This document shows positions 1-64,000 of a DNA stretch of 64,000 nt, piece after piece. Position 1 is the first letter of the stretch; the number at the start of each line of letters is the position of its first letter. The notes beneath the pieces were generated by a model, which made no database searches, was not told the origin of the DNA, and was given only the letters and a program-made list of their open reading frames with translations. Position numbers and translations under genes: made by a program. The DNA comes from Torpedo marmorata (lineage: Eukaryota), in contig OZ360253.1 of assembly GCA_977017645.1 (NCBI GenBank), positions 25,544,001 through 25,608,000 on the forward strand, written 5' to 3'.

Positions 1-139
1 AATTCTATAGATTCACCACCCTCTGGGAAAAGCAGTTCCTCCTCATCTCCATCCTAAATCTAATACCCTGAATCTTGAGGCTATGTCCCCTAGTTCTGGT
101 CTCCCCCACCAATGGAAACAACTTGCCTACCTCTATCTA

Positions 140-983
140 ATCAGAATCAGAATTTATTGTCATGAACAAGTCATGAAATTCGGTGTTTTGCGGCAGCATC
201 ATTGTGCAAACATTCATATTATAACCATCTTACGACATTACTATAAAAATATATATAAATAATAGTGCACGAAAAGTAAGGCAGTGTCTTTGGTTCATTA
301 AGAAGTAAACACGAAAATCTGCAGACACCATAATAATGTAGTAAAAAACACAAATGCTGGAGAACTCAGCAGGTCAAACAGTGTCTTTTATGTAGCAAAG
401 GTAGAAATACATAACCGACGTTTCAGGCTTGAGCCCTTCTTTCAAAGTCTTTGGTTCATTGATTATTCAGGAATCTGATGGCAGCGGGGAAGAAGCTGTC
501 CTTGTGCTCGACTTTAGGCTCCTGTACCTTTTACCCGATGGTAGCAGAATGAAGAGGGCATGGCCTGGGTGGTGGGGGTCTTTGAGGATAGAGGCTGTTT
601 TTTAAGACACCACCTCGTGTAGATGTCCTCGATGGAGTGAAGTTTGGTGCCTGTGATGTCACAGGCCGAGTTAACAACCCTTGGAGTTTATTCTTGTCCT
701 GAGAGTTGGCGCCACCATACCAGGCAGTGATGCAACCAGCCAAAATGCTCTCCACGGTACACCTGTAGAAGTTTACGAGAGTATTCGGTGACATACCGAA
801 TCTCCTCAGACAACTCACAAAGTATAGCCGCTGGCGAGCCTTCTTTGTGATTGCATCAACGTGGATGCTCCAGGACAGATCCTCGGAGATATTGACACGC
901 AGGAATTTGAAGTTCTTAACCCTCTCCACTACTGAGCCCTCGATGAGGACTGGGTCGTGTTCCCCTGACTTCCTCCTGAAGTC
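140..983 (-). mobile_element. Rex1/Babar LINE, subfamily A, 5'-truncated
   Basis: DFRRKSGEHDP..NFKF..ISEDLSW..KKARQRLYF..GCITAWYG; 3' tail TGACAATAAA+(TTCTGA)n. Confidence 0.9.
300..446 (-). mobile_element. Short Penelope-related element inserted in the Rex1 3' UTR
   Basis: 14-bp direct repeat gtctttggttcatt at 286-299 and 447-460; insert carries the gaagggctcaagcctgaaacgtc and gacctgctgagttctccagca motifs also found next to the Penelope remnant at ~6955-7445. Confidence 0.75.
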
Positions 984-1149
984 AATGCCTTTCATAATTT
1001 TATATGTTTCTATAAGATCCCCTCTCATTCTTCTAAATTTCAGCGAGTACAGTCTCAATCTCTCCTCATAAGCTAACCCTCTCATCTCTGGAATCAACCC
1101 AGTTAACATAACAGCTTGGTAAGGTGCTGCATCGCAGTTGCAGTCCCCC

Positions 1150-1470
1150 AAGGCCCATCACAACCTTATGTGCTGTCTGTGTGGAGTTTGCACTCTCCGT
1201 GAGACATCCCAGGCTTCCTCCAGGTGCTCTAGTTCCCTCCCACATCCCAAAGCCGTACAGATTAGTGGGGTAGCTGAAGCAATGAATTCCATCAATTGTG
1301 CTGAAGAGTGGCAGAATATTTTTTTGAGGGTGGGTGGGATGGGGTAGGAGGCAGTTGATGGAAATGCAGGGAGAAGAAAATGGGATTTGTGGAGGATGAG
1401 TGAAAATAGGTGCTTGATAATTGGCACAGGCTCGCTGGGACAAAGAGCCTGATTTCTTGCTGGATCTATC
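1150..1470 (+). mobile_element. Old V-SINE copy
   Basis: Degenerate V-domain tgtgtggagtttgcactctcc...ggcttcctccaggtgctctagttccctcccacatcccaaag. Confidence 0.65.
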
Positions 1471-1535
1471 AATGACAATGTCACGAAAAATACTTTGAAT
1501 AGTGCTTAAGGCTTAGTATTTTACTAAAAGCTTTG

Positions 1536-1908
1536 ATCAGAATCAGAATTTATTGCCATGAACAAGTCACAAAATTTGTGTTTTGCGGCAGCGTCGTAGC
1601 GCAAACATTCATATAAACCATCTCACAAAAATAAATAAAAATAGTGGACAAAAAGTTAAAGTAAAGCAGTGTCTTTGGGACATTGATTATTCAGGAATCT
1701 GATGGCAGCGGGGAAGAAGCTGTCCTTGTGCCGTTGAGTGCTCCTCTTCAGGCTCCTGTACCTTTAGCCCGATGTAGCAGAGTGAAGAGGGCATGGCCTG
1801 GGTGGTGGTGGTCCTTGAGGATAGAGGCTGCTTTCTTAAGACACCGCCTCTCGTAGATGTCCTCGATGGAGTGAAGTCTGGTGCCCGTGATGTCGCAGGC
1901 CGAGTTAA
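1536..1908 (-). mobile_element. Rex1 subfamily A 3' fragment
   Basis: Homologous to the 3' part of 140-983; (TTCTGA)n tail. Confidence 0.85.
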
Positions 1909-2499
1909 CTGGTGCAATGCATATTCATGAATACAAGAAAGAAAAACAGTCAATCACATGCCTGCTCTGCTATTCCATCAGATCATGGCTGATCTTTTAC
2001 CTCATTGTTAATCTCCTGTATTTACACCTAATTACTTTAACATTCAATAAACAATATTTAAATATGAGAATGAATTGCGTATATTTCACATTCCTTTTTG
2101 GACATTTATAAAGTGGTTTACAGCCAATTAAGTTGTAAAGTCTGAATCAAATTATTCACAGAAGGATTACAGTTTCTTTTCTGCCATTGTCAGACTCCTG
2201 AATGAATCTCATAATGGGATCATTATGTTGCCTATGCTCTGTGTCACCTGAGTATAACTCTGCACTTCTGCACTGTGTCTCTCTTGTTGGACTATGTGTA
2301 ACTGGGCTGCTCGCAAAACAACCTCTCTCACTGCATCTTGGTACGTGACAATAAACTTGAACACATACTGGACCATCTGCTGCAATAATTTTGACGGAGA
2401 GTTGAATATTGGCTAAGGCAGTGGGGAAATCTCCTCCGCTGTTCTTTAAAGTAGCTTCATGAGGAGTCAGACCCAAGGAAGCAGAAGAAGTTTGGTTCA

Positions 2500-2985
2500 A
2501 AACACTCTGCTGGAGCACCTCAGCAAGTCGAGCAGCATCAGTGAGAGAAAAAGAATGATAAATTCTGTTATGCCCCCTGTCTAATCCCTCACACCCTCTC
2601 CTCATTTTAGTGGACTATCTTCACTCAGTCTTGATGAAGGGTGCAGCCAGAAATTTAAATTAAAATTTTAAATTTAGACATACAGCATGGTAACAGATCC
2701 TCTCGGCCCACGAGCCCGCGCCGCCCAATTATACCCAATTAATCTACAACCTCCGGTATGTTTTTTTTTGAATGGTGGGAGGAAACCGGAGAACCTGAAG
2801 GAAACCCACGCAGAAACGGGGAGAAGATAGAAACTCCTTACAGGCAGCGCGGGATTTGAACCCCGGTCCCGATCGCTGGCGCTGTAACAGCGTTGCGCTA
2901 ACCGTGTCGACCATTCTTTCTTTCCCACTGATGCTGCTCGAGCTGCCGAGTTCCTCCGGCAGACTGTGTTTCTCGCTCCAATCTC
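2500..2985. mobile_element. Palindromic Penelope-related element interrupted by a SINE
   Basis: Left arm tgctggagcacctcagcaagtcgagcagcatcagtg is the reverse complement of right arm cactgatgctgctcgagctgccgagttcctccggca; ttgatgaaggg...gaaa motif at ~2631-2653. Confidence 0.6.
2651..2908 (-). mobile_element. tRNA-derived HE1/V-SINE
   Basis: B-box-like ggttcaaatcc, V-domain, and tail gctgtatgtcta+(aattta)n on the minus strand. Confidence 0.9.
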
Positions 2986-3344
2986 CAGTCGTCTCCTGGG
3001 TCTTGAGGTTCGACAGTGCAGTTCTCCCTAAGTTCTGTACCAGAGTCTCAGCCTATGTTCTAGTGCTCGAGTTTCCAGAGTGGGGCTTGAACAGAACTTT
3101 CTGAGTACAAGTCAAGGTGATAATGAGCTCTCTCACTGCTGAAGTACAGCACTTGGTAACAGATAACCCACATGGACATAACTTGGCATCTACCTGGCTG
3201 CCAAAGTGAGGCGAGTCAGTCTGTAAACCAAAGAGTGACCAAGTAATCTCAGCTTGTCTAAAGCAGCTATTCTTAACCTGCTTTTGCCTATTGACCCCCT
3301 TAGGACTCTGCTCAAAGTTTACAGGCCCCCTTCCCTGTGAAGCA

Positions 3345-3700
3345 GTCAAATTTAGTCAAGTCAAGTTTATTGTCATCTGATTGTACAAGTACAACCCGAT
3401 GAAACAGCGTTCTCCGGTCCTCGGTGCAAAACACGCAGACACACAACCAGACATAACACACGTACATATGCAGGACAAGTATTCATCTATACAAATAAAT
3501 AAATAAATATTGTTTCATGAATGTGAGAGTCTCGGATGGTTAGTGTGAGCAGTTCCTATGGTCGTTCAACATTCTCACTTGCCCGTGGGAGGAAGCTGTT
3601 CCTCAGCCTGGTGGTGCTGGCTCTAATACTCCTGTATCTCTTTCCCGATGGGAGCAGCCAAAAGATGCTGTGTGTGAGGTGGAAGGGGCCCTCAATGATT
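3345..3700 (-). mobile_element. Rex1 subfamily C 3' fragment
   Basis: IIE.PFH.THSIF...RYRSIRASTTRLRNSF-type end; tail TGACAATAAA+(CTTGA)n. Confidence 0.85.
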
Positions 3701-4067
3701 TAGTTGTTTTTTTCCATACTCCTCTCCCCGTTGAGAATGGGTGGTCTAAAAGTTTTATCGAACTTTTATAACACAGAAAAAGTCCTTTCAGGTCTCAGCT
3801 GTATGCTGGATCCAAAGAAATCAGTCCCATTTTACATGAACCAATATTATAAGCAGCAAGCTTCAGATCAGAACTATTGTCTCTGAATAAAAGTTTACTT
3901 CACAGCCCCTTTGTATCATTTACCCCCAATTTGAAATCTGCGCCTTCTGTTTTTAAACTGGAGAAAAATGTTTGGCCAATTTGCCATCAACCCATCTGAT
4001 AATAAGATCACAGTGATGGATGGTCTACAAGTTAAACAAGAATGTCTATAGTCGCTGGGGTCGAGTG

Positions 4068-4280
4068 CAATACACAAACGCGCTGGAGAAACGCAGCAGG
4101 TCACGCAGTATCCAGAGGAAGTAAAGCGTAACCAACGTTTCGGGTCTGGGGCCTTCATCAGATGAGCCTCAGGTAATACCTGATGAAGAGTCCAACCCTT
4201 AAAAATTGGACCCCCTATTATTGGCCAAATAATCTGGATACTGCGTGTCCTGCTGAGTTTCTCCAGCACGTTTATGTATC
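4068..4280. mobile_element. Palindromic Penelope-related element with hammerhead cores on both strands
   Basis: Arms gctggagaaacgcagcaggtcacgcagtatccaga and tctggatactgcgtgtcctgctgagtttctccagc; CTGATGA at 4180-4186 (+) and 4161-4155 (-). Confidence 0.7.
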
Positions 4281-4317
4281 GCTGTATGGTCTATACCTGC
4301 TTCTGATTCTTATGGTT

Positions 4318-4712
4318 AGTTCAAGATCAACTTTAAGTTCAAGTTTATTATCATCCGATTGTCAAGTACAACCCGACAAAACAGTGTTCTCCTGTCCTTA
4401 GTGCAAAAACATGCAAACACATATCCAGACGTATCACACATACAGACAAATGATACGTATGCAGTACGTATATACATATATAAAATTAAATATTGTTTAA
4501 TAAATAGTAGAGTCTCGGAGCGTTTGTATGAGCAGTTCATTTCAGTCGCTCAGCAGCCTCACTGCCTGTGGGTAGAAGCTATTTCTCAGCCTGGTGGTTC
4601 TAGCTCCGATACTCTTGTATCTCTTTCCCGATGGGAGTAGCTGAAATATGCTGCGTGCGGGTTGGTAGAGGTCCTCAAAGGTTTTGCGAGCCCTCTTCAA
4701 ACAATGATACCG
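4318..4712 (-). mobile_element. Rex1 subfamily C 3' fragment
   Basis: Homologous to 3345-3700; (CTTGAA)n tail. Confidence 0.8.
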
Positions 4713-5516
4713 GGATAGTCACCAGACACAAATACTACGCCTGCGACAATGCAGCTTTTGTAAACTAAAACCACTATCCCCTTCTCACCCTCCATCTCAA
4801 CAGTCACTTTGCATACTTGCACTGTTGGTAAGAGAGATGTAAATCAAGGGAAATTCAAACTTGCAGGGTATTAAAATACTGAAAAATTGTTTGGCAGTAT
4901 TCTGATTTGCATTGTTTAGCTCTGTTCCACTCATGGGTTTACCTGTCAAGTGTTTAGCCTTTTTAAAAGCTGGCATCTGCCTTGATAGAAGCTCATCTTT
5001 GCTAAGTGTATAATAACACAAGTCACTTTCTGTTAAGTGTGCAGCTTTACAGCTCACACACCCCTCCATTTCGAACAGAACAAAATGCAAATCTGCTAAT
5101 AGTTCATTTATCTCCTAAAGTCAAGTCAATTTAAATATGCTTGAAGCTCTTTGTGATTTTAACTATCTATTGCAATGTAATAATGGATAACCACCTGAGG
5201 AGATGAGAATGGAAAGGTTTGATGTTAAGGAGTTTGCGGAGGTTTGCTATTACATCGGAAACCTTGGCAAACTTCCGCCGATGTGTGGTGGATTTACGGC
5301 CTGGTATGGAGGCACCAATACCCCTGAGTGGAAAGCCCTGCAAAAGGTAGTGGACACATCCCAGGACATCACAGGCCAAACTCTCCCCACCACTGAGAAA
5401 ATCCACATGGAACGTTTCTGTCAGAGAGCAGCAGGAATCATCACGGATCCATACCACCCAGGGCAATCTCTGTTCTCATTGCTGCCATTAGAAAAGAGGT
5501 ATAAAGGTGAAGGTTC

Positions 5517-5751
5517 AATAACCTCTATGGTAGAATTAGTTTGAAGTTTGTTGTCTCCTCACTCTATTTTTCTATCTTTCTTTTTTCTTTCTCTCTTTTA
5601 CTATATTTTTTTTTAGAATAGTGGGGATATAGGGGTTAGGGAGGGGAGGGTGGGAAGGGGGGGAGAAAATGTATATCACATGTATTTTCAAATATATGCA
5701 TTTTATTTTATGTATTATGTGATTTAAAAATTTAAATAAAATTTAAAAAAA
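5517..5751 (+). mobile_element. L1-like 3' UTR with poly(A)
   Basis: 14-bp TSD aaaggtgaaggttc (5503-5516 and 5752-5765), G-rich tract, AATAAA and A-tail; no coding sequence retained, so the L1 assignment is by analogy with 38553 and 61459. Confidence 0.65.
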
Positions 5752-5765
5752 AAAGGTGAAGGTTC

Positions 5766-5858
5766 CATTATTGTCACGTAATACTACATTTAGAATGTAA
5801 CATACATGAAATTCTTTAATTTTTGTCTACCGTAAGGCAGACAGTGGGTCGCTATCGC
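5766..5858 (-). mobile_element. 5'-truncated copy of the 5S-derived SINE tail
   Basis: Near-identical reverse complement of 10101-10195. Confidence 0.85.
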
Positions 5859-6364
5859 CACAAGACTCGCACCACCAGGTTCAGGATCAGTTGCTACCCC
5901 TCCACCATCAGCGTCCTAAACAACAAACTTAATCAGAGACTCATTTAAGATTCGTACTTTGCACATTATTTATTACTGAAAATTTATTCTTCTGTATTGC
6001 ACAGTTTGTTTACATTTCTTTCTTTCTTTACATTTCTCTCTTTTGGATATGCATCTTTTTCTTGAGTACAGTTTACAGTTACCAATAAGTAGAAATTCTG
6101 CCTGGCTTCACATGAAAAAGAAACTCAGGATTGTATATGATGACATGAATGCACTCCAACAATAAATTTGAACTTTGACTTAACTTTGACCTCCAAGTTC
6201 CAGAACAGATTTTTTTCCCCAATGCCCATCAGGCTCTAGAACCTTCTCTTATTACATAAACCATCAACTACACCAGACCACCAAAAGAACTGTCCGCACT
6301 ATTGAAACACCACTTTTCTTGTTCTGCTGAAACTGTGAATATTTATTATCTGTCTATCCCTTCA

Positions 6365-6955
6365 CGCGTATACTCGTGTAAAAGTCGACACCATGTAAAA
6401 GTCGACCCCCTATTTTTGGCCAAATAATCTGGAATTTTCCATTTATCTCATGTAAAAGGCGACCCTTGTCTCACACCTCGGCCCCGGCCGCCCGCAGGCC
6501 GGAGCTCCCGACGCCTTGATTGCGAACTCGTGCCTCGGCCCCGGCCGCCTGCTGATCGGAACGCCCGACGCCTCAACCGCAGACTTCCCAGCCACCCGCC
6601 CATCGGAGCTCCCGATGCCTCGAACGTGGACTCAAGTCTCGGCCGCCTGCCCATCGGAACTCCCGACACGTCGGTCGTGAACTCACACCTCGGCCCCGGC
6701 CACCCGCCAATCGGAATTCTCGACCCCTCCGACGTGGTAGGACGTGTGTTTGATGTGCAGACTCTGTATTGTTATTTTAATTCATTCTGTTTTTGTTCTT
6801 TATTTGTTTGGAGATCATTTGACCTGCTACTGATACAGCATTTTTGGATTCCAGTGTGAATTTTAGCCCCTCAAAAGTAGTATCCACGTATTGGTCGACC
6901 CCATAAATTTAACATTAAAAAATCATCTACTAAATTCGACTTTTACACAAATAAA
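6365..6955. mobile_element. pogo/Tigger-type non-autonomous DNA transposon with internal GC-rich tandem repeat
   Basis: Inverted ends gtgtaaaagtcga / tcgacttttacac; repeated tgtaaaagtcgacc motifs; ~5 degenerate units of about 58 bp at ~6470-6735. Confidence 0.7.
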
Positions 6956-7445
6956 AACACACTGAAATGCTGGAGGAACTCAGCCGGTCTTTCAGCGTCC
7001 ATAGGAGACAAACATATAATGCCGAAGTTTTGGGCCTGAGCCCTTCTTCAAGGAATAAGCAGAATGAGCAAAAAATAGGAAGTCTCAGAATACAGACAGT
7101 TCTGGCTGAGGGAGGAATGCAGACCAACAAAAGATGTTAATTGGATACGATAAGAGGCAAGGTGAGAATTGATTGTGTCTGTGCGAAAGGAGACAGGGAA
7201 AAAGGAAGAGAGACAGAGCTGGGGGAAGAAGTGGGGGGGGGTTTAGCGAAAGCCAGAGAAGACGATATTAATGCCATCCAGTTGGAGGGTACACAGTCGG
7301 AAGATGAGGTGTTGTTCCTCCAATTTGCGGGTGGTCTCACTCTGGCAGTGCATGAGACCATGGACAGACACTTCAGCAAGGGGATGGAGCGGGGAATTGA
7401 AATGGGTGGCCACTGGGAGATCCACGCTGTGGCAGCGGACAGAGA
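6955..7445 (-). mobile_element. Penelope-like element 3' remnant (GIY-YIG C-terminus and terminal repeat)
   Basis: ORF 7243-7425 reads PVATHFNS...RKLEEQHLIFRLCTLQLDGINIVFS, the characteristic vertebrate Penelope endonuclease end, followed by a degenerate hammerhead motif. Confidence 0.85.
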
Positions 7446-7917
7446 CACGAGTATATACGGCATATTTATTCTCTCTTTTCTGTACTTGGGTAATTTAATG
7501 TACACTATTGGAACCGTTTTATCACAGAAGTACGAGTTTGGCTGCAGCAAGTAAGAATTTTGATGCATGTGTAGATTGTATTTCTGTGCATGACAATACA
7601 CTCATAATCATATTAAATGGTAGGAAGGCTCGGGGGATGGATGGCTTCTCTTACTGCTGATTTGTTGTTGATGTGTTCCCAGATGTGTCGTCGATGAAAA
7701 TAATTCCATCACTGGGATCAGTTCTGGCAGAATTGAATGAGAAGACTCGATGCGCAGGTGGGAGTTGCCTTTGGCTTCCTGTTTAATTAAAGAATTTCTT
7801 TCTCGGAGACCACAAAAATCAGACGACAAGCCCCATCCAGGCACATCGTTTCCTGAAAGTTGCTTTAGGTAGGAGACAGTCACAAAGGGGACCAGAGAAA
7901 CTTCCGCTGAGGCTAAA

Positions 7918-8470
7918 TCATGAAGAAGGCTCGCCAGTGGCTATACTTTGTGAGGTGTTTGAGGAGATTCGGTATGTCACCGAAGACTCTCGGAAACTCC
8001 TGCAGGTGTACCGTGGAGAGCATTCTGGCTGGTTGCATCACTGCCTGTTACGGAGGTGCCAACGCTCAGGACAAGAATAAACTCCAGAGGGTTGTTAACT
8101 CAACCTGCGACATCACAGGCACCAGACTTCACTCCATCAAGGACATCTACAAGAGGCGGTGTCATAAGAAAGCAGCCTCTATCCTCAGCCACCACCCAGG
8201 CCATGCCCTCTTACCTCTCCTACCATCGGGAGAAAAAGACAGGAGCCTAAAGACGATCACTCTTAGCACAAGGACAGTTTCTTCCCGGCTGCCATAAGAT
8301 TCCTGAATGATCAATGAACCAAAGATACTGCCTTACTTTGACATTTCATGCACAATTTTTATTTATTTTTGCAAGGTGGTTTATATGAATGTTTTCACTG
8401 TGAATCTGCCGCAGAACAACGAATTTCGTGACTTGTTCATAACAATAAATTCTGATTTTGATTCTGATTC
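7918..8470 (+). mobile_element. Rex1 subfamily A 3' fragment
   Basis: KKARQWLYFVRCLRRFGMSPKTL..GCITA..; (TTCTGA)n tail. Confidence 0.9.
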
Positions 8471-8739
8471 TAGAGGAGAACGAACTTGGTTCCCGAGACA
8501 ATTCCTTACCTATACGCATTCAGGGTGGGGTTGGAATTCAAGGATAAGAAAAACTAAAGAGCTCATAATAAAGGCTGACATGAATCCCAAGAGGATGAGC
8601 AAGGATATTTTGCATCATTTGGATATCTTGTTTTGCTCTGTATCACGGTGACAACAGCACACTGGTTTGATCTGAAGCTTATCCTTAACAGCCAGCTACT
8701 TCACGTGTGGTGTTTCAGGCATTTAGTTTTGTTGCTCAG

Positions 8740-9495
8740 TAGATTTCAGATTTTTTTCAGATTGCAGATTTATTGTCAGAGTACATACATGACATCACTT
8801 ACAATCCTGAGATTCTTTTTCCTGCGGGCGAGGGAGAATTACCACTTATTGGTAGGCAAAAAGAACTGTACTCAACGTACACATGTAAACAAATAAAGAA
8901 ATGTAAACAAACTGTGCAATACAGCGAGAAAAAAAAATCAGTAAAGTGCAAAAGTAGGAGTCCTTAAAGGAGTACCTGATTGAGTTTGTTGTTGAGGAGT
9001 CTGATGGTGGAGGGGTAGCAGCTGTTCCTGAACCTGGTGGTGCGAGTCTTGTGGCACCTATACCTCTTTCCTGATGATAGCAGCGAGAACAGAGCGTGTG
9101 CTGGGTGGTGTGGATCATTGATGATTGCTGCTGATCTCCGACGGCAGCATTCCCTGCAGATGTTCTCGATGGTAGGGAGCATTTTGCCAGTGATGTCCTG
9201 GGTTGTGGCCACTACCTTTTGCAGGGCTTTCCGCTCAGGGGTATTGGTTTCCCTATACCAGGCTGTGATGCAGCCATCAGCACACTTTCCACCACACATC
9301 TAGGTTTCCGATGTCATACCAAACCTCCACAACCTCCTGAGGAAGTAGAGGCGCTGATGTGCTTTCTTCATGATGCCATTAGTGTGTTGGGTCCAGGAAA
9401 GATCTTCTGAGATAGTGACTCCCAAGAACTTATGCTCACCCTCTCCACCTCTGATCCCCCAATAATCACTGGATCAGACACCTCTGGTTTTCCCG
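8740..9495 (-). mobile_element. Rex1 subfamily B, 5'-truncated
   Basis: NTPERKALQKVV..HHPAHALFSLLSSGKRYRCHKTRTTRFRNSCYP; (TCTGAAA)n-type tail. Confidence 0.9.
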
Positions 9496-9959
9496 CAATA
9501 GCCACATATGTGAGTGTCCCTTTGCTTTAATATCTGATGGTGTGTTAGGAATGAACCTACGCCTTCTCCCACCACTCTGCCTTCTCTTGGAGACTGGGAA
9601 AACCTTAAATACACATCCTTCTAATGCACACTTAAATTCTCCCTTAACATGATCGCATTGTTCCTATTTCCCCCAACTCCACTGACCCACTACTCGTCAA
9701 TATTCACAACCCCCTTATCCCCAACCATTTGCAATCGAAAGGGCTGGTCGACAAAGTGGGAAGAGTGTTTTTTTTACTGGCACGAGCCAGCATACATTAC
9801 AAGCTCCACTTGGAATAATCGTTCCTTCTGTACTTCACTGAACAATTAAATTGCTCGAAACCTTTCCTATTTTTTTGTTAATTTATCCCTGTTCTCCATG
9901 TGTATTGCCCCAGAGTCACAATGAAACACTAATAGCCTGTGCTTAGTGCGTTTGACCAA

Positions 9960-10204
9960 TACAACAGCACCAATAGCCTGAATACGACTGGGATTGTCTG
10001 ATCTCGGAAGCTAAGCAGGCACAGGACTGGTCAGTACTTGGAGGGGAGACCGCCAAGGAACACCAGGTGCTGTAGGTTTCTGTGAGGGGCGCTGGACAAA
10101 GTAGCGACTCTCTGTCTGCCTTACGGTAGACAAAAATGAAAGAATTTCATGTATGTTACATTCTAAATGTAGTATTACGTGACAATAATGGAACCTTTAC
10201 CTTT
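9960..10204 (+). mobile_element. 5S rRNA-derived SINE (SINE3-type) with Rex1-type 3' tail
   Basis: 9960-10079 aligns end to end with vertebrate 5S rRNA (gtctgatctcggaagctaagcagg...tggtcagtacttggaggggagaccgcc...ccaggtgctgtagg); followed by a ~125-nt tail ending gtgacaataatgga(accttt)2; second tail copy at 5766-5858. Confidence 0.85.
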
Positions 10205-10709
10205 AAAACAGAGAGAGGCCTTTCTGCCCACAGTTTGTGTCGATTATGAAGCAAATTTAAACTCCTCCAGTCAGCCAACACATAGTCTACATCCTGCCCT
10301 TCGCTGCCTGTTCACGTATCTGCCTAAAAGTACGATTATTTTATAATATTCCCTAACATCTCTTAATTAACGAATTTGCAGTCAAACGGAAGGGTTAAGA
10401 TCCCATGTAAAGGAAGAGATTAGAATTCCCTTCACATGCATTATATAAAAAAAACTATCCTTTCTAATTAGTTTTAGCTTCTATTTAATGGGAAATACAA
10501 AGATATCAGCCAAGGCAAAGAATTCCAATTGTTTGAAGGTGCACACAAGTTAATAATTAGCTTTTTTTCCTCCATGCTGAATGAAGGGTAGATACAGACA
10601 CAATCAAATACAGAGCAATGCTTGATAATAAGAATGTATTAATTTTGTACAGCTTCATTCAATTGCAGTATTGCAGTAAAAGTGTTCTGAAAATCACTAT
10701 AATGTTATG

Positions 10710-10945
10710 GTTTAAATTTAAGGTAACAGGCCCTTTTGGCCTACGAGTCCGTGCTGCCCAATTACACCTGATTCACCTACAACCCCCGCTAAGTTTTTTG
10801 AACGGCGGGAGGAAACTGGAGCCCCCCGGGGAAAACCCACGCAGACACGGACAGAACATACATCTTCCTTACAGACAGCGAAGGGATTCGAACCCCGGTC
10901 CTGATCGCTGGCGCTGTAACAGCGGTGCGCTAACCGCTACGTCGC
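10710..10945 (-). mobile_element. HE1/V-SINE
   Basis: tRNA-like head and V-domain, homologous to 2651-2908. Confidence 0.9.
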
Positions 10946-11604
10946 CCTTGGTGTTTGATGACGTTTGTTGACAGGATTTCAGAGAGAATTACAGTAATGC
11001 TTACAGGCAGGAAGACTTATGATGTCTTCCTAATCCGTGCCTTTGAGCACCGAACAGTACAGCACAGTAAAAGGCCCGACAGCCCACAATATCTGTACTG
11101 ACTCGGGAGTTCCGTCTGTTTCCTGGTCAACGGTTTCCCCCTCACCCATCATTATATTGCAGTTCACAGGAGTTTGTAGATATACAAAGCTTTTGTTATT
11201 TCCCCTTCTCCCTTACCTGGGTAAACTTCTCCCAATACGTAACCTCATGCATTCTCTGGATTAAAATCTATTTGCTATTCTTCCTTCCAACTGAACAGAC
11301 CATCTGTCGAAATCGAATCCAAAGATTTTGTCCTCAACCACGTCCAAATTTTTCATCATCTTCAAACTTATTTTTAGTATGGCACATACCTTTAAGTCAA
11401 GAGCAGTGATCAACAGTGCTCTGGTTTATCCACACATTCCAAAGACATAAACAAAAATTAAATACTAGACCCATGCCTTAATGTACAATCATACATTTTT
11501 TTCTTTGTTCCTCTCCTGTGTTCTGAGCACAAATTAGAGGTGGAATCAGGTTTAAAAGGTGGTGTTAACTTGTGGATCTTGCTTTCTTTTTCTTCAAACT
11601 GACA

Positions 11605-11890
11605 GAACAGTTGGCGCAGCATTTAGCGCAACACCTTTACAGCGCCAGCGATCGGGACAGGGGTTCGAATCCCGCGCTGTCTGTAAGGAGTTTGTAAGTT
11701 CTCCCCGTGTCTGCGTGGGTTTTCCCCGGGGGCTCCGGTTTCCTCCCACCGTTCGAAACGTACCGGGGGTGTAGGTTTATTGGATGTAAATTGGGCGGCA
11801 CGGACTCGTGGGCCAAAATGGCCTGTTACCGTGCTGTATGTCTAAATTTAAAAATTTTAAATTTAAAAATTTAACATTTAAAATTTAAAT
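11605..11890 (+). mobile_element. HE1/V-SINE, near full length
   Basis: ttggcgcagcatttagcgc...ggttcgaatccc (A/B boxes), V-domain, tail gtgctgtatgtcta(aattta)n. Confidence 0.9.
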
Positions 11891-11894
11891 TTAA

Positions 11895-12105
11895 AGCACT
11901 ATTACAGCGGTCCAGGTTTGAATCCGGCGCTGTCTGTAAGGAGTTTGTACATTCTCCCCGTATCTACGTGGGTATACTCTGGGTGCTCCGGTTTCCTCCC
12001 ACCCTCCAAAAAAAATGTATGGGGTTTGTAAGTTAATTTGATTTGGGTGGCACGGGCCTGTGGGCCGGAAAGGCAACTTTCCATGCTGTATCTCTAAATG
12101 AAAAA
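11895..12105 (+). mobile_element. HE1/V-SINE, tandem with the previous copy
   Basis: ggtttgaatccggcgctgtctgtaaggagtttgtacattctcccc...gctgtatctcta. Confidence 0.85.
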
Positions 12106-12127
12106 AATAATTAAATTAATCTCCTCC

Positions 12128-12360
12128 TACAGACGAGCACTCAACGGCACAAGGACAGCTTCTTCCCCGCTGCCATCAGATTCCTGAATAATCACTGCCT
12201 TACTTTTCGTGCACTATTATTTATAATTTTTTATAGTAATGTCGTAAGATGGTTATAATATGAATGTTAATTGCACTATGATGCTGCTGCAAAACACCGA
12301 ATTTCATGACTTGTTCATGACAATAAATTCAGATTCTGAAATAAATTCTGATTCTGATTC
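12128..12360 (+). mobile_element. Rex1 subfamily A 3' end
   Basis: HKDSFFPAAIRFLN and (TTCTGA)n tail. Confidence 0.85.
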
Positions 12361-13176
12361 CAGGTCTTGATGCTTGCTTTCTCGGGAGCTAAATGCAATT
12401 CAACCCATTGTCCACAAGAAGCCGAGCAGTTTGTTGGTTAAGTCATGCCCTCTCAATGGGCACCACAACATTAACCTTCCCCTATCAGAACTGGAAGCTT
12501 TCCGGTGGTGAATTGGGAGAGCAAAAGTACCAGTAACACCAGCCTACCACAATCAGAGACATGGGATCGATATTCCCACAGCCTTATACCTGTCAAGGGC
12601 TTCGGAGGATAAAAAAAAAATTGACAAAGAACATGAAAAAAAAAGAATAGAATACAGTTCTTAAGCCCCAGGAAGATTAAAATTGATTTTTATCTGTTTG
12701 TATTAGCCTCCCCTTGCTACAAGCTTTCCCACAAAACACAGTGCTCGGTCCCTACCCAGTTGCAGAGAAGTCTCACAGGTTCCAGTGAGAGTTGATGATA
12801 TTATCTGCAAGATTCCCAAACGGTCTATTCACCCATGTTATGGGGAGTGGAGGGGTGGGGGCATAATTCTGCTTGGACCGGCACCTGCTGTGACAAAGCG
12901 TCTCGTGGGCAGGACCAGGAGACACATTTTCCTTCTGCAGATTTCCAGCTCTCATTCAGGTTACCCCTGGAACACTCGCCACCGGTGCAGAGAGGGTCAA
13001 CTAACATTGAGCCACAAGTTCTCCCAGTGGGTTTCTGAACCCTCATTGCTTGCTGAAAATGGGCAGAAAAGAACAGAAGGAAATGTAATTTTCAACCAAT
13101 ATTCTATATCCATGCCCTCACTGCCAACCTCCCATCCCAATGGAAACGCAGGTTTGAACCCAGAGTACTCCAACAG

Positions 13177-13772
13177 CAAAGGTTCAAAGGTTCCTTTTAT
13201 TGTCACGTAATAATACATTAAAAATGTAATATACATGATATACTTCAATTTTTTTTCTGCCGTTTGACAAACAGCGAGTTGCCATGAGCATTGCCTGGCG
13301 TCCCTAACTAATGGAGAAAGAGAAGCAAAAGAGAGTCTCTTCAGAAGCACTGTCCGTGGATTTACCTCCAGCGCTCTGGTGGTCTCTGCAGCTGCACAGA
13401 CACCTGTCCAAACCATCGGCAACCCGAGCTCCAGATCCAAACCTCTGAAGCAATCAGGAAGCTTTCAGCGCCCGAGGCCCTTCGGGAGCCACTTCTTGCC
13501 CTCAGCACCCTCTCGAATCCCGGTTCCGATACCTGGTTCCCCACGAGACAGTCTCCAGCAGCTCGTGTGAGTCCTACAACCACTAAGTCCATCGCTGGGC
13601 CACAGCCGTGGTCACCGCCCTGTAGGGTCGTCTTCTCTGCTTCTCCTTCAAAAGCGGGGGTGGGGGGGGAGTTATTCCCCCATTTTTGGTGCCCTCCACA
13701 GCTCCTCTGGAGTTTGCAACCCCTCATGGTACGCTGCCCAACACAGGTGCCGCCATTTTAGGCACAGACCCC
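13177..13772 (-). mobile_element. CpG-rich non-coding retroposon, 5'-truncated copy
   Basis: Homologous to 24140-24800; tail gtgacaataaaagg(aacctttg)2 on the minus strand. Confidence 0.8.
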
Positions 13773-14117
13773 ATTCTCAAATATCGATATCCTTTACCAC
13801 CAAGGACAAAGGCAGCGTCTTAGTGGGAGGTTCATCTTCTGCAGGAACCCCTCCAAGTCAAACATCACCTGACTTGTCAGCATTCCTTCAATTTCCCTGG
13901 GTTCCAACAATTAGAATTCCTGCTGTGCCAGAGCTTCACCAAATGGACACTGCCATCTTCTCAAGGACAACTAGGGACAGGCAGCGAGTTTAAACATTTA
14001 TGCCCCCATCCTAAAAAGAGATTGTTGGAAGTAAGATTGAATTAACTAGGGTCCAACCAGAAACCTGGTTGGCTATTCATCAGAAGAACGTCTTGCATTT
14101 GACTTGGATAGCAGTGT

Positions 14118-14330
14118 TTAAATTTAGACATACAGCACAGTAACAGGCCCTTCCGGCCCATGAGCCCGTGCCCACCAAAATACCCCAATTAACCTACAAC
14201 CCCCGCACGTTTCTCAAGGGTGGGAGGAAACCGGAGCACCCGGAGGAAACCCACGCAGACAGGGAGAGAACCTCCTTACAGACAGCGCGGGATTCGAACC
14301 TGGGTCACTGGCATTGTGCTAACTGTGCCA
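14118..14330 (-). mobile_element. HE1/V-SINE
   Basis: V-domain and tail as in the other copies. Confidence 0.85.
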
Positions 14331-14599
14331 TCCATTTTTTAAGTTATTTCTATTAATTTGGAAGGGATCGAGGGGTATGTATCATGTGCAAGAACAGATT
14401 TAATTTAACTTGGGCATCACGTCTGGCACAGATACTTGTGTCCATTGTTCCATCCATGTTCAATTTATATAATTTCTTTCATGTCTTAAGGGTTTTACAG
14501 AGCTTCTTGCAGACTAAGTGATATTTTTTGAACAGTGGCTTTTGTTTTAGGGACATTACAGATAAGCTTCTTTCGTGATATTGTTTGAGGGCTGAATAT

Positions 14600-14835
14600 T
14601 GGGCAGCACGGTTAGCGCAACGTTATTACAGGGCCAGCGACCCAGTTACGAATCCGGCGCTGACTGTAAGGAGTTTGTACGTTCTCCCCGTGTCTGAATG
14701 GGATTCCTCCGGGTGTTCTGCTTTCCTCCCACCCTCCAAAAATATATGGGGTTTGTCGATTCATTGATGTATCTGAGCGGCATGAGCTCATGGGCCAGAA
14801 GGGCCTTGCTACTGTGCTGTATGTCTAAATTTAAA
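14600..14835 (+). mobile_element. HE1/V-SINE
   Basis: gggcagcacggttagcgcaacg head, V-domain, tail. Confidence 0.85.
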
Positions 14836-15247
14836 TGTATTGCCCAGAACACCAGAAGAGGCAATTAACACCGAACAAGGTCCCACCAACAGCAAAATAC
14901 AGACTGGGATTGTAGATTAATTGGGGTATTTGGGCGGCACAGGCTTGTGGGCCGGAAGGGCCTGTTGTCGTGCTGTATGTCTAAATTAAAAAATAATGAA
15001 CAGGTAATCTGTTTACTTCAATAACGCTGATTGAAGATTAAGTGTTTGTCACGACAATGATCCATCCACCCACTCTTCTCTTCCACAATTAGTGGTTGTG
15101 GAATAATTTCCATCCAGCTGTATGCAAATGGGGCTTCATCAATTTTGCAATTTATTGTAAAAGGGATGTCTCCTGCATTGCAGCATTCCATCTGTATTGT
15201 TCTGGAACTATACAATTGGATGTTCTGAGCTAATGGCTTGAATGGGT

Positions 15248-16224
15248 CTCGAACGAATTGGAAACGTCTCCTCCTCACTGATTATCAACACAGGCGCACC
15301 CCAAGGATGCGTGCTTAGCCCACTGCTCTTCTCATTATACACCCATGACTGTGTGGCCAGGCACAATTCCAAGGCCATCTACAAGTTTGCCGATGACACC
15401 ACAGTTGTTGGCAGAATCACAAACGGCAATGAGGAAGAGTACAGGAGGGAGATAGATCAGCTCGTTGAATGGTGTAACGACAACAACCTTGCGCTCAACG
15501 TCAGCAAAACCAAGGAGATGATTGTGGACTGCAGGAGGAAGTCAGGGGAACACGACCCAGTCCTCATCGAGGGCTCAGTAGTGGGGAGGGTCAAGAACTT
15601 CAAATTCCTGGGTGTCAACATCTCCGAGGATCTGTCCTGGAGCCTCCACGTTGATGCAATCACAAAGAAGGCTCGCCAGCAGCTATACTTTGTGAGGTGT
15701 CTGAGGAGATTCGGTATGTCACCGAAGACTCTCGTAAACTTCTACCGGTGTACCGTGAAGAGCATTCTGGCTGGTTGCATCACTGCCTGGTATGGAAGCA
15801 CCAACTCTCAGGACAAGAATAAACTCCAGAGGGTTGTTAACTCGGCCTGTGACATCACAGGCACCAGACTTCACTCCATCGAGGACATCTAAATGAGGCG
15901 GTGTCTTAAAAAAGCAGCCTCTGTCCTCAAAGACCCCCACCACCCAGGCCATGCCCTCTTCATTCTGCTACCATCGGGAAAATGGTACAGGAGCCAAAAG
16001 TCGAGCACTCAAACGTACAAGGACAGCTTCTTCCCTGCTGCCATCAGATTCCTGAATAATCAATGAACGAAAGACACTGCCTTACTTTTCGTGCACTATT
16101 ATTTATATATTTTTTATAGTAATATCGTAAGATGGTTATAATATGAATGTTTGCACTATGATGCTGCCGCAAAACACCGAATTTCATGACTTGTTCATGA
16201 CAATAAATTCTGATTCTGATTCTG
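15248..16224 (+). mobile_element. Rex1 subfamily A, 5'-truncated, retaining the RT core
   Basis: [31 protein letters not shown]; premature stop at 15892; (TTCTGA)n tail. Confidence 0.95.
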
Positions 16225-16281
16225 AACTCAGAACCTCCCTCGTCACAGCTGAGACTGTGGCCATGTATGCAGAAAGAGTGA

Positions 16282-16490
16282 AGCACAAGAGCGCTGGAGG
16301 AACTCAGCCGGTCAGGCAGCGTGGATGGAAAGCAATAGGCAGTCGATGTTTTGGGCCTCAGCCCTTTAACAGTGATGACAGAGATCGAGCACTGGCATCC
16401 CTGATGAAGGGTTCAGGCCCGAAACGCCGAGTGCCTATCGCTATCCATGGATGCTGCGTGACCTGCTGAGCTCCTCTAGCACTTTTGTGT
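16282..16490. mobile_element. Palindromic Penelope-related element with hammerhead core
   Basis: Two ~95-bp inverted arms around ~16380-16396; CTGATGA-agggttcaggccc-GAAA at 16401-16424. Confidence 0.75.
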
Positions 16491-16811
16491 ATTGCTCCAA
16501 TTCTCCAGCCTCTGCAGACTCCTTGTTTACCGACACAGAAAGTGTGTCTAACTGAATCTGAGCAAAAACCATCAGGTGGCTGTACGGTAGACATGGCTAA
16601 CGACCAACAGAACCAAATATCCAATCATGCCTTAGGAGAACCAAAGACTCCAAAAATACCAACGCAGTGTGGAGAGGAGGAATGCCAATGGTGATGTTTT
16701 CAGCAAAATAAAAATCTGCTGGAGGAACTCAATGGGTCAAGCAGCATCCGTGGGAGAAAAAGAATGGTCAATTTCAGCCTGCAACCCTTCGTCAAGATTT
16801 ATAAGGATTTT

Positions 16812-17063
16812 TTTAAAATTTAGAGATACAGCACGGCAACAGGCCTTTTTGGCCCACAAGCCGTTGCCGCCCAAATACACCCACGTGGCCAATAAACCTA
16901 CTAACCCCGTACGTCTTTTGAATGTGGGAGGAAACCGGAACACCCGGAGTAAACCCACCCAGACACGGTAAGAACATACAAACTCCTACAGTCAGTGCCA
17001 GATACGAATCCAGGTCGCTGGCACCGTAATAACATTGCACTAACCGTTGCACTAACTGTGCCG
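16812..17063 (-). mobile_element. HE1/V-SINE
   Basis: Head, V-domain and tail on the minus strand. Confidence 0.85.
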
Positions 17064-17587
17064 TCTATTGCCAAGTCTGGAATAATTGTGACAATGAAAG
17101 ATTGGATTGGCAGTGTTTATTTGCTTAGGGACAGAACAGGCAGAAGTTAAAGTTAACCAAAGGGGTGTGTAATGTGATGAGGAGCTCAGAATGGAAAAAA
17201 TTAGCTTTATTTCCTTTAACAGCAGATCCAACTTCAGTGTGCATAGATTCAAAGTAATTGGTAAATATTTTCCCCCAGATCGTGGTGGGTGTCTGGAACT
17301 CAATGTCTGAAGGGGAGGTGGAGACAGGGAGTCTCAACACACGTCAAAGGTACCTGCAAACGTACTTGAAGAGCTGCGAGCCACAGGTTTACAGACGGAG
17401 TGCGAGGCTTCTCTTACACGGCCAGCTCAGACGTAATGAGATGAATGACCTCCTCAGGAGGAGCAATTCAGTGACCTGACCCCCTCGCTGTCCACAGTGT
17501 CTGTGTCAAACCTGAAACTGGGACAGGATTATCCAGCTCTTCCCCATCCCTCCGACATCCAGATTGGAGTTATAGTCTTTATAACAT

Positions 17588-17671
17588 TGGCGGCTGAATA
17601 TAATCATCATTTTGGAAAAGGAAAGTGAAGTGTGAGAAATTGAAATTAGAATGTATTTCTACACGTTGGCG
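17588..17671 (+). repeat. Left arm of an 84-bp long-range inverted repeat
   Basis: 79/84 ungapped identity to the reverse complement of 20341-20424. Confidence 0.95.
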
Positions 17672-17677
17672 TAAACT

Positions 17678-18045
17678 CAGGCTCGGCGTCATGGGGGGGC
17701 ATTCGCGGGCCATGCCCCCCCCCAAATGAGTTACTGTGCCCCCCCCCCCCACCCGCAGCACTAGCGTCACTAGGGGGTTGCGGACCGCACCGGGTGACGC
17801 CATCAGAGGGGGTGTCACCAAAATGAATCACGTGGTTTCGTCTCCACGCGCTATAAGCACGCGCGTTTGTCTGTTACGTCGGAGGGAGGGGGAAGTGTGA
17901 CGGCGTGGCGGACGAAGGAGGTCCATAGCAGGTATGGCACACCCCCCCCCTCCCCCGATGAGTGAGTTCTCGAATGGCAGTTTGTGCCACCCCCCCGCGG
18001 TTACCCTAATGCCCCCCGATTAGATCACTTCTGACGCCGAATCTG
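17678..18045. mobile_element. hAT-type MITE carrying a captured fragment of another hAT
   Basis: TIR caggctcggcgtca / tgacgccgaatctg; imperfect 8-bp TSD cgtaaact / cgtgagct. Confidence 0.75.
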
Positions 18046-18537
18046 CGTGAGCTCATGAATTGGGAGCAGTTGGGAGGATCGTGCTGAAGGGCCTGCTGCT
18101 GTGCTGATTTGCTCGATGACTATAATTCCAGAGGAGTCAGACACTTACACTTCCCGCTCCCTGCCACCACTTAATAAGATCATGGATGATCTAATTGTAA
18201 TAGGGTCAGAGTCATACAGCATGGAAACAGACCATTCAGCCCAGAGTCTGCGTCAACCATCTCACGAATCCCATTTTATTCCTCACACATTTCCATCAAC
18301 TCCCTCCAGATTCTGCGGCTTCCCCACACCCCAGGAGGAACTTGCAGCTGACCACCAGCTTCTCCACCCCCGTGTCTATGGGATGCAACAAGAGCATCTG
18401 ATGGGAAACCCACGCAGTTACGGGGAGAAAGGGCAAATTCCACGCAGATAGCGCCCGAGGTCAAGAATGAACAAGGCAGCAACTCTACTAAATGCACCAC
18501 AGCGGGGCACCCCATTAAACCCATGTTCCTCGTCCTC

Positions 18538-18772
18538 GAAGAGATACAGGAGTATCAGAGCCAGCACCACCAGGCTGAGGAACAGCTTCTTCCTACGGGC
18601 AGTGAGAATGCTGAACGACCAAAGGAACTGCTCACACTAACCATCCGAGACTCTCATTCGTACAAAACAATATTTATTTATTTATTTGTCTGCGTGTTTT
18701 GCACTGAGGACCGGAGAACGCTGTTTCGTCGGGTTGTACTTGTACAAGCAGATGACAATAAACTTGACTTGC
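18538..18772 (+). mobile_element. Rex1 subfamily C 3' end
   Basis: RYRSIRASTTRLRNSFF; tail TGACAATAAA(CTTGA)n. Confidence 0.85.
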
Positions 18773-18884
18773 CTCTTTCATCCCTGGCTCTTTAAGAATC
18801 TATCTCCCTCAGTAATCTCAAAAATTCTACATCTACTACATTTGAAAAAGTGCTAAATACTTGCAAACCTGGGAGAAAATTTAA

Positions 18885-19147
18885 TTTTTTTTAAATTTAA
18901 GTTTAAAATTTTAATTTAGACATACAGCACGGTAACAGGCCATTTCGGCCCACGAGTCCATGCCGCCCAATTTACACCCCCCGGTATGTTTCGAACGGTG
19001 GGAGGAAACCGGAGCCCCCGGGGAAAACCCACACAGACACGGGGAGAGCGTACAAACTCCTTACAGACAGCGCTGGATTCAAAACCTGGCCCCGATTGCT
19101 GGCGCTGTAAAGGCGTTGCACTAACTGCTACGCCAACCGTGCCGCCC
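18885..19147 (-). mobile_element. HE1/V-SINE, full length
   Basis: gggcggcacggttggcgtagcagttag head on the minus strand, V-domain, AT-rich tail. Confidence 0.9.
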
Positions 19148-20340
19148 TCTATGCCAACCATGCTGCCAAATATTTGTTTCATCTCTGTCTGGTCCTGGTG
19201 TACTTCAACATTTTGTTGGCGGACCACTGCGCAGAGTTCATACAGTATTCAACAGCCCTTCCGTCGAATTTAATCATGCTGACCAAGTTGGTACTCTGGT
19301 CAAGACCCATTGCCTGCATTTGGTCTGTATCCTTCTAAACCTCTGCCGTGTATATGCAGTATATCTTTCTCAATATCTTTTACATTGTAATTGTACCCAC
19401 TGCGTCATCCAGCTCAATCCAGATACAGACCACCTTCTGAGTGACAAAGCTGATGGTCAGAGACAATGTGAGTTGAATGGCCTTCTCCAGTGTCTGATGC
19501 CGTGACCCGACCCTGATGCGGACGGAGAGAAGGCAGTGGCTCCTCAGACCCCTTCACCGTCTGCACTCACTTTGAAGCAGCAAAGTGAAAGGCCACTCAG
19601 GTTCATTAGCTTCCTTTACCTTGGGGTTTATTTACGTGCATCCAATCAGCATGCTCTCGCTCTTCCTTTCAACTCGCAGGCCTGGTCAGTAAAGGCCTTC
19701 AGGATGGATAACAAACTCCTCGGCCATGCAGCAAGGAACGTCAGCTGGTCCATGAGCTCCTCTTAATGGCCAATTAACTGTCAAGTAAAAATCATCTGTG
19801 AAGCTTGTAACCCCAGTGCCATACATTGCTTGACACACATCAGACCTTGGAATTATTCTCACACATTCCACCAATTTAAAAGCGGTGGCAACAATAGAAT
19901 GAAATGCAAACTGCATGGAACTACCATAGCTTTTTTAATTAAGAAGATGCCTCAACTGTTATATGGTTTCCAGAGAGTGGCTCCAAATTAGAAACAGTGA
20001 AAGAGACTCGTTTTACTGCAGCTCAGTCTGAGACACTCAACACTTGAAAGATCAATGATGAAAATGATTGACAGCCATTCACCTCCTGACACTGAACCAA
20101 TCATATTCTGGAAATTGGAATGAAGTGCAGGAGAAGGGACAGAAAGAGTGGCGGTTGATTTAGGTCACTGTCAAAGCTGTTGATTTGTGTTCAGCGTGGA
20201 GAGATGGATAGAAAATGCAAGGCCCTAAAATGCCGGTTAAAATCCCCCACACCCCGGTAATGAGAAAAAATGGAATTGGACTCATTTTAGATGTGATAAA
20301 GCTGGTGAATCTCATTGTCAACAACTTGGCTTGATCTCAT

Positions 20341-20424
20341 CGCCATCGTGTAGAAATACATTTTAATTTCAATTTCCCACACTTCACTTTCCTTCTCCAA
20401 AATGATAATTATATTCAGCCGCCA
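20341..20424 (-). repeat. Right arm of the 84-bp long-range inverted repeat
   Basis: Reverse complement of 17588-17671 with 5 mismatches. Confidence 0.95.
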
Positions 20425-20714
20425 GAATCCACAAAGTAGAGCAATAAGTTGTATTTATACGTAGCTCAAGATGTCTGGCAGAACTTAATCAGATCGAACC
20501 TGACCTCAGTGCTTGTCAGATCAGCACTTGTATAGCAGCTCGGCCAGAGGTAGGTTTTAAGAGCATCTTAAGAGGAAGACAGCCCTGAATTTCTGTAGAA
20601 ATGCAAGGAAATTCTTCTTGCTCGCTGGCCACACAGGTAAACAAAATACACTTGTATAAAGCAAGAATAAATTACCACACAAGAGGAACGAAAACATAAT
20701 AATTATAAAAAGGA

Positions 20715-20885
20715 TAGATTTTCTTTGGATAGATTTTTACATAGTAAGGGAATTAAAGGGTTGTGGGGAAAAGGCAGGTAGGTGGAGATGAACCTATCAT
20801 CAGATCAGCCATGATCTTATTGAATAGCGAAGCAGGCTCGACCGGCCGGATGACTTACTCCTGCTCCTATTTCTTATGTTCTTAT
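20715..20885 (+). mobile_element. CR1 3' UTR
   Basis: gatcagccatgatcttattgaat..gcaggctcga..cctgctcctatttcttatgttctt; same family as 46690-46863. Confidence 0.8.
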
Positions 20886-21734
20886 AATAGATTGCCATCA
20901 ACAGTGGCAGTTAGTGCAAAAAAAAATTTGATTTTATAATGGTAGATTCTTTGGTCCTGGAGTTGCATTCTGGTCTGGGTGATATGGGAGGTTCAGGAAC
21001 CTGCTTGGTGTTGGACTGTAATGTGGTGGAATGAAACTGATTTGTAATGCCTGTTACTCGCTATCTGATCCAATGTAGGTTCTGCTTCAGTTCCTCTTCA
21101 TTACTGTTACTGGTGTCCTCACTCTTTTCCCACTTGCTCGCCCCACCTTCCTCTGACGTGAGGGGCAATGGCCACAGTAAACACACCGGAACATTTATGA
21201 AGGCAGGTGAACAGGCTGGCTCTCTGGGGATGTGCATTGGATTATCAGTGACCTCCGCCATCCAACTATCCATGAGGATTCGCCTCATCTGCCCCTTATC
21301 CACCTTTAATTTGGGTGGGGGGGGGGAGCTGATGAAGATAGGCAGGAGCTGCTTCCTCACAATGCGCTTTGTTAAAATCAGAGTGACTGGCAGTCTGGTG
21401 TTTGTAACCTCCAAGGTTTGGGCAGAAGTTACCTTCAAAGGCTGATAACAGTATCAACGCAGCTAGTAGTTTCACTGATGGTTTGTCTCAGAGAAGCACA
21501 TAGTTGTCCTATTGCTCCTCTGTCGATGACTTTAATATGACGGAATTTGTTTCACATAGATTAGATTTCCTTTCTCCTTGCAGGGTTCTCTTTTAAAGAT
21601 ACTGTGTGGATAAAGGACATCAATTTTAAAAAAAATTAGACATACTGTACTGTAACAGGCCAATTCGGCCCTACGAGTCTGTGCTGCCGATTTTACACCC
21701 CATTAACCTACACCCTGGTAAGTTTTTTTTTTGG

Positions 21735-22068
21735 TTCTTTATTAAACTGGAGAAAATAAAATACACATTAAGAGGGAATTTTTTTTTTCATAAATGGCAA
21801 CCCTTTATGCGTTATTTCTCTGAATTATGAGTGCTTCCGGAGTAAATGTCTTACTGTGAGGTGTATGCACTTGTATTATCAGCAATATACCAATGATACT
21901 CTCAGCAAAGGTGGTCAGGGATTACGGGGTCTGGGTGTGCATCTGAGGGTGTATGTGAATTTCTATGTATATGTGTGTTGGTTTATCTGTAAAAAAATAA
22001 GGGGAGCACAATATACATATAATGTGAATGAAGTTGTTTAGATGCTCAATAAATATATTTTGGAAAAG
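21735..22068 (+). mobile_element. L1 ORF2 C-terminus and 3' UTR
   Basis: IKLEKIKYTLRG...KWQPFMRYFSEL* followed by UTR ending caataaatatattttggaaaaga. Confidence 0.7.
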
Positions 22069-22076
22069 ATACAGTA

Positions 22077-22379
22077 CAGTAAGTCCCCGGGTTAAGAACG
22101 TCCGACTTACGGACAACTCGTACTTACGAACGGACTATGCGCGGCTTGTCGGCTCGAGGAAGGAGAACGCCAACCGCCATTTTAAGTCGGATCACGTTGC
22201 CGCTAACACTGTGTTGAGTGTGCAACTTTGTATTTGGCTTAAATTTTTCTCTTATAACCATGCCTCCAAAGCGTAAATCCGATGCAAGTGCTGTTGATGC
22301 GTAAGTTCCGACTTACCGACAAATTCGACTTAAAGACAGACTTAGGAACGGATCTCGTTCATAATCCGGGGACTGCCTG
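22077..22379 (+). mobile_element. Tigger/pogo internal-deletion derivative
   Basis: TA TSD; TIR cagtaagtccccgggttaagaacg / cgttcataatccggggactgcctg; retains a transposase-like start MPPKRKSDAS at ~22260. Confidence 0.85.
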
Positions 22380-23321
22380 TATTACCTTGAGGTAGCTTAC
22401 TCAGATGCATCCGCTGGCTATCAAAACATCCAATCAAAATGACGTGGAATTTATGATGGAGTGGTTGAAGTTTACCAGGCAGGTTTACTGTGCTGCCAGT
22501 GTCTCCAGTAATTTCAACCAGACAGCTGTCTAAAGCAACATGACCTTTGGAACTTCGTCAACTTTCCACTTCCTTCATGGCGTGGACATCCGCACAAAGG
22601 AACGGCCAGTCTGTTAACCCGGTCTCAAGGAATTCTCCTGAGGTTTCCTGATTAAGATTCAGTGGATCTGGGCTAGACTGCTGGGTTGATTTCGGGAAGG
22701 AGGGGAGGGTGACAGTGGCAGTGGCCCATGAGAGGTAAGCCATAATCTTTGAGAGATCTGGGATAGCGAGTTCAAGTTTATTGTCATACAGTGCCCTCCA
22801 TAATGCGTGGTACAAAGACACTTTTTTCCTTTATTTGCCTCTGTGCTCCACAGTTTTAAATTTGTAATCAAACAATTCACATGTAATTAGAGTGCACATT
22901 CCAGATTTTTAGCCTCTGTATTTATTTTCATTGTCTTCTACAGACAGCAGTCATTGACATATCCACACCTGCCTCCTGAAGAGTCGGACAGGCGTTTGGG
23001 GATTTTTCTTCATTATGATGAAAATTCTTCTGTCATCAGCAGTGGAGGTCTTCCTTGGCCTACCAGTCCCTTTGCGATTACTGAGCTCACCAGTACGCTC
23101 TTTCTTCTTAATGATGTTCCAAACTGTTGATTTTGGTAATCCTAAGGTTTGGCCAATGTCTTATTTTTCAGTCTCATAATGGCTTCTTTGACTTTCATTG
23201 GCACAACTCTGGTCCTCATGTTGCAAAAATGGCAACTACAGACTCCAAAGGTGATCAAAAGCTTAGAAGCAAGCCTAGCTCTCTTATACCTGCACCAATG
23301 AAGCAATTAAACATACCTGAG

Positions 23322-23817
23322 CAATGTTCCCTCTAATTTTTAGTAGTCAGTGTGCGCAAAAATCTTATGTTGTGCAAATATTTTTCCTGTGACAAAAGTG
23401 TGTGCGCACTGAATGCTTGTGCAAATGTAAACTTGAAATTGTTTCAAGATCATTTTGGCACAACCTATCTCTCATGGCTACTAAAACTGTATTGGCATGT
23501 TTTAACATAATACAAGTATGATTGCATTCTACGAAGTAACGTATTTAGTTAAGATTTTATTCTATACTTTGAACTACATTGTTCAGTTTGTTGTTCCTTT
23601 AAATAAAACATCAATGAGTATGAGTATATGTGGTATTTAAAAAACTACTAACTAGTTAACAGAAACAGTTAGCTAAGAGATTATTTTCAATAAGTATAAT
23701 TATTAATTACTACATTATTTAGGTAACTAACCTTTTGTGCGCGCATTAATTTCCTTTGTGCGCAGGTTGCAAAACGTGTGTGCGTGCGCACACGCGCACA
23801 GCTTAGAGGGAACAGTG
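23322..23817. mobile_element. hAT non-autonomous element nested in Tc1
   Basis: Perfect 8-bp TSD tacctgag; TIR caatgttccctctaa / ttagagggaacagtg. Confidence 0.92.
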
Positions 23818-23950
23818 TACCTGAGTACTCAGTGAAGCCAAATGTCCCAAAAATTATGGTGCCCTGAAGTGAGGGGACTATGTATAAAAGGTGCTGTAAT
23901 TTCTACATGGTCAAACCAAAATGCATACAAATAACCTTGAATAAAATTTG

Positions 23951-24800
23951 GACGGCGGCGCTGCCGGAGTCGCTGTAGCGGCAGCGCTGCCGCTGGTGCG
24001 GACTCGCGGGGAGCAAGGGAGCGGAGATACAGCGCTCCCGCGGAGTCCAACCGCCCAGTCGACTGCCGTCGGTTCCGCACGGGCTTTGAACAGCCCGTTA
24101 AAGGAGCCGGCGGTGGTTTTATTTGAGATCCCGTGACCGCGGGGTCTGCGCCCAAGATGGCAGCGCCTATTAATCGGCGGCAGCCACGAGGGGCTGCTGA
24201 CTCCAGGGAAGCGGGGGACTGGAGCAGGGCACCAGTGGACGGGAAGATCACCCCCGTCTGAGAAGGAGAAGCGGAGGAGACGACCCACGGGACGGTGAGC
24301 ACAGCGGCGGACCGTTGAGGGGGCTCTGAGGCTGAAGGACCAGTGCATGCTGCGGGCTGCTGGCGACTCAAGGCGAGGAACCCACGGAGGCTGTGCGCTG
24401 CTGGAGACTGCTGTCGGGGGACTCACGACGGGCTGCGGACTGCTGGAGGTTGGCTCGAACTGGCTGGAGGAGTACCAGGTATCGGAACCGGGATGTGAGG
24501 GGGTGCCGAGGGCGACCTGACCGTGTTGGAGGTTCGGATCTGGAGCTCGGGATGCCGATCGTTTGGACTGGACTGTGCGTGGCTGCGGAAGCGCTGGAGG
24601 CGAATCTATGGACACTCGGTGACTCTGGGGGGACTCTCTTTTGCTTCTCTTTCTCTGACTGTAAGGAATGTTAGAGGCGCTTAGGCAATTTCTGCCGATG
24701 GCGAATCTGTCTGCCTTGCAGCAGGCAGAAAGAAATTTTGTGGTATATGACACTGTCTTATTGCTGTGACAATAAATTGAATCTTGAATCTTGAATCTTG
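23951..24800 (+). mobile_element. CpG-rich non-coding retroposon, apparently full length, nested in the Tc1 right TIR
   Basis: Starts gcggcgctgccggag; ends gtgacaataaattg(aatcttg)3; homologous copies at 13177, 25380 and 36898. Confidence 0.85.
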
Positions 24801-25379
24801 AATGTGCACTTTAATTACATGTGAATTGTTTGATTACAAATTTAAAACTGTGGAGTGCAGGGGAAAATAAAGGAAAAAAGTGTCTTTGTCCCAAACATTA
24901 TGAAGGGCACTGTATATCATGGTACAGGGAGAAAGTTCATACCAAGTACAACAATAAAAGCACAATATAGAGTGGAGGTACATAGAAAGATCAGTTAAAA
25001 CAGAGAAAAGGCGACATTATTTCCGTTCATTGGTGAGGTTCATTTAGGAGTCCGATCACAGCAGGAAAGAAACTGTCCTTGCGTTGAGAAGTGCAGGATC
25101 TCACACTCGTGAATCTTCTTCGTTATGGGAGGAGGGTGAAGAGAGCGTGATTGGCTGGGATGAGTCTCCCATTCCGTCCTCTTCACTCTGCCTTCTGTAT
25201 TACCTTACCTCAGTCCTGATGAAGAGTTTCAGCTCAAAACTGTGACCATTTTTTTTATCCCACTGATGCTGCTCGACCCGCTGAATTCCTCTAGCAGATT
25301 GTGTTTGGTTTCAGATTCCAGCATCTGCAGTCTCCTATGTGTCTCTGAGTCTTGTAATAGGTTGATAGGGAATGGAGTA

Positions 25380-26171
25380 GATTCAATATTCAAGATTCGT
25401 CTATTGTCATGTAATATAAACAGTGCAATATTACACGGAATTTGCTTTCATCTGCCATAAGCAGATTTGCCATGGGCAGAAATTGCCTGAAGCGCCTCTT
25501 ACTGTCAGAGAAAGAGAAGCAAAAGAGAGTCCCCCTCAGAGTCACCGAGTGTCCGTAGATTCGTCTCCAGCGCTTCCACAGCCCCTGCAGCCACACAGAG
25601 TCCAGTCCAAACCATCAGTATCCTGAGCTCCAGATCTCCGACACGGTCAGGAACCCTTCAGCGCCCTCGGCACCTTCTCGCACCCCGGTTCCAATACCTG
25701 GTACGCCTTCAGCCATTCTCTTGCCAGTCCCCAGCTGTCCGCCGCCTGGTGTGAATCCCTCGACCGGAGTTGCCTGCAGCCCGCAGCCTGCGCGGATTCC
25801 ACGCCTCGAGTCGCCAACAGCCCACTGCCTGCGTGCTCTTCAGCCGCAGAACCCCTCACTGGTTCGTCGCCGTGGTCACCGTGCCGTGGGTCGTCTCCTC
25901 TACTTCTTCTCAAACGGGGGGTGGGGGTGCGTTCTCCCCATTTTCTGGTGCCCTGCTTCTTCGGAGTCTGCAACCCCTTGTGGGCTGCTGCTGATCCGTG
26001 GTCACAGAATTTTTAAATAAAACCAATGTAGGCTCCATTAACAGGCCGTTTAAAACCAGTACGGAGCTGATGGCAGTCGGACTGGGTGGTCGTGCCGTGC
26101 CGGGAGCGCCGTGACTCCACGGGTCCACACCAGCGACAGTTCTGCCGTTACAGCAGCTCCGGCAGCGCCGC
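25380..26171 (-). mobile_element. CpG-rich non-coding retroposon, apparently full length
   Basis: Same 5' start gcggcgctgccggag and (aatcttg)-type tail as 23951-24800. Confidence 0.85.
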
Positions 26172-26179
26172 AATTTTCG

Positions 26180-26510
26180 AATAAAAGAAAAGAAGCCATG
26201 TTCCAGCTATATTAAGCTTTGATTAGGCCACACGGAGTATTGCGTGCAATTCTGTTTGCCTCATTACATGAAGGACGTGGAGGCATTGGGTAGGGTAAAG
26301 AAGACATTTACCAGGATGCTGCCTGGATTAGTGGGTATGGGCTGGAAGGATAGTTTCTCTGGAGCCTTGGAGTCAGAGGGGAGACCTGAACAAATTATGA
26401 GAAGCATAGACAATCTGGTTCGTTATCCCCAGGGTAAAAGTCAAAAGGAAGTGCGGGGCAAGCTTTTTTTAAACACAGAGAGTGGTAGGTCCTGGAACGG
26501 CCCACCAGGG
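26180..26510 (+). mobile_element. Old CR1 RT fragment
   Basis: YCVQFCLPHYMKDVEALGRVKKTFTRMLPGL. Confidence 0.75.
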
Positions 26511-26652
26511 CTATTATGTGCAGCGCAGACACATGAGCCACAGGGCTCTATTGCTTGATGTTCTGCATGGAAACAGGCCCTTCAGCCCAACATGCATGCT
26601 AACCAAGTTCCCCTTCTGAGGTAATCCCATGAGCTTGCGTTCGGTCCATATT

Positions 26653-27088
26653 CAGATAGTCCCCGACTTACGATGGTCCGACTTACGATTTTTCGAAGTT
26701 ACGATGGTAGAATCCGTACTGTACTTCAATTTTTGGCTAGGCTAGTCTATGATGTTCAGTGTCTCCCCACAGCCCTGAATCAGTCCCCACACTGCCCCGC
26801 TCTCTCCCGACAGCCCCGTGTCGGTCCCCACACTGATCACACTGCACTGCCCCGCTCTCTCCCGACAGCCCCGTGTCGGTCCCCACACTGATCCCACTGC
26901 ACTGCCCCGCTCTCTCCCGACAGCCCGCTATCAGTCCCCACACTGATCCTACTGCACTGCCCCGCTCTCTCCTGACAGCCCCGTGTCGGTCCCCACACTG
27001 ACCCCACTGCCCTTTTTCGACTTACGATTTTTTCGACTTACAATGGGAGTGCCGGAATGTGACCCCATCGTAAGTTGAGGACTACCTG
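26653..27088. mobile_element. Tigger/pogo MITE with internal ~57-bp minisatellite, inserted in a minus-strand CR1 tail
   Basis: TIR cagatagtccccgacttacgatgg / ccatcgtaagttgaggactacctg; CR1 sequence resumes on both sides. Confidence 0.85.
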
Positions 27089-27440
27089 TATCTCTAAACC
27101 TTCCCCATCCATGTACCCATCCAAGTGTCTTTTAGATGTCGTAATTATCCCTGCCTCTACCACTTCCTCTGACTGCTCGTTCGACATGCACACCACCCTT
27201 TGTGCAATAAAGGTGCCTCTCGGGTAGATGGGTGACATTGCTGGTTTCATCGATTTTTTATAACCACTAAAGTCAGCACCAAAATAAAAATGTTAAATTC
27301 ATTCATCAAAGAATGTATGACATCATTGCAGGTAAAGAGTTCCTGAAAGTATCAGGACACACAGGATATATATTGGCTTCTTGTCAGATGTAATCCAGCT
27401 GACGGCATTCTCAAGGGCACTAAACTTGTTTGGTTTTACC

Positions 27441-28721
27441 CAGGGGCGTAGCCAGGTTCTAAAGTTAGGGGGAGCGAGCACATAAAAAAGGCACCACGAC
27501 ACATACCAGATGATGAGTCAGTGGTTGAATGGCGGGCTGCACTGAGTTTTCGGCGATGTTGGACCGGAGCGGGGGTGGTGTGGTGTTGGCATCGGACCGG
27601 AGCGGGGGTGGGGTGGTGTTGGCATCGGCCGGAGCAGGGGTGGGGTGGTGTTGGCATCGGCCGGAGCAGGGGTGGGGTGGTGTTGGCATCGGACCAGAGC
27701 GGGGGTGGGGTGGTGTTGGCATCAGACCGGAGCAGGGGTGGGGTGGTGTCAGTGTCAGACCGGAGTGGTGGGGAGCGGGGGGGTGGTGTTGGCATCGGAC
27801 CGGAGCGAGGGAGTGGGGTGGTGTTGGCATCGGCCGGAGCAGGGGTGGGGTGGTGTTGGCATCGGACCAGAGCGGGGGTGGGGTGGTGTTGGCATCAGAC
27901 CGGAGCAGGGGTGGGGTGGTGTCAGTGTCAGACCGGAGTGGTGGGGAGCGGGGGTGGGGTGGTGTTGGCATCGGACCTGAGCGGGGGTGGGGTGGTGTTG
28001 GCATCGGCTGGAGCAGGGGTGGGGTGGTGTTGGCATCGGACCAGAGCGGGGGTGGGGTGGTGTTGGCATCGGACCTGAGCGGGGGTGGGGTGGTGTTGGC
28101 ATCGGCTGGAGCAGGGGTGGGGTGGTGTTGGCATCGGACCAGAGCGGGGGTGGGGTGGTGTTGGCATCGGCCGGAGCAGGGGTGGGGTGCTGTTGGCATC
28201 GGACCAGAGCGGGGGTGGGGTGGTGTTGGCATCGGACCTGAGCGGGGGTGGGGTGGTGTCAGTGTCAGACCGGTGTGTTGGGGAGCGGGGGGGTGGTGTT
28301 GGCATCGGACCAGAGCGGGGGGATGGTGTTGGCGTCGGGCTGGAGCGGGGGGGTGGTGTCGGCGTCGGACCGGAGCGGGGGGGGTGGTGTTGGCGTCGGA
28401 CCGGAGTGGGGGGGGTGGTGTTGGCGTCGGATCAGAGCGGGGGGGTGGTTTCGGCGACGGACCTGAGGGGGAGGTGGTGTTGGCGTCGGACTGGAGCGGG
28501 GGGGTGGTGTTGGCGTCGGACCGGAGCGGGGGGGGTGGTGTCGGCATCGGACCAGAGCGGCGGGGGTGGGGGAGTGGTGTCGGACCAGAGCGGGGGGGTG
28601 GTGTTGGCGTCGGACCAGAGCGGGGTGGGGGGGGGGGTGTTGGCGTCGGAATGGGGAGGGGGGGAAAGGCACCACTTTTGAAAAATATGCTCCCCCTGCA
28701 CCCCCTCTTGCCAAGCCACTG
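27441..28721. mobile_element. hAT-type non-autonomous element expanded by a minisatellite
   Basis: Ends caggggcgtagcca / ttgccaagccactg; imperfect TSD gttttacc / gtgttaca. Confidence 0.65.
27558..28660 (+). repeat. G-rich minisatellite, unit 30-33 bp (ggaccggagcgggggtggggtggtgttggcatc)
   Basis: More than 30 variant units visible directly. Confidence 0.95.
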
Positions 28722-28829
28722 GTGTTACAAGAATTGAGTAATTCTGTTACCATTAACAATCAGGCCTAGTCGACCCTTAAGGGAAAAGGACACATTGTGT
28801 CAACTCAGGCGCTCGAGAGTGCTGTACCA

Positions 28830-29065
28830 GGAAGAAGGAATACGCGATTCAACCCATCGAGTCTGCCCCACCGTGCGACCATGAGCTGATCCATTCTCCC
28901 ACTCAGCTCTACTGCCCAGCCTTCTCCCCGTAACCTTTGATACCCTGGCTAATCAAGAGTCCATCAATCTCTGCCTTAAATACACCCAGTGACCTGGCCT
29001 CCACAACTGCCTGTAGCAGCAAATTCCATAGATTCACCACCCTCTGGCTAAAGAAACTTCTCTGC
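28830..29065 (-). mobile_element. CR1 3' end
   Basis: FFSQRVVNLWNLL.QAVVEARSLGVFKAEID plus 3' UTR. Confidence 0.85.
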
Positions 29066-29302
29066 AAGGTGAATTCAAACAAATACAAGAACTGCATGGG
29101 AAGAATTCAAGAGAATTAGCCGGACAGCAGTTGACATGGGCCATCCCACTGGCAGAAATATTTTAGAAGAGCATTTTAGATCTCGCTTGTCAACTTTTAA
29201 GAATGAATCTAGCTGACAAATAAATTATGTTACAATATTTTACTGATTGAAGATGCTCCTAATAGTTTTAAGAGAGATACAGTCACAGGCCCAAATCTTT
29301 AT

Positions 29303-29575
29303 GGGCGGCACGGTTGGCATAGGACGGCACGGTTGGCGTAGCGGTCAGTGCCTCTACAGCGCCTGCGATCGGGATCAGGGTTCGAATCCTGCGTTGTCTG
29401 TAAGGAGTTTACACGTTCTCCTCGTGTCTGCGTGGGTTTTCCCCCGGGGGCTCCGGTATCCTCCCACCGTTCAAAACGTACCGGGGGGGGTGTAGGTTAA
29501 TTGGGGGTAAATTGGGCGGCGCGGACTCGTGGGCCGAAATGGCCTGTTACCGCGCTGTATGTCTAAATAAACTAA
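29303..29575 (+). mobile_element. HE1/V-SINE with a duplicated first ~19 nt of the head
   Basis: gggcggcacggttggcata-ggacggcacggttggcgtagcgg; V-domain; tail. Confidence 0.9.
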
Positions 29576-30175
29576 AAAATTACAAGAGACATACTTGCAC
29601 ATTTACAGATTATCAGATTTACTGGATATAATTTCACAGTGGGGTCTCCCTGTTGTGACATGCCCTGTATGATTTCTTGAGGCATTGGAAAGGTATTGGA
29701 ATGATTGGACAATAACGGTTCACTGGAATATGCAGGATTGGACAGAACTATCAGGCAAAGTTAAGAGCTTTTGTCTACTGAGATGGCAATGAGATATCTG
29801 AAAGAAGGGTTTATAGGGGTAGATAAAAAATATAAACAGCTTTTTTTGTCTTCGCAAGAAGACCTAGATTGGCCAGTGAAGAAAGAAAGAGGGAGTTTGG
29901 GAGATGTTTTTCCTCGTACATTGAATGATAACACTTGGTTTTATACCAATGGTCAATGAGTTAATGGTAACAGTATTATTTAAGGAAATGAACTGAATAA
30001 TAATTTAAAAAAAGGAGAAATGCAAGCAGGATGCACAGGTTGTCAGGAAGGTCCGAAAGAAATGTTCACATCAGCAGTGGCTCCGTGGCCTGCAGCTGCG
30101 AGGAAATTTTTGGGAAGAAGGTGGAAGGAAGGAATGAAAGGAGGAAGTGAAAGGAAGTTATGGTGAAAGAAGGAC

Positions 30176-32045
30176 TGGGAAGAGTGAGGGGCGGGTAGAG
30201 TGAGGGGCGGGAAGAGTGAGGGGAGGGAAGTATGAGGGAGGGAAGAGTGAGGGGCAGGAAGAGTGAGGGAGGGAAGAGTGAGGGACGGGAAGAGTGAGGG
30301 ACGGGAAGTGAGAGGGGCGGGAAGAGTGAGGGAGGGAAGAGTGAGGGACGGGAAGAGTGAGGGGCGGGAAGAGTGAGGGGAGGGAAGTGTGAGGGCGGGA
30401 AGAGTGAGGGGCGGGAAGAGTGAGGGAGGGAAGAGTGAGGGAGGGAAGAGTGAGGGGAGGGAAGAGTGAGGGAGGGAAGTGAGAGGGGCGGGAAGTGAGA
30501 GGGGCGGGAAGAGTGAGGGGAGGGAAGAGTGAGGGCGGGAAGAGTGAGGGTAGGGATGAGTGAGGGGAGGGAAGAGTGAGGGGCGGGAAGTATGAGGGAG
30601 GGAAGAGTGAGGGGCGGGAAGAGTGAGGAAGGGAAGAGTGAGGGACGGGAAGAGTGAGGGACGGGAAGTGAGAGGGGCGGGAAGAGTGAGGGAGGGAAGA
30701 GTGAGGGACGGGAAGAGTGAGGGGCGGGAAGAGTGAGGGGAGGGAAGTGTGAGGGTGGGAAGAGTGAAGGGCGGGAAGAGTGAGGGAGGGAAGAGTGAGG
30801 GAGGGAAGAGTGAGGGGAGGGAAGAGTGAGGGAGGGAAGTGAGAGGGGCGGGAAGTGAGAGGGGCGGGAAGAGTGAGGGGAGGGAAGAGTGAGGGCGGGA
30901 AGAGTGAGGGGAGGAATGAGTGAGGGGAGGGAAGAGTGAGGGGCGGGAAGTATGAGGAAGGGAAGAGTGAGGGGCGGGAAGAGTGAGGGCGGGAAGAGTG
31001 AGGGGAGGGAAGTGTGAGGGCAGGAAGAGTGAGGGGAGGGAAGTATGAGGGAGGGAAGAGTGAGGGACGGGAAGAGTGAGGGAGGGAAGAGTGAGGGACG
31101 GAAAGAGTGAGGGAGGGAAGAGTGAGGGAGGGAAGAGTGAGGGAGGGAAGAGTGAGGGGAGGGAAGAGTGAGGGAGGGAAGTGAGAGGGGCGGGAAGTGA
31201 GAGGGGCGGGAAGAGTGAGGGGAGGGAAGAGTGAGGGGAGGGATGAGTGAGGGGAGGGAAGAGTGAGGGGCGGGAAGAGTGAGGGGCGGGAAGTGTAAGG
31301 GAGGGAAGAGTGAGGGACGAGAAGAGTGAGGGAGGGAAGAGTGAGGGAGGGATGAGTGAGGGGGGGAAGTGTGAGGGAGGGAAGAGTGAGGGAGGGAAGA
31401 GTGAGGGAGGNNNNNNNNNNNNNNNNNNNNNNNNNNNNNNNNNNNNNNNNNNNNNNNNNNNNNNNNNNNNNNNNNNNNNNNNNNNNNNNNNNNNNNNNNN
31501 NNNNNNNNNNGGAAGGGTGAGGGGAGGGATGAGTGAGGGGAGGGAAGGGTGAGGGGAGGGATGAGTGAGGGGAGGGAAGGGTGAGGGGAGGGATGAGTGA
31601 GGGGAGGGATGAGTGAGGGGAGGGAAGAGTGAGGGGGGCGAAGAGTGAGGGGTGGGAAGGGTGAGGGGAGGGATGAGTGAGGGGAGGGAAGGGTGAGTGG
31701 AGGGAAGAGTGAGGGGAGGGAAGAGTGAGGGGAGGGATGAGTGAGGGGAGGGAAGAGTGAGGGGAGGGAAGGGTGAGGGGAGGGATGAGTGAGGGGAGGG
31801 AAGGGTGAGGGGAGGGAAGGGTGAGGGGAGGGATGAGTGAGGGGAGGGAAGGGTGAGGGGAGGGATGAGTGAGGGGAGGGAAGGGTGAGGGGAGGGAAGG
31901 GTAAGGGGTGGGAAGAGTGAGGGGAGGGAAGAGTGAGGGGAGGGGTGAGGGGAGGGATGAGTGAGGGGCGGGAAGAGTGATGGGGAAAGAGTGAGGGCAC
32001 GTAGAGTGAGGGAGGGAAGAGTGAGGAGCGGGAAGAGTGAGGGCG
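30176..32045 (+). repeat. Polypurine minisatellite (gggaagagtgagggga, 15-16 bp) spanning an assembly gap
   Basis: Directly visible; 360-bp higher-order periodicity on the left side. Confidence 0.97.
31411..31510. other. Assembly gap (100 N)
   Basis: Run of N. Confidence 1.
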
Positions 32046-32169
32046 GATTGGAGAACAAAGGAGTGCGGAAAAGGGAGGAAGAAAGACACAAAAAGCATTC
32101 ATGGAAATGATGGATAGAAAAAAGGGAAAGAGATGTCAAAAGGAAGATGTGGAAAGAAAGGATGAATGA

Positions 32170-32408
32170 AATTTTAAATTTTAAATTTTGACATACAGCA
32201 CAGTAACAGGCACTTTTGGCCCACGAGCCCGTGCCGCCCAATTACACCCAATTGACCTACAACCCCCGGTATGTTTTGAACGGTGGGAGTAAACAGGAGC
32301 CCCTGATGAAAACCCACGCAGACACGGGGAGAACGAACAAATTCGTGACAGACAGCGCGGGATTTGAACCCCGGTCCCGATCGCTGGTGATGTAGCTGCG
32401 TTACGCTA
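32170..32408 (-). mobile_element. HE1/V-SINE
   Basis: B box, V-domain, tail. Confidence 0.9.
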
Positions 32409-33337
32409 AAGGGGTGATGGAATGAATGACAGAAGGGAGGGTTGAAAAATAAAGGGAAAAGTGAATGGAGTAACAAGAGAAGGAAGGAGTAAAAAGACAA
32501 TGAATGTGTGAAAGAGAGTACAGACGATATACTGAAGGAAGGAATGGAGTGAGTGAAAGAACTGAAAGGAGGTGGGAGTGAAACAAAGAATAAAAGGATT
32601 GTGCAATTGTTTCGTTATTTATTAAATCACCAAAAAAATCAAAATTTAAAAGAAACTCCATTGCACAACAGAAATTATTAATGCACCTTGTCGTGGAATC
32701 TAATTCTGCAGCAATTGTTTTGACTTCACAGCTCTGTTCTGAGTGACTTTGGATCTTTCCCCATCACCCTCGCTTGACATGATTGATGTCAGGCTGGCTA
32801 ACAACATAATCGGCAAATGAATGAACAGACTTCCTCCAAAAGTTTTCACTGTAAATACAGCACACCGTCTCCATTGGAAACAGTCCCTCGCCATCCATCT
32901 TGTCGAGGAAGGGCAGATTACTAAGGGAAATTAATTTGGGTGGAACAACCTATTCCAACCCTCCTGCAACACTGATCATCATCAACTTAATTTGCAAGAA
33001 AAAAAATTTGCATCAAGATTTCTTAAACTCCAGGAAAAAGGAAAGCACCTTCATGCTGAGCACTGGCACACCTCAGGGCTGTGTGCTCAGCCTGCTCCTG
33101 TTCACACTACCGACCCACGACTGCATCGCCAGATCCGGCTACAACAGAGTCATTAAGTTTGCAGATGACGCCACAGTAGTTGGCCTCATCAGCAACAACG
33201 ATGAGTCACGCTGCAGAGAAGAGGTGGAAAATCTCGTGAAATGGTGCGAGAGTAACAGCCTGAGTCTCAACGTGGACAAGACGAAGGAGATGATCGTGGA
33301 CGTCAGGAGGACCAGGGACGACCACCCTCCGCATTAA

Positions 33338-33777
33338 CGTCTGGTTGCATCACTGTCTGGTAAGGAGGTGACAATGTACAGGACAGGAAAAAACTCCAAA
33401 GTTTTTTTAACTCGGCCAGCGACATCAGTCTTCATTCCATTGAGGACATCTACAAGAGGCGGTGTATTAAGAAATCAGCTTCTATCCTCAAGGACCCCCA
33501 CCATCCAGGCCATGCCCTCTTCACGCTGCTACCATCAGGAAGGAGGTACAGGAGGCCGAAGATGAGGACCCAGCGGCACAAGGACAGCTTCTTTCCCTCT
33601 GCCATTAGATTCCTGAATGATCAATGAAGCACAGACACTACCTCACTTTCTCCTATTTTCCTGCACTATTTATTTATTTTGAAATGCCATTCATAGCAAT
33701 ATTTGCACTGTAATGCTGCTGCAAAACAACAAATTTCGTGATATGTTCATGACAATAAATGTTTTATTCTGATTCTG
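33338..33777 (+). mobile_element. Rex1 subfamily A 3' fragment nested in subfamily C
   Basis: GCITVW..KDPHHPGHALFTLLPSGRRYR..HKDSFFP; tail ttctgattctg. Confidence 0.85.
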
Positions 33778-34010
33778 CATAGCTCAGTAGTGGAGAGCAC
33801 CATTCCTCGGAGTCCACTTAAATAGTGACACAAATCATCTCCTCACTTGTCAGGAAGGCACAATAGTGACTGCACTTCCTGAGAAGACTGAGGCGGGCAA
33901 GGCTACCCACCACAATCCTGTCAACTTTCTACGGGAACTCTATCGAGAGCATACTGGCCATTCGCATCATAGAGTGGATTGGTTTCTGTAGAGCATTGAA
34001 TCGGAAGCAA

Positions 34011-35692
34011 TAGCGAAGAACCGCCCCTCCGCACCCCCCACGTCCCCTGACGATCCCACCCTGTCCGTATCTGAGGATGAAGTGTGTGCTGCCTTCAGGA
34101 GAGTGAATCTGAGGAAAGCATCCGGCCCGGATGGAGTACCTGGCCGAGTATTAAAGATCTGTGCTGATCAACTTACCAAGGTATTCACGGATATCTTCAA
34201 TATCTCACTCCAGCAGGGCGTGGTACCCACCTGTTTCAAACAGGCCTCAATCATACCAGTCCCCAAGAAGAGTGCAGTAACCTGCCTTAAAGACTATCAA
34301 CCAGTAGCACTTACATCAACAGTGATGAAGTGTTTTGAAAGGCTGGTGATGAAACATATCAGCTCCTGTCTGAGCGGTGACATGGATCCATTCTAGTTTG
34401 CCTATCGCGGCAACAGGTCTACGGCAGATGCCATCTCACTGGCTCTACACAAAGCCCTGGAACACGTGGACAGCAAAGATGCATACATCAGAATGCTCTT
34501 TATCGACTACAGTTCGGCATTTAAAACCATCATCCCCTCAAAACTGATCAGCAAACTCCAAGAACTGGGAGTTAACAACCCACTGAGTTATTGGATCATG
34601 GATTTCCTCACCTCCAGACCACAATCAGTGAAGATTGGTAAGAACTTCTCCTCTACAATCTCTTAGCCCCCTGCTCTATTCACTTTACACCTACGACTGT
34701 GTAGCTCGGTATGACGATAACACCATCTACAAATTTGCCGAAGATACCACGGTAGTAGGTTGTATAAAGGAAGGGGACGAGTCAGCATACAGGATGGAGA
34801 TTGAAAACCTGGCTGAATGGTGCAACAACAATAACCTTGCACTCAATGTCACCAAAACTAAGGAGCTGATTGTTGATTTCAGGAAAGGAAAGCCAGAGGT
34901 ATACAATCCAGTGATCATTGGGGGATCAGAGGTGGAGAGGGTGAGCAAATTTAGGTTCTTGGGAGTCACTATCTCGGAGGATCTTTCCTGGATCCAACAC
35001 ACCAATGGCATCGTGAAGAAAGCACGTCAGCGCCTCTACTTCCTCAGGAGTTTGCAGAGGTTTGGTATGACACCAGAAACCCTGGCAAATTTCTACAGAT
35101 GTGTGGTGGAAAGTGTGCTGACCGGCTGCATCACGGTCTGGTATGGGAACACCAATACCCCTGACCGTAAAGCCCTCCAAAAGGTAGTGGACACATCCCA
35201 GGATATTACTGGCAAAATCCTCCCCACTATTGAGAACATCTACAGGGAACGTTGCCGTCGGGGAGCAGCAACAATCATCAAAGACCCACACCACCCAGCA
35301 CACGCTCTGTTCTTGCTGCTGCCATCAGGAAAGAGGTATAGGTACCACAAGACTTGCATCACCAGGTTTAGGAACAGCTGCTGCCCCTCTACCATCAGAA
35401 TCCTTAACGACAAAGTCAAATCCGAGACTCATTTAAGGACTCTTACTTGTGCAATTTATTGATTTTTCTTTGCTCTCTCTGTATTGCACAGTCAGTTTCA
35501 TTTTCATTTTCAGTTTCATTCGTTACCTGTTAGCAGTTCTTTTGATTGTTTACATGTTTACGCTGTGTACAGTTTACTTTTTGCACTACCAATTAGTAGT
35601 AATTCTGCTGCGCCCCCAGGAAAAAGAACCTCAGGGTTGTATGTAATGTCAATTATGTACTCTGACAATAAATCTGAAATCTGAAAAAATCT
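34011..35692 (+). mobile_element. Rex1 subfamily B, longest copy (RT domain with stop and frameshifts)
   Basis: [58 protein letters not shown]; (TCTGAAA)n tail. Confidence 0.95.
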
Positions 35693-36897
35693 GAAGTCAA
35701 TCTACATGACCATAAGAGCGGCAGAGAGGATCACTGGGGTCTCCCTCCCTCCCCCTATCGATGTAATCTACTGGGATCGTTGTTTGAAGAGGGCGCGCAA
35801 AATCATTGAGGACCCCTTCCACCCCACGCACAGCATATGGGTCGGCACAACATCGAGGGCCGAAGGGCCTGTACTGTGCTGTATTGTTCTATGTTCAGCT
35901 ACTCTTGTCAGGAAAGAGAAACAGGAGTTTCAGAGCCATCACCACAAGGCTGAGGAACAGCTTCTTCTCATGGGCAGTGAGATTGCTGAACGACTGCTGA
36001 AGTGCTAATACAAACCCTCCAAGACTATTTATTTAACAATATTTATTTATTTTTGTGTTTGCATATACGTACTGCATATGTATCTTTTGTCTGTATGTGT
36101 GTTATGTCTATATATATGTTTGCATGTTTTTGAACTGAGGACCAGAGAACGCTGTTTTGTTGTGTCGTACCTGTACAATCGGATGATAATAAACTTGAAC
36201 TTGAACTTAAAATGGGAGAGCAAGTTGAAATCTTTGTATTAAGAACTCTGGAGTGTAATCTCTTCCATTTCTGAAAAACACTCAAACGTTTGAAAACACT
36301 ATTTCCTAAAATTGCTGTGGTATAGCTGGTGGTGTACTACTCCTGCAATCTGGCTTCAATCCTGACCTCCGGTGCTATGTGTTTGGAGTTTGCACCTTCT
36401 CCCACAGTTCCAACTTCCTTCACCACCCAAAGACGTGTTGTTGAGTGGGTAAACTGGCCACTGTAACTCACTCCCAGTGCTTAGGTAAAGGATAGAATCT
36501 GGAATGTATGGAGAATAAAATGAGATGAGTGTAGTATTCATGTACATAGATGCTTAGTGGTCAGCACAGACATGATGGGTTGAAGGGCCTCTTTCTGCAC
36601 TATATCCAAATAAACTTATGGGCGACTGAGTCGCTTTTAAATGAGATTTATGCAGTGAGTTGCTACAAACAGCTCACTGACTCTTCACAGCACGAGGAGA
36701 ATGTGGGATCTGTGGCATTCTTCTGAGGCAGCAGATGAAGGTTTGGTTTAACATCTCACCTGAAAGACTACGCCGCGCTCCTTCAGTCCTGCATTAAAGT
36801 GTCCATCTGGATTTTTGCGCTCTTGGGAGACTTAAATTTCTCGCCTCACAAAACCAGCAAAAGATCTACTTGCGTTATTGAAATGTCACGTTTTTTC

Positions 36898-37045
36898 TTG
36901 TACGGACACTAAGTGATTCTGAAGGGACTCTCTTTTGCTTCTTTTTCTGTCGTACTGTAAGTGTCGCCAGGCGACACTAATAGCCATTCTTTGTCTGCCT
37001 TACAGCAAGCAGAAGGCAATTTTGTGTAATATTACATGACAAATA
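36898..37045 (+). mobile_element. 3' fragment of the CpG-rich retroposon family
   Basis: ggacact..gtga.tctg..gggactctcttttgcttct...tgtctgccttacagcaagcaga...tgacaaataaaggaatctt. Confidence 0.7.
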
Positions 37046-37334
37046 AAGGAATCTTTTATCTTGACTAATTGCATCTGTGAATATTTATCAATCCTTTTGC
37101 ATTTATTATCTCTCTTTCTGTCTAATGGCACTTTATGGTAATTTAATTTATGCTATTGTATTTGACGTGAGGCTGCAGCAAGAATGAACATTGGTTCATC
37201 TGAACGTTGTACTTCTGTATATGACAATAAACTCTCTTCATCTAATCTCGCCTCACAATTTCCATTGTGCCAAAGTTAATGATGACTCTGGTGCCCGGTC
37301 CCAGGATGAGAATCAGGAAAGCTGGATGCTTTAT

Positions 37335-37868
37335 TTCAGTCAAGTTTATTGTCACCTGATTGCACAAGTACAACCTGATGAAACAACGTTCTCCGGCCCT
37401 CGGTGCGAAACACACCGACACACAACCAGACGTAACACACATACAGACAAACAATACACATGCACGACAAGTATTCATATACAGAAATAAATAAATAAAT
37501 ATTGTTTTGTGAATATGAGAGTGTCGAATGGCTAGTGCAAGCTGTTCCTTTGGCCGTTCAGCATTCTCACTGCACGTGGGAAGAAGCATTTCCTCAGACT
37601 GATGGTGCTGGCTCTGATACTCCTGTATCTCTTTCTCAACAGGAGCAGCTGAAAGATGCTGTGTGCGCGGTGGAAGGGGTCCTCAATGATTTTGCGCGCC
37701 CTCTTCAGACAATGATCCCGGTAGATCACGTCGATGGGGGGGAGGGAGACTCCAGTGATCCTCTCTGCCACTCTTATGGTCCTGTGGATTGTCCTCCGAT
37801 CCATTTCTCTGCAGCAAACGTACCACACTGCGATGCAGCCGGCCAGGACGCTCTCGATAGAGCTCATA
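37335..37868 (-). mobile_element. Rex1 subfamily C 3' fragment
   Basis: SSIESVLAGCIAVWY..RTIRVAERITGVSLPPIDVIY. Confidence 0.9.
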
Positions 37869-38552
37869 TAGAAACTTAAATATAGCAGGAAACAAAACAA
37901 TAAGGGGGGGGGGTGTTAGATGATGCAAGTCTTGATGCAGTTTGTGACTGGAAGAGGCTCAGCTTGTGTCTACACCCTCCAAGTACCTCAAAGGGGTTGG
38001 GGCTTGTGTGTGAATCAACGGGACAATTTGATCTCCTTGCTGTCAGTCTTTATTCATTCATGAGGTGTGGAATTTGCCTCTGGGACAACACTGGCAACGC
38101 CAGCATTTACTGCCCATCCCCAATTGTGCTTGAGGAGGTAGGTGGGAGTGAGTCACCTTCTTGAAACGCTGCCGTCCTTTTGATGAGGACGGAACCACAA
38201 TGAGGAGGGAATTCCAGGATCGAGTCTCCGCGATGGAGGGTGGCGTGAGGATTGGTATGGGTGGAGGTGGTGCTGTTCCTTTCTGCCTCCTGATCTTGGC
38301 CTGGTGGTCAACATTGAGGAGAGACTGCAGAGGAATCTTGGTTCGTTGCTGCAGTGCATTTTGCAGATGGTGTGGTCATTGGTGGTAAAATGGATACACA
38401 GGCTGGGATGCCAATAAAGAGTGCGAGCTCACCTTGGATGGTGTCAGACAAATGTAATGTGATTGCCCGCAAATCAACCAGGCAAGTGGAGAGCATCGCT
38501 TGAGTGAGGGGCTCACATGGAATATCCCTGTCCCTGCCTTAGGATTAAAGAA

Positions 38553-38949
38553 GTGTGGATGCTCCGAGGATTCTCTGTCGAATGTCTGGAGGTCGCTATT
38601 TGATCCATATTTGTACCTTTTTTTTTTCAATGGCAACCTTGATTAGAGGAAGGGGTTAGATTAGAATTAGGTTAGTTTTTTTGTTGTTTAAATTTTTTTC
38701 TTTTTTTTTTCTTTCTTACTATTTTCTATTCTTTTTTTTGAATAATTAGGAAATGGGTTTGACTATGTCTGTTACTGTTTACCTCAAATCAAATAGAATT
38801 AACTTCGGTTTATATAGAAAATAGTTCTATGTAGTTGCAATATGTTACTTTACATGTACACAAAAAGATTTGTTATTTGTTTATTACAGATTATGTATGT
38901 ATGATATATGTTAAACTCAATAAAAATATTTTAAAAAGAAAGAAAGAAA
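38553..38949 (+). mobile_element. L1 3' UTR
   Basis: 10-bp TSD gattaaagaa; homologous to the UTR following the L1 ORF2 end at 61459-61951. Confidence 0.8.
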
Positions 38950-39390
38950 GATTAAAGAACAAAGAAGATTCCAGCACAGTGCAGGCCCTTCGGCCCGTCC
39001 CACGATGTTGCACCAATCAATATAAACCTACTCAACAATCTAACCCTTCCCTACCCCACACCCATAACCCTCTATTTTTCTTGCATCTCTGCACCTGTCT
39101 AAAAGTCTCTTAAATGTCCCTATTGTACCACCCTCCACCACCATCGCTGGCAATGCATTCCAGCCACCCACCACTCTCTGTGTAAAAAAAACACCCCCCC
39201 GATGCCTGCCCTAAACTTTCCTCCCCTCAACTCATACAAATGTCCTCTGGTGTTTGCGTCTGTCGTCCCAGGGAAAAGGTGCTGGCTGCCCACCGTATCT
39301 ATGCCTCTCATTATCTTGTAGACCTCCATTAAGTCACCTCTCATCCTTCTTTGCTTCAAAGATAAAAGCCCTAGCTCTGTTAACCTTAAT
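38950..39390 (-). mobile_element. CR1 3' end
   Basis: LGLLSLKQRRMRGDLMEVYKIMRGID..TRGHLYELRGGKF. Confidence 0.9.
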
Positions 39391-39845
39391 TCTGGATCCA
39401 CTCTGGATCCTGACCATGCATTGTCTTGGTCTTAAGCCTTTACTCCCTTCACCCAGCTGCTCCAAGATACTTGTAACCTACAGATGCCCAGCACAGGATT
39501 GACGATGGCAGAAATAGCTCAGCAAGTTTATTGAGGAGTGATTTGCTGTCAATTACCAGGAGACTCTGCAGCCAGTAGATATTATATAATGATAATTCAG
39601 CACAGTGAATAATCACTTAATGGTCCAATCCATGAAAGGCATTCATAACATATTTCACAGCCACAATAAATCAGCAGGCTTTGCACTTGATCACAAGGCA
39701 CCTATTAATACACATTAGAGCGGCTAATGATTAATGTCTCCAAGGGGGAATTCAAATAGATCAGTCAGCGCAAGGAATAGGGTAAAGTTCAGGGAAAGTA
39801 TAAAGAAATTCAGCCTCGACCCCTGAACGCAGTCCCACATTGGAC

Positions 39846-40312
39846 TTAGTGGACACAGCCCAGGACATCACAGGCAAAACCCTCCCCACCATCCAGAACA
39901 TCTACAGGGAACGCTGCCGTCGGAGGGCAGCAGCAATCATCAAGGATCCACACCACGCAGCACACGCTCTGTTCTCGCTGCTACCATCAGGAAAGAGGTA
40001 TAGGTGCTACAAGACTCATACCATCAGGTTCAGGAACAGCTGCTACCCCTCCACCATCAGATTCCTCAACAATAAACTCAATCAGGGACTCATTTAATAA
40101 CTCTTACTTTTGCACTTTATTGATTTTTTTTCCTCACTGTATTGCACAGTCAGTTTGTTTACATTTTTGTTTGTTTACATGTGTACGTTGAGTACAGTTT
40201 TTTTTTCTTGCACTACCAATAAGTGGTAATTCTGCCTGGCCCACAGGAAAAAGAATCTCAGGGTTGTACGTGATGTCATGTATGTACTCTGACAATAAAT
40301 CTGAAATCTGAA
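39846..40312 (+). mobile_element. Rex1 subfamily B 3' fragment
   Basis: VDTAQDITGKTLP..LLPSGKRYRC..RFRNSCYP; (TCTGAAA)n tail. Confidence 0.9.
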
Positions 40313-40708
40313 CCATCTACATTGACAGGAGAAAAAGTCCATACATTTGGCTTGCAAGGGAAGGGAAAGTTTGCATTTCAATTGAGCCTTCCTCTTCCAT
40401 TTCAGAGCATCCCAAATCACTCTGCTGTCAATGATGTATTCATTGACAATTGTCATTGATGTATGGAATGCAGGAGCCAAGTATGCTCAGCAAGATCCCA
40501 CAAATGTGAAGATAAAAGGACATTGAGATTGTCTGTTTCTCCCTCCATAGATGTTGCCTGGCCTCTTGAGTACTTTTATTAACAATTTTCCTTTTTCAGC
40601 AACATCGAATAGTTCGACAAGCAGCACCGACACACCCCAGATGGCATCCTTCTGCTCCTATTGCTTAGGATCTTTTGATGGCGTGAGACCTTCCAAGTCT
40701 GCTTGAGG

Positions 40709-42165
40709 TCAGAATCAGAATCAGAATTTATTGTCATGAACAAGTCATGAAATTCGGTGTTTTGCAGCAGCATCATAGTGCAAACATTCATATTATAACC
40801 ATCTTTATGACATAACTATAAAAAAATTATAAATAATAGTGCACGAAAAGTAAGGCAGTGTCTTCGGTTCATTGATTATTCAGGAATCTGATGGCAGCGG
40901 GGAAGAAGCTGTCCTTGTGCCATTGAGTGCTCGTCTTTAGGCTCCTGTACCTTTTTCCCGATGGAAGCAGAGTGAAGCGGGCATGACCTGGGTGGTGGGG
41001 GTCCTTGAGGATAGAGGCTGCTTTTTTCAGACACCGCCTCATGTAGATGTCCTCAATGGAGTGAAGTTTGGTGCCTGTGATGTCACAGGCTGAGTTAACA
41101 ACCCTCTGGAGTTTACTCTTGTCCTGAGAGTTGGCGCCTCCATACCAGGCAGTGATGCAACCAGCCAGAATGCTCTCCACGGTACATCTGTAGAAGTATA
41201 CGAGAGTCTTCGGTGACATACCGAATCTCCGCAGAAGCCTCACAAAGTATAGCCGCTGACGAGCCTTCTTTGTGATTACATCAATGTGGATGTTCCGGGA
41301 TAGATCCTCGGAGATGTTGACACTCAGGAATTTGAAGTTCTTGACCCTCTCCACTACTGAGCCCTCGATGAGGACTGGCTCATGTTCCCCTGACTTCCTC
41401 CTGAAGTCCACAATCATTTCCTTGGTTTTGTTGACGTTGAGCTCAAGGTTGTTGTCGTTACACCATTCAACGAGCTGATCTATCTCCCTCCTGTACGCTT
41501 CCTCATTGCCGTTTGTGATTCTGCCGACAACTGTGGTGTCATCGACAAACTTGTAGATGGCATTGGAATTGTGCCTGGCCATACAGTCATGGGTGTATAA
41601 CGAGTAGAGCAGTGGACTAAGCACGCATCCTTGGGTGCGCCTGTGTTGATAATCAGTGAGGAGGAGACGTTGTTTCCAATTCGTACTGACTGTGGTCTTC
41701 CAATTAGAAAGTCAAGGATCCAGTTGCTGAGTGGGGTACAGGGGCCTAGAGTTTGTAGCTTCTTGACCAGCACTGAGGGAATAATGGTATTGAAGGCCGA
41801 GCTGTAGTCAATGAAGAGCAGCCGTATGTATGAATAGCTGTTTTCGAGGTGATCCAGAGCTGAGTGGAGAGCCAGCGATATTGCATCTGCTGTGGAGCGA
41901 TTGTGACGATAGGCGAATTACAGTGGGTCCAGATCTTTGCTTAGGTACATGTAAATTCTGGCCATGACCAGCCTCTCAAAACATTTCATCACAGTAGAAG
42001 TTAGTGCTACTGGGCGGTAGTCGTTGAGGCAGCCCACACTACTCTTCTTGGGTACCGGGATGATTGATGCCCTTTTGAAGCAGGTGGGAACGTCTGACAG
42101 CCGCAGTGAGAGGTTGAGAATGTCCGTGAACACTCCGGCTAGTTGGTTGGCGCAGATTTTCAGTA
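40709..42165 (-). mobile_element. Rex1 subfamily A, longest copy
   Basis: [31 protein letters not shown], stop after DPL, frameshift at GAP/QG, then ORF 41624-40869 ([22 protein letters not shown]); (TTCTGA)n tail. Confidence 0.95.
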
Positions 42166-42609
42166 ATGGCAGACTGTTTAAGGTCTCATCTGAGCAGAAA
42201 CACATTCGCATTCCCTTGCTGCTGAACTGCCACAGCTGAAACTTTCTTCTCAAGTCACTGGTTTAGAACTTGAACCACAACATCCTCAGAAGCACAAACC
42301 ATGTCTCAGAACGGAAATCATTCTCTTCAAGAAGGGGCTGAGAGAGAAGGTGATGAATATAAGTGCAAGGAGCAGGGCTCTAGATTAGGAGGAAATTAAT
42401 TACTAGCTGGTGTTTGACATAAAGATGCCGAATGAGGGTCCCACTGCAGAAGCACTCTTTGGTCTTTATAAAATATGTATCAGAGTATTCACAGAATTGA
42501 GAGGAGCAGTGTGATGATGATTAATCATTTCACTGACAGCATTCGGGCATAGCATTCACCCACATGAAGCTACAGTCTGGTTTAGATCAGCCATTCTCAA
42601 CGGGGTAAC

Positions 42610-42980
42610 ATTGTCTGAAGAGGGCGCGCAAAATTATTGAGGACCCCTTCCACCCTGCACACAGCATCTTTCAGCTGCTCCCGTCAGGAAAGAGATACAG
42701 GAGTATCAGAGCCAGCACCACCAGGCTGAGGAACAGCTTCTTCCCACAGGCAGTGAGAATGCTGAACGACCAAAGGAACTGCTCACACTAACCATCCGAA
42801 ACTCTCATATTTACGAAATTATATTTATTTATTTGTATATATGAATATTAGACCTGCATATGTGTTGTCTCTCTGTATGTGCGTTATGTCTGGTTGTGTG
42901 TCTGCGTGTTTTGCACCGAGGACCGGAGAACGCTGTTTCATCAGGTTGTACTTGTGCATTCGGATGATAATAAACTTGAC
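42610..42980 (+). mobile_element. Rex1 subfamily C 3' end
   Basis: CLKRARKIIEDPFHPAHSIFQLLPSGKRYRSIRASTTRLRNSFFP. Confidence 0.9.
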
Positions 42981-43427
42981 ATGACCAATGTCATGACGTA
43001 AATGGCTGAAAGACTGGAGGACGCGTCCTATCAGAAGCTCGGTGGCCTTGCAGAGACCAATGAAATGACGGAAGCCAATGAAAACCCACGCACGTCACAG
43101 GAAGAACATGCAAACTCCTTACAGACAGCACTGGATTCGAACCCGGGTCGCTGGCGCTGTAATAGCGCTTTGCCAACCGTCCATTTGTTTACTGATACCT
43201 GAACTAACTTAGAGCATCTTATACCTTTTCTCAACAGGATCTGCAATGCGTTTCCTGCTTATTGAATAGTTTTCATGCAGTGGTTATTGGGCTCTTGGAC
43301 CTCCCCTAAATACTGACCACAAACTACTCTGAGACCACAAAGAGATCTGTCTGTATTATTGAAACACCACTTTATTTGCACTAACAGTTGCTGTGCATAT
43401 TTATCTATCAGTCCTCTGTATTTATCA

Positions 43428-43774
43428 CAGTAAAAGTCCTAAAATCCAGACTGCTTGGGGATTGGGTCGGTCTGTACTTTTGGATTTTCCGGATTCTCGG
43501 GCCGTACTTTTAAAATTCAAATTTAAGGAGAATAAACAGGTAAATTTTGAAAGCTTATTAACGCAACATTTTTTCATATAAAATACAAAGTACAAACCAA
43601 CAAACAAATATTTTTTCTTACATTTCCGCGACTTCCGTGTGGTCGCTTGTTGCCGCTGTGCATCTGTCGCGCTCGCGCACATAGACGCACGCACACAAAA
43701 GCCGAGAGTTTTCGAGAAGTCCGGATTCTCCAGTGGTTCGGATTTCTGGCATCCGGATTCTTGGACTTTTACTG
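43428..43774. mobile_element. pogo/Tigger-type MITE
   Basis: TIR cagtaaaagtcctaaaatcc / ggattcttggacttttactg followed by TA. Confidence 0.85.
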
Positions 43775-43909
43775 TATCTCTTTCCATCGAGTAATTTCAT
43801 GTAGACTCTTGTAAATTTTCTTTTACAAAGTACGTATTTGGCTGCAGCAAGAATTTCAATTCACATATACATTGGACTTTTGTGTATGACAATAAACTTA
43901 TTATCATTC

Positions 43910-44455
43910 TGTCACGGTCTGGTATGGGAACACCAATACCCCTGAGTGTAAACCCCTCCAAAATGTAGTGGACACAGCCCAGGACATCACAGGAAAAACC
44001 CTCCCCACTATTGAGTACATCTACAGGGAACGCTGCCGTCGGAGGGCAGCAGCAATCATCAAAGACCCTCACCATCCAGCACACGCTCTGTTCTCACTGT
44101 TGCCATCAGGAAAGAGGTATAGGTGCCACAAGCCTCGCACCAGGTTCAGGAACAGCTGCTGCCCCTCCACCATCAGACTCCTCAACAACAAACTCAATCA
44201 GAGACTCATTTAAGGACTCTTACTGTGCACTTTATTGATTTTCTTTTTGTTCTTTCTGTATTGCGTAGTCAGTTTGTTTACATTTGTTATCTGTTTACAG
44301 TTCTTTTTTTTTTTACATGTTTTACACTGTGTACAGTTTATTTTTTGCACTACCAATTAGTGGTAATTCTGCCGCGCCCGCAGGAAAAAGAATCTCAGGG
44401 TTGTATGTGACGTCATGTATGTACTCTGACAATAAATCTGAATCTAAATCTAAAT
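43910..44455 (+). mobile_element. Rex1 subfamily B 3' fragment
   Basis: TVWYGNTNTP..HHPAHALFSLLPSGKRYRCHK; tail. Confidence 0.9.
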
Positions 44456-45739
44456 CATGATGCATAGAAATAAGATTAAAAAATTGAGAATTTTGGCCAT
44501 TTGGTGGCTTCTAAACAGTTGAAGGAAGATAACATACAGGCTTTGTGCCTTCATGAAGTTCCATTTGTATGTAATGAGTAGCATTCCAATGAGAGTGACA
44601 GCAAGTCTTACCTAAAATTCTGCAGCACCAAAACACCATCTAAAACAGACTTCTGATTTTTCTAGTTTTAGGTCACCCCCACCTTCTTTACCTCCTCTCA
44701 TTCTTGCTTTCCTCTCTAACTCACCCCCCTCCCAGTGGTCTCTCTCTCTCTCTCTACCTGAATCTCCACCTCTCCCAACCTCTGTCAAATGCTCCATCAC
44801 TTCTAAGCCTCTCTCCAGCTTCTTCCCCCGCTCTTTTTTTTTTCCATCCCCCTTGATGAATTTGATATCACCCCTTTCTTCTCCATTCTCCATCAAGGGT
44901 CCCAACCTGAAACGTCAAGTGACCACTTCTCGCCATGGACGCTGCCTGACCTGCTGAGTTCCTCCAGATTCCCATTGTTTGACCAAAACATCCCACCCTT
45001 CCAAAGACAACATTTAACAGGAGCATTGCCTAAATAGAGCTCAAGAAATTATAGAAGACCCTTTCCATCCAGCGCACAGTATCTTCAACCCACTACCATC
45101 AAGACGAAGGATCAGGAGCATCAAAATCAGGACTGCCAGGCTGGGGAATAGTTTATTCCCACAGGCTGTGAGATTGATGAACAGTATCCTGTAACAGTGA
45201 AAATAATCCCAAATAATGATATATATTTTTTGAATATTTATGTGATCATTATATACTGTATATGGCGTTTTTGTGCGTGCACCATGGTCTGGAGAGACAC
45301 TGTTTCATCGAGTTGAATATGTACAATCAGATGAGAATAAACTTGAACTTGAGAAGGGCGCCAAAGTTCCTTAAAGCCCCAAATCAGCCTCCGGACCTTG
45401 TTTGGTCTATACCTGACTCCAGACCAACCAAAGTGGTTGGTTGTTATCTACCTCCTCCATTCAGATGCAGTTCAGGATGGATGGAGAATAAATACCAACA
45501 TTGCCGGCAACATCCAGATTCTGAGAACAAATGAATAAAAGCTCACAATGCTGTGGTTTGGAGTCACACAATGGATTAGACTAAGGATCCGCCCATAATT
45601 CCTTCTACAGTGGACATTATTGAACAACTTAACCGTCTGATAGTTTTGTTCCCACCAGCTTCTTTGACTATATTTGGAGTCATAGCTCACAGAAATTAAC
45701 ATATATGTAATGATGAGGAGAGTTTCTTGTCCTTTCCAC

Positions 45740-46863
45740 GTCCGATGTAACAGGAGGACTTGGGAGTGCTTGTGTATGAATTGCAAAATGTTGGTTTGCA
45801 GGTGAAGCAGTCTATCAAGAAGGCAAATGGAACGTTGGCCTTCATTGCTTGAGGGATTGAATTTAGGAGCAGGGACGTTATGCTGCAACTGTACAAGGTG
45901 AGGCCGCATCTGGAGTACTGCATGCAGTTCTAGTCTCCTTACTTGAGGAAGGATGTACTGGCTTTGGAGGTAGTGCAGAGGAGGTTCACCAAGTTGATTC
46001 CAGAGATTAGGTGTTTTGACTATGAGGAGTGATTGAGTCATCTGGGTCTGTATTCACAAGAATTTAGAACAGTGGTTTTCAAACTGCCACCCTAAACTCA
46101 CATTCCACCTTAAGTAATTCCTATGCCATAGGTGCTCTGTGATTAGTAAGGGATTGCTTAAGGTGGTATATGAGTGGGAAAAAAAGGTTGAGAACCACAG
46201 CTCTAGACCCAATTATTACTGAAATATTTTGCTTGATAAAAATTGTCATTGGCCCATTTCCTTTGGAGTTATGAAACCGTGCATATAATGATTCAATTAG
46301 GTATGATTAAAACAGTGGTTTTCAAACCTTTATCTTTCCACTCACATACCACCTTAAGCAATCCTTTACTAATCACAGAGCACTTATGGCATAGGGATTA
46401 CTTAAGGTGGAATGTGAGTTTAGGGGAGCAGTTTGAAAACCACTGATTTAGAAGAATGAGAGGGGATCTTATAGAAACATATAAAATGATGAAAGGCTTA
46501 GATAAGAAAGAGGTAGGTAAGTTGCTTCCATTGGTGGAGGAGACCAGAACTAGGGGACATAGCCTCAAGATTTAGGGTAGAAGATTTAGGATGGAGATAA
46601 GGAGGAACTGCTTTTCCCAGAGAGTGGTGAATCTGTGGAATTCGCTGCCCATTGAAGCAGTAGAGGTGACCTCAGTAAATATATTTAAGACAAGGTTGGA
46701 TAGATTTTTAAATGATAGGGGAATTAAGGGATATGGGGAAAAGGCAGGTAGGTGGGGATGACCCTATCATCAGATCAGCCATGATCTCATTGAATGGCGG
46801 AGCAGGCTGGACGGGTCGGATGGCCGACTCCTGTTCCTGTTTCTTATGTTCTTATGTTCTTAT
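45740..46863 (+). mobile_element. CR1 3' part with nested hAT MITE
   Basis: KKANGTLAFI..RPHLEYCMQF..EVVQRRFTKLIP..RRMRGDLIETYKMMKGLD..FSQRVVNLWNSLP; tail (ttcttatg)n. Confidence 0.92.
46070..46445. mobile_element. hAT-Charlie-type compound palindromic MITE
   Basis: Perfect 8-bp TSD atttagaa; TIR cagtggttttcaaac / gtttgaaaaccactg; two ~130-bp inverted arms. Confidence 0.93.
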
Positions 46864-48267
46864 GTACAGATGCACCAAAATTCTTTCCTGCTGCATCCAC
46901 ACAGGTACGCAAGATACACCAATAGTATAAATTAATTGACCACAATATGCCAACAGAAATAAAAAGATAATAAAGATAAAAGGATAAATTCATAGTTGCA
47001 GCTAGTGCAAGAAACAAAAAGTGTGCAAAAAAACAAGAAACAAAAGTTGCCTTATGGTCTTATTTGGGGCTGAGCAGAAGAACGGGCCAATGAGTCTGCT
47101 CTGCCAATGATGGAAGGGCAGAGCAGACTCAATGGGCCAAATGGCCTACTTCTGCTCCTATATCTTATGTGCAAGAAAAAAGTAATGTGTTTTTTTTTTC
47201 CCAGTGTAAGATGTCAACTACCTGTTGCTTTCCTCAGAAGCTGCCTGACCCGCTGAGTTTCTCCAGCACCTTGTGCGTCGCTGATGATGCATATTTAAAT
47301 TCTCTATAATCTATTCTGAAACTTAAACTTGCCTCTCTGAATTATTGAACTGGGTTTTGGGGTAACCATTAACTTCGCTACGTCCATCTGAAGCACTTGA
47401 TGCAGGGGTGATGAAAGCAAAAGCCTGTTCCAGCTCCGCTTAATCCACCCCACCATCGATCAATGCCTCGCGTGTTCATAACAATTCAGAACTGGTAAGA
47501 TGTTAAATATATAAGCTTTCCTTCAATGCTGGCAGAATGTGAAAAATATCCACAGATTGTTCCTCCAGGTATAATAAATACTCATTACTTTACCTCTCCT
47601 GTACTTTATGTGGATTCATAAACCTTTGCATTTTAATAACAATAATACTGAGGAATTGGTTTGATAGAATTATTGCTGACATTTGAATCTGACCTCAGCC
47701 AGAATTACTCTTGTAATCTATTTGAAGGTAATAGAATCATTTTAACGCCCCCCCCCCCCAACAGATCAGAATCCCTGAAACCTTCACCAACTCTCATTTA
47801 GCTATAAGTCACTGTTCGAGTTCAGACTTGCATTTGACATTTCAAGTAATCCTCTCGTTTTCGACTTCAGGTTTAAAAAGAAATATCCTTCGGGGAAAAA
47901 CTGCCCCCCCCCACCCCTCACCTCCGCCCACTGGCGCCCTGTTGCTAAGTTGACACAAGGCCTGGTTATTTCTCATTTCTGTTCATGCATGCCTCAGTGG
48001 TGTCTCTTATAAAACAGGAGCACAATCTGTTTTAACGTGACATTGCTTTCAATTTTTTTGTCTCGTCCCTTCACTACGCAGTCAGAAAAATTAGGAAATA
48101 TTTGAGAGCGCCAAGCTTAAAAGCATTCAGAACAATATTTCTCCCCACAGAAGCAAAATACTGCAGGTAAATAAAACCTGAATTAACAGAAAAAAAACTC
48201 AGCATGTAATAAAAATGGAGCTCAACAAGAAAATCTGTAGAAGGAAGGGTCGAGTTCAACACACAAA

Positions 48268-48937
48268 TGTCAAGTCAAGTCCAGTTTATTGTCATCTGAT
48301 TGCACAAATACAACCCAACGAAACAGCGTTTTCTGGTCCTCGGTGCAGGCACACAACTAGACTTAACACACATAAGACAAATAATACATATGCAGGACAA
48401 GTATTCATATATACAAATAAATAAATATTGTTTCGTGAATATGAGAGTCTCAGATGGTTAGTGTGAGCAGTTCCTTTGGTCGTTCAGCATTCTCACTGCC
48501 CGTGGGAAGAAGCTGTTCCTCAGCCTGGTGGTGCTGGCTCTGATACTCCTGTATCTCTTTCCCAGCGGGAGCAGCTGAAAGATGCTTGTGCGTGGGATGG
48601 AAGGGGTCCTCGATGATTTTGCGCGCCCTCTTCAGACAACGATCCCGGTAGATCACGTCGATGGTGGGGGGAGGGGGACTCCAGTGATCCTCTCTGCCAG
48701 TCTTATGGTCCTGTGGATTGACCTCCGATCCATTTCTCTGCAGCAACCGCACCACACTCTGATGCAGCCGGCCAGGACGCTCTCGATAGAGCTCCTGCAG
48801 AAGGTGAACATGATGGCAGCTGGTTGCCTTGCCCGCTTCAGTCTTCTCAGGAAGTGCAGTCGCTGTTGCGCCTTCCTGACAAGTGAGGAGATGTTAAGTG
48901 TCCACGATAGGTCACTAGTTAAGTGAACTCCAAGGAA
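48268..48937 (-). mobile_element. Rex1 subfamily C, 5'-truncated
   Basis: FLGVHLTSDLSW..RKAQQRLHFLRRL..DRCLKRARKIIEDPFH; (CTTGA)n tail. Confidence 0.9.
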
Positions 48938-49574
48938 TGTGCAAGAGAAACTCCAAAAAAAAGTTCAAATTCATTGTCAGAGTAGATATGTGACATCACA
49001 TACAACCCTGAGATACTTTTTCCTGCGGGTGAGGCAGAATTCCTAATTACCGGGAACTGAAAACTATGCTCAAGAAGAAAGAAATGTCCACAAAAGAAAG
49101 AAATGTAAACAAGCTGACTGTGCAGGTTACGCTACAAACATAGGAAGCAAAGGGTAACCAATGTTTCGAGCCTGAGCCTTTCGTCAAGGTATGAGCAGAA
49201 ACAGGCCTAAGGATGGAAATAAAATGACATGATTTCATCTTGGCAGCCTTAAACCCACTGCACAAATATTGATTTTTCTAACTTTTAGCTTCCACTCTAA
49301 CTTTCCCCTCTTTTCACCCAATCGTCTCTTCCTCTACCTGCCTCTCCACCTCTCACACCTTCTATCCAACACCCTATCACCCCTTTGCCCCCTCCCCAGC
49401 TCCTTCCCTCCTCTTGTTTCCCCCCCCCTCGATATCACCCCTTCCAACTTTAATTTCAATAAAGGGTTGCGCCATAAAGCATTAATGGACCATATACAAT
49501 CATAGAGGTTAACTTCCTCCAGGTTCTCACTGCATACTCAGGAAATGAAAAGATATATGCAAATACTGGATCCA

Positions 49575-49870
49575 TAAAACCATAGAACTCTACAGCACAG
49601 ATAACAGACCCTTTGGCCATTCTAGTTTGTGCCGAACTATTATTCGGCCTACTCCCACTGACCTGCAATCATTCCATATCCCTTCATACCCCTCCCATCC
49701 ATGATTCTGTTCAACTGTTACTTAAATGTTAAAATTGAGCCCGCATTCACCACTTCAGCTGGCAGCTCGTTCCACACTCCCACCACTCTCTGTGCGAAGA
49801 ACTTCCCCCTAAACCTTTCCCCTTTCACACTTAACCCACGTTTTCTGGTTTGCATCTTGTTTGTATTAAA
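49575..49870 (-). mobile_element. CR1 3' end
   Basis: KFFAQRVVGVWNELPAEVVNAG. Confidence 0.8.
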
Positions 49871-49974
49871 TCGGAAACACAAACAGAAAATGCTGGAAAC
49901 ACTCAGCAGGTCAGGCAACATGTAAGGATGGAACGCAGAGTAAACGTTACAGGTTGAAAACGGACAATGAGACT

Positions 49975-50430
49975 TTGGAGTAAAACAAGAAAATCTGCAG
50001 ATTCTATGATTGCAGTTAAATACATAAAAGTGCTGGAGAAACTCAGCATCCATCGGAGGCAAAGATATTTAAGTGATGTTTCAGGCCTGAGCAAGCAGGT
50101 GTCCGAATAAAAAGGTAGGAGAGGAGGGAAGAAAGAGCAGGGGGAGGAGTACAGGCCAACAGCCAAGAGGCCACAGATCGACATGGATACGAGGGCGGGA
50201 GAGAAAAGCTGAGGATTGATCGTGGGGCGGTGGGAGGGGGAAAGCTCTGTGAATGCAGAGTTGGAGGAAAGGAGACAGAGGGATAGGGAACGAGAGAGAG
50301 ACAGTGCTAGAGGAAAGGAGATATAGGGATAGGGGAAGGGGAAAAACAGAGGTTGGGAGGGGGGGGGGGCTAACGGAAACTGGAGAAGTTGATGTTAATG
50401 CCATCTGTTTGGACAGTGCCCGGATGGAAT
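49975..50430 (-). mobile_element. Penelope-like 3' remnant
   Basis: Homologous to 6955-7320 (GTVQTDGININFS-type end, pyrimidine-rich UTR, gctcaggcctgaaac motif). Confidence 0.7.
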
Positions 50431-51169
50431 ACTTCGACTTGAAAGGCTAGCTCTCTTTATCTTTCAGATAAACAGATAACATCGTATCAGGTCATCAATG
50501 TTCAAAGCTCATTGGCCTGAAACGTTCACTCAGCTAGTCCTCCAACAGACCTGCTGAACATCGCCAGCATTTCCCGATTGTGGTTTCCAGTTGCAGCACA
50601 GAGTTTGCTGCGCAGAAGACTCTTCCTTCACTACCCCTTTCCCAATACACCTCACCTGACTGCTGTGGAACCGAGTGGGAAAGTTTCCATATGACCTACT
50701 GTACATGACATCAGGAAGCAGGATGGGTTTTATGAAAATAATAATCTTCATGGATGCCCATGAGATTTTTATTATTCACTATGAGCCTCAGAGCTCATTA
50801 TACACCTCCCTGGCCGTAACGTGCTTCAGGAGTAATTACTCCACAGTTGTGTATCGAGCCCAACAGATCCAAATTTTAATCCCCAATCTCAGCTCCAGAC
50901 AACTGCCATCATCTGATTTGTGTGCCCGAATAGAGGTGGAAAAGGACTGTCCCACAAAACTACAGGTCTCCACAAAGCCAATTGCAGTATGCTAGCAGGG
51001 AGAAGGTCAGAACACACTTGGGTAAAAATAATTATAATAAGCGACATCAGAATTTTAGGCTCTAATCACAGACTGGGACTTTATAGGAAGTTACCTAGGG
51101 GGCACCCAATTGAGCAGTAATTGGAAACAGGGAGGAAAGGGGGAAAAAGGCTCAAATTGTCTCACACAT

Positions 51170-51956
51170 TTGTGGACTTCAAGAAGGGAAAACCAGAGGT
51201 GTACGATCCAGTGATCATTGGGGGATCAGAAGTGGAGAGGGTGAGCAAATTTAAGTTCTTGGGAGTCACTATCTCGGAGGATCTTTCCTGGACCCACCAC
51301 ACCAATGGCATCGTGAAGAAAGCACGTCAGCGCCTCTACTTCCTCAGGAGTTTGCGGAGGTATGGTATGACATCAGAAACCCTCGCAGATTTCTACGGAT
51401 GTGTGGTGGAAAGTGTGCTGACCGACTGCATCACGGTCTGGTATGGGAACACCAATACCCCTGAGCGTAAAGCCCTCCAAAAGGTAGTGGACACAGCCCA
51501 GGACATCACAGGCAAAACCCTCCCCAACATCGAGAACATCTACAGGGTACGCTGCAGTCGGAGAGCAGCAGCAATCATCAAAGATCCACACCACCCAGCA
51601 CACGCCCTATTCTCACTGCTACCATCAGGCAAGATGTATAGGTGCCACATAACACGCACCACCAGGTTCAGGAAAAGCTGCTGCCGTGGCACCATCAGAC
51701 TTCTCAACAACAAACTCAATCAGGGACTCATTACAGGATTCTTTCTTTTGCACTTTATTGATTTTTTTTTTCTCTGTGTATTGCACAGTTTGTTTACATT
51801 TCTTTATTTGTTTACACGTGTACGTTGTGTACAGTTTTTTTTTGCACTATCAATAAGTGGTAATTCTGCCGCGCCCGCAGGAAAAAGAATCTCAAGGTTG
51901 TTTGTGATGTCATGTATGTACTCTGACAATAAATCTGAAATCTGATCTGAAATCTG
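51170..51956 (+). mobile_element. Rex1 subfamily B, 5'-truncated
   Basis: VDFKKGKPEVYDPVIIGGSEVERVSKFKFLGV..RFRKSC; tail. Confidence 0.93.
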
Positions 51957-52554
51957 CATCTGTCATTAACATCTCTCTAGAAGTCCATCCCTCTCCCCTG
52001 AACCAAACCTGCCGTATTATTTTTAACATTTAAAATTTTATTTACAACACGGTTAAAGTCAATTCTTGCCATTGAGCTCAATTAACCTACAACCCCGTAT
52101 GTTTTGGAGGGTGGGAGGAAACCGGAGAGCCCGGGGAAAACCCACGCAGGTTTTTATTGTCAGTGTCTTGAATCCTGCTTCCACAATTGACTTCAAAGAA
52201 AACTGCCTTTCGGAAGTGGATTACAACAGGCTACCATGACTAAACAGCGTGTTTAGCACCAGCTGAAGTGGGTTGAATGTTTAAGCACTGGAATATACTT
52301 CCAGATGGTGAAAACTCCAGAATCATTTAAGTAACAATTGGATGGTGTGATGGTGGAAATGTTGGAGTGAAAATGTATGACAGATGGACGGCTTCATCTA
52401 TTTTTATCTTGTGACTTTGTTGGAAGTTCATGTGTATGGATACAAATTTTAAAAAAGTCACACTTGGCTGTGGCAGTTCCTCAGAGCCTGGCCACTCGTG
52501 TCATCTGAGATCAATGAAACAATGTCTCCTTGGGCAAGCTGCTAGTGAAATAAC

Positions 52555-52795
52555 AAGTGAGGCAGCACTACGTCCTCTGAGGCAGAAGCCCGCGGATTGA
52601 AGCCTTGGCTTAGAAATGTGCACAGAAGTACAAGCCTGGCATTCCAAGTGTGTGGGAGTGCTCTACCACCAGAGGTACTGTCTTGTGGTCAGGGTCTCTC
52701 AGCTAAACCTTCCTATGATTCCATTTCAAAACGCAAGCATTCTTTTCAGTGATCTGGGGCCAATATTCACCCTTCATCCACGTCATTAAATTACT
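52555..52795 (+). mobile_element. Ancient Deu-domain SINE relic (SacSINE1-like)
   Basis: cact..cctctgaggcagaag..gg.ttgaag head and ggggccaatattcacccttca Deu-like segment; similar relics at ~2390-2500, 3040-3130, 15000-15240 and 36660-36840. Recognised from memory, not by alignment. Confidence 0.45.
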
Positions 52796-54409
52796 TTGCT
52801 TTCGGGAGCTTGATATGCACATATTGACAGCTGCTATTTTGCAGTGACCACTGGGACACTGACAAAAGTGAAAAATCTACACAAAAAACTGCAAATATGA
52901 CACCCAAGCAGAAAAGGCTAGAAACACTCGGCAGGTTAGGCAGAATCCGTGGAGAGAGGAAGTGAGTTAACATTCTGGGTCTGCGGTATTTCGCCAGGAC
53001 TGGAAATGCAGGTAATTTTGTTAACTCCAACTAAAGTAGGAAGGCCTGAAAACACAGCAAGTCAGGCAGCATATGTGATGAAAGAAATAGAGTCAACTTT
53101 TCATCATTGGTGTTTGTCTCAGCTTTGCAGCATCTGCAGTTTTTTTTGCTTCTGTCCCACTGGACCTGTGGTTATCATTCTGAACCCGAGTGAGACATCA
53201 ACCCATTTAACTCCTTGACAGCCACATACTAACTCTCACTATTGTCTTCATTCAAATCCTTGTGTGCTCTTTCATCTACCATTGTTCCCAATACAATGTG
53301 TATTGATGGTGAAATGCACCTCTCAATTAACTTAAGACACCCTCCTATTACCGGTGCTTTTAGCTTCTCCTGCTCTTGTTTCGCATTGCTTTTTACTTGA
53401 CAACAGACTTATGGGTTTTATCATATTATACATGCACTATAATTACAAGCTGTTGGTGCACGCCTGCAGACATGTGCCATCCTCAGGATAACGTGACTGT
53501 AATGTAATCTGCTGATGACATTGTAGTCATTAAGAAGATGGATTGCCTTTAAGGATAGGCAATAGTGAATCAAATTCACAGAATCGTACACCACTGAAAT
53601 AGGTATTTCAGGCCAATGAGTCCGCACCGACCAGTAAGCATCCATCAACACCAAGTTGTCAAGTATACGCAGAACAGTCCGGCGTGCATACCAACTTCCC
53701 CTCCATCGATTCCGCCTACATCTCCCACCATCTCGGGAAATCTACCAAAATATTAAAGCACCCACACCTCGGCCAATCTCTCTTCTCCCCACTTCCTTCG
53801 GGTGAGCTTCAAGACATGAAGCTCCAGATTCAAGGACAGTTTCTTTCCTTCTGTTATCAGATGTTTAAACAAAAAAAAATAAAAAAAAAAAAAATTCATT
53901 TGCACTGCTTTTAACTATACTTTTGTTGAAACCTACACTATGTTTCTGAACTTTTCTGCATACCCTGCATGACTTGACTTATTGTGACACTACTCCCTAC
54001 ACTGTTGTTTATTTGTTGCTAGGGTATTAACTGCTGTGTAAGTTGACTTGTCTAGACAGCACACAAAACAAGACTTTTCCTGAAACTCTGTGCATGTGAC
54101 AAGTCAATTTCACCCTGTGATGAGGGGTTCCATCTCCAAGGTTAGAGTGGAGAGGTTGTTCTCTGTGGAGCCGTTTAATGTGTGCAGGATAGTGAATGGT
54201 GCAGATCATGTCCGCAGAAGGAATCTGTTGCCATTCGCACAAGACCTGCAAACAGATATTTAAAGTTTTGCATGAAAGGTGCAAAGGCAACGTGATCTGT
54301 CACATGCATGACCATCGTATCATTGGAAAGACAGTGGCTGAAAGATACTACAACTGTGGGAATAGCCAGATAATCAGATTTTTTTTTTTTTAAATGCACT
54401 TTATTTATG

Positions 54410-54625
54410 TAAATAAAGGAAGGGGACGAGTCAGCATACAGGATGGAGATTGAAAACTTGGCTGAATGGTGCACCAAAAACAACCTTGCACTCAATGTCA
54501 CCAAAACCAAGGAGCTGATTGTTGACTTCAGGAAAGGAAAGCCAGAGGTATACAATCCAGTGATCATTGGGGGATCAGAGGTGGAGAGGGTGAGCAAATT
54601 TAGGTTCTTGGGAGTCACTATCTCT
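54410..54625 (+). mobile_element. Rex1 subfamily B internal fragment lacking a 3' tail
   Basis: EIENLAEWCTKNNLALNVTKTKELIVDFRKGKPEVY..FLGVTIS. Confidence 0.85.
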
Positions 54626-54807
54626 TAGAAATCTTGGCATGGCATGGCGACAACTGGCACATTGGACATCATGCTGACGAGGGATGCAAAGGATCAATAT
54701 TAATGCAGTAGAGAGTATAAAACAAGTTCTTGAAATCATTCTCCAAAGTCCTTTCTTAATATGGCAGTGTTTAAAATAAGTTTGAATCTACCAGGAGTGA
54801 GATTTCT

Positions 54808-55008
54808 TTTTAAATGTAGACATACAGCACAGTAACAGGCCCTTCCGGCCCAAGAGTGCATGCCGCCCAAATACACCAATTAATCTACAATCCCCGTATA
54901 CCTTTGAAGGGTTTGTGGAAGCCGGAGCAGACACGGGGAAAACGTCAAAACTCCTTGCAGACAGGGCCGGATTCGAACCCGGGTCGCTAGCGCTGTAATA
55001 GCATTGCG
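54808..55008 (-). mobile_element. HE1/V-SINE
   Basis: B box, partial V-domain, tail. Confidence 0.8.
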
Positions 55009-55929
55009 TATTTTGCAAGATGCCCATGGAGAACAAGGCCAAGTAAACCTCTATTTCATGACAAGTCACTAAGGGTGTGAGCTGCTCGTGAGCACAGCTA
55101 TTCTGAATGTACTTCCACACTTTAAATCAATCTGTTATTCCAGTCTGCACCAAAGGTTGGATAACCCAATAATTTACCAACCTCATGATCATTACAGAAG
55201 TCAATTTTGCATTTGTAAATATGCAACAACATACTCCCTTGAGTGGAGGTGCCAAGAAGCCAGTTTTGTTGCTCAGCAGATTGGTGACAGTCATCAAGAG
55301 ACTCAGTTCGAATCCAGCCAGTGTCAAACCATCCATAATTTATAGATGACAGAAATTTTAAAAAAGTATACCTCTTTAGATTGCTCCGCAGAATTCTTGA
55401 ACCCAGGAACTCACCTCTTTGTACCTGGAGGCTCAATTGGTTTATAAAATTCACTGGGGAAATAATGTCTCAGAAATGCCTCAGAATTCATTGCAATTTT
55501 CCATTCTCTTTTGCTTATTCATTATCAGTATGTGCTCATCACTGAAAATGCCCAATCAATTAATTGTTATTCATCCCAATTTTCCCCTGAACAGAGAAAG
55601 TGGCTGAGAACAAGAACAGTGGGGGTCTGGCATCACATTTGTGAGCCAGATGGGTATCTGCAATAATCAAGTCACCATCCCTGATGCTCTTACGTCTGTA
55701 CGTGGTTTTATTTCATAAATGTAAATTCTGTGGTGATACACCAAGTATGAGGTTCCAATCTAATACTTACCCTTATGTTGCTTTTGACAAGTTTGCAAAG
55801 GACAGGAACACCTCTGAGCAGGAGTTGTGGTTGTCATGGTGATGTGTAAGGGTGACTAAGGGTGGGGCAGTGCCACGTTGCATTGGGACCCAACATTCCT
55901 TCCTGACCCTATATCTCAAGCAGCTACAG

Positions 55930-57680
55930 AGTTCCACAGAATAGAAACAGGAACATTGGCCCAAAATTCCCTGCTCCCCATTTGCCTGAATTTTGCTCAC
56001 GTCCATTCAAACCTTTCCCATCAACGCACCTGTCCTCATGTCTTTCCAAACATTACAATTGTTCCTGCCGTTACACTTCTTCTAGCAGTGTGTCTACATA
56101 TCCGATATCTTCTGCAAAAACTACCTTTTAAATCTTCTCCACTCTCACCTTAAACCTATGTCTTCTTGGCTTAGATTCCCCTATCCTTGAAAAAAGGACT
56201 ATTTATTTCATCTTTTCCCCTTGTGATTTTATAAACCTCTTTAAGGTCCATCTTCAGCTTCTTCCACTTCAGATTTGAGATTTATTGTCAAAGTAGATTT
56301 ATATAGCAAACACCAGAGGACATCTGTACAAAGTGAAGGGAGGGAAGTTTAGGGGAGACGTCAGGGGTAAGTTTTTTACACAGAGAGTTGTGGGTGCCTG
56401 GAATGCCTTGCCAGGGATGGTTGTGGAGGCTGAAACATTAGGGGCATTTAAGAGACTCAGACAGGCACATGGATGAAAGAGAAATAGAGGGTTACAGGGT
56501 AGGGTGGGTTTAGTACTTTTTTTTTAAGGAATATATGGGTCGGCACAACATCGAGGGCCGAAGGGCCTGTACTGTGCTGTAGTGTTCAATGTTCTATGTA
56601 AGTACATACATGACATCATATACAACCCTGAGATTCTTTTTCCTGCGGGCGAGGCAGAATTACCACTTATCGGTAGTGCAAAAAAACTGTACGCAATGTA
56701 CACGTGGAAACAAATAAAGAATTGTAAACAAACTGACTGTGCAATACAGGGAGAAAAATATCAATAAAGTGCAAAAGTAAGAGTCCTTAAATTAGTCCCT
56801 GATTGAGTTTGTTGTTGAGGTGTCTGATGGTGGAGGGGTAGCAGCTGTTCCTGAACCTGGTGGTGTGAGTCTTGTGGCACCTATACCTCTTTCCTGATGG
56901 CAGGAGTGAGAACAGAGCGTGTGCTGAATCAAGTGGATCGTTGATGATTGCTGCTGCTCTCCGACGGCAGCGTTCCCTGTAGATGTTCTCGATGGTGGGG
57001 AGGGTTTTGCCTGTGATTTCCTGAGCTGTGTCCAATACCTTTTCCAGGGCTTTCTGCTCAGGGGTATTGGTGTCCCCATACCAGACCGTGATGCAGCCGG
57101 TCAGCACACTTTCCACATCACATCTGTAGAAATTTGCCAGGGTTTCCGATATCATACCAAACCTCCGCAAAATCCTGAGGAAGAAGAGGTGCTGACGTGC
57201 TTTCTTCATGATGCAATTAGTGTGTTGGGTCCAGGAAAGATCCTCCGAGATGGTAACTCCCAAGTACTTAAATTTGCTCACCCTCTCCACCTCTGATCCC
57301 CCAATGGTCACAGGATCATACACTTCGGGTTTTCCCTTCAGGGAGATGGGTCCCAGCCTAAACAGCCACTCTTTATAATTCAAGCCCACAGGTACCTCTA
57401 ACACTCTTGTGAATCTCTTCTGCACCCTTTTCATCTTAATGATATATTTCCCATGGCTGGGTGCCCAGAACTACACACAGTACTCAGAGTGTGGTCTCAA
57501 CCACTTCTGGTGCAGTTGTAACAAGGTGTCCCTGCTCCTGCACTCAGTGTCCTGAATGATGAAGGAAACTGTGCCAAACACCTTAAACCACCCGTGTCAC
57601 CACTTCCCTGGAGCCATGTACTTGTATTCCCAAGTCTTGCTGTTCTGCAACACTCTCCAGGGCCCGACCGTTCAATGTCC
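55930..57680 (-). mobile_element. Old CR1 interrupted by Rex1 B (56270-57340, -), itself interrupted by a CR1 3' end (~56296-56598, +)
   Basis: CR1 RPHSEYCV*FWAP..KRVQKRFTR joins Rex KGKPEVYDP; the Rex tail is split by a plus-strand CR1 fragment flanked by aagta. Confidence 0.85.
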
Positions 57681-57829
57681 ACCTGCAACACCACATCAGT
57701 GCCCTGTCCTCGACACTAGACCTCAGTTATCTAATGGGGCGCGAGTCAGGTCAGGCAGAGCTTTTATTTTACACCTGAGCAGATCTTTCCATTTCACATC
57801 TGGCCAGCGGTAACTATCTGTCAAGAACA

Positions 57830-58268
57830 GTGTCTAGGAAATGTATTGCTATAACTTGGAAATCAGATACAGACTTAGGAATGGAGAGATGGAACGCGGA
57901 AATTCGTAGTTGTATACCACTTGAGAAAATTACATATAGCTTAAGGAATAGATAACATATATTTTGGAAAATATGGCGCCCATATTTGCAGAGTGTTGGA
58001 ATAAATATTTAACCATTTCTCTGGTAACCTCAATCCTTTATTTCATGCTAAATATGATTTCTGGAAAAGGACTCTCTTGACAATCTTCATTCTTTCTTAT
58101 TGCATCTTTCATTCTTTCTTCCTTCTTTCTTGGGGCTTTAGAGAGAGGGGGTGGGAGGAGTGGGATTTATATATATATATACCACATGTATAATGGATTG
58201 GACTATTTTAAAGACTTGTACGGTAAATTCTATTTGGTGGTTAAAAAATAAAAAAATATTTTTAAAAA
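57830..58268 (+). mobile_element. L1 ORF2 C-terminus and 3' UTR
   Basis: KCIAITWKSDTDLGMERWNAEIRSCIPLEKITYSLRN..FWKIWRPYL; A-rich end. Confidence 0.85.
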
Positions 58269-58706
58269 TAACATCTTTCTCAAGCGGCACAGCAACAAAA
58301 TGAATTTCTACCCCAAAGACTGTTACCAGCTCACACACAGGAATTCAGATGTTGTGTTCAATTGAGAAAGCGTGTTCGAGGAACTTTCACTGCACAAGCT
58401 GCTGAAGTATTCAGTGCGTTGCTTTTACTCTTTGCGGAGTCTGCAGCAACATTTTGGGGAAAATTGAATAAAGGTTAATGGCAGCACAAAACGCAGAACT
58501 GTGAGGAGGAGTTATAACCTGATCTGTTCCAGACCTTCCAATTCACACATTGTTGATGGGGTCTGAAGTCGGCAGGCAGGATCACTTTGGTGCGGATGGC
58601 GTGGAGGTGATAATGACGTTGGAAATAAATTTAGCTCTTTGCAGGAAGACTTATGAGAGCAGGCAATTCCCCAAGATGAGAACAATTAGCTTCCTTCTAT
58701 TGCAGG

Positions 58707-59262
58707 CAGTGGCGTCACGAGGGTTGGTGTCACCCGGAGCGGTAACTCATGGTGTCACCCACCCCTCCCCCATGGACCACCTCCTGTACCAGACCATACA
58801 GAATCCTTAGTAATGTTTTTTGAACTAATGTTACTCGTAAATCACAAATGCTAATTACCACAATATTGTAGTAAAACACCAGAAAATTTGACAAAAGCAG
58901 CGACTATAAAAACACCAGCAGCAACGAAAACAACAGCGCGTGCTTGTAGCGAGTGCAGACGAAACCACGTGATTCGAAGCATCAATGTAATTGGGTAATA
59001 ATGACAGCTCTGACCGGAGTGCATTAGAAGGTTCAAAAAGTAAATTAGCGTAGAGTTTTAGCCTTGTTGGTATATTGACACATGTAAGCTGGGCTTACGA
59101 AAAACGTTTTTGTTGATATAACTAACTACAGGGATATTTTTTATAAAAAATAATAAATTTCTGCTGAAACACTGCACAAAAATTTTATAGACAGTCATTT
59201 TGGTGTCACCCCCTCTGATGGTGTCAGCTGGTGCGGTCTGCACCCCTCCAATGACGCCAGTG
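58707..59262. mobile_element. hAT non-autonomous element
   Basis: Perfect 8-bp TSD attgcagg; TIR cagtggcgtca / tgacgccagtg; subterminal ggtgtcacc motifs. Confidence 0.92.
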
Positions 59263-59572
59263 ATTGCAGGGGTGGGATAAATAAATAAACATGATTTAGT
59301 TGGAAACGTGTCTCGACCTTTCTGTCTCCAATGTGAGATGGCACTGAAAACTTCCTGATGATGAAGTGTCAGTCAGAACAATAATTGAAATGATGTTGGT
59401 CTGTGAATTGTCACTCACAACGTTAGATATTAAATTGCTCAGGAGAAACGCTTCAGGTTTGACAGGCCAACAAGTCATTCATTAAAATGTAAAGAATTAA
59501 AGGGAGGAAACCTACAAAGAGAAATCCTTTAGTTTCACTGCAAGGTAACAAAATTAATTTTGCTCCCTAATA

Positions 59573-60528
59573 CAGTAAAACCCTTGGTATCTGGAATTCC
59601 AGCAATCGGCAAAAAAAAAATTGAGGGTTAACCACTACGCGCGGTTGGCGTAGCAGTTCTGCGCAACGCTGTTACAGCGCCAGTGATCAGGACCGGGGTT
59701 CAAATCCCTCACTGTCAGTTAGGAGTTTGTATGTTCTCCCCGTGTCTGCGTGGGATTTCCCCGGTACTCCGGTTTCCTTCCACCGCTCGAAACGTGCCGG
59801 GGGTGTAGGTTAATTGGGTGTAATTGAGCGGCATGGGCTCATTGGATGAAATGGCCTGTTACTGTGCTGTCTGTCTAAATTTAAATTTAAATTTAAAATT
59901 TTTTAATTTAAATAAAAAATAAAAATAAAATAAAATAATAGTTAAAAAATACATAAGTTCAAAATTGTAAAGGTAAATGTACTCTGAAATAACACATAAA
60001 CCTTTGGTGAAGATGGGAGCAAATATTCAGCCAGTGGAGCGCCTTGGTCGTACTTTGCTCGTAGCAGTTGTTTGAATAAAGTTGTGTGAAACAGTAATGG
60101 CGTCGCCCAGGATGAAGAGCTGGTTGATGCCGCTCGCCGTTGTGGTGACTCTTTTAAAGTGTCTCCTTATCCCTGCTTAGTAAGAGTCACCCTGGTCAGA
60201 GGCTTTATCTGTAAACTTGGGGGAGGGGGGGGTTAACTATCTATAATGTTATTGTTCGTCTTTCGAGGGGGAGGAACCTGCAGATGCAGCGACGGTTAAA
60301 TGTTTTCAAAGACTGAAAATAAAGTAAAATGGTTTAAGGTTTATATATTCATGCAAGTGAAGTTTGTTCAGTGTAAGTACAGTATCGTATCTTTTGTCTT
60401 TTAAACTCTTTATTCTTAATGCAGGTGTATTAGTTAGGCATTGTGAGAGTAAGTCTCCAGCAATCGGAAAATACACTTATGCGGCATCTCCCAATCCCCA
60501 AAGATGCCGGATACCAGGGGTTTCACTG
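59573..60528. mobile_element. pogo/Tigger-type non-autonomous element with nested V-SINE (~59640-59900, +)
   Basis: TA TSD; TIR cagtaaaacccttggtatctgg / ccggataccaggggtttcactg. Confidence 0.88.
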
Positions 60529-60957
60529 TACTCCGCTTATTGCATCTCTCAATAACATGGATGTGTGAAGGCCCCTGTGTGTATCATCATCTGGCTGGAC
60601 ATGGTGAGGATATCTGGCTGCATTATTGCCCCTCATGACTTTATAAACTTCCGACAGGTTCTCCCCCACTCCCCACCCCTGCTCAGTCTGCTACCTTCCA
60701 CGGAGAAAAACCTCAGCCTATCCAGCCTCTCCTTATAATTCAAATCCTCCCTTCCTCGTAACACTTCAACACCCAACCCTAAGTTTTGATCAAAAGTGAG
60801 CTGGCATGAAAATTTTATTTATTATTATTTTAATATGTTTAATGCATAATTTTATTTATTTATAATGTTTTTTAAAAATTATTTGAATCTAATATATTAA
60901 TCAATTCTAATCTAATTATTTGAATCAAATTAATTAATCAAATAATTAGATTTATTA

Positions 60958-61212
60958 GGGGCAGCACGGTTAGAGTAGCAGTTAGCGCAACGCTGTTACA
61001 GCGCCAGCGACCGGGGGTCGAATCCGGCGCTGTCTGTAAGGAGCTTGTACGTACTCTCCGTGTCTGTGTGGGTTTCGTCTGGGTGCTCCGGTTTCCTCCC
61101 ACTGTTCAAATGAACCTGGGGTTGTAGGTCAATTGGGTGTAATTGGATGGCACAGGCTCGTGGGCCGAAAGGGCCTGTTACCGTGCTGTATGTCTAAATT
61201 TAAATTTAAAAT
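60958..61212 (+). mobile_element. HE1/V-SINE, full length
   Basis: ggggcagcacggttagagtagcagttagcgc head, V-domain, (aattta)n tail. Confidence 0.9.
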
Positions 61213-61458
61213 TTATTGTTGCATTAAAAACAATTCAAAAGCCGTTAGGAGCGAGTCAACTGTCTGGGTGTTTGGGGCAGGGTCTCAGCCTGGGGTTCAT
61301 TTGGGTTCTTCACTGCATCCGCAGCTCAGAAGCAATTAAGGATGAGCAGTTCATACAGTTATCCCCATGAATCTAAATAAAGAGAAACTATTCGGTGTAA
61401 CAACTGTCCGCCTCGATCTGTTGAAATGGGCATTTCTTCATCTCTTAGAACCATAGAA

Positions 61459-61951
61459 TATCTTATCTGAGCTTGGAGAAAATTAGATATAATATTAAAG
61501 ATAGAAAGTTTCAATTTCTAAAGATATGGGGCCCATTTATAGAATACTATCATGATTGGAAGAATTAGTAAACGTGAATGTTCCGAGGATTCTCTGTCCG
61601 AGGTCTGGAGATTGCTATCTGATCCATTTTCTCGTTTCTCTTTGTTATAAAGGTAACTTTTATAAGAGGGAGGGGTTAGATTAGAATTAGCTTTTAGAAT
61701 TTTTTTCTTTGTTTTTTTTTGGAATTTTTTTTTACATTTTATATTTTAGTCAATAATTTGGAATATGAGTTTTAACATGAATTTATAACATATTCATAAC
61801 TTGTCCTATATTTAAACTTGGGAACTGGTTAACGTCATTTCATTTGCTTGTTTTTCCTTTGAATTTGTATGATTATATGTTTTCATTTTTTTTTCGTGTA
61901 TGTTTGTTTATATATTGAACTCAATAAAAATATTTTAAAAAGAAAGAAAAT
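61459..61951 (+). mobile_element. L1 ORF2 C-terminus and 3' UTR
   Basis: SYLSLEKIRYNIKDRKFQFLKIWGPFIEYYHDWKN*; 10-bp TSD aaccatagaa (61449-61458 and 61952-61961). Confidence 0.88.
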
Positions 61952-62385
61952 AACCATAGAACACTACAGCTCAGAAACAGGACTTTCTGCCCTTCTAGTG
62001 TGTGCCAAACTATTATTCTGCCTCGTTCCTCTGACCTGCACCCAGACCATACCCCCCCCCACCACCTAATCAAAGTACCTGCCCAAATTTTTCTTAAATG
62101 TAAAAAATTAAACCTGCATTTACAAATTGAGCTGGAAGCTCTTTCCACACTCCCACCACTGTCTGTGTGAAGACGTCCCCCCTAATGTTCCCTTTAAACT
62201 TTTCCCCTTTCACACTTAACCCACGTCCTCCAGTTTCTGTCTCACCTAACCTCAGTGGAAAAACCTACTTGCATTTACTCTATTATCAGATTTTGTATAT
62301 CTCTATCAAATCTCCCTTCATTCTTCTACACTCCAGAGTCCCAACCTGTTTAACCTTTCCCTGTAACTCCGTTCTTCAAGTTCTT
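61952..62385 (-). mobile_element. CR1 3' end
   Basis: RRMKGDLIEIYKI..TGGRGLSVKGEKFKGNIRGDVFTQTVVGVW; homologous to 49575-49870. Confidence 0.85.
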
Positions 62386-63000
62386 TGTGAATTGGCCATC
62401 TTGCCAATTGGAATTCACTGAAGACTCTTCTATGGTCGTGTTGGGCTGGATAGCTATACAACTCATGGTAGCATATGACTCAGTAGGGAAGGACTAATGG
62501 TGATGGTTCCTGTGTTGTTGTCCTTTCAGATGGTGGATGTGGCCGACTTAAGAAGTGTGGCCTACAAAGGGCTTGGTTAATGGGTGTTCAAAGTAGGAAT
62601 TCCTTTCCCCAGGAATCAATCCCTCATTTTATCAAGCATTGCATTGTTGAGCTTTAAATGGATTATCTGTTTAATTCTATTAAGTGGAAGCAAGGCAGAC
62701 TAATGGTTGAACCTGTAGGCCTGGGCTCTTTATACAAGGATGAGTACAAATCTCATAATGGTAAGTGGAGAATATAAATTCAAGCATTTAAATAAATATC
62801 AAATTATATTAAAAAAAACTTGGAATTAAATAATAATGAATGAAGATATCATAAAAGTGTCCTTCTATCATCAAGCATCAAGTAAAGGTCTGCTACCTCT
62901 AACCAGTACGTGGGACTCCTAATCCGTATAGTATGGTGGGCTCTTCACTGCCTCCTCAGCCGAGAGGCAATTATGGACGAACAATTAATCTAGACATCCC

Positions 63001-63212
63001 AATGAATCAAAATGAAGAGAAACCATTTGGTCAAGAACAGGTCAGGATGAACGACATCACATTAATCTCCAACAACTTGCATTTATATTCCATTCGCAGT
63101 ATAGCAAATGAATCAAAATGAAGAGCAACCATTTGGTCAAGAACAGGTCAGGATGTACGACATCACATTAATCTCCAACAACTTGCATTTATATTCCATT
63201 TGCTGTATAGCA
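63001..63212 (+). repeat. 106-bp tandem duplication
   Basis: 63001-63106 versus 63107-63212, 4 mismatches. Confidence 0.95.
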
Positions 63213-63489
63213 AACATTGCAAGGTGACAGGACTAAGAGCCATGGCCAGACTAAGACCATACAAAGAGACGCAAGGGCGAACATCCAAAAGGTCAGACAA
63301 ATTAATAAATTACAAGGAAGGTCATAACAGAGGTACAAAACGTTCATAGAGGAAGTTCCAGAATTCGATTCGGGATGACTGTGAAAACGTTCCTGGACTC
63401 GACCGCAGAAGCCTGGACCACTAACCCAGAGACGTAAAATCAAATTCCAGCATTTAAATTTAGTTACCCTGGCCAGTGTATGCGGTCCT

Positions 63490-63888
63490 TGAACTTTAAA
63501 AATGCCACCCCAAAACCAGGGGTCATCTTATACATCAAGTATAAAATCCGAACCTAACAGCGAAGTCTCAGCACTCCCTCGCGGGGTCCATCTGCCTAGT
63601 CCGACTGCCATTGGCTCTGTACAGGCTTTAAACGGCGTGTTAAAGGAGCCGAAGGTGGTTGATTTTAAAATATGCTAATAAAATTTAAACCTTTACTGGG
63701 TAATTTGCTTTTAAAATATTGTGAATTAGTATATTAAATGTGCCTAGCAGCATCACTCCACTGGTCAGCAGTAAGTGCCAGACTTGGGGTCGTCTTATAC
63801 AGCGATCATAGCTCAAAACCTACATTTTAGGTGGAAATATAGGGGGATGTCTTATACACGAGTCATCTTATACTCTGGCATATATGGA
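63490..63888. mobile_element. pogo-like MITE remnant
   Basis: Repeated ggggtc.tcttatac motifs and end cttatactctggcatatatgg; left TIR not clear. Confidence 0.55.
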
Positions 63889-64000
63889 AAAATAGCCAAG
63901 TGTGAGTAAACATGAAACAATCCTAAAACTGATCTGGTGCATTGATGTCCTTGAGGAAAGAAAATCTGCCGCACTCACCTGGTCTGTGTGAGACTCCCGA

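Follow-up and report, generated by a model that had tools for sequence, protein, structure and literature searches.

A young and abundant 5S rRNA-headed SINE family in Torpedo marmorata and its likely mobilisation by Rex1-type LINEs

Introduction

The SINE3 elements of vertebrates, which carry a head derived from 5S rRNA, were assigned in 2020 to LINEs of the CR1 clade (PMC7245038), and the 5S-headed Deu-SINEs SINE3-1 of zebrafish, AmnSINE1 and OS-SINE1 are listed with CR1-4_DR or RSg-1 as partners (PMC3747384, PMC7245038). A SINE paired with a Rex1 LINE is tabulated for the sea anemone Nematostella, where the tRNA-headed SINE2-5_NV goes with Rex1-24_NV (PMC3747384). Pairs of SINEs with tRNA and 5S heads on one and the same 3′ part are also on record, namely CoeSINE4/CoeSINE5 and HaSE1/HaSE3 (PMC5786205) and Ped-1/Ped-2 (PMC3747384). 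According to the model in PMC5786205, a template switch adds the small-RNA head to an ORF-less LINE derivative; the sources of ORF-less bipartite elements given in that paper are RTE, Ingi, Vingi and R2, and Rex1 is not among them. The SINEs reported from cartilaginous fishes, HE1 (HER1), SacSINE1 and the CmiSINEs, are tRNA-headed, possess V, Deu or CORE bodies and have HER1, CR1 or L2 as partners (PMC3747384, PMC5499810).

Here we analyse an element at positions 9960-10204 of a 64,000-nt stretch of the Torpedo marmorata genome (contig OZ360253.1, positions 25,544,001 to 25,608,000 of the forward strand; hereafter the window, to which all plain coordinates refer). A preliminary description based on the letters of the window had presented it as a 5S-headed SINE that appears to borrow the Rex1/Babar machinery. 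The element is a copy of a young, abundant SINE3 family, and several lines of comparison connect its tail with Rex1-type LINEs.

Results

Head, tail and predicted fold of the element

Positions 9960-10078 match the Rfam model RF00001 across model positions 1-120 (46.5 bits, cut-off 38, E 1.7e-6), the sole gathering-level Rfam match in the window. The head is identical to an arrayed 5S gene of the same genome at 94/119 positions (79%); the threshold for a SINE3 is an identity to 5S of no less than 60% along 60 nt or more of the 5′ end. Within box limits that we assume, the A box (13/15), intermediate element (5/6) and C box (15/18) are largely identical to those of that gene, which, together with the model match, bears out the 5S head and its three boxes as first described. 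The window copy differs from the 5S gene at 24 places between positions 1 and 117, none of which touches G70, 71, 81, 82, 85-87 or 89 of 5S, presumably TFIIIA contacts. Mismatches amount to 6 in 48 nt inside the control region versus 15 in 65 nt outside it, that is, no significantly better retention (Fisher P = 0.22). The type-1 internal promoter is retained, with no Pol III terminator inside the element: as had been claimed, only three T follow the head, no run within the element is longer than that, and the first TTTT 3′ of this copy lies at 10339.

Another early claim, that a rewritten 5′ end pairs with the 3′ arm of the head, agrees with both the minimum free energy and the centroid structures, in which ACAGCACC (9964-9971) pairs with GGTGCTGT (10066-10073). 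The whole element folds with z = -4.94 (0/200 shuffles as good) into a predicted 5S-like head followed by three tail hairpins. Helix III of the head (9987-10004) also forms a perfect 8-bp stem through changes on its 5′ side, a second head stem to have been made perfect. Remodelled in this way, helices I and III may prevent the cell from treating the RNA as 5S rRNA. In the tail, the hairpin, the TGACAATAA motif and the (ACCTTT)2 repeat are all present as described, the end motif of this copy reading GTGACAATAAT and not ...AATAAA. No conserved Deu, V or CORE central domain was seen in the alignment (a comparison made independently of any domain library), in which the tail matches an ORF-less family, described below, directly from the 3′ end of the 5S part. 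The features of the element, ~241 nt in length, are as follows.

9964..10076, + strand: 5S rRNA-derived head (5S positions 5-117), from RF00001, identity to the 5S gene and the commonest copy start at 4-5
9964..9971, + strand: rewritten 5′ arm, predicted by folding to pair with 10066-10073 (extended helix I)
10009..10056, + strand: type-1 Pol III internal control region, with A box 10009-10023, intermediate element 10026-10031 and C box 10039-10056 (limits assumed)
10077..10079, + strand: TTT where head and tail meet, likely representing the oligo-U of the 5S 3′ end and below the length of a Pol III terminator (alignment, list of T runs)
10080..10204, + strand: tail, common to a tRNA-Thr SINE and ~80% identical to the 3′ end of an ORF-less ~0.8-kb family
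10113..10132, + strand: tail hairpin 1, predicted 8-bp stem with TTAC loop
10147..10188, + strand: tail hairpin 2 closing at TGA, then CAATAA (Rex1-type 3′ signature in this genome)
10180-10188, + strand: TGACAATAA end motif
10193..10204, + strand: (ACCTTT)2 terminal repeat, with 0-4 units in 78 near-full copies

The span proposed originally needs correction at its start: because copies most often begin at head position 4-5 (18/40 unbiased headed copies), 9960-9962 are probably flank and the element probably starts at ~9963-9964.

A young and abundant family

A genome search with the element yielded 676 candidates, and all 40 matches that were scored cover at least positions 3-242 at 98-100% identity. 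Loci lie on many contigs and flanks were unrelated in 30/30 fetched loci. A 23-mer of the tail has 14,092 exact matches in the genome (reversed control 0) and a 24-mer across the head-tail junction has 24,350 matches on both strands with up to two mismatches (reversed control 0); the 5S head sequence was present at 28 of the first 30 tail loci and missing from two. Eighty-eight random 10-kb tiles contained 15 copies with a mean divergence of ~2.2%, and 11 junctions. Extrapolated from these 0.88 Mb, the junctions would correspond to ~78,000 copies versus the 24,350 counted genome-wide, a density about three times that of the count (seven further tiles held no junction); since the tile estimate and the count disagree, we take the copy number to be at least 24,350. 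Head and tail are therefore not joined at this locus alone, the case that would have told against the preliminary description, and its view of a mobile 5S-headed family rather than a lone pseudogene is confirmed by the copy counts, the unrelated flanks and the fixed junction.

SINEs are defined as interspersed elements under 1 kb with at least 100 copies (PMC3531059); under this SINEBase definition the family, dispersed, ~241 nt long and with 24,350 junction matches, is a SINE. It also has the marks of a retroposon, namely 5′ truncation (copy starts range from position 2 to 156), a variable 3′ simple repeat and retroposition-type junctions. At 13 reconstructed empty sites, the junctions range from a 12-nt overlap to a 31-nt deletion (median -1). 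There is no consistent long target duplication, the lengths in 86 copies resembling those of 425 shuffled pairs except for two outliers of 15 and 22 nt; target duplications that are short or missing do not discriminate between Rex1 and CR1. Only three head or tail columns vary among the 30 top copies, in agreement with an unbiased consensus, and ~20 head changes are common to the copies and absent from the 5S gene. Taken together, these observations establish a young, abundant SINE3 family.

Two other origins were considered and ruled out. A DNA transposon or satellite does not fit copies that are dispersed, 5′-truncated and variable in tail length, and the tail does not come from a 5S rDNA spacer, as only the head matches the 5S array. 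The 5S genes of this genome form a tandem array on another contig, with units ~3.1-3.8 kb apart; one array locus (L045) contains, close to its end, another 5S-like match of 82%.

The second copy that the preliminary description had reported in the window is indeed truncated and lies within a Rex1-type fragment; its coordinates, given there as 5766-5858, are to be replaced by those below.

5752..5854, - strand: 5′-truncated member of the 5S family that covers positions 143-245 at 96% and runs antisense to the surrounding Rex1-type fragment

The last 14 nt of this copy are duplicated at 5503-5516 and flank a later poly(A)-ended insertion (5517-5751). Positions 5228-6176 thus form a three-level nest, in which a Rex1-type fragment contains the antisense truncated SINE and this in turn the poly(A)-ended insertion with its 14-bp duplication. 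The window also contains a ~250-nt repeat family (for example, 2651-2906) with more than 15 copies, probably a tRNA-type SINE, and long GC-rich and CT-rich minisatellite arrays at 27557-28664 and ~30050-32140, the second with an assembly gap.

An ORF-less family and a tRNA-Thr-headed sister share the tail

The nearest relative of the tail outside SINEs is an older ORF-less family of ~0.8 kb, with 11,290 candidates, a fixed 5′ end starting AAAATGGCG, a (GAACCTTT)n repeat at its 3′ end and no RT similarity. The alignment between its final ~125 nt and the SINE begins at SINE position 118-122, with ~75-84% identity (about 80%). None of 30 loci selected by the 5′ end of this family has an ORF of its own downstream of that end. 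Copies in the window are the following.

13178..13772, - strand: 5′-truncated copy of the ORF-less family (N790), its 3′ end homologous to the whole SINE tail
23954..24800, + strand: full-length element of W24k, a sister subfamily of the ORF-less family
~25379-26170, - strand: further copy of the ORF-less family

The ORF-less family is GC-rich and abundant, with 32 tail matches in 880 kb of tiles; its AAAATGGCG 5′ end is repeated internally, a pyrimidine tract ending in AG lies just 5′ of the tail, and its end is Rex1-type. This family and the Rex1 families A, B and C (see below) all start with AA(A/G)ATGGCG, which in the Rex1 families we take to be YY1-like. Rex1 families A and B also contain a GGCGAC-pyrimidine stretch near their 5′ end that resembles the start of the SINE tail. 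The 5′ end of family A and the tail of the ORF-less family match over 12 nt (P 0.005 in one of 24 comparisons), a possible sign of a bipartite origin that was not counted as evidence.

A second SINE family shares this tail. Its head is a nearly intact tRNA-Thr(UGU), scoring up to 67.6 bits with Rfam, that passes ARAGORN in 11/13 loci tested and is called Thr in 10/13; the head motif has 1,724 matches in the genome.

L162:1449-1655: example of the tRNA-Thr(UGU)-headed SINE, among loci L161-L180

At 16/20 of its loci the tail forms an uninterrupted alignment with the 5S SINE that begins at position 118-121 of the latter and reaches 91-97% identity, the other four having deletions or an insertion in the tail. 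Both SINE families are ~2.1% diverged. Two tail states, a T instead of G in hairpin 1 and one A less, set the tRNA family apart from the 5S family as well as from the ORF-less outgroup, and 14/20 copies of the tRNA family keep the TTT at the junction, where the 5S head would have ended. These tRNA-specific states and the retained TTT favour the 5S family as the first of the two, and the tRNA-Thr family appears, on balance, to have arisen later by head replacement.

The sequence of the 5S SINE, or part of it, is found in public runs under eight organism labels from 10 studies (20/23 rows), one of which may be the source sample. Runs under three labels (B, F and H) retain 5S-like letters in the head, at positions 62 and 96 in most of the depth and at position 67 in ~40-55% of it. 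Under two of these labels (B and F), the 5′ terminus is complementary over 10 nt to head positions 106-115. The family therefore predates the burst in this genome, and its extended stem is a maintained feature. At tail site 10103, both SINE families of this genome have A, and labels B, F and H (~97-99% of depth) as well as the ORF-less outgroup have G. This one site, apparently derived in both SINE families here, hints at tail exchange between them.

Rex1-type and CR1-type LINEs as candidate partners

TGACAATAAA followed by a short repeat forms the 3′ end of several RT-bearing families, and Pfam RVT_1 and ALKBH8_N were matched in 3/4 window pieces of RT-bearing families. The ORF-bearing family with the most similar tail is family B, which has a single long EN-RT frame of ~3.2 kb and whose 3′ part occurs in the window.

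34632..35690, + strand: 3′ part of Rex1-type LINE family B, with Pfam ALKBH8_N and with RVT_1 just under the cut-off

Published Rex1 primers encode FSSAFNT and SRLFLLR and delimit an amplicon of 573-575 bp (PMC3728117). Family B has YSSAFNT and QRLYFLR with a span of 573 nt; the primers themselves do not fit its DNA sequence (7-8 and 10-11 mismatches). LINE families A-C are likely Rex1-type, family B being classed by these primer motifs and their spacing rather than by a tree of named references. Copies of families A and B can be as young as the SINE. A census of RT motifs in 95 tiles gave 17 that we take to be Rex1-type, 18 CR1-type and 10 L1/Tx1-type, and no L2- or RTE-type motif.

One rule was applied to Rex1-type and CR1-type ORF ends in 88 random 10-kb tiles. 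The motif TGA[CT]AATAA occurs up to 450 nt past 36/64 Rex1-type versus 0/42 CR1-type ORF ends (Fisher P ~8e-11), with a background of 3.6% of random windows; allowing one mismatch, it occurs at 49/64 and 1/42 ends, respectively, with a background of 12.2%. CR1-type ORF ends carry a different tail. The TGA is predicted to be paired in the SINE tail and in most of 12 Rex1 tails. By P values uncorrected for 18 comparisons, the SINE tail aligns best to family-B tails (3/3, P 0.002-0.022, and ~0.02 without the motif), the only ones that align to it both with and without the motif; without it, 8/9 non-B Rex1 tails were not significant, and none of six CR1 tails aligned significantly. The motif counts at ORF ends support the earlier assignment of the tail to the Rex1 type rather than the CR1 type. 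The link to Rex1 is supported but indirect, since the SINE tail resembles those of ORF-bearing Rex1 elements in structure and, weakly, in sequence, and these comparisons make Rex1 quite probably the partner of the SINE.

The autonomous Rex1 with the same (ACCTTT)n end that had been envisaged as the source of the tail was not found, the closest relatives being the ORF-less ~0.8-kb family and the tRNA-Thr SINE. Among 50 tail-like matches in the 88 tiles, some of them pieces of one element, none belongs to an ORF-bearing element with the exact SINE tail; three have RT sequence 446-722 nt upstream, but with a SINE head or an ORF-less element in between. Such an ORF-bearing parent was also absent around loci of the ORF-less family and in long copies of Rex1 families A and B. 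A family-A copy inside an ORF-less copy (locus L248) was rejected as parent, being a nested insertion. With ~1 Mb of 6,221 Mb sampled at random, a low-copy parent LINE would be missed. The partner might be a rare or extinct LINE of a neighbouring lineage (Babar-like or unclassified) from which the ORF-less family descends, Rex1 families A-C not being the movers; a tail that matches the ORF-less family at ~80% along its 125 nt and is weakly similar to any ORF-bearing tail would suit such a source. We consider it improbable, given that a very abundant SINE diverged by ~2% needs an active partner and that families A and B are active in that age range and share the same terminal architecture.

Even poorer prospects attach to a SINE3 moved by CR1 or L2 machinery with an incidental resemblance to Rex1. 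This would follow the vertebrate SINE3s that PMC7245038 assigns to the CR1 clade, CR1-type RT motifs are abundant in the tiles (as common as Rex1-type ones), and a Rex1 with the exact tail was found neither in the tiles nor at 30 loci. Yet CR1-type ends have another tail, with the motif after none of 42, none of the six CR1 tails aligns significantly to that of the SINE and L2-type RT motifs were not seen in 95 tiles, so that a tail belonging to CR1 or L2, named at the outset as the result that would contradict a Rex1 origin, was not encountered and this reading is very unlikely. Finally, independent 5S processed pseudogenes or 5S-LINE chimeras, suggested by a TTT junction resembling a template-switch product, are refuted as an alternative to a self-propagating family by the junction fixed in 24,350 places, the ~20 shared head changes absent from the 5S gene and the rarity of headless tails (2/30).

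Discussion

The element at 9960-10204 is best explained, and in our view probably so on the evidence of its sequence, as a full-length member of a young, abundant SINE3 family. Pol III likely transcribes it from the 5S promoter retained within its head, and the proteins of Rex1-type LINEs likely act in trans to copy it. Transcription driven by TFIIIA, TFIIIC and TFIIIB would read through the three-T junction as far as a T run in the flank, here at 10339. The Rex1 ORF protein would then recognise an end composed of stem-loop, TGACAATAA and microsatellite, and would prime at the nick by microhomology with the (ACCTTT)n end. As to the origin of the family, an RT that was reverse-transcribing the last ~125 nt of the ORF-less family would have switched template to the 3′ oligo-U of 5S rRNA, in line with the template-switch model of SINE birth (PMC5786205, PMC4494074).

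A more ambitious version of this explanation is tentative, and we hold it to be possible without favouring it: the family would be the first Rex1-mobilised SINE3 of a vertebrate, born from a hitherto undescribed class of ORF-less ~0.8-kb parasites of Rex1, with 5S and tRNA heads exchanging one tail and with a structural signal read by the Rex1 protein. That signal would consist of the hairpin closing at TGA, the CAATAA and the microsatellite, not of family-specific sequence.

If Rex1 is the partner, the rule that vertebrate SINE3s depend on the CR1 clade, as stated in PMC7245038, no longer holds without exception, and Rex1 is to be added to the LINE clades from which ORF-less dependants and SINEs have arisen (compare those given in PMC5786205). 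A single genome would then hold a graded series built on one signal, from autonomous Rex1 through the ~0.8-kb ORF-less family to the 5S SINE and the tRNA SINE; such a series, if true, makes both the little-studied RNA-recognition rule of Rex1 and the head-swap model directly testable. On the practical side, the annotation of 5S and tRNA genes will be inflated by the near-intact 5S heads, which number in the tens of thousands, and by more than 1,700 tRNA-Thr heads of a kind that passes ARAGORN, and the young SINE insertions can be used as phylogenetic markers.

Comparison with known systems

The pairing of a 5S head with Rex1 looks new: it was not found in the literature searched, Repbase, Dfam and SINEBase lying outside the comparison. 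The table rows of PMC3747384 that were covered contain no 5S-Rex1 pair, and such a family is not named in the portions of PMC5499810, PMC6274825, PMC8455134 and PMC3531059 that were covered. Already known are the SINE3 class, pairs of 5S and tRNA heads, and one Rex1-linked tRNA SINE, that of the sea anemone.

With HE1, SacSINE1 and the CmiSINEs of cartilaginous fishes, the Torpedo family shares the organisation of a Pol III-type SINE with a LINE-derived tail, and tail switching has been described for those elements; unlike it, none of them, as they are presented in PMC3747384 and PMC5499810, is 5S-headed or Rex1-linked. SINE2-5_NV is comparable as a SINE linked to a Rex1 LINE (PMC3747384). It differs in that its partner is named, whereas for the Torpedo family, which has a 5S head and a tRNA-Thr sister, no exact autonomous partner was found. 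CoeSINE4/5, HaSE1/3 and Ped-1/2 resemble the two families described here as tRNA- and 5S-headed SINEs sharing a 3′ part, but their 3′ parts are reported to derive from RTE/BovB (PMC5786205, PMC3747384). SINE3-1, AmnSINE1 and OS-SINE1, as described in PMC3747384 and PMC7245038, represent the same class of element in vertebrate hosts, with a 5S-derived head and a LINE-like 3′ end; in contrast to these Deu-SINEs, the Torpedo element lacks a Deu body and consists of head and tail alone, and its tail is of the Rex1 type in this genome.
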